From Thermoplasmata archaeon (GTDB taxonomy: Archaea > Thermoplasmatota > Thermoplasmata > Lutacidiplasmatales > UBA184): 64,000 nt of DNA. Made by a program: the position numbers and the translations under genes. The stretch lies in assembly GCA_035502475.1 (NCBI GenBank), contig DATJUJ010000021.1, forward strand, positions 5,098 to 69,097, read 5' to 3'. Below, in pieces: positions 1 to 64,000 of this stretch. How positions within the stretch are numbered: the stretch's first letter is position 1; each line of letters begins with the position of its first letter. The notes under the pieces were generated by a model that saw only the letters and a list, made by a program, of their open reading frames with translations, ran no database searches and was not told where the DNA came from.

Positions 1-575
1 AGTCAAGTCCCTGCGACGAGTGTCTGCCTCCGAAACTCTGAGCGAGTACCCTAAACGGCGGCAGATTCGCGTCGCGTCGAGGACCCGCTGGCGGGACGAC
101 TTGGAGGGGCGGCCGCGAGCGGGCTCATGCCCGACGCGGCAGGCGCATCGTCGGTATGCGACCGTGCGGCTTGGGCAATCGCGCTGAACTCGCGCTCAGT
201 CCCCAATGCATACCGAACTCCGCGGTGGAGCACCCGGACCAAGCATTCAGCCGGTGCGTCGGGAGAGCTCGACCGCGGCGAACAAGTACACGTTGTCAAG
301 CCGGTCGTACTGCAGCGACGTGAACCTGGTCCACCATCGGATAGACGCGAGGGCAGACTCGGCGTTCTAGGCTTCTGCAAGATCAATCGGTACGACTGCC
401 AGAACGAGCTGGACGGTATCCCCGAGCGGGTCGTCGCCTACCAGGGAGATCTGGAGCTCCTGCGGCGAAGCGGCGCGTCGTCCGGACGCGCATCGACTCG
501 CCCGGTCCATGCCGCCGCGGACCATCAAGAGCCCGCTCGAACGAGCCCGGGTTCCGCTCGCGCCGTTCCGCCCGG

Positions 576-2141
576 CTACGGGGACGGGGCGTTCGGAGCC
601 GACTGCAACGCAGCCAGGAGCCGCATCCCGTTGGGGCTGCCCCACCCGGTACACGCGTCCCAGCCCGGCCCCGCAGTGTACCCGTCGTTGTTGCCGGAGA
701 CGATGTCCGTGAACGTCGCCGTCTCGGCCGGGTCGTAGAGCCGCGGGGTTAGGTAGCCGAGCGGGGACCCCAGCGCCTCGTTGAGGCGAGCCACGAGGGC
801 GGCCCAGAGCGGAGCGACGGCGCTGGTGCCGCCGAGCACGATCGACTGTCCGTCGACCACGACGTGGTACCCCGAGGCGGGGTCTGCGTCTCCCGCGACG
901 TCCGGCACTCCGCGTCCCACGAATCCGTTCGGCGCGGCGGGGACGCCCACGTTCGACTGGAACGACGGCCGCGCGAAGCTCTCGCTGACCCCGCCCCCGG
1001 TGGCGCCCTCGTGGATCGCGAGCTCGTTCCAGACGACCTCGGAACGGGCCGGAGTGAGCACCAGCCGGGTGCCGCCGCAGGCCACGACGTAGGGGCTCGA
1101 GGCCGGGAAGTCCACGGTCAGCGCGCCGTTCGTCGAGCCGTCGGTCGCCCCCGCGTCGCCCGCGGCGACGAGCACGGTCACCCCGAGGGCAGCCGCGTCC
1201 TCGCACGCGGCGTTCAGCGCGTTTCGCGCCTGGTCGGTCCAGGACGGCTCCGGTCCGCCCCAGCTGATCGACAGGATCGACGGTCGGTTGGTGGCGTCGT
1301 GGATCGCGGCATTCACCCCATCCAAGAACCCTTCATCGGTGTTGGGCGCGAAGTAGGCAATGAGCCGGGCGCCCGGCGCGAGGGACCCCGCGATCTCGAG
1401 GTCGAGCTCGACCTCCCCGTCGGGCCCGTCCACCGAGCCGGTCGGACTGTTCGAGGCGCCGTCGACGGGGACGACCGTGACGGTCGGAGTCGGCAGCGAC
1501 AACCGCGCGAAGAACTGGCGAAGGTCGCTCGCCGAGAACCCCCCGCCGAGCTCGAGCACCGCCAGGGCCTCGCCCGACCCGTCGGACCCGGGAGGGAACG
1601 AGTAGGCGGCCGCCACCGCGGGAGGATCGTAGGCGACGTCGGTGGGGGCCTCGGTCCGGTGCCGGATCCGGTGCGGGCGGGCTTGCGGTCGATTGTCGAG
1701 CCCGAGCACCGCCACCACGATCCCTTCGAGCTCGCGGGGCAGATGGATCGGACCTTCGCGGGCCCGGACCTCGAGCGCATTCCAGGCGACGCGGCGGAGA
1801 CGGACGGCGAACTCTTCCGACCAGCGTCGGGTGGGGCCTCGCAGGCGCACGGCACGGCCCCCCACCGACTCGCCCACGACCGCGAACCCGGCGCGCTGCG
1901 CAAACCCGGCCACGCGCTCCCGATCCGCGGCGAGCGCCCCATGGCGAGTGCGGAATTCCTCTCGGGTCAAGTAGCGGCGAGAGCCGACAGGAGGGCGGCC
2001 CGCCGCGCCGAGCTCCGTCGCCGGAGTAGGTCCCGGCGGCCGTCGGAGAACGATCGTCGCTTCGAGGAGGTCCGACTCCGGCCACGGACCGACGTCTCGA
2101 GCTCCCGGCAGGGGCGCGCGTCGGCTCCCCGTCAGCTCCAT
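576..2141 (-). CDS. S53 family (kumamolisin/sedolisin-like) serine-carboxyl peptidase with pro-domain
   Basis: 521 aa; pro-domain then EVELDLE (Glu/Asp), AAGDAG oxyanion Asp, GGTSAVAPLWA nucleophile Ser, C-terminal Ca-site GWDACTGWGSP. Confidence 0.92.
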   Translation of the reverse strand: MELTGSRRAPLPGARDVGPWPESDLLEATIVLRRPPGPTPATELGAAGRPPVGSRRYLTREEFRTRHGALAADRERVAGFAQRAGFAVVGESVGGRAVRLRGPTRRWSEEFAVRLRRVAWNALEVRAREGPIHLPRELEGIVVAVLGLDNRPQARPHRIRHRTEAPTDVAYDPPAVAAAYSFPPGSDGSGEALAVLELGGGFSASDLRQFFARLSLPTPTVTVVPVDGASNSPTGSVDGPDGEVELDLEIAGSLAPGARLIAYFAPNTDEGFLDGVNAAIHDATNRPSILSISWGGPEPSWTDQARNALNAACEDAAALGVTVLVAAGDAGATDGSTNGALTVDFPASSPYVVACGGTRLVLTPARSEVVWNELAIHEGATGGGVSESFARPSFQSNVGVPAAPNGFVGRGVPDVAGDADPASGYHVVVDGQSIVLGGTSAVAPLWAALVARLNEALGSPLGYLTPRLYDPAETATFTDIVSGNNDGYTAGPGWDACTGWGSPNGMRLLAALQSAPNAPSP

Positions 2142-2207
2142 GGGGCGGCCAGCGCACGAGTCGACATCTACCTGACGGACGACACGGCCGCAGGGCGGGA
2201 GACGCCC

Positions 2208-3437
2208 TCAGATCGGGGGCGCGGAGCTGGGCGCCGGGCGGATCGGGCTCGCGTCGAACGATCCGACGTACCGCGGGAACAGGATCGAACCGACGAGCGT
2301 GGTGACGATCGCCATGAGGAGGATCTCGCCGAGCATCTGCTGCGTGAGCACGCCGGTCGTGTATCCGACCGCGCCCACGATCAGGCCGATCTCGCCCCGC
2401 GGGATCATGCCGACCGCCACGCCGAGGGCCGGTCGTCCCTTGCCGAGCCGGCGTCGGGCGAACGGATAGACACCGACGACCTTTCCGACCGCCGCCAGGG
2501 CCGCCAGGAGGAGGCCCAGCGCGACGAGCGTGAAGTCCAAGAGCAGGCCGACGTCGAAGAGGGCCCCGACAACGATGAAGAACAGCGAGCCGAAGACCAC
2601 GACCAGGATGTCGGTGATCTGGCGGGTCCGGGTCGCCGCCACCGACTCGGCGACCGCGAGGCCCGCAATGAAGGCCCCGATGATCGGCGAGAATCCGAGC
2701 GCCAGGACGATCGCGATCAGGACGAACAGGACGGTGAACGGGATCGTCTCGACCTCCCGGAACACCTTGAGCTTCAGAAGCCGAGGGATCACGACGACCG
2801 ACGCGAGCAGCAGGACGACCCACGCGACGACCGAGGTGACGATGCTGCCCGTCAGCCGGAGCGGGTCCGTGTAACCGCTGAGGATCGCGAGCACGACGGA
2901 GAGGAGCACGAGCGCGACCACATCATCGAGCGCGGAGGCGTTCATCAGGAACTGACCCGCCCGCGTGCGGCCCGTCCCCGTGCTCGACAGCAGGGAGACC
3001 GCGGCGACCGCGCTCGTCGCCGCGGTGGCCACGGCGATGAAGAGCGCCTGGTCGAGGGAGTAGAACCGCGAGAAGACCGCGAGGGCGATCGCGAACGACA
3101 GGAGGTCCCCGGCGATCGCGGCGGCGACCGTTGGCCAGCCGGCCCGGCGGAGGGACGTGAACCCGCCCCCGAGCCCGGCGGAGAACAGGAGCAGCACGAC
3201 CGAGAAGTCGGCGAACAATAGGACGCCCGTGTTGATCGCGAACAGGTGCGTCCCGGTCGTCGCGTCGAAGATCCCCCCGATCGCGTAGCTCCCGATCACC
3301 ATCCCGGCCAGGAGGTCGGCCACGATCTCAGGGAACCCGACTTTGCGGGCGACACTGTGGAGCAGCTGCGCCACGGCGAGGAAGAGGAAGATCTCGAGCA
3401 ACTGGTAGTAGTCGCTCGGAGCCAGGAGGGGGGCCAT
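2208..3437 (-). CDS. cation:proton antiporter, CPA2/Kef-type membrane domain
   Basis: 409 aa, about 12 hydrophobic helices; LDDVVALV, GAFIAGL and MIPRGEIGLIV motifs of the Na+/H+ exchanger family. Confidence 0.85.
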   Translation of the reverse strand: MAPLLAPSDYYQLLEIFLFLAVAQLLHSVARKVGFPEIVADLLAGMVIGSYAIGGIFDATTGTHLFAINTGVLLFADFSVVLLLFSAGLGGGFTSLRRAGWPTVAAAIAGDLLSFAIALAVFSRFYSLDQALFIAVATAATSAVAAVSLLSSTGTGRTRAGQFLMNASALDDVVALVLLSVVLAILSGYTDPLRLTGSIVTSVVAWVVLLLASVVVIPRLLKLKVFREVETIPFTVLFVLIAIVLALGFSPIIGAFIAGLAVAESVAATRTRQITDILVVVFGSLFFIVVGALFDVGLLLDFTLVALGLLLAALAAVGKVVGVYPFARRRLGKGRPALGVAVGMIPRGEIGLIVGAVGYTTGVLTQQMLGEILLMAIVTTLVGSILFPRYVGSFDASPIRPAPSSAPPI

Positions 3438-3514
3438 GGACGCGTCCGGCTCTCGGTAGGCGAGCGCCTATTTCAGGCCCGGTGTTCGAGCGGAGCGAGC
3501 CGACGGAGAACGGC

Positions 3515-4825
3515 TCAGGCGGCCCACCAGTCGTCCGACGAGGGGGTCCCGCCGGCACGACCCGCCACGTTCCCGGCCGGGGCCCCAGCCCGAGACTCGT
3601 CCGCCCGATGCACGACCGTGCCCACGGTCGAGGCGAGCGGGCGCAGGGCGCGGCCCGGGCCGAGCGCCACCGCGGTGGCGAAGCCTCCCAGCACGAGGTA
3701 TTCGAGCCCCCATCGAAGGTACAGCGCCAGGCCAACGCCGAAGACCGGCGGGACCGCGCCCCAAGCGGCCGGCGCGCCGAGGACGAACAGGAGCTCGTTG
3801 CCGAACCCTTCCAGTCCGGCCGTCGCCAGCGGCGGCGGGACGCCGGCGGCGAGGGCGAGACCCCCCAGCAGCGCCGCGGCCCGCACGGCCAGGCCGATAG
3901 GGCGACGGGCCTGTCGGGCGAACCAGCCGGCCACCGGGACCGGGAACAGGGCCGCGAGCACGACGAGGATCGCCACGACCTCGTACTCGAGCAGCCATGC
4001 GGTCCACTGGCCGACCGAGGCGGTGAGCGGTGCGACGACCGTCCAGTCCGACAGCATCGCGAGGGCCCAGGCGACCCCCCCGACGAGCAACACCGCCCGC
4101 AGCACGATCCCGACGATGAACCGTCGATCGTAGCGGGGGGCGTGGAACTGGACCGCCGGAGCGGAGCCCGTCGCGCCTCGCGTCGCGCCGCGCACGCCGA
4201 TCAACTCGCCGTACACCTGGAGCAGCATCTCCTGGGCGAGCAGGGCGATCCAGACCACGACGATCTGGAAGACCCCGAGCAACCAGTTGTTCACCAGGAG
4301 CGTGTCCGTCGACGACCCGGTGAGGGAGCCGAACGCTCCAATGCCTGCGGTCGCCGCGGCGGTCGTGCCGCAGCACGCCCCGAGGGTGACGAGCGCCAAC
4401 ATCGCGGGCGTGAGGCCGGCGGCCGCCCCGTACGCGGACGGTGCGCCGGCGTGCTGGCGCCGCCGCCGGATGAGGTGGGCCGTGAGGAGGATGGCGGACG
4501 ACATGCCGATCGCGACGCCGATCGACACGAGCACCATCGTCACGGTCGCGAAGAACGGCAGGGTGACGACCCCCCAGGGCGCCCACACGATGAGCGCCGG
4601 GAAGCTCCAGACCGGTTGGGTCGGGCCGGCCGACCAGAGGATCTCCGTGTAGTAGGGTGGCGGAAGATGGGTCAGGATGAGCATCTGCCCGACCACCAGG
4701 GCTCCGAGCGCGTAGACGATCCCAAGGAACACCGTCATCGCGACGGCGTGGGACTGGCGAATGAACGCGCGGATCTCCCTCAGCGTGAGGAGTCCGACGA
4801 ACGAGGGACTCTGCGCCGCGGCCAC
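3515..4825 (-). CDS. multi-pass membrane protein of unknown function with an intramembrane Cys-Cys motif
   Basis: 436 aa, GTG start, about 9-10 TM segments, LVTLGACCGTTAAA motif; TATA-like CTTATAAG at 4847-4854. Confidence 0.7.
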   Translation of the reverse strand: MAAAQSPSFVGLLTLREIRAFIRQSHAVAMTVFLGIVYALGALVVGQMLILTHLPPPYYTEILWSAGPTQPVWSFPALIVWAPWGVVTLPFFATVTMVLVSIGVAIGMSSAILLTAHLIRRRRQHAGAPSAYGAAAGLTPAMLALVTLGACCGTTAAATAGIGAFGSLTGSSTDTLLVNNWLLGVFQIVVVWIALLAQEMLLQVYGELIGVRGATRGATGSAPAVQFHAPRYDRRFIVGIVLRAVLLVGGVAWALAMLSDWTVVAPLTASVGQWTAWLLEYEVVAILVVLAALFPVPVAGWFARQARRPIGLAVRAAALLGGLALAAGVPPPLATAGLEGFGNELLFVLGAPAAWGAVPPVFGVGLALYLRWGLEYLVLGGFATAVALGPGRALRPLASTVGTVVHRADESRAGAPAGNVAGRAGGTPSSDDWWAA

Positions 4826-4981
4826 CGCCGGTAGCTCGCCCGGAGACTTATAAGACGTAAGTACAGCCGAGCCCGCCCGCGGTCGCGAACGCTCGCGCCG
4901 TCGGAGCCTATTAGGCCCGGGCGGCTGCCGAGCCTCGCCGACGCCCGCGACGCCTCACGAGCGCCCGGCAACACGACGGGC

Positions 4982-6605
<1,624 letters not shown>

Positions 6606-6616
<11 letters not shown>

Positions 6617-7952
6617 CGGCGGCCTCAACGCGGAGTGGAAGGCAAGCGAACGCTGGAAGGGAATCGTACGCCCGTATCGCGGCGCCGACGTGGAGCGGCT
6701 CCGTGGCTCGGTGCGCATCGCCTCGACCCTCGCGACCATCGGGTCCGAGCGGCTCTGGCGCCTGATCCGGACCGAGCCGTTCGTCCCGTCGCTGGGGGCG
6801 ATGACCGGCACCCAAGCGGTCCAGATGGTCGCTGCCGGGCTGCCCGCCATCTACGCGAGCGGCTGGCAGGTCGCGGCCGACGCCAACACGGCGTCCGAGA
6901 CGTACCCCGACCAGAGCCTCTATCCGGCCGACAGCATGCCGACGCTCGTCCGGCGGATCAACAACGCGTTCCGCCGCGAGGACGAAAAGCAGCACGCCGC
7001 CGGCAAGGACGACGTCTACTGGTACGCTCCGATCCTCGCCGACGCGGAGGCCGGGTTCGGCGGGACCCTCAACGTCTTCGAGTTGACGAAGTCGCTGATC
7101 GACGCGGGGGTCGCCGGCCTCCACATCGAGGACCAACTGGCCTCGGTGAAGAAGTGCGGCCACATGGGCGGGAAGGTTCTCGTGCCGGCGCGCGAGTTCA
7201 ACCAGAAGCTCTGGGCGGCCCGGCTCGCGGCCGACATCCTGGACGTCCCGACCGTGCTGCTCGCCCGCACGGACGCGCTGAGCGCGAAGCTCCTCACCAG
7301 CGACGTCGACCCGCGCGACGCCCCGTTCCTCACGGGGAAGCGCACGCCGGAAGGGTTCTTCGAGATCACCGGCGGCCTCGATATGGCGATCGCCCGGGGC
7401 CTGGCCTACGCGCCGTACGCGGACCTCCTCTGGTTCGAGACGTCGAGCCCGGATCTCGACGAGGCGCAGCGGTTCGCCGACGAGATCCACCGGGAGTTCC
7501 CGGGGAAGTTCCTCGCCTACAACTGCTCTCCGTCGTTCAACTGGCGCAAGAAGCTCTCGCCGGAGACCATCGCGGAGTTCCAGACGACGATCGCGGAGAT
7601 GGGCTACAAGTTCCAGTTCGTCACCCTCGCCGGGTTCCACGCGCTCAACCTTTCGATGTACCGGCTGGCCCGCGGCTACGCCCAGCGCGGCATGGCCGCC
7701 TACTCCGAGCTCCAAGAAGAGGAGTTCCTCGCCGAGACCGAGGGGTATGCCGCCGTGAAGCACCAGTCGTTCGTCGGCGCGGGATACTTCGATGAGGTCG
7801 CGCAGGTCCTCTCGGGCGGGCTCACCACGACCCTGGCCATGGAAGGGTCGACCGAGCAGGAGCAGTTCCAAAAGCCACCGGCGGCCCCGCCGACCGAGGC
7901 CGGTCCGGGGGCCCGGGCCCGACGGCCCGCTCGCGGCTCGACGACCCACTGA
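6606..7952 (+). CDS. aceA: isocitrate lyase (short bacterial type)
   Basis: 448 aa; [16 protein letters not shown], signature [29 protein letters not shown]; overlaps aceB. Confidence 0.97.
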
Positions 7953-7962
7953 CCCACGCGCT

Positions 7963-8775
7963 TCAGCGCCGCCGGGCCGTGTACAGCGTCGCGACCGCGT
8001 GGAGCGTGACCCGACCCCCGAACTCCTCGTCCACGATCCGACGGACCCCGTGGAGGAACCGCTCGCGGTCGGCCCGGGGACAGACCGCAACGTTCGAGAA
8101 CGTGCCGAACAGATCGACGACCGTGCGGGAGTCGAGACGGCGGTCCCAGCGCACCACCTCCATCCGGACGCGCTCGAAGGAGCCGATCGAGCGCAGGGTC
8201 TCGAGCCGTCGCCGGTAGTGACGCCGGGTCCGCTCCCGGTCCGACAGGCGGTGCTTGCGGCTGGTCGGCAGGGCCTCGAAGAGAGGGTCGGCGGCTCGAG
8301 AGAACCGTGAGGGGCGCTCGGGGTCCCCGGTCTGGCTCCACCACATCGCCCACCAGCCGCCCGGACGGAGGAGCCGCGCGACCTTGCGAAGGCTCGTCCG
8401 CTCCCGGGTCCAGTGGAAGGACGTCGCCGCCACCCCGAGATCGAAGCTCCCGGCCGGCAGCGACGCCGCCTCGAACGTCGAGCGCACGAAGCGGACCCGG
8501 CCGGGCCAGGGCGCGAGGGTCCCCTTCAGGAAGCGGAGCATCCGCGCGTCGGGCTCGACCACCGTGAGCGGGTCCGCGCCCAGCCGCAGGAGCTGACGGG
8601 ACGCCTTGCCCGTGCCCGGGCCGATCTCGAACACCGAGGCGCCCGGCGCGAGGCCGCAGCGCGTCCGCAGGACTCGATACAGCGCCGGAGGGTAGTCGGG
8701 CCGCACCCGGTCGTAGGTCGCGGCCTGCGCTCCGAACAGTCGACGGCCGGCGGCGCGGGGGACGGAGCGGGCCAT
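7963..8775 (-). CDS. class I SAM-dependent methyltransferase
   Basis: Start moved to the ATG at 8775 (MARSVPR) inside the listed 442-aa ORF; YDRVRPDYP, FEIGPGTGKAS motif I, FHW. Confidence 0.85.
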   Translation of the reverse strand: MARSVPRAAGRRLFGAQAATYDRVRPDYPPALYRVLRTRCGLAPGASVFEIGPGTGKASRQLLRLGADPLTVVEPDARMLRFLKGTLAPWPGRVRFVRSTFEAASLPAGSFDLGVAATSFHWTRERTSLRKVARLLRPGGWWAMWWSQTGDPERPSRFSRAADPLFEALPTSRKHRLSDRERTRRHYRRRLETLRSIGSFERVRMEVVRWDRRLDSRTVVDLFGTFSNVAVCPRADRERFLHGVRRIVDEEFGGRVTLHAVATLYTARRR

Positions 8776-8824
8776 GGCGAAGCCGGCGCACCCGGGCGCT
8801 ATAGAAGACGACTCGCCCGACGGC

Positions 8825-10018
8825 TCACGCCGTCTCTCCGGGCGGCGGAGACCCGGCCGGTGGCGGGGATCGTCCCGAGCGCGGCCACAGGCGGCGGGAG
8901 GCGACGAGCAGCATGATCTCCGACGGTCCGTGGGCGATGCGCCCGCTGCGGACGTCGCGCCAGCGCTGCTCGTGGGGCAGCGCGCCCGAGTAGCCGCGCC
9001 CGCCGTGGAACTGGATGGCGTGGTCGATCGTGCGGAGGGCGACGTCCACGGCGAGCCACTTTGCGAGCGCGGCGTCGCCGTCGGACGGGAGCCCGTGCTC
9101 GAGGCGCACGAGCGTGCGCTCGACGTACAGCCAGGCCGACTCGAGCCGGGCGAGGTCCTCGACGAGCGGGAACGCCACGGCCTCCTGGGCGGCGAGCGGC
9201 TTCCCGAACGCCGCGCGCTCCCCGACGTGCTCGACCGTCTCGTCCCACGACGCGCGCGCCACCCCGAGGTAGATCGCGGCCAGGAGGGCATGCTCGCGGG
9301 TGAGCTCGCGCTGGACGTAGGAGAACGCTTCGCCCTCCTCCCCGATCCGGTGCCGGGCGGGGACGCGGACGCGGTCGTACACGATAGTCCCCCGTCGCTG
9401 CCAGCGCTCGCCGAGATCGGGGCCGGCCACCGAGCGCACGATCCCCGGGAGCTCCTGGGGGACGAGGAACGCCGAGATCCGATGGGTCCCGCTGGCGTCG
9501 GGCGAGCGGGCGTACACGATCGCCGCCTCGGCGTCCGCAGCGAATGCTGCCTCGCTCTTGGTCCCCGAGAGGAGGTAGTCGTCCCCGGCCCGCTCGGCGG
9601 TCAGCGCGATCGCGCCGGCGTCGGAACCGGCGCCCGGCTCGGTGATCTGGTTGCCGACGAGCCGCTCCCCCCGCACGAGCGGTAGGAACCAGTCCTGGAC
9701 CAGCGACTCCGAACCGTGCTCGGCGAGCACGGAGCTGAACTCGGGCTGCAGGGAGAGCTTCGCAAAGGTCGTGCCCCCGAGGTACCCCAGATGGAACAGC
9801 GCGATGCCGGTGCGGGGCAGCGAGAGCTCGCGGCCGCCCAGTCGGATCGGGGTGCGGAGCCCGAGGAAGCCGGCCTTGCCCATCGCTCGGAACTCTTCTC
9901 GAGGGAACGCCGGGTGCGCATCGAGCTCCCGGTAGCGTCGGGCGAGGGCGAGCCGTTCCGCGAGGGCTCGGACCTCGACGACGATCGGGTCGTGGGGCAA
10001 CGGGGGTCGATCGGCCAT
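8825..10018 (-). CDS. acyl-CoA dehydrogenase family protein
   Basis: 397 aa; ITEPGAGSDA, SGTK, ERAAFGKPL, QFHGGRGY, RDV..RI..G..EIM. Confidence 0.9.
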   Translation of the reverse strand: MADRPPLPHDPIVVEVRALAERLALARRYRELDAHPAFPREEFRAMGKAGFLGLRTPIRLGGRELSLPRTGIALFHLGYLGGTTFAKLSLQPEFSSVLAEHGSESLVQDWFLPLVRGERLVGNQITEPGAGSDAGAIALTAERAGDDYLLSGTKSEAAFAADAEAAIVYARSPDASGTHRISAFLVPQELPGIVRSVAGPDLGERWQRRGTIVYDRVRVPARHRIGEEGEAFSYVQRELTREHALLAAIYLGVARASWDETVEHVGERAAFGKPLAAQEAVAFPLVEDLARLESAWLYVERTLVRLEHGLPSDGDAALAKWLAVDVALRTIDHAIQFHGGRGYSGALPHEQRWRDVRSGRIAHGPSEIMLLVASRRLWPRSGRSPPPAGSPPPGETA

Positions 10019-11320
10019 CTACTGCCGACCCGTCGAGCCCGCCGGAGCATTTACCGCCGCCTTGGGGGGGTCCTCGCCCAACACGCCGCTCGCGCGCAGG
10101 GCGGCGACCCGTTCGGGCGGGTAGCTGAGGAGCTGGATGAGCACGGCCTCGTTGTCCTGGCCGAGCCAGGGCGCTCCGCGCCAGACGCCGCCCGGGGTCT
10201 CCGAGAACTTGGGCGCGACGCCGGCGCCTTGGACCGGCCCGGCAACCGGGTCCTCCCACTCAAGGAGCATCCCGCGCGCCCGGTAGTGCGGGTCTTGCGC
10301 GATGTCCGCGATGTCGAAGACGCGGGTGATCGCCACGTCGTGGGTGCGACCGATCGCCTCGAGCTCGGCCCGCGAGCGGTCCGCGCAGAACGCCGCGATC
10401 GCCGCGTCGACCGGACCCCGGTGGGCGAGCCGGAAGTCCCGGTCGTCGTACGTGGGGTCGGCGAACCCGATCACCTCGCGGAGTCGCAGCCAGGCGTCCT
10501 GGGTCGGCGCCGCGACGACCACCCAGCCGTCCTTCGCCCGGTGGACGTCGTACGGGTGGAGCCGGGCGTGGGCGGTGCCGTAGCGGCCCCGCACGACGCC
10601 CCGCATGAAGTAGTCGAGCGCGAGGTTCTCTAGGAGCATGAAGAACACCTCGTACTGGGCGACGTCGACCGCCTGCCCGTGGCCGGTCCGCTGGGCGTGG
10701 ATGTATCCCATGAGGCCGGCCGTCGCCGAGGCGAGCCCGGTGACCGTGTCGTTGAGCGCCGTGCCCGCCCGCATCGGCGGCGCCGGATCCGGCTCGCCCT
10801 GCAGCGAGAGGAACCCGCTGTACGCCTGCGCCGTGAGGTCGTAGGACGGGGCGCCGACCCGGGCCGGGTCCCCGGTGCGACCGTACCCCGAGACGTGCAC
10901 GATCGTCAGCCGGGGATTGCGCTCCCAGACCTGGGCGTCGGCGAGGCCGAGCTTGTCGTAGGTGCCGGGGCGGGACGACTCGATCCACAGGTCCGAGGAC
11001 GCGAGCAGGTCCAGGAACACGGCGCGGCCCTCCGGGCGTCGGACGTCGAGGCCGACGGAGAGCTTGTTCCGGGAGTACTGGACCCACGACTCGGAGACCG
11101 TCTCCCCCGCCGACCGGCCCGGCAGGAGCGGTCGCAGCGTCCGGGTCGCGTCCGCATACGGCGGCTCGAACGGGGGCCCCTCGACGTGGATCACCTGCGC
11201 CCCGAACTCGCCGAGGTACGTCGCCGCCCACGGGCCCGCGACGAAGCGAGCGGACTCGAGGACCCGCAATCCCGCCAGCGGACCGTACGGCGGTACGAGC
11301 GACCGAGCCCCCTCCGGCAC
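10019..11320 (-). CDS. family III (CaiB/BaiF) CoA-transferase
   Basis: GTG start at 11320 (433 aa); GPLAGLRVLE, AGPWAATYLGEFGAQVIHVE, RNKLSVGLD, catalytic Asp in ALNDTVTG, APWLGQDN. Confidence 0.9.
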   Translation of the reverse strand: MPEGARSLVPPYGPLAGLRVLESARFVAGPWAATYLGEFGAQVIHVEGPPFEPPYADATRTLRPLLPGRSAGETVSESWVQYSRNKLSVGLDVRRPEGRAVFLDLLASSDLWIESSRPGTYDKLGLADAQVWERNPRLTIVHVSGYGRTGDPARVGAPSYDLTAQAYSGFLSLQGEPDPAPPMRAGTALNDTVTGLASATAGLMGYIHAQRTGHGQAVDVAQYEVFFMLLENLALDYFMRGVVRGRYGTAHARLHPYDVHRAKDGWVVVAAPTQDAWLRLREVIGFADPTYDDRDFRLAHRGPVDAAIAAFCADRSRAELEAIGRTHDVAITRVFDIADIAQDPHYRARGMLLEWEDPVAGPVQGAGVAPKFSETPGGVWRGAPWLGQDNEAVLIQLLSYPPERVAALRASGVLGEDPPKAAVNAPAGSTGRQ

Positions 11321-11351
11321 GGCGGACGAGCCCGGGGCGGCTCGATAAACG

Positions 11352-11375
11352 CCGAGGTTCCGTACGGAACCTCGG
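11352..11375. promoter_or_regulatory. perfect 24-bp palindrome (putative operator) between back-to-back TATA-like boxes
   Basis: CCGAGGTTCCGTACGGAACCTCGG equals its own reverse complement; TTTATC on minus (11344-11349) and AAATAG on plus (11381-11386) flank it. Confidence 0.7.
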
Positions 11376-11407
11376 GTCGCAAATAGCCGGGCCCGTTCCG
11401 CTCGGCG

Positions 11408-12145
11408 ATGACGCAGGCCCCGTGGGACGAGTTCGCCGGCGAGAAGTTCCGCGACGAGCTCACGAAGTACAAGATGGCGAACCACCCGTTCGCGACCCAT
11501 CCGTTCTTCGCCCGGCTCGAGCGGGGCGAGGTGCCGAAGCCGGTCGTCCAGGCGTGGGTGAAGCAGTTCTACCCGTGGCTCGCCTGCGTGCCGATCGCGA
11601 TGGCCGAGCGGTTCTCGAACGTCACGTGGAACCCCGCGCACGACCGGTACCGGCGCATGATCCTGGACCAGCTCGTGGAGGAGGCCGGCGACCCGAAGGG
11701 CAAGGAGCCGGGCCACCCCGAGCTCTGGCTCCGGTTCTGCGAGGGGCTCGGCGTTCCCCGGTCCGAGGTCCAGGGCGCGCCGCTCCTCCCGAGCACGATG
11801 GTCGCGATCGACGATTTCCTGTACACCAACCGCGTCAACCCGTTCTACGTCTCGGCCGCGGGTTCGTCGGAGCCTCCGAACGTCGACCTCTGCGCGCGGC
11901 TCCTCCCCGCCTTCCGCACGCACTACCACGTCCCCGAGGAGAACCTCGAGTACTACCGGCTCCACGTGACCGCCGACGTCGAGCACAGCGAGTGGATCGG
12001 GCAGATCGTGGCGGGGTTCGCGAACTCCCCCGAGGTCCGCAAGCAGATGTGGGAGCAGATGCTCCGAGGATTCTCGATCCACGCGCTCCTCGTCGACGGC
12101 GTGCTGGCGGAGTCGAACGGGGCCGCCGCACCCAAGCATAAATAG
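11408..12145 (+). CDS. heme-oxygenase-like diiron enzyme (CADD/PqqC/TenA superfamily)
   Basis: 245 aa; all six CADD-type metal ligands recognisable: LVEE, HPELW, SSE, HxxxDxxH (LHVTADVEH). Confidence 0.85.
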   Translation: MTQAPWDEFAGEKFRDELTKYKMANHPFATHPFFARLERGEVPKPVVQAWVKQFYPWLACVPIAMAERFSNVTWNPAHDRYRRMILDQLVEEAGDPKGKEPGHPELWLRFCEGLGVPRSEVQGAPLLPSTMVAIDDFLYTNRVNPFYVSAAGSSEPPNVDLCARLLPAFRTHYHVPEENLEYYRLHVTADVEHSEWIGQIVAGFANSPEVRKQMWEQMLRGFSIHALLVDGVLAESNGAAAPKHK

Positions 12146-12146
12146 G
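12138..12146 (+). promoter_or_regulatory. TATA-like box for the aro/trp leader transcript
   Basis: ATAAATAGG overlapping the stop of the upstream gene; AAATAG begins 28 nt before the leader ATG, versus 27 nt for the same hexamer before ATG 11408. Confidence 0.55.
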
Positions 12147-12167
12147 TCCTCGGAGGTCCCCCGGGGG

Positions 12168-12239
12168 ATGGCGGACCGACCGGGCCGCGCCGTGCGCGAC
12201 TTCGCGGGCCCCGGGGCCGCCCACACCTGGCTCTGGTGA
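12168..12239 (+). CDS. putative Trp-sensing leader peptide MADRPGRAVRDFAGPGAAHTWLW
   Basis: ATG 12168, TGG at 12228 and 12234, TGA 12237-12239; lies in the 195-nt gap directly upstream of the aro/trp operon; too short for the ORF track. Confidence 0.65.
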   Translation: MADRPGRAVRDFAGPGAAHTWLW

Positions 12240-12268
12240 ACGGGAGGCGCCGGGAGGGCGCCGTCCCC

Positions 12269-12287
12269 GCGTGCTCCGCACGCTTTT
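12269..12287 (+). terminator. hairpin + U-tract in the aro/trp leader (attenuator-like)
   Basis: GCGTGC-tcc-GCACGC followed by TTTT, 53 nt upstream of the first operon gene. Confidence 0.5.
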
Positions 12288-12340
12288 GGGTCGACTCCTC
12301 TTGGCGCTTCCCTGAGCGATAACTCAGGAAAGAAGAGACC

Positions 12341-13093
12341 ATGTACGGCAAAACGATCCGACTGCGGCGCGTGTTCCCGGACCCGAAGCGACGCCTGTTC
12401 TCGGTGCCCCTCGACCACGCGGTGTCGATGGGCCCGATCGACGGCCTCGAGGCGCTCGCGCCGCTCGCGAACGAGCTCCAGTCGAATGGGGTCGATCTCC
12501 TCATCGTGACGAAGGGGGCGGTGCGCGAGGTCGCGCCGATCCTCCGGCCCTCGACCCTGCTGGGGGTCCATGTCTCCGCCTCGACCTCGCTCGGATCGAC
12601 GTCGAACCGCAAGGTGCTGGTCGGCACCGCGCAGGAGGCCGTGGCCCTCGGCGCCGACCTCCTTTCGGTGCAGGTGAACTTCGGCGTCCCGGAGGAGCCC
12701 GAGATGCTGGTCGACCTCGGGCGGGCGGCCGACGAGTGCCGCGCCCTCGGCCTTCCGCTGCTCTGCATGGCCTACGTCAAGAAGGCCAACGGCGGGACCC
12801 CGGACGAGTTGCGGCACGCCGCCCGGGCCGCCGCCGACACGGGCGCCGACATCGTGAAGACGAGCTACCCCGGCTCGACCGAGGAGTTCGCCCGTCTGTG
12901 CCGGACCACGCCGGTGCCGGTGTTGATCGGGGGCGGCGTTCGGCTCGACGACGAGGCGGCGTTCCTCACGCTCGTGCGCTCGAGCGTCGCGGCCGGCGGG
13001 GCCGGCATCTGCATCGGGCGGAACCTCTTCCAGCGCTCGCCCGTGGGACCCCTCGCGGCGCGGATCGCCTCCCTGCTGCACGGAGCCGGCTGA
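12341..13093 (+). CDS. aroA': 2-amino-3,7-dideoxy-D-threo-hept-6-ulosonate (ADH) synthase, class I aldolase
   Basis: 250 aa; VPLDHAVSMGPIDGL, Schiff-base VKTSY, IGRNLFQ; directly upstream of DHQ synthase II. Confidence 0.88.
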   Translation: MYGKTIRLRRVFPDPKRRLFSVPLDHAVSMGPIDGLEALAPLANELQSNGVDLLIVTKGAVREVAPILRPSTLLGVHVSASTSLGSTSNRKVLVGTAQEAVALGADLLSVQVNFGVPEEPEMLVDLGRAADECRALGLPLLCMAYVKKANGGTPDELRHAARAAADTGADIVKTSYPGSTEEFARLCRTTPVPVLIGGGVRLDDEAAFLTLVRSSVAAGGAGICIGRNLFQRSPVGPLAARIASLLHGAG

Positions 13094-13104
13094 GGCGATC
13101 GACG

Positions 13105-14133
13105 GTGGCGCGGGAGCGGATCGCCGTCGCACCGCAGGCCGCCGAGGCGGAGCTGCGTCGTGCGATCGTGGAGCGGGCCCGCCGCCGGGGGTTCGCGCGG
13201 TTCGTCGTGTCCGAGGACCAGCCGCTCTCCGCCGAGCCGGGCGAGGAGGTCCTGGTGCGCCACGCCGACGGGCTCTCGGGCTTTCCCGGGAGCCCCCGCA
13301 TCCCGATCGTCGCGATCGCCTCGGCCGAGGCGCTCGGCCGGGCGGTGGCCGCGGTCCCGGACGGCAGCACGGTCGCGATCGAGTGGGTCGGCGACCGGGT
13401 GATCCCGCTCGAGAACGCGATCGCCGCGCGGGGCCGTCGTTTCCGGCTCTGGGCCTACGCCCGCACGCCGGCCGAGGTGCCCGGCGCCCTCGGCGCGCTC
13501 GAGCACGGCGCGGACCGGGTCATCGTGGAGCTCCGGACCCCCGAAGAGGTCGATACGCTCGAGGCGCTCGTCGAGAGCGCGCTGCCCGCGGGCCTCGACT
13601 GGCAGACGGTCGCCGTGCGCGCCGTCCGCCCGGCCGGGGTCGGCGACCGAGTGCTCGTGGACACGACCTCGCTCCTCCGCCCCTCGGAGGGCCTCTTGGT
13701 GGGCAGCGCGGCCGCGTTCCTCTTCCACGTCGCGAGCGAGGCGATCGGCTCAGCGTTCAGTCGGCCGCGGCCGTTCCGGGTGAACGCGGGAGCCGCCCAC
13801 TCCTACGTGCTGCTCGCGGACGGCACCACCCGCTATCTCGCCGAGCTCGAGGCCGGGGACGCCGTGCTGGCGGTGGAACCGGCCGGCGGGGCTCGAGCGG
13901 TCCGGGTCGGGCGGATCAAGATCGAGCGGCGCCCGATGGTCGTGGTGGAGGCCGAGGTCGACGACCGCCCGCGCACGGTCTTCCTGCAGGAGGCGGAGAC
14001 GGTGCGCCTCTCCACGGACACGGGTCGGCTCGCGACCACCGAGATCCGCCCGGGCGCGCGGGTCCACGGCGTGCGACTGCCGGCGGCCCGGCATCTCGGC
14101 ACAGCGGTCCAGGAGACCATCGAGGAACGATGA
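13105..14133 (+). CDS. aroB': 3-dehydroquinate synthase II
   Basis: GTG start; IEWVGDRVIPLEN, GDRVLVDT, EGLLVGS, RPFRVNAGAAHSY, GRIKIERRP, LQEAETVRL. Confidence 0.93.
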   Translation: MARERIAVAPQAAEAELRRAIVERARRRGFARFVVSEDQPLSAEPGEEVLVRHADGLSGFPGSPRIPIVAIASAEALGRAVAAVPDGSTVAIEWVGDRVIPLENAIAARGRRFRLWAYARTPAEVPGALGALEHGADRVIVELRTPEEVDTLEALVESALPAGLDWQTVAVRAVRPAGVGDRVLVDTTSLLRPSEGLLVGSAAAFLFHVASEAIGSAFSRPRPFRVNAGAAHSYVLLADGTTRYLAELEAGDAVLAVEPAGGARAVRVGRIKIERRPMVVVEAEVDDRPRTVFLQEAETVRLSTDTGRLATTEIRPGARVHGVRLPAARHLGTAVQETIEER

Positions 14134-15632
14134 GCCGTCCCGCTCCGCTCGTCATCGTGAGCCTCCCGGGTCGGAGCGTGGAGGAGCTCCGCGACGAGGT
14201 CCGCGCCGCCGAGGCCGGGCGCGCCGATCTGGCCGAGATCCGGCTCGATCGCCTGAGCCCGGAGCAACTGCCCCGGCTGGGCGAACTGTTCCCCTCGCCG
14301 GTGCCGCTCCTCGCCACGTACCGTTCGGCGGCCGAAGGCGGGCAGGGCGCGTCGGACCCGGAGCTCCGGCGGGCGATCCTGTCCCAGGCCGCCGAGCTCC
14401 CCTTCGCCTGGATCGATCTCGAGGCGGCTCGCGACCGATCCCTCTACGAGACGATGCGCGCCGGGCCCGGTCGCACGGTCGTGCTCTCGACCCACTTCCC
14501 CGAGCTCTCCGACCTCGCGCCGCTCGCGCAGGCCGCACGGGAGCCCGTGCCGCCGCATGGCGTCCGCAAGCTCGTGGCGCCGGCGGCGGTGAGCCGCTGG
14601 CTCTTCGAGATCGTGCCGAACCTCCCGCCGCCGGGCGAGTCCCCGCTCGTGGTCGCGGCGACGGGGCCGGCGGGCCCGCTCTCGCGGGCTGAATCCCGCC
14701 GCCTCGGCGCCGCCGCGGTGTTCGCGGCCCTCCCTCGGGCCGGGCCGGGCGAGGGGCTCCGGGATGCGGTGGAGCCGAGCCAGATCCCGGTCGACCGGCT
14801 GCGTCGCTTTCTCGAGGCCACCGACGAGGCTCCGCTGTTCGGCATCGCCGGCCGGCCGGTCGCCCACTCCCGGAGTCCGGATCTCCATGGTCGCTGGATG
14901 GCCCGGGACGGTCGGAGCGGTCTCTACGTGCCGCTCGAATTCGGGCGGGACGAGGAATTCGTGCGCTGCCTTCCCGGCCTCGCGGCCGCCGGGTTCCGGG
15001 GGATCAACGTGACACATCCGTTCAAGCCGATCGCCCTCGGCGCGGCGAGCCGGGTCGAGCGGGCGGCGGAGGTCTGCGGGGTCGCCAACTGCCTCACGTT
15101 CGAGGGCGACGAGGTCGAGGCCCAGAACACCGATCTCGCCGCGATCCTCCGCCGCCTCACCGAGCTCCAACGCGCCCGGCGATGGGCCGGAGGCGACCTC
15201 GCGGTCATCGGGAACGGCGGGGCCGCGCGGGCTACGCTGGCGGCCGCCCGAGAGCTGTCCGTCCCCGCGCGCCTCTACGCCCGACGGGCGGGGGCCGCCG
15301 GGGAGATCGCCCGCGCCTTCGGCGCGACGGTCGGGGATCCCGACCACGCGTCGCACGCGTCGCTCGTCGTACACGCGACCCCGGTCGGGCGCCTCGGGGC
15401 GGGCGTGCTCGAAGTGCCGATCCACTCCCTGGTGGGCCCCGGCACGATCGTCCTCGACTGGGTCTATGCCCCGGACGACCCCGCGGTCCGGGTCGCGACC
15501 GAAGCCGGCGGAGGGACGTACGAGGACGGCTGGAGGCTCCTGGTCTACCAGGCCGCCGAGAGCTACGCGATCTGGTGGGGGGAGCCGCCGGCGGCCTCCG
15601 AGGTCGACCGGGCCGTGGCGGAGGGTCCGTGA
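14130..15632 (+). CDS. aroD-aroE: fused type I 3-dehydroquinate dehydratase / shikimate dehydrogenase
   Basis: N-terminal EIRLD, TYRSAAEGG, IDLE, RKL; C-terminal GRPVAHSRSP, NVTHPFK, NTD, LVYQAAES; ATGA overlap with aroB'. Confidence 0.9.
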   Translation: MSRPAPLVIVSLPGRSVEELRDEVRAAEAGRADLAEIRLDRLSPEQLPRLGELFPSPVPLLATYRSAAEGGQGASDPELRRAILSQAAELPFAWIDLEAARDRSLYETMRAGPGRTVVLSTHFPELSDLAPLAQAAREPVPPHGVRKLVAPAAVSRWLFEIVPNLPPPGESPLVVAATGPAGPLSRAESRRLGAAAVFAALPRAGPGEGLRDAVEPSQIPVDRLRRFLEATDEAPLFGIAGRPVAHSRSPDLHGRWMARDGRSGLYVPLEFGRDEEFVRCLPGLAAAGFRGINVTHPFKPIALGAASRVERAAEVCGVANCLTFEGDEVEAQNTDLAAILRRLTELQRARRWAGGDLAVIGNGGAARATLAAARELSVPARLYARRAGAAGEIARAFGATVGDPDHASHASLVVHATPVGRLGAGVLEVPIHSLVGPGTIVLDWVYAPDDPAVRVATEAGGGTYEDGWRLLVYQAAESYAIWWGEPPAASEVDRAVAEGP

Positions 15633-16501
15633 TCGGCACCGCGCGCACGACGGCCGCGATCACAATCGTGAACGGCCTGCCGACGGGGTTCGGTTGCGCA
15701 CTCGGCGTCGCGCTGCCGGTGCGCGCCCGGGTCGTCCTCGAGCCGGCGCCGGCCGGCCAGGAACCCTCGCTGCGGTTCTCCCGCGGAGCGGCCACCCCGG
15801 TGGTCCGGGAGACGCTGCGTCTCGCGATCGATCGCTACGCAGCCGGCGGTCCCTGGAACGCCGACCTTCACCTGCGCTCGGAGATCCCCCCGGCCCGGGG
15901 GCTGAAGAGCTCGAGTGCGGTCGCCACCGCGGTCGCGCTCGCAACCGCCCGCGCGGCCGGTCGGGAGCCCCCGGACCTCGAGATCGCACGCCTGGCGGCG
16001 GGGGCCGCCCGCACGTCGGGCATCAGCGCCACCGGAGCGTTCGACGATGCGATCGCGGGCCTGCGTTCGGGGTTCTGCCTCGCCAACAACCGCACCGACG
16101 AACTGGTCCGCCACGGGCCGGTGGACCCGCGGTGGAGGGTCTCCCTGCTCGTGCCCGGAGGCCGACACCTCCCGAGCCCCGAGTGGAAGCGCGCCTTCGA
16201 GCGCCGGGCCGCGGACTCGACGCGTGCGGTCGACGCGGCCCTCGAGGGCCGGTGGTGGGAGGCGATGGCGATCAACTCCGAGCTCGTCGAAGAGGTCGTC
16301 GGGTACGCCTATGCGACGCTCCGCGCCGACCTCGCCTCGCGGGGGGCGCTCGGCTCGGGAGTGAGCGGCCTCGGACCCGCCTTCGCCGCGATCTCCGAGC
16401 CACCCCACGAGGCCGAGGTGCTGGGTGCGATGCCGAAGGAACGGGGCACGGTCCGGGCGCTCTCCGTGGCGACCGAGGCCGACCGGGAGGACCGGTCGTG
16501 A
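15629..16501 (+). CDS. aroK: archaeal (GHMP-type) shikimate kinase
   Basis: AITIVNG, GxGCALG, PPARGLKSSSAVA, TGAFDDA, GVSGLGPA. Confidence 0.92.
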   Translation: MIGTARTTAAITIVNGLPTGFGCALGVALPVRARVVLEPAPAGQEPSLRFSRGAATPVVRETLRLAIDRYAAGGPWNADLHLRSEIPPARGLKSSSAVATAVALATARAAGREPPDLEIARLAAGAARTSGISATGAFDDAIAGLRSGFCLANNRTDELVRHGPVDPRWRVSLLVPGGRHLPSPEWKRAFERRAADSTRAVDAALEGRWWEAMAINSELVEEVVGYAYATLRADLASRGALGSGVSGLGPAFAAISEPPHEAEVLGAMPKERGTVRALSVATEADREDRS

Positions 16502-17775
16502 CCGCCGTGCGCGTCCTGCCGGGCGTCGCCCACGGTCGCCTGCTTGCGCCGCCTTCCAAGAGCTACACGCACCGGGCGCTCGTGGTCGGCCATCTCTCGG
16601 GGCGACGCTTCGTCGTCGAACGCCCGCTCGACTCGGACGATACGCGGGCGACCGCGCGAGCCCTCGGCGTGCTGGGAAGCCTCGTGACCCGCCGGTCCCG
16701 CGCGTGGACCGTCACGCCGGCGCGGCGACGGCCGTCGCGCCGGACCGGCACGATCGATTGCGGGGAGTCCGGCACCACCCTTCGGTTCGTCGCCGCGCTG
16801 GCCGCGCTCTCCGACCGCCCGACCCGCCTGGTCGGTCGTGGTCGCCTCGCCGAGCGGCCGATGCGGCCCCTGCTGGAGGCGCTGACTGCCCTGGGCGCGC
16901 GATGCGTCGAGGCCTCGCCGGACCGAGGGTTGCCCCTCACGATCACCGGCCCGATCCGAGGGGGATCGGTCCGCCTCGACGCATCGGAGAGCTCGCAATT
17001 CGCCTCGGCCCTCCTCCTCGCCCTTCCCCGGGCGGAAGGCGACTCCGTGATCCGCCTCACGGGCCCCATCGTCTCCGAGCCGTACCTGGAAGCGACCCGT
17101 GCGGTGGTCCGGGCGCACGGGATCGCCCTGGGCGGCGACCGTCGATCGATCGGCATCCGCGGGCGCCAGCGATACCGGGGCCACCGGTTCCGCGTGCCGG
17201 GCGATGCCTCCTCGGCCGCCTACCTTTGGAGCGCCGCGGCCCTGACGGGCGGCCGAGTCCGGGTGGACGGGATCCCTCCGCGCTGGCCGCAGGCGGACCG
17301 ATCGGTGCTCGACGTTCTCGAGCGCGCGGGAGCCCGCGTGACCCGAGGCCGGGACAGCGCCACGGTCGCCGGGCCCGTCGATCGCCCGTTCGTGGTCGAA
17401 CTGACCTCGGCACCCGACCTGTATCCCCTCGCCGGGGTCCTGGCCGCGGCCGTGCCCGGCACGAGCGAGCTCCGGGGCGCCCGGCACATCGCCCTCAAGG
17501 AGTCCGACCGGCGCGCCGGCACCGAACGCCTGGTCCGGGCCTTGGGAGCGCGGTGCCGGTCGACCCGGGCGGGACTCGCGATCGAAGGGACGGATCGGAT
17601 CCGACCCGTCCGACTGCTGAACCTCACCGACCACCGCATGGTCATGAGCGCGGCCGTCGGCGCCCTGGCCGCCGAGGGCCCGTCCACGATCGGAGACGCG
17701 CGCGCCGTCGCGAAGTCGTTCCCCCGGTTCTTCTCCGTACTTCGCTCGCTCTCGGGGGGTCGAACCGCCCGATGA
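16498..17775 (+). CDS. aroA: EPSP synthase
   Basis: PPSKSYTHRAL, CGESGTTLRF, RPM, SSQFASALL, PGDASSA, KESDR, DHRM, KSFPRFF. Confidence 0.95.
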   Translation: MTAVRVLPGVAHGRLLAPPSKSYTHRALVVGHLSGRRFVVERPLDSDDTRATARALGVLGSLVTRRSRAWTVTPARRRPSRRTGTIDCGESGTTLRFVAALAALSDRPTRLVGRGRLAERPMRPLLEALTALGARCVEASPDRGLPLTITGPIRGGSVRLDASESSQFASALLLALPRAEGDSVIRLTGPIVSEPYLEATRAVVRAHGIALGGDRRSIGIRGRQRYRGHRFRVPGDASSAAYLWSAAALTGGRVRVDGIPPRWPQADRSVLDVLERAGARVTRGRDSATVAGPVDRPFVVELTSAPDLYPLAGVLAAAVPGTSELRGARHIALKESDRRAGTERLVRALGARCRSTRAGLAIEGTDRIRPVRLLNLTDHRMVMSAAVGALAAEGPSTIGDARAVAKSFPRFFSVLRSLSGGRTAR

Positions 17776-18857
17776 TGGAGTTCGGCGAACGGTTCCGGGT
17801 GACGATCTTCGGGACGAGCCACGGTCCGGAGGTCGGCGTGGAGATCGCGGGGATCCCGGCGGGGACCCCGATCGATCCCCTCGCGATCCAGGCGGCGCTC
17901 GATCGACGACGCCCTGTCGGCCGCCGTCTCGCCACCAAGCGGCAGGAGGAGGATCGGCTCGTGATCGACCGAGGCTGGGCCGACGGCCGGTCCGACGGCG
18001 GACCGCTTCGGGTGCACGTCGCGAACGAGGACGTACGCCGGCAGCCGTACGATCGGATGCGCGAGACCCCTCGGCCCGGCCATGCGGACTATCCGGCACG
18101 GGTCCGCTACGGTCCCGAAGCGGACCTCTCCGGCGGCGGGATCTTCTCGGGGCGGATGACGGTCGGGCTCGTGGCGGCCGGGGCGGTCGCTCGGCAGCTG
18201 CTGGCCCCCCTGGGGATCGACGCGCTGGCGTTCACGCGGGCGATCGCCGGCATCGAGGCCGAGGTCCCCGAGGCCGGGGCGCTGGCCATTCTGCGCGAGC
18301 GGGCGGCAGGCAACGAGGTCGGATCCCCCGACGCGGCCGCCGCGGCCCGCATGGAGGAGGCGATCGCGGTCGCCCGGCGCGACGGCGACAGCGTCGGGGG
18401 CGTCGTGGAGGTCCGGATCGTGGGGGTCCCCGTGGGCCTCGGCGAGCCGTTCTTCGACTCGATCGAGAGCGAGATCGCCCACCTGGCCTTCGCGGTGCCC
18501 GCCGTGAAGGGGATCGAGTTCGGTGCCGGGTTCGGGGCCTCGCGGATGCGCGGCAGCGAACACAATGACGCGTTCGTCCTGGACCGCGGTACGATCCGTA
18601 CCGCGACCAATCACGCGGGCGGCATCCTGGGGGGACTCGCCGACGGGATGCCGATCGTCTATCGGGTGGTGGTGAAGCCGACCTCGTCGATCGCGAAGCC
18701 GCAGGCGACCGTCAACCTCGCCGATCACACCCCCGCGACGCTCACCGTGACCGGGCGGCACGACCCGTGCATCGTCCCGCGGGCGGTCGTCGTGCTGGAA
18801 TCGATCGGCCTCATCGCGATCGCGGACCTCGCCGTCCGCGGAGGTTACCTCCGATGA
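17772..18857 (+). CDS. aroC: chorismate synthase
   Basis: FGTSHG, RPGHADY, GGGIFSGRMT, GDSVGG, PAVKGIEFG, KPTSSI, GRHDPCIVPRA. Confidence 0.96.
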   Translation: MMEFGERFRVTIFGTSHGPEVGVEIAGIPAGTPIDPLAIQAALDRRRPVGRRLATKRQEEDRLVIDRGWADGRSDGGPLRVHVANEDVRRQPYDRMRETPRPGHADYPARVRYGPEADLSGGGIFSGRMTVGLVAAGAVARQLLAPLGIDALAFTRAIAGIEAEVPEAGALAILRERAAGNEVGSPDAAAAARMEEAIAVARRDGDSVGGVVEVRIVGVPVGLGEPFFDSIESEIAHLAFAVPAVKGIEFGAGFGASRMRGSEHNDAFVLDRGTIRTATNHAGGILGGLADGMPIVYRVVVKPTSSIAKPQATVNLADHTPATLTVTGRHDPCIVPRAVVVLESIGLIAIADLAVRGGYLR

Positions 18858-19927
18858 CGGACGGACGCCGCCCGGTCGCGATCCTCGGCGCGGGGGGGTA
18901 TGTGGGCCAACACTTCGCGCGGCTGCTCGCCGACCATCCGTTGTTCGAGCCGGTCCTGTTCGGCGCCGGGGACCGCACCCGGGGCCACCGGCTGGGCGAG
19001 GTCTGGCAGCTCTCCGAGCCGCCCCCGCCCCCGGTGGAGGACGCCCGACTCGAGCGGGTCCGTCCGTCCGCGCTCGCCCGCAGCCGGATCCGCCTCGTCT
19101 TCTCCGCGCTCCCGTCCGGAACCGCCGGCCCGATCGAGACCGAACTCGCCCGCCGGGGGATTGCCGTCTTCACGAACGCCTCCGACCACCGGATGGACCG
19201 CGGCGTCCCGCTGCTCGTCCCCGAGGTCAACGCCGCCCACCTGAAGCTGACCGAGCGCCGGTCCTCCGGCCGCGCGCCGATCGTCGCGAACCCCAACTGC
19301 TCCGCGGCCGGCCTGGTCCTCGCGCTCGCCCCGCTCCGGACCATCCTGCGGCCCCGGGCCGTCCACGTCACCACGTTCCAGTCCCTCTCGGGCGCTGGCT
19401 ACCCGGGGGTTCCCTCGCTCGCGATCACCGACAACGTGGTCCCGTTCATCCGGGAGGAGGAAGAGAAGCTTGACCTCGAGACCCGTCGGATGTTGGGCGT
19501 CGTGCGGGCGGGTGCCGTGGCCCCGTTCCCCGTTCCCGTGATCGCCCACTGCGCCCGGGTCGCCACCCGCGAGGGCCACCTCGAGGCGGTGACCGTGGAC
19601 GCCCGGAGCCGCCCCGCGCGAGAGCGGATCCTCGACGCGTGGAGGACCTTCGACCCGCTGCGCGATGAGCCGCTGCCCACCGCGCCGCATCCTCCGCTCG
19701 AGGTACGCTCCGAGCCCGACCGCCCCCAGCCGATCCGGGACCGGTGGGCGGGGGCGCCGGCGCGCGCCCGCGGCATGGCGGTCGTGGTGGGTCGGGTCCG
19801 GTGGGAGCCCCCGTACCTCCGGTTCTTCGTGCTCTCGAACAACGCGGTCCGCGGCGCCGCCGGCGGTTCCGTGCTGAACGCCGAACTCGCGCTCGCCGGC
19901 GGTCTGCTCGGGCCGCCGAGCGGCTAG
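18854..19927 (+). CDS. asd: aspartate-semialdehyde dehydrogenase (archaeal type)
   Basis: GAGGYVGQ, FSALP, NASDHRM, PLLVPEVN, NPNCS (catalytic Cys), QSLSGAGYPGV, NAVRGAAG. Confidence 0.94.
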   Translation: MTDGRRPVAILGAGGYVGQHFARLLADHPLFEPVLFGAGDRTRGHRLGEVWQLSEPPPPPVEDARLERVRPSALARSRIRLVFSALPSGTAGPIETELARRGIAVFTNASDHRMDRGVPLLVPEVNAAHLKLTERRSSGRAPIVANPNCSAAGLVLALAPLRTILRPRAVHVTTFQSLSGAGYPGVPSLAITDNVVPFIREEEEKLDLETRRMLGVVRAGAVAPFPVPVIAHCARVATREGHLEAVTVDARSRPARERILDAWRTFDPLRDEPLPTAPHPPLEVRSEPDRPQPIRDRWAGAPARARGMAVVVGRVRWEPPYLRFFVLSNNAVRGAAGGSVLNAELALAGGLLGPPSG

Positions 19928-19933
19928 GGGGCC

Positions 19934-21256
19934 ACGACGAGCGCTCGCAAACGGCCCATCGTGCTCAAGTTCGGCGGCGCGGCGCTCGTCGACCCCGAAC
20001 GGGTCGTCGACGACGTGCGCGCGGCGGTCCGGGAGGGAGTGCCCCTCGTCGTCGTCGCGAGCGCGGTCGAGGGGGTCACCGATCTGCTCTCCGAGGCGGT
20101 GCGCCACCCCCGAGCGCGGACCCGCCATCGGGCGATCCTGGACGCGATCCGGGCAAGGCACCCGGAGCTTCCGCTCGCGGGCCGTCGCCAGCTCGATCGG
20201 CTCCAGCGGCTCTTCACGCTCCTCGAGCGGACTCCGCGGGCGGACGCGCCGCTGGCCGACCGGGTCCTCAGCCAGGGGGAGCGGCTCGCCGTGCACTGGC
20301 TCTCCCAGCGCTTGCGGGAGCGCGGGCTTCCGGCGGTCGCCGTGGAGGCGGACCACCTGGGGCTGATCACCGACAACGCGTACGGCGCGTCGTGCATCCT
20401 CTTCGACCGGTCCCGGGCCCCGGTGCGACGCGGCCTCGGTCGGCTGCTGACGCACGGACAGATCCCCGTCGTGACCGGATACTTCGGACGCAGTCTCGAG
20501 GGCCGGGTCGCGACGCTCGGCCGGGGCGGATCGGACTACGCGGCCGCGGGGATCGGGGCCCTGCTCGGGGCCTCGCGCGTGGAGCTCGTGAAGCGCCATG
20601 TCGCGGTCCTCTCGGCCGACCCCCACGAGGTGCCCGGCGCCCGACCGATCCCCGAGCTCTCCTACGAGGAGGCCGAGGAGCTGGCGCAGTTCGGCGCACG
20701 GGTGCTCCATCCGCTGACGATCGAACCGGCGCGGGCGAGCGGTCTCGTGCTTCGCGTCCGCTCGCTCGAGGACGCCCGCGTGGTCACGACGATCGGGCCC
20801 GGCCGCGCGGACCGGCACAACCGGGCGCTCACCGTGCTCCGTCCGCTCCGGCTCCTTCGACTACGCGTCCCCGGGGGCCGCCAGCGCCCCGGGGTGGTCG
20901 CCGAGGTGGCGCAACGGCTCTCCGAGGCCCGGGTCAACGTCGTGCAGCTGTACACCTCGTCGGCGCTCCTCTGCCTCGTGCTGGAACCCGGGCAGGTCCT
21001 CCCGGGCCTCCGTGCCCTCGCCCCGCTGACGCGGGAGGCCGCCGCGATGGTCGAAGGACCGTACCGCGTGGCGCTCGTGACGGCCATCGGGGACGGCATC
21101 CTGGACGACCTGGGCCGGATCCCGGCGTCGGCGGTCGCCGGGGCGGAGGGGTTCAGCGCCACGCCCCGGGCGCTGTCGCTCGCCGTGCCCGAGGCGCGGG
21201 CGTCCGAGGTGCTGCGCGGTCTCCATCGGGCCCTGGTCGCGGAACGGAGCCCATGA
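19934..21256 (+). CDS. ask: aspartate kinase with C-terminal ACT-like region; start uncertain (ACG 19934/19937 or GTG 19961)
   Basis: LKFGG, VVASA..GVTDLL, GERLA, TLGRGGSDY, ADP, LSYEEAEELAQFGARVLHP. Confidence 0.85.
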   Translation, partial: TTSARKRPIVLKFGGAALVDPERVVDDVRAAVREGVPLVVVASAVEGVTDLLSEAVRHPRARTRHRAILDAIRARHPELPLAGRRQLDRLQRLFTLLERTPRADAPLADRVLSQGERLAVHWLSQRLRERGLPAVAVEADHLGLITDNAYGASCILFDRSRAPVRRGLGRLLTHGQIPVVTGYFGRSLEGRVATLGRGGSDYAAAGIGALLGASRVELVKRHVAVLSADPHEVPGARPIPELSYEEAEELAQFGARVLHPLTIEPARASGLVLRVRSLEDARVVTTIGPGRADRHNRALTVLRPLRLLRLRVPGGRQRPGVVAEVAQRLSEARVNVVQLYTSSALLCLVLEPGQVLPGLRALAPLTREAAAMVEGPYRVALVTAIGDGILDDLGRIPASAVAGAEGFSATPRALSLAVPEARASEVLRGLHRALVAERSP

Positions 21257-22449
21257 CCGACCCGTGGACCGAGTTCGCCTCCGCGGCGGAGACGGCGGAG
21301 TCCGCGGGGTACTTCGAGCAGGCCGCCGGACCCGGGACGCCGACCGGCTCGGCGACCTGGTTCACCGGGAAGGCCGAGACGCGCCCGATCGATCGGCGCA
21401 CGGACGTCGCCGAACTCGCCCGGGAGACGGAACGCTTCCTGCGGGGAGGGCGGACCCGCGTCGTCCTCGGCTACCTCGGCTTCGACGCCGTCGGCCTCTT
21501 CGAGCCGGCGCTCGCCTCGTTCCCGGCGGGCTCGCCGTTTCCCCTCGGGGAGGTCGCGTTCGTCGACCGGGCGGTCTCGCGACTCGGACCGCCCGCGCCC
21601 GCGCTTCGACCCCCGCGTTCGACCGGTCCGTCGCCGCCGGTCTCCGACTCGCTGCCACGCGCCCGCTACGAGGCGAGCGTCCGGCGGCTCGTCCGAGACA
21701 TCCGCGACGGCGAGGCGTTCCAGGTCGTGCTGGCGCACCGGCGGGCGTGGCCCCGGCCGCAGGACCTGCTCGAACGGGCCGGCCGGTTGCGCGCGTCCGA
21801 GCGGTACGCGTTCTTCTTCTATCTTCGCTTCGGCGATCGCGAGGTCGTCGGCGCGAGCCCGGAGTCGGTGCTCGAGGTCGACGGCGCGGTCGCCCGCATC
21901 AACCCGATCGCCGGGACGGTCCCGCTCGGTCGGGGTCGGGCCCGCCGGATGGCGCTCGAGGTCGACCCCAAGGAGCTCGCGGAGCACCGCATGCTCGTCG
22001 ACCTGGCGCGCAACGACCTGGGGGCGGTCGCCCGGCCGGGCTCGGTGCGCCTCGCCTCGGTCGAGCAGCGCGAGCGGTACGCCCGGCTCGAGCACCTCGT
22101 CAGCCGCGTCGAGGCCCGGCTGCGGCCCGGCGTCGGGCCGTGGGAGGCGCTCGCCTCGGCGTTCCCCGCGGGCACGGTGAGCGGGGCCCCGAAGATCCGG
22201 GCCACCGAGCTCCTGCGGCGCGAGGAGCGCTCGTGGCGCGGACCGTACGCCGGCACGGTCGGCCGATTGCGACCCGGGGGACGAGCCGAGTGGGCGCTCA
22301 CGATCCGGTCGGCGTTCGCGGCCCGGGAGCGCCTCTACACGGCCGCGGGCGCCGGGATCGTGCACCGCTCGCGGCCCGGGCGCGAGTTCACGGAGACCCT
22401 CACGAAGCTCTCCCACGTGGAGCGCACGCTCGCCGGAGGGCGCCCGTGA
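21253..22449 (+). CDS. trpE: anthranilate synthase component I (compact form)
   Basis: 398 aa; GEAFQVVL, GASPE, PIAGT, KELAEHRMLVDLARNDLG, HLVS, FPAGTVSGAPKIRA, IRS, AGAGIV. Confidence 0.9.
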   Translation: MTDPWTEFASAAETAESAGYFEQAAGPGTPTGSATWFTGKAETRPIDRRTDVAELARETERFLRGGRTRVVLGYLGFDAVGLFEPALASFPAGSPFPLGEVAFVDRAVSRLGPPAPALRPPRSTGPSPPVSDSLPRARYEASVRRLVRDIRDGEAFQVVLAHRRAWPRPQDLLERAGRLRASERYAFFFYLRFGDREVVGASPESVLEVDGAVARINPIAGTVPLGRGRARRMALEVDPKELAEHRMLVDLARNDLGAVARPGSVRLASVEQRERYARLEHLVSRVEARLRPGVGPWEALASAFPAGTVSGAPKIRATELLRREERSWRGPYAGTVGRLRPGGRAEWALTIRSAFAARERLYTAAGAGIVHRSRPGREFTETLTKLSHVERTLAGGRP

Positions 22450-23027
22450 AGATCGTGCTCGTCGACCACGAGGACTCGTTCGTCCACAACATCGAGCAGG
22501 CGCTCGCGTCCGACGGGGCGGAGGTGCGTTGCGTCCGCTGCACGGAGCCCGTTCGAACGGTCGTTGGGATCGACCCCGACGCGGTCGTGTTGTCGCCCGG
22601 GCCAGGGCACCCCGACGACCGACGGATCACGGGTCTCGCGCGCGGGCTCCTCGCCCGCTGGGACACCGAACGCCCGTTCCTCGGGGTCTGCCTCGGCCAC
22701 CAACTGATCGGCGCCCACTACGGCGGCCGAGTCGTCCACGCTCCGGCGCCGGTGCACGGGGAGGTGGCGCGCGTCCGCCACGACGGACGGGGGCTCTTCG
22801 CAGGACTCGACTCGCCGCTCGTCGGCGCGCGCTACCACTCCCTCGTCGTCGATCCGGGCTCGGTCCCGGACGCGCTCGAAGTCTCGGCGTGGGGGATGGA
22901 CGGGATCGTCATGGGACTCCGCCATCGCAAGCGCCCCGTGGAATCCGTCCAGTTCCACCCCGAGTCCTACCTCACGCGGACCGGGCCCCAGATGCTCGCG
23001 AACTTTCTGCGGGAGGTCCGGCGGTGA
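22446..23027 (+). CDS. trpG: anthranilate synthase component II (glutamine amidotransferase)
   Basis: DHEDSFVHNI, LSPGPGHP, LGVCLGHQ, RYHSL, VQFHPES triad. Confidence 0.94.
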   Translation: MKIVLVDHEDSFVHNIEQALASDGAEVRCVRCTEPVRTVVGIDPDAVVLSPGPGHPDDRRITGLARGLLARWDTERPFLGVCLGHQLIGAHYGGRVVHAPAPVHGEVARVRHDGRGLFAGLDSPLVGARYHSLVVDPGSVPDALEVSAWGMDGIVMGLRHRKRPVESVQFHPESYLTRTGPQMLANFLREVRR

Positions 23028-24052
23028 TCGCCCCCGTCCTCGCCCGCCTCTACGATCCGCAGCCGCTCGCGCCGTCGGACGCCCGGCGTGCGTTCGATGC
23101 CCTGCTCGATCCCGGCCGTTCCGAGGCGGAACGCGTCGCGGTGCTCGCGGTCCTGACGGCCCGACCCGATTCGACCGCGGATCTCGCGGCGTTCGCCCGC
23201 GAGATGCGCCGGAGGGCCCGGCCGTTCCCCGTCCCCCGGGGCGACGGCGCCGTCGACCTCTGCGGGTCCGGGGGCGCCCCCCGACGCTCGTTCAACGTGT
23301 CGACCGTGAGCGCCTTCGTCGTGGCCGCCGCGGGCGTGCCGGTCGTGAAGCACGGCAACCGGAGCGCGCGCGGCCCGTGCGGTTCGTCGGACGTGCTGGA
23401 GGCGCTCGGGCTCCCCGTGGTCGACGACCTCGGGTTCGCGCGCCGCAGCTATCGGAAGTTCGGCCTCGCGTTCCTCCACGCCCCGCTCTTCCACCCGGCG
23501 ACGCGGGCGGTCGGCGAGGCCCGGCGCCTGCTGGGCGTCCCCACGCTCTTCAACCGCCTCGGGCCGCTCTCCAACCCGGGGAACGTCCCGTTCCAGGTCG
23601 TCGGGGTTCCCGACCGGGCGACCGCGCGCCGCACCGCGGAGGTGCTGGCCCGGCTCGGCACGCGGCGCTCGCTCGCGATCACCGCTCCGCCGGGCTACGA
23701 CGAGTTCTCGCCGACCGGCACGACGCACGGGTTCCGGCAGGACGGCCCCCGCCTGCGACCGTTCGAGGTGCGGGCCGTCGAGTACCTGGCGCCCGACGAC
23801 CGTCGCGGCGGTTGGGGCCCGCTCGACCCTCCGCACGCCGCGGCCGAAGCGGAGCGCCTGCTGGCCGGCGGAGGGGGCGCCCGTCGGGGCTCGGTGCTGC
23901 TCACCAGCGGGGCGTCGATCTGGATCGCCGGGCGTGCCGCCACGTTGCGGGACGGGATCGCTCGCGCCCGTGAGGCTCTCGACCTCGGTCGGGTCGAGCG
24001 CCTGCTGTTCGACCTCCGAGCCCTCGCGGGCCGAACGGGGGGGCGGGGCTGA
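23024..24052 (+). CDS. trpD: anthranilate phosphoribosyltransferase
   Basis: DLCGSGG, SFNVST, KHGNRS, GSSDVLEALG, LFNRLGPLSNP, GYDE. Confidence 0.93.
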   Translation: MIAPVLARLYDPQPLAPSDARRAFDALLDPGRSEAERVAVLAVLTARPDSTADLAAFAREMRRRARPFPVPRGDGAVDLCGSGGAPRRSFNVSTVSAFVVAAAGVPVVKHGNRSARGPCGSSDVLEALGLPVVDDLGFARRSYRKFGLAFLHAPLFHPATRAVGEARRLLGVPTLFNRLGPLSNPGNVPFQVVGVPDRATARRTAEVLARLGTRRSLAITAPPGYDEFSPTGTTHGFRQDGPRLRPFEVRAVEYLAPDDRRGGWGPLDPPHAAAEAERLLAGGGGARRGSVLLTSGASIWIAGRAATLRDGIARAREALDLGRVERLLFDLRALAGRTGGRG

Positions 24053-24846
24053 TGGACTTCCTCGAGGAGATCGTACGCGAGACCCGGGCGGCCGTGGAGG
24101 ACCCGTCGTACGCCCGGGGCCTCCCTGCGCGTCCCCTTCAGCCTCGGGCGAGCCTCGCTCAGGCGATCCGGGACGCGGGCGCCGAGGGCGCGCTCGTGGT
24201 CGAGCACAAGCGCGTCTCGCCCGGCGCGAGCTCCCCACGCCTGCCCCGCCGCTCGATGGCCGACTTCGTCCGTCTCGGCGAGGCCGGACGGGCGACCGCC
24301 TTCTCGTGCCTCGCCACCCGGCCGCGCTTCGAGGGAAGCCCGGGCGATGTGGCCGACCTCTGCGCCCGAACGGCGCGACCGGTGCTGTTCAAGGAGTTCG
24401 TCATCGACCCGGTGCAGCTGCAGGTCGCGGCCCGTGCCGGGGCGAGCGCGGTGCTGCTGCTGGCCCGGCTGTCCCGGCCCGCCTACGGTGTGCCGATCCG
24501 CGACCTCGCGACCGAGGCGCACGCGCTCGGCCTCGAGGTCCTCCTCGAGCTGCACGAGCGCACAGAATTAAGTCTCATCGAGGGCGTGGCCGCCGACGTG
24601 TACGGTGTGAATACCCGGAATCTGGCGACGCTGGCCCTCGATCGCGCCGAGGTCGCGGAGACCCTCCGTCGGGCCGCGCACCTGCGCCCGATGCTCGGGC
24701 TGAGCGGGGTCGACGGGCCCGAGGAGGCGCGTCGGTTCTGGGCGCTGGGCGTGGACGGCCTCCTCGTCGGCACCGGGTTCGCCCAGGCCCAAGATCCGGT
24801 CGCCTTCCTCGACACGCTGCGCCGTCCGACCGCGGGGCGCCCATGA
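24052..24846 (+). CDS. trpC: indole-3-glycerol-phosphate synthase (divergent)
   Basis: VEHKRVSP, FEGS, PVLFKEFVIDP, GASAVLL, LELH, GVNTRNL; operon position. Confidence 0.88.
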   Translation: MDFLEEIVRETRAAVEDPSYARGLPARPLQPRASLAQAIRDAGAEGALVVEHKRVSPGASSPRLPRRSMADFVRLGEAGRATAFSCLATRPRFEGSPGDVADLCARTARPVLFKEFVIDPVQLQVAARAGASAVLLLARLSRPAYGVPIRDLATEAHALGLEVLLELHERTELSLIEGVAADVYGVNTRNLATLALDRAEVAETLRRAAHLRPMLGLSGVDGPEEARRFWALGVDGLLVGTGFAQAQDPVAFLDTLRRPTAGRP

Positions 24847-25482
24847 AGACGTTCGTCAAGCTGTGCGGGCTCCGGGACGCCGAGGCGATCCGGCTGGTCC
24901 CGGCCGGCGGGGCCGCGGGATTCGTGATCGAGGTCCCGGGCTCCCCGCGGAACCTGACCGCCGAGGCGGCCGCGGCCCTGCTCGAGCACGTCCCGACCGA
25001 GGCCGAGGCCTGGGCGGTGGTCGTGAACCCCTCGACGGAGCTGATCCACCGCCTGTTCGACGACGTGGGGGTCGATCGGGTCCAGGTCTACGGCCCGATC
25101 CCGCCCGACCTCGAGTTCCTCGAGGTGCACCACCTGGTCCCCTCGATGCCCATCGCACCGCCGGGCTCCGATCTCCCCGAACCTCCGGTCCCTGCCGCCG
25201 AGGATTTCCCGCGGGTCCACCTGGACGCCGCCGGTCAGCCGGTCCCGGGAGGGAGCGGCACCCGACCGAACTGGGAGGTCTGCGCCCGGATCGTCGACGC
25301 GCATCCCGGCCGGAAGTTCGTGCTCGCCGGCGGCCTCACTGCCGAGAACGTCGCGGACGCGCTCGCCACGGTCCGGCCGTGGGGGGTCGACGTCTCGTCC
25401 GGCATCGAGGGCGCGCCCGGCGTGAAGGACCCCGAGAAGATCCGGGCGTTCCTCGCGGCGGTCGAGCGGTTCGAGGAAGGGC

Positions 25483-25490
<8 letters not shown>
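24843..25490 (+). CDS. trpF: phosphoribosylanthranilate isomerase
   Basis: [36 protein letters not shown]. Confidence 0.92.
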
Positions 25491-26629
<1,139 letters not shown>

Positions 26630-26646
<17 letters not shown>

Positions 26647-27418
26647 GGCGCTCTCCCGGGCCCGACGCGACCGACGTCCGAGCGTCGTCCCGTACGTCCT
26701 CGTCGATCGAGCGCGGTCGCGCCGACTGGCCGCGACCGTGGCCGCGCTGCGGGACGGCGGGGCGACCGCGCTCGAGCTGGGGTTCCCGTTCTCCGACCCG
26801 ATCGCCGACGGACCGGTCCTCGAGGGCGCCCATGCGCGGGCGCTCCGGCATGGGACGCGCTGGACGGACCTCCGGGCCGCGGTCCGCGAGGCGAGTCGTT
26901 CGCTGCCCGTCGCGGTCATGACGTATGCGAATCCGGTCTGGCATCGGGGGCTCGATCGCGCGCTCGGGGAGCTCGCCGCCGCGGGCGCATCGGGGCTGAT
27001 CGTCCCCGATCTCGCGCTCGAGGAGAGCGGCCCGTTCCGTCGGGCCGCGCGCGTCGCCGGGCTCGACCTCGTGCTCCTCGCCGCGCCGGGGGTGCCCGAC
27101 GCGCGGCTCCGGTCGATCGCCCGGGCGAGCCGCGGATTCCTCTACCTCGTCTCGCGCTATGGGACGACCGGCACGACGGGGAGCGGCCCCGCCCCCGACC
27201 TCGCCCGGCTGGTCGGTCTCGCGCGTCGCGCCGCGCCGGCCCTCCCCGTGCTGCTGGGCTTCGGGGTGCGAGACCGGGCGACCGCCGCGCGCGCGCTCGC
27301 CACCGGGGTCGACGGGGTCATCGTCGGAAGTGCCGTGGAGCAGCACCTCACGGCCCCGGGGGGCGTCGCGTCCCTCGCCCCGTGGCTGCGGTCGATCGCG
27401 AGCGCCCGACGCGCCTAA
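26630..27418 (+). CDS. trpA: tryptophan synthase alpha chain; predicted ACG start at 26630
   Basis: [15 protein letters not shown] (Glu49/Asp60), [34 protein letters not shown]; the frame upstream of the listed GTG start already encodes [19 protein letters not shown] (TrpA N-terminus). Confidence 0.9.
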
Positions 27419-27443
27419 GAGGGCCGCCCCGCTGGGGTCGGCC

Positions 27444-28253
27444 ATGGCACGCGGACCCCCGTCGCCCGCGGTCTGGGTCCAGCTCGCCCAGTCGCTGGTC
27501 GCGCGCGAGCTGGTCCGGGAGTTCGGGCTCCCCGAACGACGGGCCGCCGACCTCCTGGGCCTCGCCCCGTCCGCCGTCTCTCAGTACCTCTCCGGCCGCC
27601 GGCTCGGGGGCCTCCTGGTCGGCGTCGCGGGCGACGACCACGCGCGGGCGATCGCCCGGGCGGCGGCCGAGGAGCTCGCGTCGCACCCGGAGCCGTCCGG
27701 GGAGACGCTCCGCATCGTGCTCGAGACCGCCCGGCGGCTTGCCGAGACCTCCGGCGTGCGGCCCGGACCCGCCCCCGGTCCGCCGGAGACCGCGCTGTCG
27801 GCCACCGACCGGCGGCGGCTCTCCGAAGCCCTTCGGGACCGCATCGCGCTCGAGCAGGCGGCCGTGGCGGAGTGCATGCGGCTCGCCCAGAAGTCCCGGG
27901 ACGAGCTGACGCGATCGATCTTCCGGCAGATCGCGGCCGACAGCCTGCGTCACGCCGAGATCGTCGCGTCGATCCAGACCTACCTCGACCGGGGGCTCCA
28001 TCGGCCGCTGGCGAGCGGCGTCACGCGCCACGACATCGAGGCGCTCCTCATGCGGGAGCGCGAGGCGGAGGCGCAGGGCTCGACCGACCCGGGCTCCGAG
28101 TTCGGCGGCATCATGTCGGTCCTCTGGGAGAGCATGGTCTCGGACGAGCGGAAGCACGAGGAGCTCCTGGCGCAGATGCTCGCCAGCGCCTTCGCGCCCG
28201 CCAAGGTCCGTCGGCCGACGGGTCCGCCGGCGCCCGGAACGAAACCGCCGTAG
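27444..28253 (+). CDS. HTH transcription-regulator domain fused to a ferritin/rubrerythrin-like four-helix domain
   Basis: ATG 27444; N-terminal ERRAADLLGLAPSAVSQYLSGRR HTH; C-terminal ALEQAA, DSLRH, EREAE, DERKH. Confidence 0.75.
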   Translation: MARGPPSPAVWVQLAQSLVARELVREFGLPERRAADLLGLAPSAVSQYLSGRRLGGLLVGVAGDDHARAIARAAAEELASHPEPSGETLRIVLETARRLAETSGVRPGPAPGPPETALSATDRRRLSEALRDRIALEQAAVAECMRLAQKSRDELTRSIFRQIAADSLRHAEIVASIQTYLDRGLHRPLASGVTRHDIEALLMREREAEAQGSTDPGSEFGGIMSVLWESMVSDERKHEELLAQMLASAFAPAKVRRPTGPPAPGTKPP

Positions 28254-28265
28254 GGCCGATCGGCC

Positions 28266-29330
28266 TCAGGGACGCACGCGCTCGAGCGAGAGGAACCGGA
28301 CCGACGCGTCCGGGGCGACGCCGGCGACGACGTACTCCTTCCGGACCCCCTGCGCGACGCGGACCCCGCCGGCGATCTCCGGCCACGCGGCGACGTGGGT
28401 CGCCGGGACGGCCTGGACGAGGTAGCGGGCGTGCGCATGCTCGGGGTTGCGGGGGTAGGCGCGGAAATGCGCCCCGTACTTGAACCCCGTCTTGACGACG
28501 AGGCGACGGCCCCGCAGCTCCCGGTAGGCCGCGAGCCGCTCCGCGAAGCGCCGGTCGAGCGCGCGGGCCCGTCGGTCGAGGCGCTCGGGCGGGACGGCCC
28601 GCCCCGACTTCGCGTCGCGCAGCGTGAGCTGGCCCGAGCCGACGAGGTAGGTCGCCTCGAGCAGGCTGAGCTCGAGCCGGTCCCCGACCCGGCTCCCGTA
28701 GGCGAGCGTCTTGCCGAGCTCCTGGACGGCCGCCGGATCGTGGACGGTCACCCGGTCCTCGGACAGCCAGCCCTCCGTCGGCCGGGCGAGCGGCGTCGCG
28801 GGCAGGGCGCCGTTGGGCGACGGACGACGGACCCGGTAGTACGTGAGGTCCGACTCCTCGTCGACGACCCCGATCAGGAGCAGCTTCTTCGCGGTCTGGG
28901 CACGCTCCGCGAGCTCGAACAGTCGGGCAAGGTCGAACGGGACCCGCTCGCTCAGCGCCTCGACCCAGAACCGGGACGGCGTCTTGTGGAGCGTGCCGCC
29001 GCGCGGCAGCACCGCGAACGCCACCGGGGGCGGGCTCGCCCGGACGACGTACCCGCGCTGTCGGAGGTCGCGGTAGACGAGGTACCGGACCGGGAACTCG
29101 GGATCGACCCGGACCGCGCGACGGTACACGACGGGCCACGCGACGTCCGCGCCCTTCGCGTCCGCCACCGCGAGGCGGCCCATCTCGGCCAGGTAGACCG
29201 ACTCGTACCGGTCGAGGGCGAGGCCGCCCCCGGAGGTCGGCGAGCCGAAGTAGCCCTTCCCGTAGACCTGGCTCGCTTCCGCGGCGTCGGCGACCGCGAC
29301 CGTCGCGTCCGCGCGGAGGGTCCCCGTCAC
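28266..29330 (-). CDS. endA: tRNA splicing endonuclease, two-repeat (alpha2 homodimer) type
   Basis: GTG 29330; N-terminal repeat ending VVDEESDLTYY; catalytic repeat KTGFKYGAHFRAY...HARYLV...QGVRK. Confidence 0.93.
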   Translation of the reverse strand: MTGTLRADATVAVADAAEASQVYGKGYFGSPTSGGGLALDRYESVYLAEMGRLAVADAKGADVAWPVVYRRAVRVDPEFPVRYLVYRDLRQRGYVVRASPPPVAFAVLPRGGTLHKTPSRFWVEALSERVPFDLARLFELAERAQTAKKLLLIGVVDEESDLTYYRVRRPSPNGALPATPLARPTEGWLSEDRVTVHDPAAVQELGKTLAYGSRVGDRLELSLLEATYLVGSGQLTLRDAKSGRAVPPERLDRRARALDRRFAERLAAYRELRGRRLVVKTGFKYGAHFRAYPRNPEHAHARYLVQAVPATHVAAWPEIAGGVRVAQGVRKEYVVAGVAPDASVRFLSLERVRP

Positions 29331-29881
29331 CGACGGGCTCCCAGCAGCTGGGAGAGGGTGACGAGCGCCTCCAGGCGGACCCCGACCGCGGCGAGGCGCT
29401 CGCGCGCCCCGGACTCGCGGTCGACGACCATGACGGCCCGGTCGACGGTGCCGCCCGCGGACCGAATGATCTCGATCGAGCGGAGCGAACTGCCCCCGGT
29501 CGTCGACGTGTCCTCGAGCAGGAGCACGCGGGCCCCGGCCGGGATGGTGCCCTCGTACGCCTGCTTCGTGCCGTGGTCCTTCGCGGCCTTGCGGAGGATG
29601 ACGTACGGCAGGTGCTCCCGGAGCGCGACGGCGACCACGAGCGGCACCGCCCCGAGCTCCATGCCCGCGAGCCGGTCCGGGCGGCCCACGCGGGCCGCGA
29701 GGGCGCGCGCGAGGACCTCGAGGGCGGCCGGATCCGGCCACGCGCGCTTCACGTCGATGTAGACGTCGCTCTTCTCGCCCGACGTGAGCGTGAACTCTCC
29801 GAAGCGGACCGAGCCCGAGTCGATCAGCAGGCGGACGATCTCCTCCGAGGTCGGGACCGGACCGGCGGCAGGAGTCGTCAC
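29327..29881 (-). CDS. pyrE: orotate phosphoribosyltransferase
   Basis: FGEFTLTSGEKSDVYIDVK, GMELGAVP, RKAAKDHG, LLEDTSTTGGS, VDRE. Confidence 0.93.
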   Translation of the reverse strand: MTTPAAGPVPTSEEIVRLLIDSGSVRFGEFTLTSGEKSDVYIDVKRAWPDPAALEVLARALAARVGRPDRLAGMELGAVPLVVAVALREHLPYVILRKAAKDHGTKQAYEGTIPAGARVLLLEDTSTTGGSSLRSIEIIRSAGGTVDRAVMVVDRESGARERLAAVGVRLEALVTLSQLLGARR

Positions 29882-30456
29882 CAGGGCACCTTCTTGAGAC
29901 CGAGCCAGTAGCCGATCCAGTTGAATCCGGCGTGCAGCCCGAGCGTGTAGACGACGACCCATAAGACCGCTTCCCAGCTCGCGAACGTGGCGACGAAGAG
30001 CCCCGGGTACAGGACGAGCCCGAGCACGATCGGCACGACCACGAACGGCAGCTGGTCGAGCAGGAAGGTGCGGGCCCCGCTGCCGAGCCCGAGCCGCCGC
30101 TTCACGAACGAGCCGAGCGCGTCGCCGGTCATGGCGCCGAACGTGAGCAGCAGCACGACCGGCACGGCCGCGAGCACGCTCGGGGCGAACTGGGGGACGA
30201 GCTGGAGGTTCGGAGGCGCGGCCAGGATCAGCCCCGCCTCGAGGAGGCCGATCGGCAGGGCGCCGAAGCCGGCGACCAGGAACCCCGACCAGGTCTTCGA
30301 GGCGCCGAGGACCCGACGGCCGTCGTGCCGGAGGACGCGCCCGAAGTCCATCGGCGGGCCCCAGCCCCTGGGCAGGGTCGCCATCGCATTGGCGCAGTAC
30401 GTGGGAAGCAGCACCCACAGCACCGCGAGCGCGCTCGATTCGAGGGGGCTCAGCAC
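29878..30456 (-). CDS. carS: CDP-archaeol synthase
   Basis: PTYCANAMA, PMDFGR, LGASKTWSG, GDALGSFVKRRLG, LDQLPF, LGLKKVPW. Confidence 0.92.
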   Translation of the reverse strand: MLSPLESSALAVLWVLLPTYCANAMATLPRGWGPPMDFGRVLRHDGRRVLGASKTWSGFLVAGFGALPIGLLEAGLILAAPPNLQLVPQFAPSVLAAVPVVLLLTFGAMTGDALGSFVKRRLGLGSGARTFLLDQLPFVVVPIVLGLVLYPGLFVATFASWEAVLWVVVYTLGLHAGFNWIGYWLGLKKVPW

Positions 30457-30465
30457 GGCGGGCCT

Positions 30466-32091
30466 TCAGGGTTCGCGGACGAAGCGCTCGATCGACGTCG
30501 CCACGCCGGCGATCAGGTGCGGGTCCGCGCTCTCCTCGGCGTCGTGGATGTGCGCGTTCGGGTCCATGCTGCCGAAGACGAGGGCGGGCAGCGGCTCGCC
30601 CCCCGGCGTCCGCAGCCCCCGGAGCGCGCTCGCGTCGGTGCCGCCGTACTCCCCGAGGATGCCCCGGGCGTGGAGCGTCTCCCGAAGGATCCGCTCCAGC
30701 TTGAGCGCGGCCGGGTGGTCGACCGGGAGCGCGTAGCCCGACCGGCAGCGCCCCGGCGGCGCGTCGATCCGGGCGCTCGGGCTGCGGACCGCGGCCCAGG
30801 AACGGACGTAGGTGAGCGCGGCCTCGAGCCCGCGCGAGAGCTCCATCTCGGGGACCAGCCGGAGGTCGACCGCGAAGCTCGAGGTCCCGGCGGCAGCCCC
30901 CTCGATCCATCCGCGGTCGACCGCCGCGCGGAGGAGGCGCAAGGTCGCGGGCACCGGATTGTGGCCGCGGTGTGGGTAGCCCCCGTGCGCCGCCTCGCCG
31001 ACCAGCTGGAGGGCGCGGGTGCCCGGGATCGGCGCGAGCGCGCTCGCGCCGGCGGGCTCGAGCCGGAACGGCGGGACGAGGAGCGGTTCGAGCCGGGGCG
31101 CGAGGCTCGACAGCATCGGCTCCTCGCCGGAGAACACCAGGGTGACCGCGCGCGCGATCTGGTTCGCCGCGTCGGTCTCGGCGTGGGCGGCGACGAGCCG
31201 GACCGATCCGCCGTCCGGTCGCACGTCGCGCACGTCGAACTGGGTCACGGTCGCTCGGCCGGTGATCACGGGATCGGGGGCATGGCGGTCCGGCCAGTCC
31301 GGCGACGCGTAGACCGAACGCCAGGTGCGGGCGACCTCGTGGAGCCCGACCAGGGCCTCGCCGTAGGCGAGCGCGTCGGTGAGCGGGACCGGGCCGGCGA
31401 ACGAAGCGTCCATGAACGCGACGCCGCTCGAGCCCGCGGTCGTCTCGGGGCTGCCGTCGGGGATGAGCGCCACGTCCGCCATCAGGAACCGGTCGGGGTC
31501 CCCGGGGGGCCGGGCCTCATCGTGGGCCTTGATCGCCTCGATGCCGCCCTCGCCGCCGGTCTCCTCGTCGCAGGCGGCGATGAGGCGCACGTTCGCGGGC
31601 AGCTCCTTCGACTCGGCGAGCCGGCGCATCGCGAGGAGCGACGCGACGACGCCGCTCCCGAGGTCGTCGTTCGCGCCCCGGCCGTAGATCCGGCCGTCGG
31701 AGCGGTACGTGAGCGTGTGGGGTGGGCTCCTCCAGCGGGCGAGCTGCTCGACCGGGACCGGGACGACGTCGTAGTGGGCGAGCACGAGGACCGTGGAGCG
31801 GGCGCCGACGTCGAGGTCGACGATCACGCTCGGGCGCGGGAGCCCGTGAAAGTCGCCGGGCACGTCGCCCGCCACGACCGGGTCGTAGATCCGGGTCGCG
31901 AGGCCGAAGGCGCGGGCGGCCCGCACGATCGCGTCGGACGCCCGGAGGTAGTTCGGCTTCTCCCAGCGGCCGTGGCCCGGGTCCTCGAGGTTCGTCGGGG
32001 CGATCGCGACGAGCTGGGCGAGCAGACGGAACGCCGCCTCGTCGCCGAGCGCCTGGGCCGCTTCGGGGGCCAACGGCGGCGCGTCGGTCAC
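30466..32091 (-). CDS. M20 family metallo-amidohydrolase (DapE/ArgE-like)
   Basis: AHYDVVP, GRGANDDLG, DEETGG, YGGTDA, HIHDAEE. Confidence 0.88.
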   Translation of the reverse strand: MTDAPPLAPEAAQALGDEAAFRLLAQLVAIAPTNLEDPGHGRWEKPNYLRASDAIVRAARAFGLATRIYDPVVAGDVPGDFHGLPRPSVIVDLDVGARSTVLVLAHYDVVPVPVEQLARWRSPPHTLTYRSDGRIYGRGANDDLGSGVVASLLAMRRLAESKELPANVRLIAACDEETGGEGGIEAIKAHDEARPPGDPDRFLMADVALIPDGSPETTAGSSGVAFMDASFAGPVPLTDALAYGEALVGLHEVARTWRSVYASPDWPDRHAPDPVITGRATVTQFDVRDVRPDGGSVRLVAAHAETDAANQIARAVTLVFSGEEPMLSSLAPRLEPLLVPPFRLEPAGASALAPIPGTRALQLVGEAAHGGYPHRGHNPVPATLRLLRAAVDRGWIEGAAAGTSSFAVDLRLVPEMELSRGLEAALTYVRSWAAVRSPSARIDAPPGRCRSGYALPVDHPAALKLERILRETLHARGILGEYGGTDASALRGLRTPGGEPLPALVFGSMDPNAHIHDAEESADPHLIAGVATSIERFVREP

Positions 32092-32101
32092 GGCGGCCCC
32101 C

Positions 32102-33916
32102 TCATCGCAGTGCGAAGGCGATCGCGATCGAGCTGGCGAGCAGGAGCAGGAAGGTCGCGGCGAACATGTTCGTGAACATCGAGAGCGTGTCGCCGAGCGA
32201 GGTCAAAAGCCGAGCGGTGTGACCGGGCCCGAGCACCCGCACGTTGGGCACGTCGACGCTCCCGTACCGGGCGGTCGCCGGGGCCAGGTCCGCGACGGCC
32301 GCGGCCATCACCTCCTTCGCCTCGCGGCAGAACGCCTCGAGCGAGTGGCGCTCGCCGAGGGGGTTGATCCCCCCATCGACCTCGTGGACGACGTGGTTGT
32401 CGGTCGTCATCACCTCGGCGACCGTGACGACGCCCTGCAGTGCGGCGACGATCGGATCGCGCATCTTGACCAGCAGGTTGTTGCCGTCGATGAGCAGGTA
32501 GCCGGTGGTGGTGGTACCGGTCCGGAGGACGAGCGCGCGCATCCCCTGGGGGCCGATGCCGTCGGTCCCGATCGAGTACCCCGAACGGACCGCGACGCCG
32601 ACGGAGATCGGGCCGTCGTGGGCCTGGGCGACGGCGGCGCCGACCGCCGCCCGCGCGTCCCCGAGGAGCTTCTCGGCGGTCGGGGTGCCGTACACGATGT
32701 CGCCCTGGTCCTCCACGTAGGAGTTGTGCGCGTCGATGAGGGCGACCCGGGGGCCCCCGTCCCGCGCGAGCTCCCGGACGATCCGGTCGGCGACGCTGTA
32801 CGCGATGTCGTCGGTCGGGGCCGGTGCCTGGCTCACGATCACGAGCGCGACGTCCCCGAGGAGCTGGGCTCGGGCGATCGCGCCCGGATGGGGGGAGACG
32901 AGCGGGCTCGCCCGGCCGGGGAGGTCCGCGGTGAGCCCGGTCATCACGCTCCGGGCCGCCTCGCCGATGCGCGCGACCTCGGCCTCGGTGGGCAGGTCGA
33001 GGTCGTGGTCGCACGGCGTGTGCGGCACGAGCACGGTGCCGGCGTCCGGTCCCAAGCGCTCGGAGAGCTTCCGGGGCAGGTCGCTCGCGCCGAGCGCCGC
33101 GAACGGACCGGGATGGACCGTCGGCAGCGCGACCGTCGCGTGGACCCGGCCGCCCCGGAAGAAGGCGAGGAGGCTCACCTTGAGGTCGGCGGGGATCGCC
33201 GAGCGGAGGAAGAACCCCTCGAGCTCCGCCGTGGCGTGCGGGTCGCGGCTGCTCACGTGGTCCAGGAGCGGCCGGATGAGCGCAACCCCGGACATCTGGA
33301 ACTCGCGACGCATCGGGCGATCGGACGCCCGGAGGAGCATCAGCGCGGCGAGGAAGGCGATGATGAGGAACGCGACCCCGGCGACGGCCGCCGCCGGGGT
33401 GATCGGGACCAGCGCGAAGAAGCCGAGCAGGTACAGCACCGGCTGGAGCAGCGAGACCACGAGCATCCGCCCGTGGCTGGTCCGGCCGACGCCGTAGACG
33501 CTCATGTGGCGGAACCAGAACATCGGGGCGGCGAGGAACGCGCCCAGCAGCGCGACCGGGGGCACGATCGACGGCCAGGCGTGGAGCGCCGCGATCCAGA
33601 CCAGCGCGATCGGAAGCTGAAGGAGCACGCAGAGCCATGCCAGGAACACGGAACGGTGGAACTCGAACCGGCCGCCCAGGCTCGCCGTGAGCGGGGTGGT
33701 GACACCGGCCGCGATGAGCGCCGGACCGGCGAAGACGAAGATCCAGCCTTCGACGAGGCGCGTCCCGTCCGGGTAGAAGAACAGTAGCGAGAGCGCGAGC
33801 CCGGTCGCGAGGATGAGGCCGACCGCGAGGGGCGGCGATGGGACGCTGAAGAGGAGGTGGCCCCGGCGGACCTCGCGCCGGGCATCGTCCGTCGGGAGGT
33901 CAGTTGCCGCGGGCAT
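32102..33916 (-). CDS. DUF2070-like archaeal membrane protein
   Basis: 604 aa; N-terminal TM bundle, then PTVHPGPF, PHTPCDHD, IDAHN, IDGNN, MTTDNHVV; C-terminal TM. Confidence 0.75.
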   Translation of the reverse strand: MPAATDLPTDDARREVRRGHLLFSVPSPPLAVGLILATGLALSLLFFYPDGTRLVEGWIFVFAGPALIAAGVTTPLTASLGGRFEFHRSVFLAWLCVLLQLPIALVWIAALHAWPSIVPPVALLGAFLAAPMFWFRHMSVYGVGRTSHGRMLVVSLLQPVLYLLGFFALVPITPAAAVAGVAFLIIAFLAALMLLRASDRPMRREFQMSGVALIRPLLDHVSSRDPHATAELEGFFLRSAIPADLKVSLLAFFRGGRVHATVALPTVHPGPFAALGASDLPRKLSERLGPDAGTVLVPHTPCDHDLDLPTEAEVARIGEAARSVMTGLTADLPGRASPLVSPHPGAIARAQLLGDVALVIVSQAPAPTDDIAYSVADRIVRELARDGGPRVALIDAHNSYVEDQGDIVYGTPTAEKLLGDARAAVGAAVAQAHDGPISVGVAVRSGYSIGTDGIGPQGMRALVLRTGTTTTGYLLIDGNNLLVKMRDPIVAALQGVVTVAEVMTTDNHVVHEVDGGINPLGERHSLEAFCREAKEVMAAAVADLAPATARYGSVDVPNVRVLGPGHTARLLTSLGDTLSMFTNMFAATFLLLLASSIAIAFALR

Positions 33917-34667
33917 GCCTCACCTCGGCGAGAATGCTCCGGAAGCCGTCCCCGAGACCCTGCTCCTCGGTGACGGTCCCCGTCACGAGGATGTTCGCTC
34001 CGGCGGCCAGCAGCGGGCCCGCGTCGGCGCCCGAACGGATCCCGCCCCCGACGACGAGGGGGATCGAGAGCGCCGAGCGGACGGCCCGGACCATGGCCGC
34101 CGGGACCGGCGCGGGGGCGCCGGAGCCGGCCTCGAGGTAGACGTAGCGCATCCCGAGGAACTGGGCGGCGAGGGCGTAGCCGGTCGCCCCGTCGAGGTCG
34201 TCCCGGTCCACGGGGTCCGCCTGGCCGACCTCCCCGACGCGCATGCCCGGAGCGATGACCAGGTAGCCGAGCGGGATCGGCTCGAGCCCCATCGCCCGCA
34301 CGACCGGAGCGGCCCGGGCGTGCACGCGGATCACGAGGTCGAGGCGGCGGGAGTTGAGCATGCTCATGAAGAGGACCGCGTCGGCCTCCGGCGCGAGCGA
34401 GCCCGGGCCCTCCGGGAAGATGATCACCGGAACGCTCACGGCGGCCTTCACGGCCTTCGCCGCCTGGCCCATCCCGTCCCGGGAGATCCCGGTCGACCCC
34501 CCCAACAGGATCGCGTCGCTGCCGAGCTCCACGGCCCCGCGGGCGACCGCGGCCGCCCGCTCACCGGGCGACTTGTCGGGGTCGATCAGGGTGAAATGAA
34601 CGGGCCCCCGGGCGAGGCGACCCGCGAGGTACTGCTCGACGCGGCCGGCGGGGCCTGGGGCGCTCAC
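33900..34667 (-). CDS. geranylgeranylglyceryl phosphate synthase
   Basis: GTG 34667; HFTLIDPDK, ILLGGS, VIIFP, ADAVLFMSMLNS, GYLVIAPG, YVYLEAGSGA, VVGGGIRS, VTGT. Confidence 0.93.
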   Translation of the reverse strand: MSAPGPAGRVEQYLAGRLARGPVHFTLIDPDKSPGERAAAVARGAVELGSDAILLGGSTGISRDGMGQAAKAVKAAVSVPVIIFPEGPGSLAPEADAVLFMSMLNSRRLDLVIRVHARAAPVVRAMGLEPIPLGYLVIAPGMRVGEVGQADPVDRDDLDGATGYALAAQFLGMRYVYLEAGSGAPAPVPAAMVRAVRSALSIPLVVGGGIRSGADAGPLLAAGANILVTGTVTEEQGLGDGFRSILAEVRHARGN

Positions 34668-35539
34668 CGGAACGCCACCGCCAGGAAGGCGAACAGGGCG
34701 ACCGTCATCGCGACCTTGCTCATCGTCTGCTCCTGGTGGAGCCGCTCCGGCAGATACCGGACCGACACCCCGAAGACGACGTCCGCCACGGCGACCAGGA
34801 CGAGATACATAATCCCCGCGAGGGTCGTCGGGGGCACGAACCACAGCACCGGGAGCGCGCTGAGGGCGATCGCGGCGATCACCGCGAGGCGGGCCGTCGC
34901 GGTCGCGAACGGCATCCCGAACGACTTCGGGAGCGTCGTGCGACCCACATCGCCCGCGACGTCCTCCATGTCCTTGATGACCTCCCGGCTCAGCGTCGCC
35001 AGGAAGGCCATCGCCGCGAAGGGCGCCAGCAGCACCACCGAACCCCCGACTGCGCCGCCGTAGAGGAACACGAGACCCGTGAGGAGCGCGACGACCGAGT
35101 TCCCCACGAACCCCCGGGCCTTGAACCAGAACTCGTAGCCGAGCAGCGACGCGACGGCGATGGCCAGGATGACCCCGACCAGCGGATAGACGAGGACGAC
35201 CGGCACGACCACCAGGATCCCCACTACGAACAAGCCGGTGGCGAGCCGCTTCGCCGCCCGGACGCTGACCGCGCCGGTCACGAGCGGGCGATCCGGATGG
35301 TTCGTCCGGTCGCCGTCACGGTCGAGGATGTCGTTGAGGACGTTGCCGCCGCCGGTGACGAGGGCGGTCGAGACCGCGGCGAGCACGAGGTCGACCCAGA
35401 ACATCGCGGGGAGGCTCAGCCCGGCCCCGCGGGCCGCGAGGCCCCCGACGATCGTCCCGACGAACGAGACTCCCAGGTTACCGGCCCGAACGAGGCGAAG
35501 GGCCCCCTGCACGCCCGCCGATGGCGGAGCGGCTCGCAT
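34664..35539 (-). CDS. digeranylgeranylglyceryl phosphate synthase (UbiA prenyltransferase)
   Basis: LRLVRAGNL, GNVLNDILDRDGDRTNHPDRPL, REVIKDMEDVAGD; adjacent to GGGP synthase. Confidence 0.9.
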   Translation of the reverse strand: MRAAPPSAGVQGALRLVRAGNLGVSFVGTIVGGLAARGAGLSLPAMFWVDLVLAAVSTALVTGGGNVLNDILDRDGDRTNHPDRPLVTGAVSVRAAKRLATGLFVVGILVVVPVVLVYPLVGVILAIAVASLLGYEFWFKARGFVGNSVVALLTGLVFLYGGAVGGSVVLLAPFAAMAFLATLSREVIKDMEDVAGDVGRTTLPKSFGMPFATATARLAVIAAIALSALPVLWFVPPTTLAGIMYLVLVAVADVVFGVSVRYLPERLHQEQTMSKVAMTVALFAFLAVAFR

Positions 35540-35622
35540 AACGGTTGTGTTTGAGGGGGTCTTTCCCGGCCACCGGTCCCTCCGGTCGCGGGTTATATGC
35601 GGCCTCGGCTGGGGTCCCCCCG

Positions 35623-36942
35623 ATGGTCCGTCCCGGCGTCGCGCGCCCGGCCTTCGTTCGCTTCCGGCTCCCCAACGGATTGCGGGTCCTCTTGGCGCCC
35701 CAGCCCGAGAGCCCGAGCGCGAGCGTCTGGGTCTGGTACCGGGTCGGCTCGAAGAACGAGTGGCCCGGGGTGACCGGGGCCTCGCATTGGGTCGAGCACA
35801 TGCTGTTCGAGGGCTCGCCGCGCTACGGCAAGGGCGCGATCGACCGCGCGGTCGTCAGCGTCGGCGGCGAGCTCAATGCGTTCACGGACACGGACTTCAC
35901 CGCGTACTTCACGACGGTCCCGCGGGAACACCTCGACGTGCCGCTCGACATCGAGTCGGACCGGATGACCCGCGCGCTGATCACCGATGAGGAGGTCGGT
36001 CGGGAGCGCACGGTCATCCACTCCGAGCGCGAAGGGAACGAGAACTGGCCCGAGTTCCGGGTCGAGGAGGAGCTCTACCAGCTGGCGTTCCGCGTCCACC
36101 CGTACCGCTGGGACGCCCTCGGACGGCGGTCCGACATCGAGTCGCTCACGCCCGCCCAGCTGCGGGAATACTACCAACGCTTCTACGGCCCCCGCAACGC
36201 GGTGCTGGTCGTCTCGGGAGGGTTCGATCCGCGCCCGGTGGCCCGCGACATCCGTCGTCGCTTCTCGCGGCTCCCGGCCGCCGGGGACGACGTGGCCGTG
36301 CCCGACGTCGAGCCGGAGGCGCGGGGCGAGCGGCGCGCCGAACTCTCCGGGCCCGGCACCACCCCCTACCTGCAGATCGGCTGGCGCGCCCCCGCGCTCG
36401 ACGATCCGGCGACCCCCGCCACCCTGCTGCTCGACACGATCCTCGGCGGAGAGGCGCGGCTGTTCTCGCCGAGCAGCGGCTGGGGACGGGCGGGCGAACA
36501 CCCGAGCGCCCGGCTCTACCGGGCCCTGGTCGATCCGGGGCTCGCCGTGCGGGCCACGAGCGAGTGGCGCCCCCGGGTCTACCCCGGACTGTTCACGATC
36601 CAGGCCCAGGCCGCGCGCGGGGTCTCGCTCGACCGTCTCGAGGAGGCGATCCACCGCCTCTTGACGCGGTTCGCGCGCACGGGCCCCACGACGACCGAGA
36701 TGGAAGATGTCCGGGCCAAGATCCGGCACGGGGCCGCGCTCGCCTACGAGGGCGCGACGCGCACGGGCTTCCGGCTCGGGTACTTTTCCGTCCTTCGGTC
36801 GCCCGAGTTCGAGGACGAGCTGTACCGCGCGCTGCTCGCGGTCCGGCCCCGCGAGATCGCCGAGCGCGCCCGTGCGACCTTCCGGCCCGAGGCCCGGGTC
36901 GTCGTGCGCTACACCCCGACGGACGAGGTCCCCGATGGGTGA
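35623..36942 (+). CDS. M16B zinc peptidase, catalytic subunit
   Basis: LPNGLRV, VGSKNE, inverted Zn motif HWVEH, NAFT, YGPRNAVLVVSG; TATA-like TTATAT at 35593. Confidence 0.9.
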   Translation: MVRPGVARPAFVRFRLPNGLRVLLAPQPESPSASVWVWYRVGSKNEWPGVTGASHWVEHMLFEGSPRYGKGAIDRAVVSVGGELNAFTDTDFTAYFTTVPREHLDVPLDIESDRMTRALITDEEVGRERTVIHSEREGNENWPEFRVEEELYQLAFRVHPYRWDALGRRSDIESLTPAQLREYYQRFYGPRNAVLVVSGGFDPRPVARDIRRRFSRLPAAGDDVAVPDVEPEARGERRAELSGPGTTPYLQIGWRAPALDDPATPATLLLDTILGGEARLFSPSSGWGRAGEHPSARLYRALVDPGLAVRATSEWRPRVYPGLFTIQAQAARGVSLDRLEEAIHRLLTRFARTGPTTTEMEDVRAKIRHGAALAYEGATRTGFRLGYFSVLRSPEFEDELYRALLAVRPREIAERARATFRPEARVVVRYTPTDEVPDG

Positions 36943-38212
36943 GACCGCGAATCCGCTCCGGGTCGAGTATGCCGGCGACCTCGAGGGGCTCACCGTGGTG
37001 CGGCAGGCGGCGCCCTCCGGCGCGGCCAGTTGCTCGCTCACGTACGTGGGACCGGCGGGGTGGGGCTACGAGTCGGCCGAGCGGGCGGGCATCGCTCGCC
37101 TCGTCAACCAGCTCGCGACGGCCGCGGCGGGTCCGTACGACCGGATCGCCCTCGCCCGTCGACTGGACCGGGTCGGGGCGACCGTCTCGTTCCAGACGGC
37201 TCCCGAGTCGGCCGAGGTCACGCTCTGGGGTCCCGCCGACGAGTGGGAGGCGCTGCTGCGCGTCCTCGCCGAGATGGTGCTCCGGCCGCGGTTCGACCCG
37301 GAGGACATCGAGCGGGTGCGCCGGCAGGCGTTCGAGCGGTCGCTCCGGGAGACGACCCAACCGGCCAGCCGGGCCGACAAGGAGCTCCTCCGCGCGATCT
37401 TTCCCGAAGGACACCCGTACCGGTCGACGGGGATCGGCGAAGCGACCTCGCTGAGACGGGTCCGGCGAGCGGACCTCGAGCGGTTCCATCGGGACCACTA
37501 CTCGAGCGGGGGCGCGCTCCTGGTGGTCACGGGCCCCGCCCGAGCGTCCGCGGTGGTCGCCGCGGCTCGCGGGCACTTCGAGGAGTTCGGGGCGCGCGAC
37601 GCCCCGAAGCTCCGGGTGCCGGTCGTTCGGCCGCCCGGCCCTCGGGTCGAGCGCTCGATCGACCTGCCCGGGCGCGCCCAGGTCGAGTTGCGGATGGGTG
37701 GCTCCTCGATCGCTCGGGGAGCCCCCGAGTATCCGGCGGCGTATCTCGCGAACGAGGTGCTGGGAGGTCGACCGCTCCTGTCGAGGTTGTTCCAGCGGGT
37801 CCGCGAACGCGGGGGCCTGGCCTACCACGCCTCCAGCGCCCTCGAGGCCATGCGCTTCGGCGGCTTCTGGGCCGCCCATGCCGGGACCGGCGCTGACCGA
37901 TGGAGACGGGTCGTGCCGATGGTGCGCTCGGAGATCGCCCGGATCGCCTCGCAGACGGTCCCTCCTGCCGAGTTGAACCGGATCCGCGAGAGCGCGATCG
38001 GCCAGCTCCCCTTGCTGCTCGAGTCTACGTCCGAGGCCCACGAACTTGCGGTGGACCTGGCGTACCACGGATTGCCGTCCGACTACTGGATCACCTGGCC
38101 CGCGACCCTGCGGGCGATCTCGGGTCGGGCCGTGCGCGAAGCCGCCGCGACCGCGATCGACCCCGCCGGTGCGGTGACCGTGCTGGCGGGACCCCTGCGC
38201 CGCCGGCCGTGA
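36935..38212 (+). CDS. M16B peptidase non-catalytic partner subunit
   Basis: No HxxEH; retains HPY, LGG..SRLFQRVRERGGLAY; overlaps the upstream M16 gene. Confidence 0.85.
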   Translation: MGETANPLRVEYAGDLEGLTVVRQAAPSGAASCSLTYVGPAGWGYESAERAGIARLVNQLATAAAGPYDRIALARRLDRVGATVSFQTAPESAEVTLWGPADEWEALLRVLAEMVLRPRFDPEDIERVRRQAFERSLRETTQPASRADKELLRAIFPEGHPYRSTGIGEATSLRRVRRADLERFHRDHYSSGGALLVVTGPARASAVVAAARGHFEEFGARDAPKLRVPVVRPPGPRVERSIDLPGRAQVELRMGGSSIARGAPEYPAAYLANEVLGGRPLLSRLFQRVRERGGLAYHASSALEAMRFGGFWAAHAGTGADRWRRVVPMVRSEIARIASQTVPPAELNRIRESAIGQLPLLLESTSEAHELAVDLAYHGLPSDYWITWPATLRAISGRAVREAAATAIDPAGAVTVLAGPLRRRP

Positions 38213-38289
38213 CCCTGCTCCGTCGATCGCACCGTACCGGTCGGATGCGTTCCCATACGCACATATACGTCCAGTGCAGTCGGGGGACC

Positions 38290-38547
38290 ATGCGGCCTCG
38301 CTCGAGGGTCGAAGCCCCGCCCCAGGGGATGTTGCGCAAGAACATCACCATCACACCGGAAGAGGAGCAGTTCCTCGCCCGGCACCCGGAGATCAACCAG
38401 AGCGCGCTGTTCCGCCAGATCGTGGAGAGCCTGATGCTCGCGGAGCGCTCGCCCAGCGTCGCCTCGACCCAGCAGGTCCGGCTGGGCAAGGCGGTCTACC
38501 GGTCCGGCGCGATCATGTTCCAGAAGCCGGCCGAGCGTCGCCGGTAG
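38290..38547 (+). CDS. small ribbon-helix-helix (CopG-like) DNA-binding protein; start 38290 or 38329
   Basis: RKNITITPEEEQFLARHPEINQSALFRQIVESLM has the alternating beta strand plus two helices pattern. Confidence 0.6.
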   Translation: MRPRSRVEAPPQGMLRKNITITPEEEQFLARHPEINQSALFRQIVESLMLAERSPSVASTQQVRLGKAVYRSGAIMFQKPAERRR

Positions 38548-39364
38548 GTCGCTCCCTCCGCGGCGCCTCCTGATCCCTCAGTCTCGGGCCGAGGCCCGCG
38601 AGGCTGGGGTGGTGCGCATCCTCCGCCCGGGCGAAGACGATCCCCTGCGCCCCGGGCGTCGCGTCGAGGGCCGCGCGGGCGGAAGCGGGCGTCAGCGTCG
38701 CGAGCGCGTGCCGGGAGACGATGTGACCGAACGCCCAGCGCCGGCGCAGCGTGAGGTCGGTGAAGTGCGGGGCATAGTGGCCGCCCCCGATCGCGACGGC
38801 GACCCGGTCGCTCTCGGTCGGTTCGATCCTCGGGATCACCTCCGCGAGCAGGTCGACCGCGGCCGGCGGAGGAGCGTCCGCGGTCCCGTACCCGATCTCC
38901 ACGAAGAACGCGGGAAGTTCGAGGTAGGGCCCGTGGTGCGTCGCCTCGTAGGTCGCCGCCCATCCGATCCCGCCCGCCCGCTCCGCGAGCGCGCGCAACG
39001 TCGCGGCCATCCGAGCCGGGTCGCTCGGGTCCCAGGCGCCGGGCCGCCCTCCGACGTCGGCGTCGGGACCCGGGTTACCCAGGGGATGAACCGTGAGACA
39101 GGGGACGTTCTGTTCGCTCCGGTGGATGGACGGGAAGACGAGGGTCGGACGGAGGGCTTGGAGGGAGGCCGGCAGAAGGGCGTCGAGCCGCTCGTCCTGG
39201 ATATGGAGGCGCGGACGCCTCAGCAGCAACGCGGACCGGCCGAGGCGTCGGATCGGGGCTCCCTCCACGTGATCTTCGGTCGCCGGCGGCGTGCCCCAAC
39301 GGGAGACGACGGCCGCGGCCACGGGGTCGGGCTCGGAGACGACGACCAGGTACTGGTCGCTCAC
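38513..39364 (-). CDS. dtdA: D-aminoacyl-tRNA deacylase, archaeal DTD2 type
   Basis: FPSIHRS, LTVHPLGN, YEATHHGP, FVEIG, GGGHYAP, FGHI. Confidence 0.9.
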   Translation of the reverse strand: MSDQYLVVVSEPDPVAAAVVSRWGTPPATEDHVEGAPIRRLGRSALLLRRPRLHIQDERLDALLPASLQALRPTLVFPSIHRSEQNVPCLTVHPLGNPGPDADVGGRPGAWDPSDPARMAATLRALAERAGGIGWAATYEATHHGPYLELPAFFVEIGYGTADAPPPAAVDLLAEVIPRIEPTESDRVAVAIGGGHYAPHFTDLTLRRRWAFGHIVSRHALATLTPASARAALDATPGAQGIVFARAEDAHHPSLAGLGPRLRDQEAPRRERPTGDARPASGT

Positions 39365-39468
39365 GCCCGGGGGAAGACCGGCGGACTAAAGCGTGGGGGG
39401 CCGAGGGAGTCGGCGGGGCGCGAGCCACGAGAGGCCCCCGACCCGGCCGCTGCGACGGGAGAAGGGGA

Positions 39469-39570
39469 TGCTCCCGGCGGGAGTTTCCCCGCCCGGTGTT
39501 GGCCGGTCGGTTTTGAACCCGCGTCAGAGGCTCGAGAGGCCTCTATCCTTGACCACTAGACTACGGGAGC
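39469..39570 (-). tRNA. tRNA-Glu (anticodon CUC) with an intron in the T-loop; CCA not encoded
   Basis: Acceptor GCTCCCG/CGGGAGC+A, D-arm GTCT-AGTGGTCAA-GGAT, anticodon stem GAGGC/GCCTC with loop CT-CTC-GA, T-stem GCGGG/CCCGC; 73 nt after removing a 29-nt insert. Confidence 0.93.
39483..39511 (-). other. 29-nt tRNA intron at position 59/60 with a BHB motif
   Basis: Intron ACCGACCGGCCAACACCGGGCGGGGAAAC; bulges AAA and ACT flank the helix TTCA/GGAA; removal restores the T-loop TTCAAAT. Confidence 0.85.
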
Positions 39571-39690
39571 GTCCGGGCCCCGGTAGGGACCTCCCTCTTT
39601 GAGCCTTTCGACGGCCGGTGTCGTACGGGGGCCGCGGGCCGGGTTCCGTCCGGCCCGACCGCGCCCGAAGGAGGTAAGAGCCGCCGACCG

Positions 39691-40155
39691 GTGAAGGGGT
39701 TCGTGATCCCCCCGGTCAAGGCGCGCAGCGGCCACATCCTCCTGGATCCGAAGCGGTCGTACAAGGACCTCATTCGAGTCTATCCCGAGATCCACAAACG
39801 GGTCGTCGAGATGAACCGGCCGTTCGTCAAGGAGTCCGACCCGCTGCTCCCCGAGGTGCTCCTCGAGGAGAATCTCCGCGACCTGCGGGGCGACCGCAAG
39901 CCGGCCGGCTACAACCGGCAGGACCCGTTCGGGCTCCGACTGATCTTCCCGATCGTCGACGAGAAGCGGGCGGAGTTCTACTTCACGAAGCCCGCGCGCT
40001 GCCAGGAGGTCGTGCAGATCACGGAGCAGGTATCGACGATGCTGCGGCGCCGGGGCATCAAGCACACCGTCGAGTACGACCGCCTCCCGCTCGGGCCGCC
40101 CCGGGGCCTGCCGGGGATCTTGCCGCCCGGCGCGGCGGGCTACGCGCCCTCGTAA
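39691..40155 (+). CDS. hypothetical protein
   Basis: 154 aa, host-like codon usage, globular composition; no motif recognised. Confidence 0.7.
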   Translation: MKGFVIPPVKARSGHILLDPKRSYKDLIRVYPEIHKRVVEMNRPFVKESDPLLPEVLLEENLRDLRGDRKPAGYNRQDPFGLRLIFPIVDEKRAEFYFTKPARCQEVVQITEQVSTMLRRRGIKHTVEYDRLPLGPPRGLPGILPPGAAGYAPS

Positions 40156-40162
40156 CGACCGC

Positions 40163-43100
40163 TCACGGTTCGGTCGGGGGCCGACGGAACGGCCACAGCG
40201 CACTCGTGGCCGGGGCGGGCGCCGGAGTGGCGGCGGCCGCCTCGGTCGGCGGCACCGCGCCCTCCTCCTGCAGCTTCCGGAGGGCTTCCCGCGCCTTGGC
40301 GAGCGCCTGCGCATAGTCCTGGTCGCGCAGCCGGATCGACTCGGAGAGGAGCTGGCGCGCCTCGGTGGTGTCGAGGCGTCGCTCGTGGGCCCGGGCGAGC
40401 GCGGCGTCGATGAGGTAGTGGAGGTTCATGAGCTCGCGATGGAGCGACTTCCTCAGCGCGAGATCCTCCTCGGCCGCGAGCAGCTGCCGCGCCGCCTCGA
40501 GGAGGTGCGCGTTCCGCTGGAGCTCCTCGATCTCGCGGAGGCGGTCGCGGATCGGCCCCACGCTGACGTGGAGGCCCTCCTGGGCGAACGTCACCTCGCT
40601 CTGGAGCTCCTTCGCCCGTCGCTCGAACGGATCCTGGACCGCGGGCTTGAGCGCCTCGAGCGCCTTCGCGAAGAGGCGGTCGGCCTCGTCGAGGCGGAAC
40701 GCGTCGAGCGCGCTCTTCGCCTCGCTGAACGTCTGCATCATCGGCGTCGTGTCGACGCCGAGCCGCTCCCCGACCCAGAGGCGATCCTTCACGTCGCCCG
40801 CGGTCGCCTCGATCGCCTCGCGCCGCTGCCGCCGGGCGAGGTCGAGCTCCGAGCGCACGAGGGCCAGGGCGGCGCCATACTCCTTGCGCTCCCGCAGGGC
40901 CCGGACGTCCTGCTGGACCGCCTCGCGGCGCTGCCCTTCGGCGGGGCTGGACGGCCGGCCCCGTTCGAACTCGGTGACGACCTCGCGCCACCGGCCGTCG
41001 AGGACGGCCTCGAAGACCCGTCGGCTCGAGGACTCGGCGCGCTCGACCGCTTCCCGGACCTGGGCCCACTCGCGGGCGCGGAGCGCGGCCTCGGCCTGGC
41101 CGAGGACCGCTTCGACGGGGTCGATCTCGGGACCGAGTCCTTCCTTGCGGGCCGCCTCGAGGAGTCCCCGGAGCTCGCCGAGCGGCCGGGCGAACAGGCG
41201 CTCGATCGCCCATCGGCCCCGTTCGACCGCCTCACGGGCCGCCCGCACGGCCACGGAGTACTGACCCTTCTCGACCGCCTCGCGGGCCTCGGCGAACCGG
41301 GCGCCCGCCTCGATCACCTCGGCGCCCATCGAGGCCGCCTCGGCGATCTGCGCCTCGGCCGACGCGAGCGCGTCGCGCGCGCGGCGGTGGCCCTCGCGCG
41401 CGGCCTGCAGCGTCTCGGACGCGGCGATCGCCCGCTCGAGCACTTCGGGATACTGGCGCTGCTGGAAGGCGGTCCGCGCCGCGCCGAACTCGTCCTGGGC
41501 GGTGGTCGCGACCACGCCGTCGGCCCGGGCCCGGGCGATCGATCGCTCGGTCGCCTCGAGGGACCCTTCCGCGAGCCGCCGCTGGAGATCGGCGCGCTCG
41601 AGCTCGGACTCGCTGCGGCCCGCCAGCTGGAGCGCCTCGACCGGGCGACCCTCGTCGAGCGCCATCCGGGCCTGGTGGAGGAGGTTCTCGGCGACGGCCG
41701 TCTCCCCGCCCTCGCGGTGGAGGCGCGTCACCGTCGCCTGGAAGTGGGCGAGCGTCTTCGAGACGTGCTGGTAGGTGACCTGCGAGAACTCCCGCTCGAG
41801 GGGGCCCCCGATCTCGATCACGCGGGCGTACTGCCGCGCCGCGAGCGCCTGCTCGACCCGCTCCATCTGGGCGCGCAGCCCGCCGATGTCGACGTGGAGG
41901 AGGTCGGCCTCCGCGAGCGCCTCGCGGGCGCGCTTCGCGATCCGTTCGGCGTGCTCCACGAACCCGCGGGTCGAGATGAACTCGGTGCGGGCCGTGTCGA
42001 GGAGGCTCGCCGCGCCCGCGGGCACGGGCAGCGCGACGCGGCGGCGGGCCTCGCTGAGCGGACCGAGGATCTTCTCCACGTCCACCCCGGCGGCCCGGGC
42101 GATGTCGAGGTCCCGTTCGAGCCCCCGCAGGTTCTCGTCCAGGATCGGTCGGAGGAAGCCGATCAGCTCCTCATGCAGGATGCGGGCGCCGGTGACCGTC
42201 GCGTCGACCGGGGCGGTCGCGAGTTCCGTCTTGAGCGACTCGAACCGGGCGGCGAACGGCTCCATCGGGGCCGACAGCCGACGGCCGTCCTCGAGGAGAC
42301 GACCCAAGTCGCCCATCAGCCGTTCGACCTCGAGATGCGCTTGAGCGTCCCGGAGCCGGAGCGCGATGGCGTCGATCTGCGTGCGCGCGCCGTCGAGGTC
42401 CAGGGCCTGGAAGGCGAGCCGCACGTTCCGCAGCGGCTCGTAGTACGGGCCCGGGTCGCCGCCCGCGTCGCGCAGGCGCGCCAACAGATCCTGCGCCTGG
42501 TTGATCCCTTCGAGCACGGTCTGCGCGTTCGCCCGGGTCCGAACCGCCTGCTCCTCGAGCCGCGAGGAGAGCTTGTACGCCTCGGGGTATCGGCTCGCGC
42601 GCGCCGCGGCCTGCGCCTCATCGAGCTGCACGCGGAACTTCGCGAGATCGAGGCCCATCGTCTCGAGCTCCACGAGCGACAGCTTCGCGTGCGAGACGGC
42701 CTCCTCGCTGCGCAGGAGCTGCTGCTGCTGGGCGCGCGTCCGAATCTCCTGCGAGGCCCGGGACGCCTTCACGAAGTCGCCCATGTTGAAGATCTGCTGC
42801 ACCTCGTCGATCTGGCGCTGGATCTCGTCGCTCGCGCCGCCCATCGACTCCAAGATGCGCCCCTCGTCCTCGAGCATCTCCACGAGGGCGGAGGCGTGCG
42901 TCGCGAAGACCGAGGCGAAGTCCCGCTCGGCGCGCTTCAGGCTGTCGATCGCCCCGGGGAGGTCGCCCTTGACGCGCAGCGTCACGTCCGCGTCCGCGAG
43001 GGACCGCCGCACCGGCGCCGTGAGCGTCTCGTCGGGGATGTCGGCGAACCCCTGCTCCATCTCCTCGATCCGGCGGGCCATGTAGGGGGCCGCGGACTTG

Positions 43101-44701
43101 CGGAGCTCGACCTCGGCCCGGGCGATCTCTTCGGCTCCGCCGGCGAAGTCCCCCTTGTCGAGCAACTGGCGCGCCGCGCCCAGCGCCCGCTCGGCCTCGT
43201 CGGGCAGGAACCCGCGCTCGCGAGCGTACTCCTTCACCTTGTCGAGGGCGCCCCAGCGCTGGACGAAGAACTGGAACGCCTCGCGGCCGACCTGCAGGAC
43301 GAGCTCGTGGAGCGCGGACCGGGCGGCGCCCACGTCCGCGTGCTCGACGAGGCCGCGGGCCTTGGCGATCGCCGCATCGAACGGCTCGGACGAGAAGCCC
43401 GTGAGCCGGAAGCGCGCCAGCAGCTCGTCGAGCGCGGTGAGCTCGTCCTGGACGGTCTCCAGGTCCTCGGTCAGCTGGGCGACCCGGTCGAGCGCTTCCT
43501 GGCTCGCCGCGAGCGCTTCGGAGTAGATCTTGAGCCGCAGGGCCTCGCGGGCCCGGTTCATCGCCGCGAAGACATCACTCGGGTCCCGGCCGAGCCGCCG
43601 GGCCTCGGTGATGCGCGGACGGACCTCGTCGAGGAGGCCCGCGACGACCGCGACGATCGGCTCCTCCGCGACCCGCCGGGTCTCGGAGACGAGCGAGGCG
43701 ATCTCGAGCGGTGGAAGCGTCGGGAGGCGGGCGATCGCTTCCTCGACCGCCTGCTTCGCGGGGCCGGCGTCGACCCCGAACTCGGGGGTCACCGTGAGGG
43801 TCGTGCGCAGGGCTTCCAGTACCTGGCCGGCGCGGTCCCGCAGCGTCTCGCCGACTTCGGTGTTCGCGACCTCGAGCGCGCTCACCGTCTCAGGCCACTG
43901 CTCGGGATCCGCCTCGTTGTCGGCGCGGAGGGCGGCCTCGAGCTTCGACGGGGAGACCGCGTGCTCCTTCGCCGCCTCGACGAGCTTCTCGGCGGTCTCC
44001 CGCGCCCGCTGCCGGCGCTGGACGGCCTCCGGGAGCTCGGTGCGCAGCAGATGGAGGATGGCGTCGTTCGCCTCGGCGAGCCGTCCCTCCTCGGCCGGCG
44101 CGCTGGCGGCATCCAGCCGACGGACGAATGCCTGCAGGGCCTCGCCCGAGAGACCGGCCCAGCGCGCGACGTCCTGGGCTCGGTCCCGGGCCTTTCGGAC
44201 GTACTCCGCCTCGGCTTTCTTGAGCCCCTCCTCGACGGCGACGAGCCGGCCGACGGTGTCGGTCCAGGCGGCGTCGGCCGCGGGGTGGCCCAGCGCCTCG
44301 AGCTCGGTCCGGAGCTCGGGCGGCACGAGCACGCCGCTGCCGGAGAGCCGGTCGATGGAGGCGATGGTCTTCTTGCGTCGGTCCTCGATCGTGGTCGGCA
44401 CCGACTTCGCGAGGTAGTCGAGGAGGGCCTTTGCCTCGGTCTCGACCGAGTCCCAGTCGGACCGTCGCGCGAGGTCCCGGACCCGTTGCGCCCGGTCGCC
44501 CGCCTCGGGCGGCAGGATGCCGAGCCGCTCGAGGAGCGCGACCCGCTCCTCAGCCTCCTTCTGGATCTGCTCGCCGGTCTGGCGCTTCTTCTTGAGCGCC
44601 TCGGCCTTTTCCTGGAGGATCCGCGTCAGCCGGGACGACGGCAGGGACCCTATGCCTCCCGGACCCGACGTGCTCCCGTCCTCCCTAAACCCGTCCCCCA
44701 C
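40163..44701 (-). CDS. very large all-helical repeat protein (about 60-70 aa repeats)
   Basis: 1512 aa; recurring A..xG[VL]D....L..A...L..g.Y..A...A pattern; no TM or nucleotide-binding motif; TATA-like TTATTAA near 44751. Confidence 0.8.
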   Translation of the reverse strand: MGDGFREDGSTSGPGGIGSLPSSRLTRILQEKAEALKKKRQTGEQIQKEAEERVALLERLGILPPEAGDRAQRVRDLARRSDWDSVETEAKALLDYLAKSVPTTIEDRRKKTIASIDRLSGSGVLVPPELRTELEALGHPAADAAWTDTVGRLVAVEEGLKKAEAEYVRKARDRAQDVARWAGLSGEALQAFVRRLDAASAPAEEGRLAEANDAILHLLRTELPEAVQRRQRARETAEKLVEAAKEHAVSPSKLEAALRADNEADPEQWPETVSALEVANTEVGETLRDRAGQVLEALRTTLTVTPEFGVDAGPAKQAVEEAIARLPTLPPLEIASLVSETRRVAEEPIVAVVAGLLDEVRPRITEARRLGRDPSDVFAAMNRAREALRLKIYSEALAASQEALDRVAQLTEDLETVQDELTALDELLARFRLTGFSSEPFDAAIAKARGLVEHADVGAARSALHELVLQVGREAFQFFVQRWGALDKVKEYARERGFLPDEAERALGAARQLLDKGDFAGGAEEIARAEVELRKSAAPYMARRIEEMEQGFADIPDETLTAPVRRSLADADVTLRVKGDLPGAIDSLKRAERDFASVFATHASALVEMLEDEGRILESMGGASDEIQRQIDEVQQIFNMGDFVKASRASQEIRTRAQQQQLLRSEEAVSHAKLSLVELETMGLDLAKFRVQLDEAQAAARASRYPEAYKLSSRLEEQAVRTRANAQTVLEGINQAQDLLARLRDAGGDPGPYYEPLRNVRLAFQALDLDGARTQIDAIALRLRDAQAHLEVERLMGDLGRLLEDGRRLSAPMEPFAARFESLKTELATAPVDATVTGARILHEELIGFLRPILDENLRGLERDLDIARAAGVDVEKILGPLSEARRRVALPVPAGAASLLDTARTEFISTRGFVEHAERIAKRAREALAEADLLHVDIGGLRAQMERVEQALAARQYARVIEIGGPLEREFSQVTYQHVSKTLAHFQATVTRLHREGGETAVAENLLHQARMALDEGRPVEALQLAGRSESELERADLQRRLAEGSLEATERSIARARADGVVATTAQDEFGAARTAFQQRQYPEVLERAIAASETLQAAREGHRRARDALASAEAQIAEAASMGAEVIEAGARFAEAREAVEKGQYSVAVRAAREAVERGRWAIERLFARPLGELRGLLEAARKEGLGPEIDPVEAVLGQAEAALRAREWAQVREAVERAESSSRRVFEAVLDGRWREVVTEFERGRPSSPAEGQRREAVQQDVRALRERKEYGAALALVRSELDLARRQRREAIEATAGDVKDRLWVGERLGVDTTPMMQTFSEAKSALDAFRLDEADRLFAKALEALKPAVQDPFERRAKELQSEVTFAQEGLHVSVGPIRDRLREIEELQRNAHLLEAARQLLAAEEDLALRKSLHRELMNLHYLIDAALARAHERRLDTTEARQLLSESIRLRDQDYAQALAKAREALRKLQEEGAVPPTEAAAATPAPAPATSALWPFRRPPTEP

Positions 44702-44808
44702 GAACGGGTACGTCCGGGGGACCGGGCACTCGTTTCATGCCCGGGCCCCTTTATTAATCACTCGTGAGCGCCGGAGGGGCTCTCGGGCCCCCCGCGGAGC
44801 GGTCCCGG

Positions 44809-45195
44809 CTACGCCCGGGAGATCTGCCGCCGACCCATGGCATCGAGGTACTGGACCTCGCCGCCCGGGGTCAGTTGGCCCTTGAGGGCGGGGTCCAGCG
44901 GCAAGGAGAACGTCTCGTACGTCTCGAGGTCCATCAGCTGGACCTCGGCGTCCGTGAGCGACAGCACCTGGGCCTGGCGCTTCCCGATCATCGGCACCTG
45001 GACCTTGTGCTTCACGGGGAAGACGACGCTCCGCTTCGAGCCGTCGAAGATCCCCACCGCGTCGATCCGGGCCTTCGCTTCGCCGTGCTTCCCGGGTTTG
45101 GACGTCTGAATGCTCAGGATGCGGCACGGTTCCTCGTCGATCAGCATGTACCGGCCCTCCTTCAGTTCGCGGACCTCCTGCTGCGTCCACGCCAT
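44809..45195 (-). CDS. eif5a: translation factor aIF-5A
   Basis: 128 aa; hypusine-site motif [13 protein letters not shown]. Confidence 0.97.
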
Positions 45196-45344
45196 CGGGG
45201 ATACCTCGGAGGCTCGGGGAGTGTCGGGCTCGGATAACGGTTGCTGCGACCGCGGCGGCGCGCGCGCGGGAGGGCCGCACCGAAGGGGCAGGTTTATTCT
45301 CGCGCGACCGCATCTCCGGACCTCGACGCCCGCGTCGGGACCTC

Positions 45345-48300
45345 ATGGTCGACCTCTCCGAGACGTACGACCCGGCCGCTTGCGAGCGCGACGCGCAGTC
45401 GCTCTGGGCCGGTCGGAGGTTCCGCGCGCCCGACGGGACCGTCGGGGCCGGTGAGGGACCGCGCGTCTGGCAGTTCGAGGGCACGTTCGCGCCGGGCGAT
45501 CGCCCGGAGCTCGTCGCCCAGCGGGCCGTCGCCGCCGACGTCGACGCCCGCTACCTCGCGATCGCGGGACGCCGGGCGGTGGGGACCCTCCGGGGCGAGA
45601 CGTTCCGGGGCGTGAACCCGTCGCCGGAGTTCGGATCCGTGCTCGCGTCGCTGGGCATCTGGGTCGGCGGCTCCGGCGGCTTGCCGTGGGACGGGGACGA
45701 TCGGCACGACGGGGTCCAGCGCATCGTCTCGAATCTCGCGAAGGCGGGGATCTTCGTCCTGCACGACGGGCCGCTGAGGGTCTGCCCGAATTGCGCCGCC
45801 CCCCGGTCGCCCGGCCGTCTCGTGTACCGGGACGAACTGGGGCCCACGTACCTCGTGCGGTTCGCCGTGACGATCCGCGAGCGCGAGGCCCACGCGCTCG
45901 CGTGGGTGGACGCGCCCTGGCGCGTGCTGGGCACGAGCGCCCTATTGGTCCGACCGGACGCGCTGTACGTGCTCGCCCGGTACCGCCGGAAGGACGCGGA
46001 AGAGTACGTCGTCACCTCGCTCTCGTCCCTCGCGCGGCTCGAAGCGTGGATCCCCGGGGCGGAGTTCGAGGTGATCGACCAGTTCCCCGGGCGGGAGCTC
46101 CAGTCCCTGCCGTACGCCTACCCGCTGCGCCACGAGTTCCCGATGGGAGGGACGCTCGCGGCCCCCGCCGGCACGTTCCAGGGGACGACCGAGGTGAGCG
46201 ACACCGGCACCGGCATCGTGCCGCTGGTCCCGGGACACGGCGCGACCGACGCGCCGATCGCGGAGAAGCTGGGCATCCCGGGCTGGCCGCTCGTGACGCT
46301 GCGCGGTCGGATGGACATCCTCCTGCTGCACAAGTACTCGGGCCTCGACCTGAGGACCGCGGACGAGTTCGTCATCCGGGACCTCGTGGAGAGCGGGGCG
46401 ATCTTCGCCGAGCTCAAGGTCCGTCGCGGGGTCCCGCACTGCGCGATCTGCGGGACGGCGACCGTCTGGCTGCCGTGCCGGACCTGGTGCCTCGAACCGG
46501 GGCGTCTCCCTCCGCTGCTGGCGCGCGAGTACGCGCGGCTCCTACCCACCGCCCCCCGCCTCTCGCAGATCGAGGTGGCGGCGTGGCCGGTCAGCGAGTC
46601 GACCACGACGCGCGAACCGGAGGGCATCACGCTCCGCGAGTGCAATCTCTGCGAACGGCTCGCTCCCCCCGACGCCCCGCCCGTCTGCCCGTGCGGCGGG
46701 CGGACGAAGCCGGTCTCGCGGCACCTGCTCCCTTCGATCGGAGGCGCGATCGCCGGGTGGGCGCGCCGCAATCCGCTGCCGCCGTCCGACGCGATCCGGC
46801 TCTATCTCGGGGACCGTCGGCGCGCGCCCAAGCTGGTCCACCACCTGACGGCCATCGCGGGCCTCGACGGGCCGGTCGGAGAGATCGGGCTCACCCTGCT
46901 GCCCACGACCTCCGCGGAGGACCTGACCGGGCTGCTGAGCCAGTTCGGGGCCGACGCGGTCCGCGCCGCCCTCCTGCGCACCGAAGGGCTGGAGTCGCCT
47001 TCGGCCACGCTCCCCGAGCGATGCGCGGAGGAGCGCCGGCGCTTGGAGCGCTGGTGGCGTCAGGCTCGCCGCGTGCTCCAGGCCTGCGATCCCGCCATGC
47101 TGGCGGCGTTCGCCGGCCCCATGGCCGCTTCCCTGGACGGACTGGAAACGCTCGACCGGGCGTTCGTCGCGCGCTGGGAGCGCGTCCGACTCCGGGCGCT
47201 CGCGGAATTCGACCGATGGTCCGCCACCCACGCGTTCCGCGAGGTCACCCGGTTCCTCGAGACCGATCTGCCGTTCTACCTGGATCTCGTGAAAGGCCGC
47301 CTCGCGAGCCCCGGGTCCCCGCCCACCAAGCGGGCCGCGCTTCGGACGCTCGTGCACGTCCTGCGCGGTTCGACCGTGCTGCTCGCCCCGATCGTGCCGC
47401 ACACGGCCGAGGCGATCCACCGCGTGATCGTCCCCGACCGTTCGAGCCTGTTCGAGGAACCCCCGGTCGCGGTCGACCGCTCCCTGCTCGCCGACGAGAC
47501 GGCCCGGGCGTGGGAGCGCTGGCGTTCGAGCGTGCGCGCCGTGCGTCGATTCCTCGTCCGGCGGGGCCTTGCGCGGGACACGATCCTGCCCAAGGTCGTG
47601 CTCGTGCTGCCGAACGAGGAGGAGGCCGGGCGCTACCGCGGCGAGCTCCCCGTCCTTCGGGCCCTGTTGGGCGCGTCGGAGGTGGAGATCGCTTCGCCGC
47701 AGCGTCCGTGGGCCGGTCGACGCCGCGAGCTGCGGCCGGTCGACTCCGAGATCCAGCGCGTCTATCCGCAGTACGCCTCCCAGATGGTCGCGCTGCTCCG
47801 TCGCATGCCGCCCCGGCGAGCCCAGGCTTCGGTCAACGGAGATCTGTCCGTCGTGATCGGGAGCAACTCGTACCGCATCGCCCCGGAGATGGTGGGCTAC
47901 GTCGACCTCCTGCCCGACCGGGTCGTGCCCGCCCCCTGGGGGCTCGGGGAGATGTACATCGAGCTGCCGGCCGATGCGGGAGCGGGGGCCGCGAACGTCC
48001 CGCCGCTCTCCCCCGACGCGTTCTGGCTCGTCCGGCGGCTCGCGCGCCGGCTGGCCCGGGCCCCGCCGGAGCCCGAGGGGCGTAAGCGCGTCGCGATCGT
48101 CTTCGCGGCCGATCCGCTCGCCTCCGAGCTGCTGCAGAGCCGGGGTCCGATCGCCCGGTACCTGGACCTCGAAGAGCTGCGCGTCGTCACGGCCGTGGAG
48201 GAGGTGGCCCCGGCCGGGCGGAGCCGGGGCCGCACGCGTACCGGGGCCCGCTGGTGGTTCGACGTGCCGGGCGCGCCCGCGGGCCGCCGGCCCGAGAAGC

Positions 48301-50486
48301 ACCGGGCTCCGCGGCCGCGCGCGCTTCGAGTCCCGGTGGGCGGCGCCGCGATCGGGGCGCCGCTCGAGGACTTCGCGAGCGAAGAGAAGATCGCCGAGGG
48401 CGAGGCGATCCGCTCCCTCGGTCAGGAGCTGGACTCGTTGCTGGGGGTGCCGCTGCTCGGGCCGTCCAAGGTGGCCGAGGCCTGGGATGTGGGACTTCGG
48501 AGCTTGAGCCAGTACGCCGACGCGCCGTTCGAGACGCTGGTCGCCCTGCCGGGCTTCGGTCGACCGGTCGCGGAGGCGCTGCGGCGCAGTCTCGGGCGAG
48601 AGGTGCCCGAGCGTCCGGGCCGTCCCGCCCGACCGCCGCGGCCCGTAGTTCGCGTGCCGACCACCGTCCCGTCCGAGGAGGTGCTTTCCATGCCCGATAC
48701 GCCGCGCGAAGCTGAACCCACCCCCGCGCCCGTCGGAGCGGACTCGGCCGCGCACGTGCTGCCGGTGGCCGACTCCGGGCCGCCCCCGGCCCCCGAGCCC
48801 TCGCCGGCGGAGGCGGACGCCTCCGCTCGATCGGATCAGGAAGTGCCCTCCGGGCCGGCGCCGCCGCCTCCCGAGAGCGTTCCGACCGACACCGGAGCGA
48901 CGCTGGAGCTACCCGGCCTGCCCGAGGCCACCCCGATCGAATCCGCCCCCGACGCTCCCGAACCAGCAGCCGAGTCGCCTTCCCCGGAGCCAACCCCGTC
49001 GGCCCCCGACGCCGCTCCGGGTCCGGAACCGAGTCCGTCGCCGCCCGAGTCACCCCCGCCGACTCCTCTGGATCCGGAACCCTTGGCCGCCGACGCCGCT
49101 CCCTCCTCGAGCGAACCCTCGGCGGGCGCCACGACACCTGTGGCCCACGACGAGTGGGCGGGGTCCGGCCCGTCACTTCCCCCGGCAGACGCCCTCCCCC
49201 AGAGCACCCCGTCCCAGGAGGACGTTCCCGAGCGCTCCGCCGACGTCTCCGCGGCATCCGCCTCCCCCGAGCCGGCACCGACGGCCCCAGCATCCAACAC
49301 CGAGCTGGAACCCGTCTCCCCCGAGCTGACTCCGGCGCCTCAGGCACCCGGCCCCGAGGCGGAACCCGCCCTCCTCGACGCCTCGGGTGAACCGGGCCCG
49401 CCGACGGTGCCCTCGGAGAGCATCGAGCCATCGTCCGTGCCGGAAGGGCCCGAACCTGTCCCGACCGATCTGCCGGAACCGGAACCCCCGATACCGCCCG
49501 TGGCCGAGTTGGGGCCACCGAGCCCGGAGACGTCGCTCGGCCCAACCGCCGATCCGTCGCCCGAAGGCCAGGAGATCGGGCGGTCCGGGCCCGAGGGTCC
49601 GCCGGGCGACGCGATGAGGCCGGAGCCCGAGCCCCGAACCGAGACCGGCACGCCCGAAGCGCCGGGATCCGGAGCCATGACCGAGGCTGAGGCCCCCGGC
49701 CCGTCGGAGTCTCCGGTCGCCACGACCTCAGAGTTGGAACCCGAGGCCCCGTCCTCGGCCGGACCTCCGGCCTCTCCCGGTCCGGGGGCCGAGATGGCCG
49801 CGCCGGTCAACCCCCCAGAGGAGGCCGCGATCCCCCCGGCCCCGGAACCTCCCGACGAGCCGACGGTCCCGGACCTTGCCCCGACCCTGCCGGCGGTCCC
49901 AGCGCCGGCCTTCCCCGCTGCCGAGCCTCCGGTCGCGCCCCAGCCGACCGCTCTCCCTCCACCGCCCACCCCGCCGGAGCCCCCGATCGCGCCCCCGGCT
50001 CTCGCGCCGTCGCCCGCGGGGGGTATCGAGATCGATGTCGGCAAGGCGATCGTCCCCTCGCTGCAGCCGTTCCTCGAAGCGACCGCCGCGGGCCATCGCG
50101 GGGTCTGCCTCGTTCGGGAGTCCCCCGAGCGTCTCCGGGCGCACATCGGGAGTCGGCCCGTCGACATCTACTGGCTGTCGAACCTGGGCCGGGGCCTCTC
50201 GCTGAAGCCCAGCGACCTCGAGGGGATCGGCGCGTTCTGGGAGCGCTCGCTGGCCGAGGACCGGGTCACGGCCTTTTACCTCGAGGGGATCGAATACCTC
50301 GTCCGACTGCACGGGATCGACCGGGTGCTGGATCGGTTGGTCGCCTTCGACGCGTCCGCGCGGGCCCACGAGGCGCGGGTCTGGTTGCACCTGAATCCCG
50401 ATCTCATCCCCGCCCCGGATCTCGAGCGGATCCGGGGTACGCTTCGAGGAACCGGGGCCGGTAGCCCTCCCGGCGCCCCCAACTAG
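45345..50486 (+). CDS. IleRS-like pseudo-synthetase fused to HhH repeats, a Pro/Glu/Ala-rich linker and a C-terminal DUF835-like domain
   Basis: Collinear IleRS elements (LGIWV, CPNC, CP1 WVDAPW and GTGIVPLVPGHGATD, PHCAIC, FGADAVR, LAPIVPHTAE) with no HIGH or KMSKS; LLGVPLLGP/LVALPGFG HhH; C-terminal CLVRESP..YWLS..PSDLE..LEGIEYLV. Confidence 0.8.
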   Translation: MVDLSETYDPAACERDAQSLWAGRRFRAPDGTVGAGEGPRVWQFEGTFAPGDRPELVAQRAVAADVDARYLAIAGRRAVGTLRGETFRGVNPSPEFGSVLASLGIWVGGSGGLPWDGDDRHDGVQRIVSNLAKAGIFVLHDGPLRVCPNCAAPRSPGRLVYRDELGPTYLVRFAVTIREREAHALAWVDAPWRVLGTSALLVRPDALYVLARYRRKDAEEYVVTSLSSLARLEAWIPGAEFEVIDQFPGRELQSLPYAYPLRHEFPMGGTLAAPAGTFQGTTEVSDTGTGIVPLVPGHGATDAPIAEKLGIPGWPLVTLRGRMDILLLHKYSGLDLRTADEFVIRDLVESGAIFAELKVRRGVPHCAICGTATVWLPCRTWCLEPGRLPPLLAREYARLLPTAPRLSQIEVAAWPVSESTTTREPEGITLRECNLCERLAPPDAPPVCPCGGRTKPVSRHLLPSIGGAIAGWARRNPLPPSDAIRLYLGDRRRAPKLVHHLTAIAGLDGPVGEIGLTLLPTTSAEDLTGLLSQFGADAVRAALLRTEGLESPSATLPERCAEERRRLERWWRQARRVLQACDPAMLAAFAGPMAASLDGLETLDRAFVARWERVRLRALAEFDRWSATHAFREVTRFLETDLPFYLDLVKGRLASPGSPPTKRAALRTLVHVLRGSTVLLAPIVPHTAEAIHRVIVPDRSSLFEEPPVAVDRSLLADETARAWERWRSSVRAVRRFLVRRGLARDTILPKVVLVLPNEEEAGRYRGELPVLRALLGASEVEIASPQRPWAGRRRELRPVDSEIQRVYPQYASQMVALLRRMPPRRAQASVNGDLSVVIGSNSYRIAPEMVGYVDLLPDRVVPAPWGLGEMYIELPADAGAGAANVPPLSPDAFWLVRRLARRLARAPPEPEGRKRVAIVFAADPLASELLQSRGPIARYLDLEELRVVTAVEEVAPAGRSRGRTRTGARWWFDVPGAPAGRRPEKHRAPRPRALRVPVGGAAIGAPLEDFASEEKIAEGEAIRSLGQELDSLLGVPLLGPSKVAEAWDVGLRSLSQYADAPFETLVALPGFGRPVAEALRRSLGREVPERPGRPARPPRPVVRVPTTVPSEEVLSMPDTPREAEPTPAPVGADSAAHVLPVADSGPPPAPEPSPAEADASARSDQEVPSGPAPPPPESVPTDTGATLELPGLPEATPIESAPDAPEPAAESPSPEPTPSAPDAAPGPEPSPSPPESPPPTPLDPEPLAADAAPSSSEPSAGATTPVAHDEWAGSGPSLPPADALPQSTPSQEDVPERSADVSAASASPEPAPTAPASNTELEPVSPELTPAPQAPGPEAEPALLDASGEPGPPTVPSESIEPSSVPEGPEPVPTDLPEPEPPIPPVAELGPPSPETSLGPTADPSPEGQEIGRSGPEGPPGDAMRPEPEPRTETGTPEAPGSGAMTEAEAPGPSESPVATTSELEPEAPSSAGPPASPGPGAEMAAPVNPPEEAAIPPAPEPPDEPTVPDLAPTLPAVPAPAFPAAEPPVAPQPTALPPPPTPPEPPIAPPALAPSPAGGIEIDVGKAIVPSLQPFLEATAAGHRGVCLVRESPERLRAHIGSRPVDIYWLSNLGRGLSLKPSDLEGIGAFWERSLAEDRVTAFYLEGIEYLVRLHGIDRVLDRLVAFDASARAHEARVWLHLNPDLIPAPDLERIRGTLRGTGAGSPPGAPN

Positions 50487-50542
50487 GGCCGGACAGGCCA
50501 TCCAAGGGTAGATATCGCCGAAACCGGTGGGCCCGGGGGCGG

Positions 50543-51337
50543 ATGTCGGGCGGGCGTTCCCCCGGGCGCGGAGTGGCTCTCCTCGGAATCTGCGCCCTCG
50601 CCTTCGTGCTGCTGGTGCCTTCCACGACCTGGGCCGCCCCTGCCTCGCCGGCGGCTTCCCCGGGATCGACCGGCGCCGCCCAACCGGCGGCGTCCGTGCC
50701 GAGCGTCACCTGGAACGGGGCGAACGTCAACGGCGCCAACTCCTCTTCGAGCGCGTTCACGGTCACGTTCAACGAGGCGATCAACGTCCTGTTCTCCTGG
50801 GACCCGTCGCTCTACCCCAACGTCAACGACGCGCGGCTCCAGATGATCTACTTCGGATTCCCCGTCTCGACGCGGGACGTCGCCCCACCCGCGGGCACTC
50901 CCTTGCAGCCGTCGTCCTCCGTCGCGCTCAACTGGACGGTCGGGGCGATCCAGTACGTCTTCGAGGGGACGTTCGGGATCACGGCGAGCCTGATCGCGAA
51001 CGGCTCGACGCTCTGGAGCGAGAGCTTCTACGTGCGCCTCGTCGCGCCGTTCTCCGTCTTCGCGGCCGCGCCGCTGGTGCTGATCATCCTCGGGATCTAC
51101 GAAGTGTACGCGCTCGCCCGGTCGGGCCGCCAAGCCGGGCTCCAGCGCCGGAAGAAGAGCCCGCCGCCGACGACGGCCACGCCCTCGGCCCCCGCGGGCG
51201 CTGCGCCGACCGAGCCCGGGCCGCCCGCCGGGGCGCCGCCCGCCCCCCCACCCGCGGCGCCCGCACCGGCCCCGCCCCCACCGCCCGCAAGCGAGCCCCC
51301 CGCGGGTGAGCCGCCTACGGAGGGAGGCACGTCGTGA
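50543..51337 (+). CDS. exported single-pass membrane protein with a Pro-rich cytoplasmic tail
   Basis: Signal peptide, beta-rich ectodomain with N-x-S/T sequons, TM near residue 180, APPPPP-rich tail. Confidence 0.7.
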   Translation: MSGGRSPGRGVALLGICALAFVLLVPSTTWAAPASPAASPGSTGAAQPAASVPSVTWNGANVNGANSSSSAFTVTFNEAINVLFSWDPSLYPNVNDARLQMIYFGFPVSTRDVAPPAGTPLQPSSSVALNWTVGAIQYVFEGTFGITASLIANGSTLWSESFYVRLVAPFSVFAAAPLVLIILGIYEVYALARSGRQAGLQRRKKSPPPTTATPSAPAGAAPTEPGPPAGAPPAPPPAAPAPAPPPPPASEPPAGEPPTEGGTS

Positions 51338-51552
51338 GCGCGACCTCGACCGGGGCCAGCTGCGGCGTCGTCCTGGGCATCGTCGTGGTCCTGTTGCTCC
51401 AGCAGTTCGGCTACCTCGACCTCACGAACCTCACGAACGCGCTGATCGACCTGGGCCTCGGGATCGTCGTCGGCGGCGTCCTGGGCGGGGTCATCGGCTG
51501 GGCCCTCGGGAAGCGCTACCTCAGGACCCACCCGGACGACGCCCCCGCGTAG
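51334..51552 (+). CDS. small two-TM membrane protein
   Basis: 72 aa, GTGA overlap with the upstream gene, GGAGG SD, two Gly-rich hydrophobic helices. Confidence 0.65.
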   Translation: MSATSTGASCGVVLGIVVVLLLQQFGYLDLTNLTNALIDLGLGIVVGGVLGGVIGWALGKRYLRTHPDDAPA

Positions 51553-51567
51553 CGGCGCGACGGCGCG

Positions 51568-52569
51568 CTACTCCTGGTGCACGATCGTCGTCCCCGTGAT
51601 GTCGAGCCGCACGGACTTCGGGACGAACCCGATCCCTTCGAGGGCGCGTCGCACCTCGGGCTGACGCGCGGGCGGGACGAGGAAGAAGAGGAAGCCTCCG
51701 CCGCCCGCACCGAGCAGTTTCCCACCGATCGCCCCGTGGCGCAGGGCGAGCGCGTAGGCCCGGTCGATGCGGGCGTTGGAGATCCCCGACGAGAGGCGCT
51801 TCTTGAGCTGCCAGTTCTCGTCCATGAGGCGGCCGATCTCGGGGAAGTCGAGCCGCTCGAGGGCCCGCGCGGTCTCGAGCGCGAGGACCCGCATCCGGTC
51901 GTACTCGTCCAGGTGCCGGTCGATCTCGTTCACCTGCCGGACGTGGATCTCCCCGGAGTTGCGCTCGATGCCGGTGAAGAACAGCTGGAGGTGCTGGTTG
52001 ACCGTCGCCAGCGCATCGTGGTCGACCGCGAGGCTCTGGACGGAGACGGCGCCGTCGCGGGAGACCTCGATGAGGTTGAGCCCGCCGTAGGCGGCGGCGT
52101 ACTGGTCCTGGATCCCCCCGGGCTCCTTGAGCACCTCCCGTTCGATGCGGACCGCCTCGCGCGCGAGCTGGCGCGGACCGACCCGCTCGCCCTTCCAGAC
52201 GTGGAGGGCGTTCAGCACCCCGACCGCGCAGCTGCTGGAGGAGCCGATCCCCGTGCCCCGCGACGGCATCTGGGTGGCGGTGATGATCTGGATCCCGCTC
52301 GGGATCTTGAGGAGGCGCATCGCCTCGCGGATCGAGCCGTGCTGGATGTCGTCGATGTCCCGCTTCGCATCCTCGGTGATGCGGTAGCTGACCCGCACCT
52401 CGTCCGCGTTGAAGTTCTCGACGACGAAGACGAAGATCCCCTTGTCCATCGCGCCGGCGACGCACGCGCCGGGGCCGTGGGTCCGATAGTAGTCGGGAAG
52501 GTCGGTGCCGCCGCCCGCGAACGTGAGACGGAACGGGGTCTTCGAGACCACGGCGACGCGGCCCGCCAC
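51568..52569 (-). CDS. GHMP sugar kinase, HddA (heptose-7-phosphate kinase)-like
   Basis: KTPFRLTFAGGGTDLPDYY, GTGIGSSS, GIQDQYAAAYGG, ISNARID, GKLLGAGGGGF. Confidence 0.85.
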   Translation of the reverse strand: MAGRVAVVSKTPFRLTFAGGGTDLPDYYRTHGPGACVAGAMDKGIFVFVVENFNADEVRVSYRITEDAKRDIDDIQHGSIREAMRLLKIPSGIQIITATQMPSRGTGIGSSSSCAVGVLNALHVWKGERVGPRQLAREAVRIEREVLKEPGGIQDQYAAAYGGLNLIEVSRDGAVSVQSLAVDHDALATVNQHLQLFFTGIERNSGEIHVRQVNEIDRHLDEYDRMRVLALETARALERLDFPEIGRLMDENWQLKKRLSSGISNARIDRAYALALRHGAIGGKLLGAGGGGFLFFLVPPARQPEVRRALEGIGFVPKSVRLDITGTTIVHQE

Positions 52570-52669
52570 GGAGGAGCTCCGGCGGGTTCATCGGCGGGCC
52601 GACTTAGGGTTATCGAGCGCTCGAACCGCTCCACCGGGTCCGCCCGGCCGGAGTCCCCCGGAGGGCGGC

Positions 52670-53440
52670 CTACTGTACCGGGCCGAGCTCGAGGCTGCGG
52701 AACGACAGCACCGCGAGCCCGAACGAGACGACCGCGAGGCACGACAGGACGCCGGCCGCGATGAGGTCGCTGGGACCGAACGAGTGCGTGAACGCGTCCC
52801 GGACGGTGTTCGCGGCGTAGGTGAGGGGGTTCGAGTAGACGATCCCGCGCAGCACGAGGGGCGTCGAGCTCGTGACGGGATAGTAGACCGTCGAGATGAA
52901 GATCAGGAAATACTGGAGGAACGACTGGATGGTGAAGTAGAGGTTCGCGGACCGGATCCGCCCCCCGATCGCGATCAACAGCCCGCCGAAGAAGAGGCTC
53001 CCGAGCGCGATCGTCCCGAGCACGACCAGGATCTCGGAGGCCGAGAGCGCGGTGACGCCGATGAGCGGCAGCGCGACCAGGACCATGAGACCCACGCCCA
53101 CGAGCGAGAACAGGAGCGCGGTCAGCAGCAGGGCCGCGAGGTACTCGGCGCGCAGGAACGGCCCGGAGAAGATCTGCTCCACCATCGCCCAGCGGCGGTC
53201 GAGCCAGAAGATCCGGCCCGCGAGGACCGCGCCGGTGATCATCTGCGACGCGATCATCCCGGGGACGAGGAAGGCGACGTAGGAGCCCGAAGCGCCGACC
53301 GAGGGGATCAGCTGGTTGAACATCGTGCCGAGGATCACGATGAGGAACGCCGGCTGGCCGAACATGACCAGGAGCGTGATCGGATCGAGGGTCGCGGCGA
53401 AGTTGCGCGCGACGAGACGGACGACCGCGGGCACCCTCAT
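52670..53440 (-). CDS. ABC-2 type exporter permease
   Basis: ATG 53440; about 6 TM, FLVPGMI, FISTVYYP, NPLTYA. Confidence 0.88.
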   Translation of the reverse strand: MRVPAVVRLVARNFAATLDPITLLVMFGQPAFLIVILGTMFNQLIPSVGASGSYVAFLVPGMIASQMITGAVLAGRIFWLDRRWAMVEQIFSGPFLRAEYLAALLLTALLFSLVGVGLMVLVALPLIGVTALSASEILVVLGTIALGSLFFGGLLIAIGGRIRSANLYFTIQSFLQYFLIFISTVYYPVTSSTPLVLRGIVYSNPLTYAANTVRDAFTHSFGPSDLIAAGVLSCLAVVSFGLAVLSFRSLELGPVQ

Positions 53441-54429
53441 GCGAGCTCCTCCTTGGTCTCGGGGCCCGAGGCCGGGTCCTCCGATACGAGGGTGACGAAC
53501 GCCTCCTCGAGCGAGGTCTCCCGCACGGAGAGTCGCGCGAGCTCGACCGACCGGGCGTGGGCCCAGCGGACGACTCCTCCGACCAGGTCCTCCGCGTTCC
53601 GCGCCCGGAACAGAAGGAGGCCCCCCGTGGCAGAGAGGAGCTCGAACCCTTCGCCCCCGACCCGGAGCCGGTCGAGCAACTCCCGGCGTTCCTCGTCGGT
53701 CAAGGCCCGCTCGAACTCCGCCTCGACGCTGCGGGGGCCGCGGTACCGGCGCTTGATCTCCCCCGGGGGCCCGACCGCGCGCAGGCGTCCGGCCTGCAGG
53801 ACCCCGATCCGGTCGCAGAGCTGGTCGGCCTCCTGGAGGATGTGGGTCGTGAAGACGATCGTGAGCCCCTGCTTCGCCCGCCCCGCGAGGTAGTCGAGGA
53901 TGCGCTTCCGCGTGAGGGCGTCGAGCCCCACGGTCGGTTCGTCGAGGAAGAGGAGCTCCATCTCGTGCATCAGCTCCCGGGCGACCTGGAACCGGCGACG
54001 CTCGCCGCCCGAGAGGCTCCACGGCTTGCGGTGCCGGACCGGCTCGAGCTCGAACAGTTCGAGCATCTCCTCGGCGCGGCTCTTCGCGAGCTCGCGGGGG
54101 ACGCCCCAGAGGAACGCGTACAGCGTGAGGTTCCGCTCGACGGTGACGAAGTCGAGCGACTCCGACTGGAGCACGACGCCCATCCGGGCGCGCTCCGCGC
54201 GCCCGCAGCTCTTGAGGTCCTTCCCGAACAGGAGCCCCGAGCCTTCGGTCGGCGGCAGGAGCGTCGTGAGCAGCCGGACGGTCGTGGTCTTGCCGGCGCC
54301 GTTGCGCCCGAGCAGTCCGAAGACCTCGCCCCGACGGAGGGAGAAGCTCAGGTCCCGGACCGCGAACCGCTCGGGCGTGTAGGCGAAGCCCAGTCGGTCC
54401 GTGCGCACGATCTCTTCCGGTGCCGTCGT
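53437..54429 (-). CDS. ABC exporter ATP-binding subunit; start ACG 54429 or GTG 54408
   Basis: Walker A GRNGAGKTT, LSGGE signature, Walker B LFLDEPT, H-loop TTH; C-terminal SLEEAF. Confidence 0.92.
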   Translation of the reverse strand, partial: TTAPEEIVRTDRLGFAYTPERFAVRDLSFSLRRGEVFGLLGRNGAGKTTTVRLLTTLLPPTEGSGLLFGKDLKSCGRAERARMGVVLQSESLDFVTVERNLTLYAFLWGVPRELAKSRAEEMLELFELEPVRHRKPWSLSGGERRRFQVARELMHEMELLFLDEPTVGLDALTRKRILDYLAGRAKQGLTIVFTTHILQEADQLCDRIGVLQAGRLRAVGPPGEIKRRYRGPRSVEAEFERALTDEERRELLDRLRVGGEGFELLSATGGLLLFRARNAEDLVGGVVRWAHARSVELARLSVRETSLEEAFVTLVSEDPASGPETKEELA

Positions 54430-54578
54430 GCCGAACCCTCCGTGGACGCTGCGCTGGCCGAGCGTTGCTTAATCGTTGTCGCACGTACCGCCGCGGTCGC
54501 CTCTCGGCGACGCCGGAGGCCCGCATCGGACGGTCGCGCGCCGGTCACGGCCTTATCCGACCGGGGGGTTGCCGGGCA

Positions 54579-54833
54579 GTGCGCCGCATCTCGCTGCTGC
54601 TCATCGTCTTCCCGGCGCTCGCGATCGCGTGCCTCGTCGCCTCGACCTTGGTCTTGCCGGTCTGCGGCGGAGGGCTCTCGCTGATCCTGCTCGGGGTCGC
54701 GGTCGCGTTCGGCGGACTCACCCTCCAAGTGCTCGACGCGACGTCGGTGATGCTGCTCACCGAGGTGATCGCGGCGTTCCTGCTGCTGCTCGGAGTGAGC
54801 AGCGCCCTTAGCGCGGGCTGCGGGTTCTCGTAA
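54579..54833 (+). CDS. small three-TM membrane protein
   Basis: 84 aa from GTG 54579, almost entirely hydrophobic; CCTTATC box upstream. Confidence 0.6.
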   Translation: MRRISLLLIVFPALAIACLVASTLVLPVCGGGLSLILLGVAVAFGGLTLQVLDATSVMLLTEVIAAFLLLLGVSSALSAGCGFS

Positions 54834-54844
54834 CGGGGTTAGCC

Positions 54845-55117
54845 TCACCGGTCCAAGCGTCGACGTCGATTGAGGGCCGGCGCCTTTCCCCCGGCCGATG
54901 CCACGCCGTATTCGGGCGCCTCTAGCGGGCTCACGGCCGGGTCCGATCCGAGCCTCTCGTCGACCGTCGTCCAGGTCGTCCGATCGATCAAGCCGTGAAC
55001 ATCGTTCGTCTAGACCGGGACGAGCCGTTCGACGGCCCTCCCGTCGTCGACGATGAATGGCACCCCCATCTCGCTCGGGAGCCACGCTGCGACCCGGGCG
55101 ACGTCTTCGGGATCCAT
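54845..55117 (-). pseudogene. truncated nucleotidyltransferase-like (AbiEii/MNT-type) remnant
   Basis: ATG coupled by a TAATG overlap; GVPFIVDDGRAVERLVPV*TNDVHGLI resembles the GG.AV...T.D.D signature with substitutions and an in-frame TAG at 55010-55012. Confidence 0.5.
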
Positions 55118-55680
55118 TAGAACCCCGAACCGGCCGGGTTCTTCCAGAGCTTCCGCTCCAGCGCCGCCCGGTCCGGGGCGTCGCCGTCCCGGGGGAGGTA
55201 CGGCAGGACGTCGAAGAGACGAACGAGCGTCGCCACTCGGAGCGCGTTCTCCTCCCAGATCCGCCGCGTCAGGTAGAGCGGGTCCCACCTCGGGTTCCGG
55301 TCCACGAGGGCGCGGGCGCCGATCCGGTCGAACTTGAGCATCGCGACCGCGACGTCCTCGGGACGGGGCGACCGGGCGGCCTCCTCCGACGCGAAGGGGA
55401 TCGTCGTCAGGGACGACTGGATGAGCGGGAGGACCGAACGGGCGACGACGAGGAGTGGGGGGAACTTGATCGGATAGCCGAGCGACGTCACTCGGGCCGC
55501 GTCGAGCGCGAAGAGCGGGACGTTCGCGTTCCGGGCGATCCTCGCATCGTCCTCGGAGCGGACGACGACCTTCTCGTACTGCGCGCAGGGCCGGTGCGGC
55601 TTCCGCTCCTTTGGTACGAAGATCGAGCGGGGAAGCGTCCGGTCCGTCGGCTCGCGGACAAGCGATACGTTCGCCCTCAT
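55117..55680 (-). CDS. hypothetical protein, possibly the antitoxin partner of the downstream remnant
   Basis: 187 aa; AT-rich promoter AATATATATACTTA about 30-45 nt upstream; translationally coupled to 54845-55117. Confidence 0.6.
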   Translation of the reverse strand: MRANVSLVREPTDRTLPRSIFVPKERKPHRPCAQYEKVVVRSEDDARIARNANVPLFALDAARVTSLGYPIKFPPLLVVARSVLPLIQSSLTTIPFASEEAARSPRPEDVAVAMLKFDRIGARALVDRNPRWDPLYLTRRIWEENALRVATLVRLFDVLPYLPRDGDAPDRAALERKLWKNPAGSGF

Positions 55681-56116
55681 CGAGTCGCTCGTTCGGAGGT
55701 TAGCGCTAATAAGTATATATATTAGTTTCTGACCCGAGATGCAAGAGAGACCGACCGGAACGAGGCGCCGAGCCCCCGGGGGAAACTAGTTCGACACGGC
55801 GGAGGGACGCGCGGAGGGGGAGTCCGGAGCACTCCCCGCCGCGAGTTCCTCGAGAGCCGACAGGACCTTCTGTGCCGATCCCGACGCCCGAGAGGCACAG
55901 AGTTTCGCAAGCAGCGCACGTGTGGCTTTCGCCAGGTCGCTGGTCGTGCCCACCGTTCACAGGTCCGCCACCGGCGAACCTGTCGCCTACTCGCGGCCGC
56001 CTGCCTTGAACCAAGGTTCACCTACCCAAACGGTTCAAGTAAACCGTCAGACTCGCACCCGGGAAGGTCACTGACAGTGTTCGCGGACACTCGTAGGACC
56101 TCGGGGTAGTGAGTCG

Positions 56117-56668
56117 ATGGCACAGACCTCGAACGTCGGAACGGAGTACGCCAAAGGCATGACACCAGACCGCGGGGGGGCGAAGCTCACTCCATGGAAA
56201 CTGACAGCGATCGTAGCGCTCTCCGCATTGCTTGTTCTCTCGGTCGTCATCATCCTGGCTTATCAGCCGAGTAACGGGACGACTCAGGTCGAGTGGTCCA
56301 GTTATACCATCGATGGCGGGCCGAACGTGAGCAACAACTACACGATCATCATCGGCGGCCACTTTTGTGTCCCGGCTGATGCTTCGGGAAACGGCATCTT
56401 CTCGATGGTATGGTCGGACTCGAACGAGACCGCTGTGGAGCACGTACGTCTCGTCACGATTCTACCTCCCGACCCTTCAAATCCCTCAGGAGTTGTACTG
56501 ATTCTTTACGAGGTGGAAAACAGTTCAAGTGGAGGAACCAGTTTTTCCATTCACGGACCAACGCCCTGCGACACGGCTTGGATAATCGACGTGGAGTCTT
56601 CGGTGCTCGTGACGGTCACTGCTGTCACGATGCTAGTCTACAACGTGAGCATCGCACACACCGTGTAG
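56117..56668 (+). CDS. N-terminally anchored surface glycoprotein
   Basis: TM at residues 29-49, beta-rich ectodomain with sequons NGT, NVS, NYT, NET, NSS; lower GC than the flanks. Confidence 0.7.
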   Translation: MAQTSNVGTEYAKGMTPDRGGAKLTPWKLTAIVALSALLVLSVVIILAYQPSNGTTQVEWSSYTIDGGPNVSNNYTIIIGGHFCVPADASGNGIFSMVWSDSNETAVEHVRLVTILPPDPSNPSGVVLILYEVENSSSGGTSFSIHGPTPCDTAWIIDVESSVLVTVTAVTMLVYNVSIAHTV

Positions 56669-56956
56669 CCCGCAAAAGAGGCACCCGGGCGGTGCGGGGG
56701 GCAACGTCGGCACCGAACTCAAGTGTTCGAAGGTTCACCTGCTGTTCGTCAGGGGACCGTCCTGCTCGGCTGGACTTGGATGCAAACCTGCCCCACGAAG
56801 CGACGGTCGTGGAGTCGCGTTCAAGCAGGGACCGGAGTGTACATTGCGTAGTCTTCGCGCTATGTCCACACTTTAAATGGTAGAACGGAGTTTGTGTAAC
56901 CGGCCGTGTCCGCGGCACGTGAATAAAACTCAACCATCGGGAGCGAGAACCCCATC

Positions 56957-59404
56957 ATGGCGTCGATGATCTGCGAAGTATCACGACGGCACTACGGCGC
57001 CTCAGTCTCGAGCCTGCTCGGCCCTCGCCGTGTCTTCGTTGCCTTACCGGTGGTCCTTGTGACTATTCTGACCTTCGTCCTCGTTGGATCGTCGATTGCC
57101 TGCATTGCTGGCTCGCCTCCAGCGCCCACGAACATAGGAACTATTCCGTCGGGGGCATCAAGCGGGACTGTGGAGACAATGCCGCCACCGGCCACTCCAA
57201 CCCAGGACCTAAATTCGGCTGCCTCGACCGGCCCTGTCTCGTCCAGCGTCTCGATCGAACCAACCACTTCTTTCCTGACCCTACACAATCCAATCGGTTG
57301 GGATGGTAACGGTACTATCTACCCCACGAACGATACGACTCCGTATCCACTGCCGCCGGAAGGGTCTTTCGCGTTTCAGACCGCATATAACGCGAGCTTG
57401 GGCCTGGCCGGCAGCGGGGGTGGCGTTGCGAATTCCAATCTGCTGAACGTGACAAGCGCTCCGGGGGAGGTTCCGGAATACGCAGACTTGGGCGGCGTGG
57501 ACAATATCTTCCAGATTTGGCTCTACGTCGCGGCCGTGGGCGGAGACAACCCATTCGACTACAATCAGGATGGTTGCAACGAAGTCCAAAATCTCTATGG
57601 AGCCTACGGCATCCAAGTGAGCGTCGCTCCGAGTGGACTCCCTAGCGGAGGAACAAATGAGTTTGTCACCGGCAACAACTCTGGGTACAACACGACTCAG
57701 GGAAACCTTGGCGACGGGGGCAGTTCCTCGAGCCAACTCCTCGAAGCGTTGAGTCTAGGCCTCGCTGTTGCAGCGATCTTCTTCCCGGAGGCCTTACCAA
57801 TAAGTGTCGGAGCGATTGGCGCTGCGCTCGCGGCGGAGCAACCCGATGGTCCCGTATCGAACAGCCTAGTAACTAGCTACCCCGAGGTTGATGGGAACCA
57901 GGTCGCAAGTCAAGTCGTCGGCGTCAACCCCGGAACGGGGACGGTCACCGACGGCTGCGAGCAAGTGACCGGGGGGCAGAACGTCTTCTCCCAAGCAGAT
58001 TGGGTCGAAGAACTCGTGCCGGGGAGCAGTCTGTCCACGCTCACCGGAGGAAGCCTGACTGTTTCCTCGTCTACCATTCTCGGGTTCTTCGACAACACCA
58101 ACCCGTCCGAGTCCACGGTGGCCGCTGGAGCCGCCACATCGGTCTCCTACCCGATCGCACCAGCGGCGTCAATCGGTGGCCATGTTCGACTGTATACATC
58201 CCCTTCCTGTGCCCCGAACTGTCCGGCCTTGCCCAACGCGACGGTGAGTGTGGTTCAAGATGTCGGGAGTGGACCCGCTTACCAAACAACCAACACAGAA
58301 ACCACATCTTCAGCCGGCTATTGGCACTTCTTCGCGGAGACCGGCTCACCAGTCACTCAGACAAGTTATAGTGCCTCGTGGTCGGACGCGCTAGGGACGG
58401 CGACGAGCCCGGTTTACTACATCACGCCCCAAGAGGGCTCTGACAACGAGAGCGTCGACCCCGTCGTGGACGGAGGACAGCTGTTTGGGAATGTCATGGG
58501 ATACGAGTCTGGGACCCCGAGGGGAATCTCGGGCGCAACCGTTCAGCTATGCAACAACAACGGCTGTATTTCGACAATTTCAGGTCAAGGCGGGGGTTAC
58601 GCACTCGACTACCCCATTGCAGGCTCCTCCACAGACCCCTATCAGGTCACAATCAGCCGAGCAGGGTGGGTCACAACCACTCAGAAGTCGTTGCTTCTGA
58701 CGGTTGGTCAGCCGAATGAGAAGAACGTCTACTTCACTCCGCAGTACAACGTTACCTTCTCCGAGTCGAACCTGACCGCCGGCAACTCCTGGTGCGTTAC
58801 ACTCGGAAAGCTCCCGCAGACGTGCGCCTCCTCCCCCACCGCCGTGACCCTCACGGAGCCTAACGGTAGCTACGCTTACACCGTAAAGTGTCCCGCGGGT
58901 TGGGGGGCGAGCCCCGGCACCGGGCAGGTCACTCTCTCCGGGGCAGGAGACTCGATCACAGTCCGCTTCAGCTCGGTCCCAGGATTGATCTACTTCAATG
59001 AAACTGGCCTCCCCTCCGGCTATCGCTGGAATGTAACGCTGGGTTCAGGTGGCGGGACTTCGACGGGCAGTTCGATTGAGTTTAGCGCAGCCCAGGGGTC
59101 GTTCCGATTTTCGATACAGGGCCCAGTTGTGCACTCTGGGGTCCGGACCTATGTCTTTGAAGCAACGCCCGGTAGCGGGACTGTGACGCTTTCCGGAAGC
59201 GCCGTAACTGAAAACATAACGTTCACTGAGAGAGCGGACGTCATCTTGGGGGATCGGGGACCCGCCCTTGGGGCTATCTCGCCGCTAGTGCTCGACTCGT
59301 CATCCGGGCTTATCCTCTACAGTACGGCGGCGACACTTGTCCCGTCCATCCTTTGGATCTGGCGTCGCAGGGGCGAGGTTAGCGAATTGTCTGATCCAAG
59401 TTGA
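56957..59404 (+). CDS. large surface protein: unknown N-terminal domain, carboxypeptidase-regulatory-like Ig domains, Thermoplasmata YxVTFxESGL repeats, C-terminal TM
   Basis: 815 aa; GISGATVQL...GGYAL; YNVTFSESNLTAGNSWCVTL and IYFNETGLPSGYRWNVTL repeats; terminal hydrophobic anchor plus WRRR. Confidence 0.8.
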   Translation: MASMICEVSRRHYGASVSSLLGPRRVFVALPVVLVTILTFVLVGSSIACIAGSPPAPTNIGTIPSGASSGTVETMPPPATPTQDLNSAASTGPVSSSVSIEPTTSFLTLHNPIGWDGNGTIYPTNDTTPYPLPPEGSFAFQTAYNASLGLAGSGGGVANSNLLNVTSAPGEVPEYADLGGVDNIFQIWLYVAAVGGDNPFDYNQDGCNEVQNLYGAYGIQVSVAPSGLPSGGTNEFVTGNNSGYNTTQGNLGDGGSSSSQLLEALSLGLAVAAIFFPEALPISVGAIGAALAAEQPDGPVSNSLVTSYPEVDGNQVASQVVGVNPGTGTVTDGCEQVTGGQNVFSQADWVEELVPGSSLSTLTGGSLTVSSSTILGFFDNTNPSESTVAAGAATSVSYPIAPAASIGGHVRLYTSPSCAPNCPALPNATVSVVQDVGSGPAYQTTNTETTSSAGYWHFFAETGSPVTQTSYSASWSDALGTATSPVYYITPQEGSDNESVDPVVDGGQLFGNVMGYESGTPRGISGATVQLCNNNGCISTISGQGGGYALDYPIAGSSTDPYQVTISRAGWVTTTQKSLLLTVGQPNEKNVYFTPQYNVTFSESNLTAGNSWCVTLGKLPQTCASSPTAVTLTEPNGSYAYTVKCPAGWGASPGTGQVTLSGAGDSITVRFSSVPGLIYFNETGLPSGYRWNVTLGSGGGTSTGSSIEFSAAQGSFRFSIQGPVVHSGVRTYVFEATPGSGTVTLSGSAVTENITFTERADVILGDRGPALGAISPLVLDSSSGLILYSTAATLVPSILWIWRRRGEVSELSDPS

Positions 59405-59409
59405 TAGCC

Positions 59410-60453
59410 CTAGCTGATTGAGCGCAGCTGGCGAGGGGCCTCCCAGGCGCCCCGCCATTTCTCGAACGCTTCCTCTACCGCCTCGATCACGTCCGTGAGC
59501 TTCGGGAACTACCGGTTGTGGACACGTCGCCGTCGGGTGAACTTCCCAACTCGCTCGGCACGGTTCCGTTGGAGACTGGCCGCCGGGAGCAAGGGGAGCT
59601 CGAACCTCGAGGCGACGTGCGCGCATCAGGCCCTGTGAAGGCGGGCGTGGTGATCCTGGGCGTTGTCGCTGGTCCCCACCGCTCGACGTTGTCCACGCGT
59701 ACTGCTCGATGGAACTGGTGGAGGAATCGCGTGCGGGTGGTCCGATCGAACACCCCCTCCTCGCGTCGGTAGACCGCTTCCAATCTCTCAGTCGGATCGT
59801 ACCTCAGCAACCGACCGACTTGTGGGTGTAGGCATGAAGGAGAACGAGGTCGCTCACCTCTGGAGGAACCCACATGCGATAGCAGGACGCGTGCTACTGG
59901 AAGTAGATCTCGTCCATCACCTAGCGGTCGATGGAGAGGCTCCCGCTCGGTGCCCGGAGTCCTTTTTGGGTGCCGCCTGGGCGATAGGGTCTCCCGAGGT
60001 GAGCATCGGTCGGGGCTCATGCACGCGGAACCCGGGTCGGCGTAACAGGCCCTGACACTGGCGGGTTCCGAGATCGACGGCGAACTGACGGTCAAGGTAG
60101 GTGGAGATGGGCTTGCCGCCTCGGAGGTTTCCAGAGAGCCCGTCACGCTCGGGGGGGCGTCGCAGGGCGCTCTCCGCGGAGCGCATCCAGGGCCCCGTCA
60201 GTCATAGGGGCCGGTCGGGGCGATCTCCTTCCGCGAGTCCGGAGAGCCCGTCTTGGTCGGATCGGCAGACCCCGTGCTGGACGGCCCGAGCGGAGTCCCG
60301 AGCATTCGACCCGCCTGCGTGGCCGTCATGCTCTGAGTTGCGAGGAGCAGTCCCGTGGAGTCGGTGGTCGTGGTGGGACCCGCCTAGGCGACGTCTTTCA
60401 TCGTGGGAGGAGAGCACCGCGTGCTCAGCGTCTGGCCCCGTTAGGGGACGCAT
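59410..60453 (-). mobile_element. heavily degraded IS630-family transposase
   Basis: Fragments HDHRLHG, DGLSGLAEGDRPDRP (HTH), RQCQGLLRRPGFR..PRP..GDP..KK (winged HTH, A5 run at 59963-59967), LPAASLQRNRAERVGKFTRR (cf. LPPYSPELNPIERVWK), HNR*F with TAG at 59509-59511; several frameshifts. Confidence 0.8.
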
Positions 60454-60782
60454 GGGACCTCGAGGCCCCGAGGCCCCGAGGCACTCGCAACTGTTTATAA
60501 CACTACGATTAGTGCCCGATCCGGGCGGTCCGGGCCTCGCGGATGAACTGCCGGTGCCGTTCGCACAGGAAGAACGGCACCGCGTCGCCGGAGTCCGTCG
60601 TGGGAAAGTTGTGCCACGCCGTCGAGCCCGAGCAGCTCTTCGGGTACGGGGGGTCCTCGGCCCTCGGACCTCCCAGGATCCGGCGTCGCGCGTCCTCGGC
60701 CTGGCAGGCGGTTCCACTCATCGGTCCGGCATAGCCTCCCGGCGTTCTTGAGCGTTCGGCTGGAGCGGTTGCGACGGTGCGC

Positions 60783-63308
60783 TCACGAGAACGTGACCGC
60801 GACCGTCTCGGGGATCGAGGTCAGGACGACGTGCCCGTGGTCGGGGTGGGCCGTCCGATGCCCGACCGAGGGCACCGAGTAGACGTACGCGCCCGCCGGG
60901 TCCCAGAACGTGATCGCCGGGGACGTCGAAGAGAGCTCGATCCCTCCGAGCGTCACCGACCAGAGGGCCCCGGCACGCAGTCCGGACTCAACGAACGTCA
61001 CCCGGTCGAGCGGCGGGGTCAGCGGATAGTAGTCGCCCCCGACCGTGATGAGGCCGCTGTTGTTGTAGGGCAGCACCCCGTAGGGGTTCGACGCCGTGCC
61101 GTAGTTCGACCAGTAGTTTCCGCCCTGCCAGTCGTAGCCGAGGATGTTGCCCGAGAGAGGCACGCCGTCGACGACGCGGACGTCGCTCGCGGGCTCAAGC
61201 GGTACGTTCCAGGCGTCGACGTACGTCGCGGGCTCGCAAAGGACCTGGCAGGAGAGCGGGTCCCAGACCGGGGTGATCGCCGGGAACGGCACGTCGACGA
61301 GGTTGTTGTAGAGAAGGTCGCCGGACTCGCTCTCGTTGAACGCCTGCGTCGCGTTGCCGTAGTTGAGCACGTCCGCCGGGTCGGCCGCGGCGAGCGGCGC
61401 GAGGTAGAACGAGTTCCCCCAGACGGTGTTGTCCGTGCCGCCGTAGAAGAGGAGGGCGTCGCCCTGATCCTCGAACGTGACCCCCGCGACGAGATTGTCC
61501 GTCGAGTTCCAGAACATGACGGAACCCTCGGGGAACCCTTCCAGGAAGGCGGAGAGCCATCCCGAGATCGAGCCTCCCAGCACCCGCACGTGGCTCGTCT
61601 GCCAGAACTGGAGCTGGAGGTCGTTGGTCGCGGGCAGACCGAACGCCGCGACCGTCCCCTGCATCCACCACGGGTATTCGACCTCGAACGACGGCGCCGT
61701 GACGGTCACGTAGGCCGTCGTGTCCACCAGCAGCAGTCCGGGGAATACGGGCCACTGGAAGTCGTTCCAGGCCGCGAACTCGGGATCGATCGCTCCCGGC
61801 TCGTTCCGGTCGATCGTGTAGGGGGACGCGAGGGTCCCGCTCCCGCCAGAAGAGAGGCTGGCCAGCTCGCTGTTCCCGAACGCGATCAGTGGGGTGTAGA
61901 CTCCGAGGGCCAGGTCGGGCGTCCCGGCAAAGGAGGTCCGGGTCGTGGAGTTCGCCGCCGAGCTCAGCAGGAAGCTCCCGGGCGCTTGCTCGGAGAGCAG
62001 GTACTCGATCCAGTACGCTCCGCCGTTGGGCACGAAGAAGGTCGTGGTACCGGTCGGGGAGCCGGGCACCCACTGGGCCTCGCTCTCGTTGCGGGTCGTT
62101 CCAGGGTTCACGAGGATGAACGTCGACGCGGGCGACAGTCGCTCGACGACCTCCCGAGCGCCGGCCGAGGACGACATCCCCCACAGGCCGTAGAGGAACG
62201 AGGGACCGAGGGCCAGGTGGGCCACGGCCGCCCCGGGCGCGTACGACACCTCGATCCCGTCGCTGGTCTCCCCGGTCTCCGATCCGGCGTCCATCGCGGT
62301 CGGAACGGGCACGTAGGTTCGGCTCGTCGCGTCCCACGTGGCGATCGACAGGTCGGCGTTCATGGCAGTGAAGCTCGTGGTGTCTCCGTCGTCGTTGCCC
62401 ACGACGTCCAGCTCGAGATCGTTGGGGAGTCCGACCGGGTCGAGCTGCTTGCCGTCGATCTGGAACAGCCCGGCGGGGAACGCCTTGCGGACGTGGCCCG
62501 CCGTGGCGTTGAAGACGACGTCGTCGTAGGAACCCGAGATCCGCGCGCTCGAATTCGAGACCGTATAGTTGAAGAACACCGCGGGGCGGTCGAACAGGAC
62601 GGTCGAATTCTCGTACAGTGTGAGCGTGAACGGGTAGTGGATCGTGAACGTCGGTCCGATCGCGTAGTAGTAGACGGGCGCGTAGAGCGTGCCGTTGGGG
62701 CCGGTCGCGTAGAAGACGTTCGGCGAGATGTACGCGTCGTAGTTCGAGAAGTTCCAGACGTTGTCTCCAAAGACGAGCTCCCCGGACGACGGCGTGTAGC
62801 TCACGAAGTTCTGGCACCAGAACTCGTTCGACGCATTCCCGAACACCGTCACGCCTGTGTCCACGGCGTTGAGCTGGATCCCGAACATGTCGGGCCCGTC
62901 GCCGTCGACGTTGACGGAGAGGGCGTTCGTGAGCGTGATCGTCCCCTCGACGCTCGAGGTCGTCGTGACCGAGCCCTTGAGCTTGCCCGAGACGTTGGTG
63001 AGCCCGAGGTCGGCGACGCCCATGGGCGCGGGGGCCTGGGTGTAGGTCGGTGAGACGGTCTCCCCCGCGTAGGGAGGAGCGACGGAGAGGTCGGGGAGGT
63101 GGATGTCGGTCTGAGGGATGTGGGAGCCGACGAGCTCCGCAAGGACCGTCTGCTGGCGCTCGGCTCCGGCCGAAGCCGACGCGCTCGACACCGCGGCGGT
63201 CGTGGCCGCCGGGGCGGATGGATGTCCGGCAGCGGTGCCCCCGGCCGACGCGAGCATGAGCGCGACGAGTGCGATCGAGGCGATCCCGACGACCAGAGAA
63301 CGGGCCAT
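60783..63308 (-). CDS. thermopsin family (A5) protease precursor with beta-helix and surface repeat
   Basis: Start moved to ATG 63308 (signal peptide MARSLVVG); PAPMGVADLG, GIQLNAV, FWCQNFV, DNVWNFS, TGETSDG; C-terminal RVTFVESGLRAGALWSVTL repeat. Confidence 0.88.
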   Translation of the reverse strand: MARSLVVGIASIALVALMLASAGGTAAGHPSAPAATTAAVSSASASAGAERQQTVLAELVGSHIPQTDIHLPDLSVAPPYAGETVSPTYTQAPAPMGVADLGLTNVSGKLKGSVTTTSSVEGTITLTNALSVNVDGDGPDMFGIQLNAVDTGVTVFGNASNEFWCQNFVSYTPSSGELVFGDNVWNFSNYDAYISPNVFYATGPNGTLYAPVYYYAIGPTFTIHYPFTLTLYENSTVLFDRPAVFFNYTVSNSSARISGSYDDVVFNATAGHVRKAFPAGLFQIDGKQLDPVGLPNDLELDVVGNDDGDTTSFTAMNADLSIATWDATSRTYVPVPTAMDAGSETGETSDGIEVSYAPGAAVAHLALGPSFLYGLWGMSSSAGAREVVERLSPASTFILVNPGTTRNESEAQWVPGSPTGTTTFFVPNGGAYWIEYLLSEQAPGSFLLSSAANSTTRTSFAGTPDLALGVYTPLIAFGNSELASLSSGGSGTLASPYTIDRNEPGAIDPEFAAWNDFQWPVFPGLLLVDTTAYVTVTAPSFEVEYPWWMQGTVAAFGLPATNDLQLQFWQTSHVRVLGGSISGWLSAFLEGFPEGSVMFWNSTDNLVAGVTFEDQGDALLFYGGTDNTVWGNSFYLAPLAAADPADVLNYGNATQAFNESESGDLLYNNLVDVPFPAITPVWDPLSCQVLCEPATYVDAWNVPLEPASDVRVVDGVPLSGNILGYDWQGGNYWSNYGTASNPYGVLPYNNSGLITVGGDYYPLTPPLDRVTFVESGLRAGALWSVTLGGIELSSTSPAITFWDPAGAYVYSVPSVGHRTAHPDHGHVVLTSIPETVAVTFS

Positions 63309-63451
63309 GCGACTCCTCGCGCCCCGACCCCTCGGGAGGGCGATAAGCCTTCTGACGCGAGGTCCCCCGCCCGCGCCGGGGGCACCCCGGCCGGACCCGC
63401 GGACCGCCCACAGTAATCGGCTATTAACCGCAGTATCTTGCGCCCCCGACC

Positions 63452-63931
63452 ATGTCGACCACGCGGGGTTCCGCAAACGGGGCCAACGCCGGATCATCCT
63501 CGGCGGAGGCCTCGCCGATGGGCCCCTCGGCCGTCGCTGAGGTCGAGCGGCTCCTCTCGGCCGGCCAGGCGCGGGAGGCGGTCCTGACGGCGTACCTCCG
63601 GGTCGAGCGGGACGTGATCGAAGCCTACCGGATCCAGCTGCCCCCGGAGTGGACCCATCGCGAACTCCTCTTCCAGTATCTTCGGCCGGACATGGGTCCC
63701 CTCGTGGGCCTGCTCGCGGCTCTGCACGCGCGCTTCGAGCCGGTCCGGTACGGCTCCGTCGCCCAACCTCCCGTCGACGGGTTGGTCGACCAGCTACGGG
63801 CGCTGTATGCGGAGCCGCAGTTGCGGAACGCCCGGACGTATCCGCGCCTCCCGCCCGCCGCGGCCGCGGGGCGGGTCTCCCCCTCCCACCCGCCGGTGCG
63901 CCCGGCGGAGCCGGGCCCCCGGTCGGAGTGA
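63452..63931 (+). CDS. DUF4129-like small helical protein
   Basis: REAVLTAY...PEWTHRE...FEPVRYG pattern. Confidence 0.65.
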   Translation: MSTTRGSANGANAGSSSAEASPMGPSAVAEVERLLSAGQAREAVLTAYLRVERDVIEAYRIQLPPEWTHRELLFQYLRPDMGPLVGLLAALHARFEPVRYGSVAQPPVDGLVDQLRALYAEPQLRNARTYPRLPPAAAAGRVSPSHPPVRPAEPGPRSE

Positions 63932-63934
63932 CCG

Positions 63935-64000
63935 ATGACCGCGGTCTCCGTCTTGCACGCGTTCTTCACCGACCCTACGTTCGACCTGCCGCTCGCCGTC
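63935..64000 (+). CDS. partial CDS running off the window end
   Basis: ATG 63935 after GGAG; MTAVSVLHAFFTDPTFDLPLAV. Confidence 0.45.
   Translation, partial: MTAVSVLHAFFTDPTFDLPLAV

Follow-up and report, generated by a model that had tools for sequence, protein, structure and literature searches.

The locus at 45345–50486 on the forward strand of the window, the whole 64,000-nucleotide stretch of DNA from a soil archaeon of the Thermoplasmata that was analysed, raises the question of what a protein shaped like an isoleucyl-tRNA synthetase (IleRS) does when the signatures of the synthetase reaction are gone from it. A preliminary description had proposed a catalytically dead IleRS paralogue joined to a helix-hairpin-helix (HhH) region, a long proline-rich tether and a DUF835 domain, and had suggested a sensor of tRNA charging, a trans-editing factor or an anchor. 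The protein is called the pseudo-IleRS here.

Gene structure and domain organization

The pseudo-IleRS is encoded by an intact ORF that starts with ATG and specifies 1713 amino acids. The GC content of the source genome is 70–78%, and at such values chance alone produces long open frames on either strand; homology sets this one apart from them, with full-length homologues and an N-terminal methionine that is nearly invariant in the family alignment. From the N-terminus to the C-terminus the protein consists of an IleRS-shaped body of about 980 residues, an (HhH)2 domain, an acidic proline-rich linker and DUF835, all on the forward strand.

The body opens with what is left of the first Rossmann half (residues 1–92, 45345–45620), recognized from motif alignments and a predicted strand-helix-strand. 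The first zinc knuckle is formed by CPNC (C147/C150, 45783–45794) and its partner PHCAIC (C366/C369, 46434–46451), both invariant in 60 sequences. A CP1 editing-type domain (residues 159–385, 45819–46499) was delimited by motif alignments, column conservation and dN/dS, and a second, also invariant, zinc knuckle (C433/C436/C448/C450) lies at 46641–46694. The second half of the Rossmann fold, again placed by motif alignments, has shrunk to residues 481–550 (46785–46994). It is followed by a helical anticodon-binding domain (residues 551–740, 46995–47564), with a Pfam Anticodon_1 match (PF08264, residues 604–736, 1.7e-12) and a PDB profile match to IleRS 526–782, and by the C-terminal junction and tRNA-binding domains (residues 741–980, 47565–48284), which were assigned by comparing the AlphaFold2 (AF2) model with the type-2 enzyme IleRS2 8c8v.

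The AF2 model of residues 1–1010 has a pLDDT of 86.9 and a pTM of 0.80. Its best Foldseek matches are type-2 IleRS structures (8c9d/8c8v, E 4e-46, TM 0.64), followed by ValRS (4e-27) and LeuRS (1e-20). The alignment with 8c8v, a structure in which the C-terminal tRNA-binding domain is fully resolved, extends along the entire model. The preliminary description had the IleRS likeness end at about residue 880; the order of the domains is as it stated, but the model and the structural matches put the end of the fold at about 980. Like the type-2 enzymes (Priestia megaterium IleRS2, 8c8v/8c9d; yeast IleRS-tRNA(Ile), 8wnd), the pseudo-IleRS has the fold of the whole chain, with both zinc knuckles and their eight invariant cysteines, CP1, the helical anticodon-binding domain and the C-terminal tRNA-binding domain. 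In contrast to them it has lost about 100 Rossmann residues along with the HIGH and KMSKS signatures, its editing residues are altered, and it carries an extra tail of about 730 residues; sequence identity is 16%.

The (HhH)2 domain spans residues ~1025–1110 (48417–48674). The HHH_5 match at residues 1031–1083 stays below the cut-off (17.6–21.9 bits against 27), but a family profile over the region finds HhH proteins, namely the N-terminal HhH extension of haloarchaeal ribosomal protein eL32 (1.7e-7), PolX and Hel308, and identity to a tailed IleRS in this domain (see below) agrees with the assignment. The linker that follows (residues ~1125–1560, 48717–50024) was defined by composition, charge and dN/dS. 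It is a low-complexity stretch, as had been described, of ~440–457 residues rather than the ~470 first given, with 29% P, 17% D+E and 2% K+R, and its length varies from 140 to 631 residues across the family. The net charge is −68 in the linker and +10 in the anticodon-binding domain; the C-terminal domains of the body are also basic.

DUF835 occupies 50025–50450. Pfam (PF05763) scores residues 1582–1690 at 37.8 bits, above the cut-off of 33.1, and a six-frame search gives 43.4 bits. The AF2 model of the domain (pLDDT 92.2) matches FlaH/ArlH (FlaH 4yds) and KaiC in Foldseek with TM 0.56–0.62, and the Walker A pattern GxxxxGK[ST] is absent from the family consensus, which has 'VGxS...' between β1 and α1. 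The structural models confirm the predicted nature of the tail as an inactivated KaiC (iKaiC) domain, a KaiC/RecA-like α/β fold without a P-loop. PMC5847659, which cites Makarova et al. 2017, counts DUF835 among the output domains of archaeal signalling proteins, as an inactivated KaiC. In the signalling proteins treated there (PMC5847659), it stands C-terminal to a putative input module, as in the pseudo-IleRS, and both have a KaiC/FlaH-like fold without Walker A. The differences are that a whole pseudo-synthetase takes the place of the REC/PAS or membrane sensor as input, and that a very long disordered tether lies between input and DUF835.

Loss of catalytic and editing motifs

The HIGH position of the pseudo-IleRS is occupied by EGTFAPGDRPELVAQ. 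Here 'GDRPELVAQ' aligns with PHLGH/IHLGT, and the histidine is missing at HIGH in every family member examined. The GWDCHGLP block that should follow is deleted, as is, throughout the family, the KMSKS loop before FGADAVR. In the second Rossmann half, DWxISRQRYWG, DVWxDS and DQTRGWF are lost or unrecognisable. The NCBIfam ileS model TIGR00392 scores the protein at 112.5 bits, against a curated equivalog cut-off of 621.4. The motif alignments and this score support the view that the protein is a catalytically dead IleRS paralogue in which aminoacylation has probably been lost.

In CP1 the threonine-rich WTTTPW has become WVDAPW (residues 187–192), with TTT replaced by VDA; one of the new residues, D189, is an invariant aspartate. 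The second editing motif reads GTGIVPLVPGHGATD, in which the editing histidine is replaced by proline and D302 is kept. D302 is the conserved editing-site aspartate of GxxD and is invariant in 60 sequences; in IleRS the conserved aspartate of this motif anchors the amino group of the substrate. CP1 also contains two motifs specific to the family, YPLRHEFPMGG and GWPL..T..G. All of the sequence details quoted in the preliminary description for the HIGH and KMSKS sites, the WVDAPW substitution with its retained aspartate and the two zinc-binding motifs were found again in the ORF and the alignments.

Trans-editing has the least in its favour among the three roles proposed, because the threonine-rich motif and the editing histidine are both gone, from this protein and from the other degenerate tailed copies. 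In all independently degenerating tailed copies F, Y, P, M or A stands in place of the histidine. The known trans-editing proteins AlaX, YbaK/ProX and DTD have an intact hydrolytic site; the pseudo-IleRS retains only the aspartate, and its editing-type fold, CP1, is unrelated to those families.

The genome does not depend on this protein for charging. A canonical ileS with HLGH and KMSKS lies on another contig (C16) and scores 759.8 bits on TIGR00392, so the pseudo-IleRS is not the sole IleRS, and 21 of 21 other genomes checked also hold an IleRS above the cut-off. Frames of about 990 residues in a neighbouring family, considered as a distant paralogue, turned out to be plain IleRS with HIGH and KMSKS.

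Distribution and selection

The pseudo-IleRS gene is carried by 97 MAGs of Lutacidiplasmatales (GTDB UBA184), counted at species level. Its architecture recurs in at least 120 protein clusters, some on contigs of up to 2.3 Mb, which rules out an assembly chimera. The architecture is conserved across about 100 species, though not across Thermoplasmata at large: only three genera have the family, all in a single family-level lineage (Lutacidiplasmatales). The gene is missing from 8 genomes of the same genus and from four genera of the family, and is therefore dispensable; in all, a quarter of the genomes in the family lack it.

Where present, the gene is under strong purifying selection. Over six independent pairs, dN/dS was 0.11–0.18 in the body, 0.06–0.10 in CP1 and 0.06–0.12 in DUF835, with ~0.53 in the linker. 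About 100 positions, including eight cysteines, are invariant in an alignment of 60 sequences. CP1 is the most conserved part, with 42% of its columns at least 90% conserved. By a retention index, the C-terminal domains rank highest (0.75), followed by the anticodon-binding domain (0.67), CP1 (0.66) and the Rossmann halves (0.45–0.52); the parts predicted to face tRNA are the best retained.

Tailed IleRS and the origin of the fusion

The fusion of an IleRS body to HhH and DUF835 is real, but it did not originate in this paralogue, which is the main correction to the preliminary description. An HhH/Zn-ribbon-DUF835 tail is borne by the working, and often the only, IleRS of many Thermoplasmatota. 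In three genomes (G031, G032 and G037) the sole IleRS has intact HxGT/xMSKS motifs and is tailed. DUF835 was scored in the second and third of these (1e-36 and 1e-28); in the first, the locus is truncated early in DUF835, which was recognized in the raw sequence, and HHH_5 and a Zn ribbon were scored. A search with the tail gave 231 matching protein clusters. The best 120 of the 231 all contain PF00133 and PF05763, the source-named ones among them are mostly isoleucine--tRNA ligase, and about 80% have intact motifs.

Tailed IleRS carry that name in Thermoplasmata, Methanomassiliicoccales and 'Methanobacteriota' MAGs. They share the domain order of the pseudo-IleRS, a class Ia body, a PF19302-type C-terminal domain, HhH and DUF835, and the order body-HhH-DUF835 was the same in five loci compared. 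The differences lie in the chemistry and in the tail. Tailed IleRS keep HxG(T/Q), xM(S/H)KS, WTTTPW, GxVH and DQTRGWF, all absent from the pseudo-IleRS, and score 900+ bits on TIGR00392 versus 112; in place of their Zn ribbons the pseudo-IleRS has its linker.

The DUF835 of the pseudo-IleRS is 29–34% identical to the tails of intact tailed IleRS (E 1e-13 to 2e-16), while it had no match to another DUF835 protein of the same genome, and its HhH is 30% identical to that of one tailed IleRS (E 1e-5). It also shares indels and motifs of type-B IleRS: PGHG, a one-residue deletion before GTG, and xSWA. Sequence comparison thus indicates that the HhH-DUF835 tail is ancestral and was not newly fused onto a dead scaffold. 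In the best tree the pseudo-IleRS groups with type B (70/52 support, long branches). An AU test rejected the sister relationship that would follow from a recent duplication of the plain, type-A IleRS of this lineage (p = 0.0027); grouping with all type A was not rejected (p = 0.10).

In the sampled genomes that have both a tailed and a plain type-A IleRS, the tailed copy always lacks KMSKS, a rule that rests on about 10 sampled genomes outside the family. The tailed copies in type-A-bearing genomes score 747, 705, 463, 334, 307 and 112 bits on TIGR00392, a series that documents graded decay from enzyme to pseudoenzyme and has the pseudo-IleRS at its extreme, most decayed end. What happened at this locus is that a tailed enzyme lost catalysis after a plain IleRS had become available. 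No paper describing tailed IleRS was found, and they are known as database entries; the literature on DUF835 and iKaiC that was searched has no mention of a fusion to a synthetase, and the paper on Lutacidiplasmatales does not mention the pseudo-IleRS gene. The synthetase-KaiC fusion is widespread and unstudied, and the pseudo-IleRS is its most decayed form.

Genomic neighbourhood

A 149-nt divergent intergenic region separates the pseudo-IleRS gene from the gene for aIF5A (44809–45195, reverse strand; Pfam IF5A-like_N, 7.7e-16), which is adjacent in 73 of 73 loci. Within it, TTTATT at 45293–45298 on the forward strand, 47 nt upstream of the ATG, is a candidate TATA-like box. Upstream of aIF5A in 58 of 58 loci is a gene for a 1512-aa all-alpha coiled-coil-like protein (40163–44701, reverse strand). 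The 8 genomes of the genus without a pseudo-IleRS lack this gene too, and it also occurs in genera and families that have no pseudo-IleRS. Downstream on the forward strand are a protein of ~264 residues with a signal peptide and a C-terminal TM segment (50543–51337; 32 of 48 loci) and, overlapping it by 4 nt, a two-TM protein of ~70 residues (51334–51546; 29 of 48 loci). Neither of these nor the coiled-coil protein had a match in Pfam or NCBIfam. Since this conservation lies within one family-level lineage, it may be inherited synteny.

There is no KaiC-like ATPase in the operon; of the 8 KaiC-like loci above the Pfam cut-off in the genome none is adjacent, and the nearest is ~46 kb away. A gene for a D-aminoacyl-tRNA deacylase is found 6 kb upstream of the pseudo-IleRS, perhaps by coincidence.

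Possible functions

Among the sampled lineages with a plain IleRS, tailed copies have lost their chemistry while body and tail remain under strong purifying selection, which shows that the second role of body plus tail can do without both aminoacylation and editing. The reading we favour, with a probability of roughly 55%, is that the pseudo-IleRS is a non-catalytic descendant of a tailed IleRS that is kept for this second job. Binding or sensing, and not catalysis, is its most probable activity. The likeliest role would be tRNA- or translation-linked binding combined with protein contacts through iKaiC, as a sensor or a scaffold. Charging in this lineage falls to the plain type-A IleRS on C16, and the tailed copy has shed its ATP/aminoacyl-adenylate chemistry, with HIGH, KMSKS and one half of the Rossmann fold, along with the canonical editing residues. 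The anticodon-binding and C-terminal domains, aided by HhH, may dock tRNA(Ile) or another translation-linked RNA, and the remodelled, conserved CP1 pocket with D302 would be the only place left for a tRNA 3' end. The flexible acidic linker would join this tRNA-binding body to iKaiC, whose contacts with proteins, probably KaiC-type ATPases, could report or localise tRNA binding.

A distinctly less probable explanation is that the tail originally served to place IleRS in an assembly (multi-synthetase, ribosome-proximal, or a hexameric RecA/KaiC-like ring) and that the dead copy is a structural subunit that senses no tRNA. A tail on the housekeeping IleRS of many lineages suits assembly or localisation as well as signalling, the HhH resembles an extension of a ribosomal protein, and the gene is always beside aIF5A and the giant coiled-coil protein, which is lost from the same genomes. 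That co-loss may be a single deletion, though, and the coiled-coil protein exists without the pseudo-IleRS; the constraint on CP1, the highest of any domain, is also unexpected for a structural subunit unless CP1 is the interface.

The same constraint would also fit if the remodelled CP1 were a new enzyme, such as a trans-acting aminoacyl-tRNA deacylase or a hydrolase or transferase with another substrate, and the rest of the protein served for targeting. dN/dS is lowest in CP1, where the proportion of invariant residues is also greatest, D302 and the new D189 among them, and the deacylase gene 6 kb away, if not coincidental, would fit. This is improbable, however: no catalytic constellation was identified in CP1, the threonine-rich motif is lost, and the disappearance of the editing histidine from every degenerating tailed copy looks like relaxed editing and not like a new active site. 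Least probable by far is a functionless, decaying relic whose frame stays open as stops are rare at 73% GC. Long spurious ORFs are common in the window, and the patchy distribution within the family would suit a relic, but the dN/dS of 0.06–0.18 on all folded domains effectively refutes it, in line with the preliminary description, which had argued against simple decay from the open frame. Invariant zinc-ligand cysteines, confident AF2 folds for the body and DUF835, and intact copies in 97 species-level genomes weigh against it as well.

The favoured reading, retention for a second job of body plus tail, has a more specific and doubtful extension: the iKaiC tail of Thermoplasmatota IleRS may wire tRNA(Ile) metabolism into KaiC signalling, with the dead tailed copies, in Lutacidiplasmatales and independently in other lineages that acquired a second, plain IleRS, reading tRNA(Ile) occupancy or charging. 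As far as we know, archaea lack both GCN2 and a stringent response of the RelA/SpoT type, and an amino-acid-starvation sensor is not known from them. GCN2, a eukaryotic eIF2α kinase, binds uncharged tRNA through a HisRS-like domain that is itself catalytically inactive. If the extension is true, a dedicated tRNA(Ile) reader would parallel GCN2 in function and be a candidate sensor of amino-acid starvation. Each protein joins a dead synthetase-like module to a signalling module within one polypeptide, and in each case the organism has a working synthetase as well. The likeness is an analogy of architecture and not homology, as GCN2 is class II and HisRS-like while the pseudo-IleRS is class Ia and IleRS-like. 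The output of GCN2 is an active kinase; that of the pseudo-IleRS would be an inactivated KaiC/RecA-type domain, and its tRNA binding is predicted.

With the pseudo-IleRS, the few known pseudo-aminoacyl-tRNA synthetases gain a class Ia case, and the tailed enzymes place a KaiC-type signalling domain on an essential synthetase across a whole class. A protein that does not charge tRNA lets tRNA binding and KaiC partners be probed free of catalytic interference. As for the tRNA itself, an uninformative Aragorn scan of the 81%-complete genome found tRNA-Ile(GAU) and one CAU tRNA.

The pseudo-IleRS gene and its relatives

The open frame at 45345–50486 on the forward strand was confirmed, with a product of 1713 amino acids (here the pseudo-IleRS), and every residue quoted in the preliminary description was found in it. 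The GC content of the window is 70–78% and long open frames are frequent on both strands, so the length of the frame alone is uninformative, and the reality of the gene rests on homology. Pfam detected Anticodon_1 at residues 604–736 (1.7e-12), DUF835 at residues 1582–1690 (37.8 bits, cut-off 33.1) and, under its threshold, HHH_5 at residues 1031–1083. The NCBIfam ileS model (TIGR00392), which has a cut-off of 621 bits, gave only 112, from two stretches, the editing-type domain CP1 and the anticodon-binding region.

With residues 1–1000 as query, a database search returned at least 120 full-length homologues of 1400–1880 aa and 48–64% identity, nearly all with both PF08264 and PF05763. Most of the named ones, from Thermoplasmata MAGs, bear the label "class I tRNA ligase family protein" or "DUF835 domain-containing protein". 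When one genome per species was scanned, 97 relatives were found, all in soil or peat Thermoplasmata MAGs, with UBA184, UBA61 and Candidatus Lutacidiplasma silvani among them; the carrier lineage is the order Lutacidiplasmatales (PMC9287336). Among 401 genomes of the class, the pseudo-IleRS is encoded in 44 of the 60 from its own family (genera g1, g16 and g20, with four other genera lacking it) and, at E <= 1e-50, in none of the 341 beyond that family. One genome of the genus, G363, has apparently two full-length copies (C58:1353–4349 and C20:70555–73551), with 55% and 51% identity to the query, which could reflect a duplication or a mixed bin.

A canonical ileS, scoring 760 bits and with both PHLGH and KMSKS, is present on contig C16 of the genome that contains the window (81% complete; 1.56 Mb in 37 contigs), so the pseudo-IleRS gene is not the only IleRS of its genome and the proposed status of paralogue stands. 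Rates of dN/dS, calculated by the Nei-Gojobori method for six independent pairs, were 0.11–0.18 in the IleRS-like body, 0.06–0.10 in CP1, 0.14–0.29 in the helix-hairpin-helix (HhH) unit, 0.06–0.12 in DUF835 and about 0.53 in the linker. These rates and the homologues exclude a pseudogene, and an assembly chimera is excluded by the same full-length architecture in the at least 120 homologues and the 97 species-level relatives.

Structure of the body and tail

An AlphaFold2 model of residues 1–1010, built on a 60-sequence alignment, was confident (pLDDT 86.9, pTM 0.80) and matched type-2 IleRS (8c9d/8c8v) from end to end (E 4e-46, TM 0.64), with yeast IleRS likewise. The next structural matches were ValRS (4e-27) and LeuRS (about 1e-20), and this ranking was reproduced by the family profile against PDB sequences. 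Compared to the genome's own IleRS, the pseudo-IleRS family lacks HIGH, the GWDCHGLP block, DWxxSRxRYWG, DVWxDSG, DQTRGWF and the KMSKS loop, and the second half of the Rossmann fold is about 100 residues shorter. Eight invariant cysteines form two Zn knuckles (C147/C150/C366/C369 and C433/C436/C448/C450). When scaled to the divergence that working enzymes would be expected to show, retention is lower in the Rossmann halves (0.45–0.52) than in the C-terminal domains (0.75), the anticodon-binding domain (0.67) and CP1 (0.66).

CP1 is the best conserved domain – 42% of its columns are at least 90% conserved, versus 21–27% elsewhere. Its Thr-rich motif is WVDAPW for WTTTPW, with D189 invariant, and the editing His of GTGxVH is Pro, while an Asp, D302, is kept where IleRS has its editing-motif Asp. 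Two motifs, YPLRHEFPMGG and GWPLxTPxG, are new and specific to the family. Judged from sequence, activation of isoleucine by the class I mechanism would be impossible, and the canonical editing residues are missing.

The tail begins with an (HhH)2 unit at residues ~1025–1110, akin to the N-terminal extension of haloarchaeal eL32, PolX and Hel308 domain 5. The linker that follows varies across the family from 140 to 631 aa (median 404) and contains 26% P, 17% D+E and 3% K+R; its median net charge is −58, and the body is mildly basic. The model of the C-terminal domain was confident (pLDDT 92.2) and matched FlaH/ArlH and KaiC (TM 0.56–0.62). Walker A is missing from the family consensus of this domain, and a KaiC-like fold without Walker A agrees with the published label for DUF835, "iKaiC" (PMC5847659).

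DUF835 genes number only 1–2 per genome in the window's genus. The window genome's only other DUF835 protein (C20:~10600–11533) has an N-terminal helix and DUF835 in ~230 aa, and by BLASTP had no significant similarity to the DUF835 of the pseudo-IleRS. Sister genera without the pseudo-IleRS (g15, g19) have 6–17 DUF835 matches per genome, many in open frames of ~1000 aa. The single example of this type that was read (L163, on G415:C65) has AAA_16, an embedded DUF835 and TPR, like a STAND NTPase.

Two types of IleRS and the origin of the pseudo-IleRS

Two types of IleRS were found in the sampled Thermoplasmata genomes. Type A, which includes the window genome's canonical enzyme, is plain and ~1000 aa long, with PTANGxPHIGH, GWDCHGLP and KMSKS. 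Type B has PYTTGxIHLGT, GFDMHGLP, APGHGPED and xMSKS, and a tail of HhH and/or Zn ribbons with DUF835 closes four of the five intact copies in the sample; the fifth, the enzyme of G035, is untailed. A tailed type B with intact motifs is the sole IleRS of three genomes (G031, G032 and G037); its DUF835 scored 1e-36 for G032 and 1e-28 for G037, and the G031 locus stops before most of the domain. One intact type B tail, used as a database query, returned 231 clusters. The best 120 all have PF00133, PF08264, PF19302 and PF05763, and those with names are mostly isoleucine--tRNA ligases of Thermoplasmata, Methanomassiliicoccales and "Methanobacteriota". Among these 120, 109 are at least 1200 aa long, with xM(S/H)KS in ~84, WTTTPW in 93 and DQTRGWF in 88. 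The preliminary description was right about a dead IleRS paralogue; its main correction is that the tail is no new addition to a dead protein, as catalytically intact type B enzymes already have one.

In a small sample of genomes outside the family that have both type A and a tailed type B, the tailed copy is degenerate every time, with KMSKS and the editing His each lost in 5 of 5. TIGR00392 scores of the tailed copies descend from 747 bits (G038) through 705 (G025), 463 (G039) and 334 (G040) to 307 (G026), and the pseudo-IleRS, at 112, is the endpoint of this series of decay. Genome G033 shows an apparent decay in the opposite direction – its tailed type B, at 980 bits, is intact, and a second, type-A-like copy is degenerate, with KISRA for KMSKS, WTATPW and loss of the editing His.

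The DUF835 of the pseudo-IleRS is 29–34% identical to that of intact type B tails (E 1e-13 to 2e-16), and the protein has the type-B-specific PGHG, one-residue deletion before GTG, and xSWA. In trees, the pseudo-IleRS family forms a single clade (100/100) with a very long stem, and lies outside the type A clade (100/100); in the best tree it groups with type B, on weak support (70/52), long branches affecting the phylogeny. The AU test rejected recent duplication of the type A enzyme of the same lineage (p = 0.0027) and did not reject a position beside all type A (p = 0.10), again with long branches. On the whole of this evidence, a tailed type-B IleRS appears to be the best-supported ancestor. 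The three carrier genera form one clade (100/100) in the type-A tree, which fits a single origin or a single retention, with losses afterwards.

Among the tailed IleRS homologues (P0147–P0222), 12 of the 17 with at least 1600 aa lack KMSKS/HIGH, versus roughly 20% overall, and their long tails are acidic (D+E 20–30%), not Pro-rich. In several lineages, loss of catalysis seems to be accompanied by a longer acidic tether.

Possible function

The IleRS fold, Zn sites, anticodon-binding domain, C-terminal domains, HhH unit and iKaiC domain are all retained in the pseudo-IleRS, and all are under purifying selection. What speaks most strongly for a second function of the tailed protein is that the working enzyme of related archaea has the same tail, and that the tailed copy persists once catalysis has passed to another gene. 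The body may still dock tRNA(Ile) or an RNA related to it, with the CP1 pocket as what would be the only site left for the 3' end, and the iKaiC domain on its long acidic tether could convey or localize binding via protein-protein contacts. By analogy with the HisRS-like domain of GCN2 this function might be sensing, or it might be scaffolding. New enzymology in CP1 is possible but less likely, because the editing His has been lost in every independent degenerate tailed copy, which looks like relaxed editing rather than redesign.

The architecture is already in public databases under generic names, and neither the pseudo-IleRS nor the tailed IleRS is described in the full-text literature searched on DUF835, iKaiC and Lutacidiplasmatales. 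Pseudo-aminoacyl-tRNA synthetases and iKaiC-linked signalling proteins are kinds already known; the protein is of real interest to specialists in aminoacyl-tRNA synthetases and in archaeal signalling.

Gene neighborhood

The aIF5A gene divergently adjoins the pseudo-IleRS gene in all 73 loci with enough flank, and beyond it lies an all-alpha protein of ~1500 aa in 58 of 58, even where members are 38–40% identical. All loci are within one family-level lineage, so the arrangement may reflect either inherited synteny or functional linkage. In the window, the all-alpha protein (40163–44701, reverse strand) has 1512 aa, resembles a coiled coil and has no Pfam match. It is 40–72% identical across the family, has weaker relatives (18–34% identity) in other genera and families, including some without the pseudo-IleRS, and is missing from the eight genomes of the genus that have no pseudo-IleRS. 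The coiled-coil gene is the older of the two. Its orthologs in five genomes of sister genera (G104, G153, G301, G415 and G053) have one in-frame TGA or TAG each, which could be sequencing error, pseudogenization or recoding.

No KaiC-like ATPase was found near the pseudo-IleRS gene. An archaeal D-aminoacyl-tRNA deacylase (38513–39364, reverse strand; PF04414, 2.1e-44) lies 6 kb upstream, adjoining tRNA-Glu, and its nearness is probably coincidental. Downstream on the same strand as the pseudo-IleRS, roughly two thirds of loci have two genes for small membrane or secreted proteins, coupled through an overlap of 4 nt. In the product of the first (50543–51337), a signal peptide precedes a globular domain, which is followed by a TM segment and then a Pro-rich tail, and the second (51334–51546) encodes a two-TM protein of ~70 aa; a TAGATAT box at about 50509 may be their own promoter.
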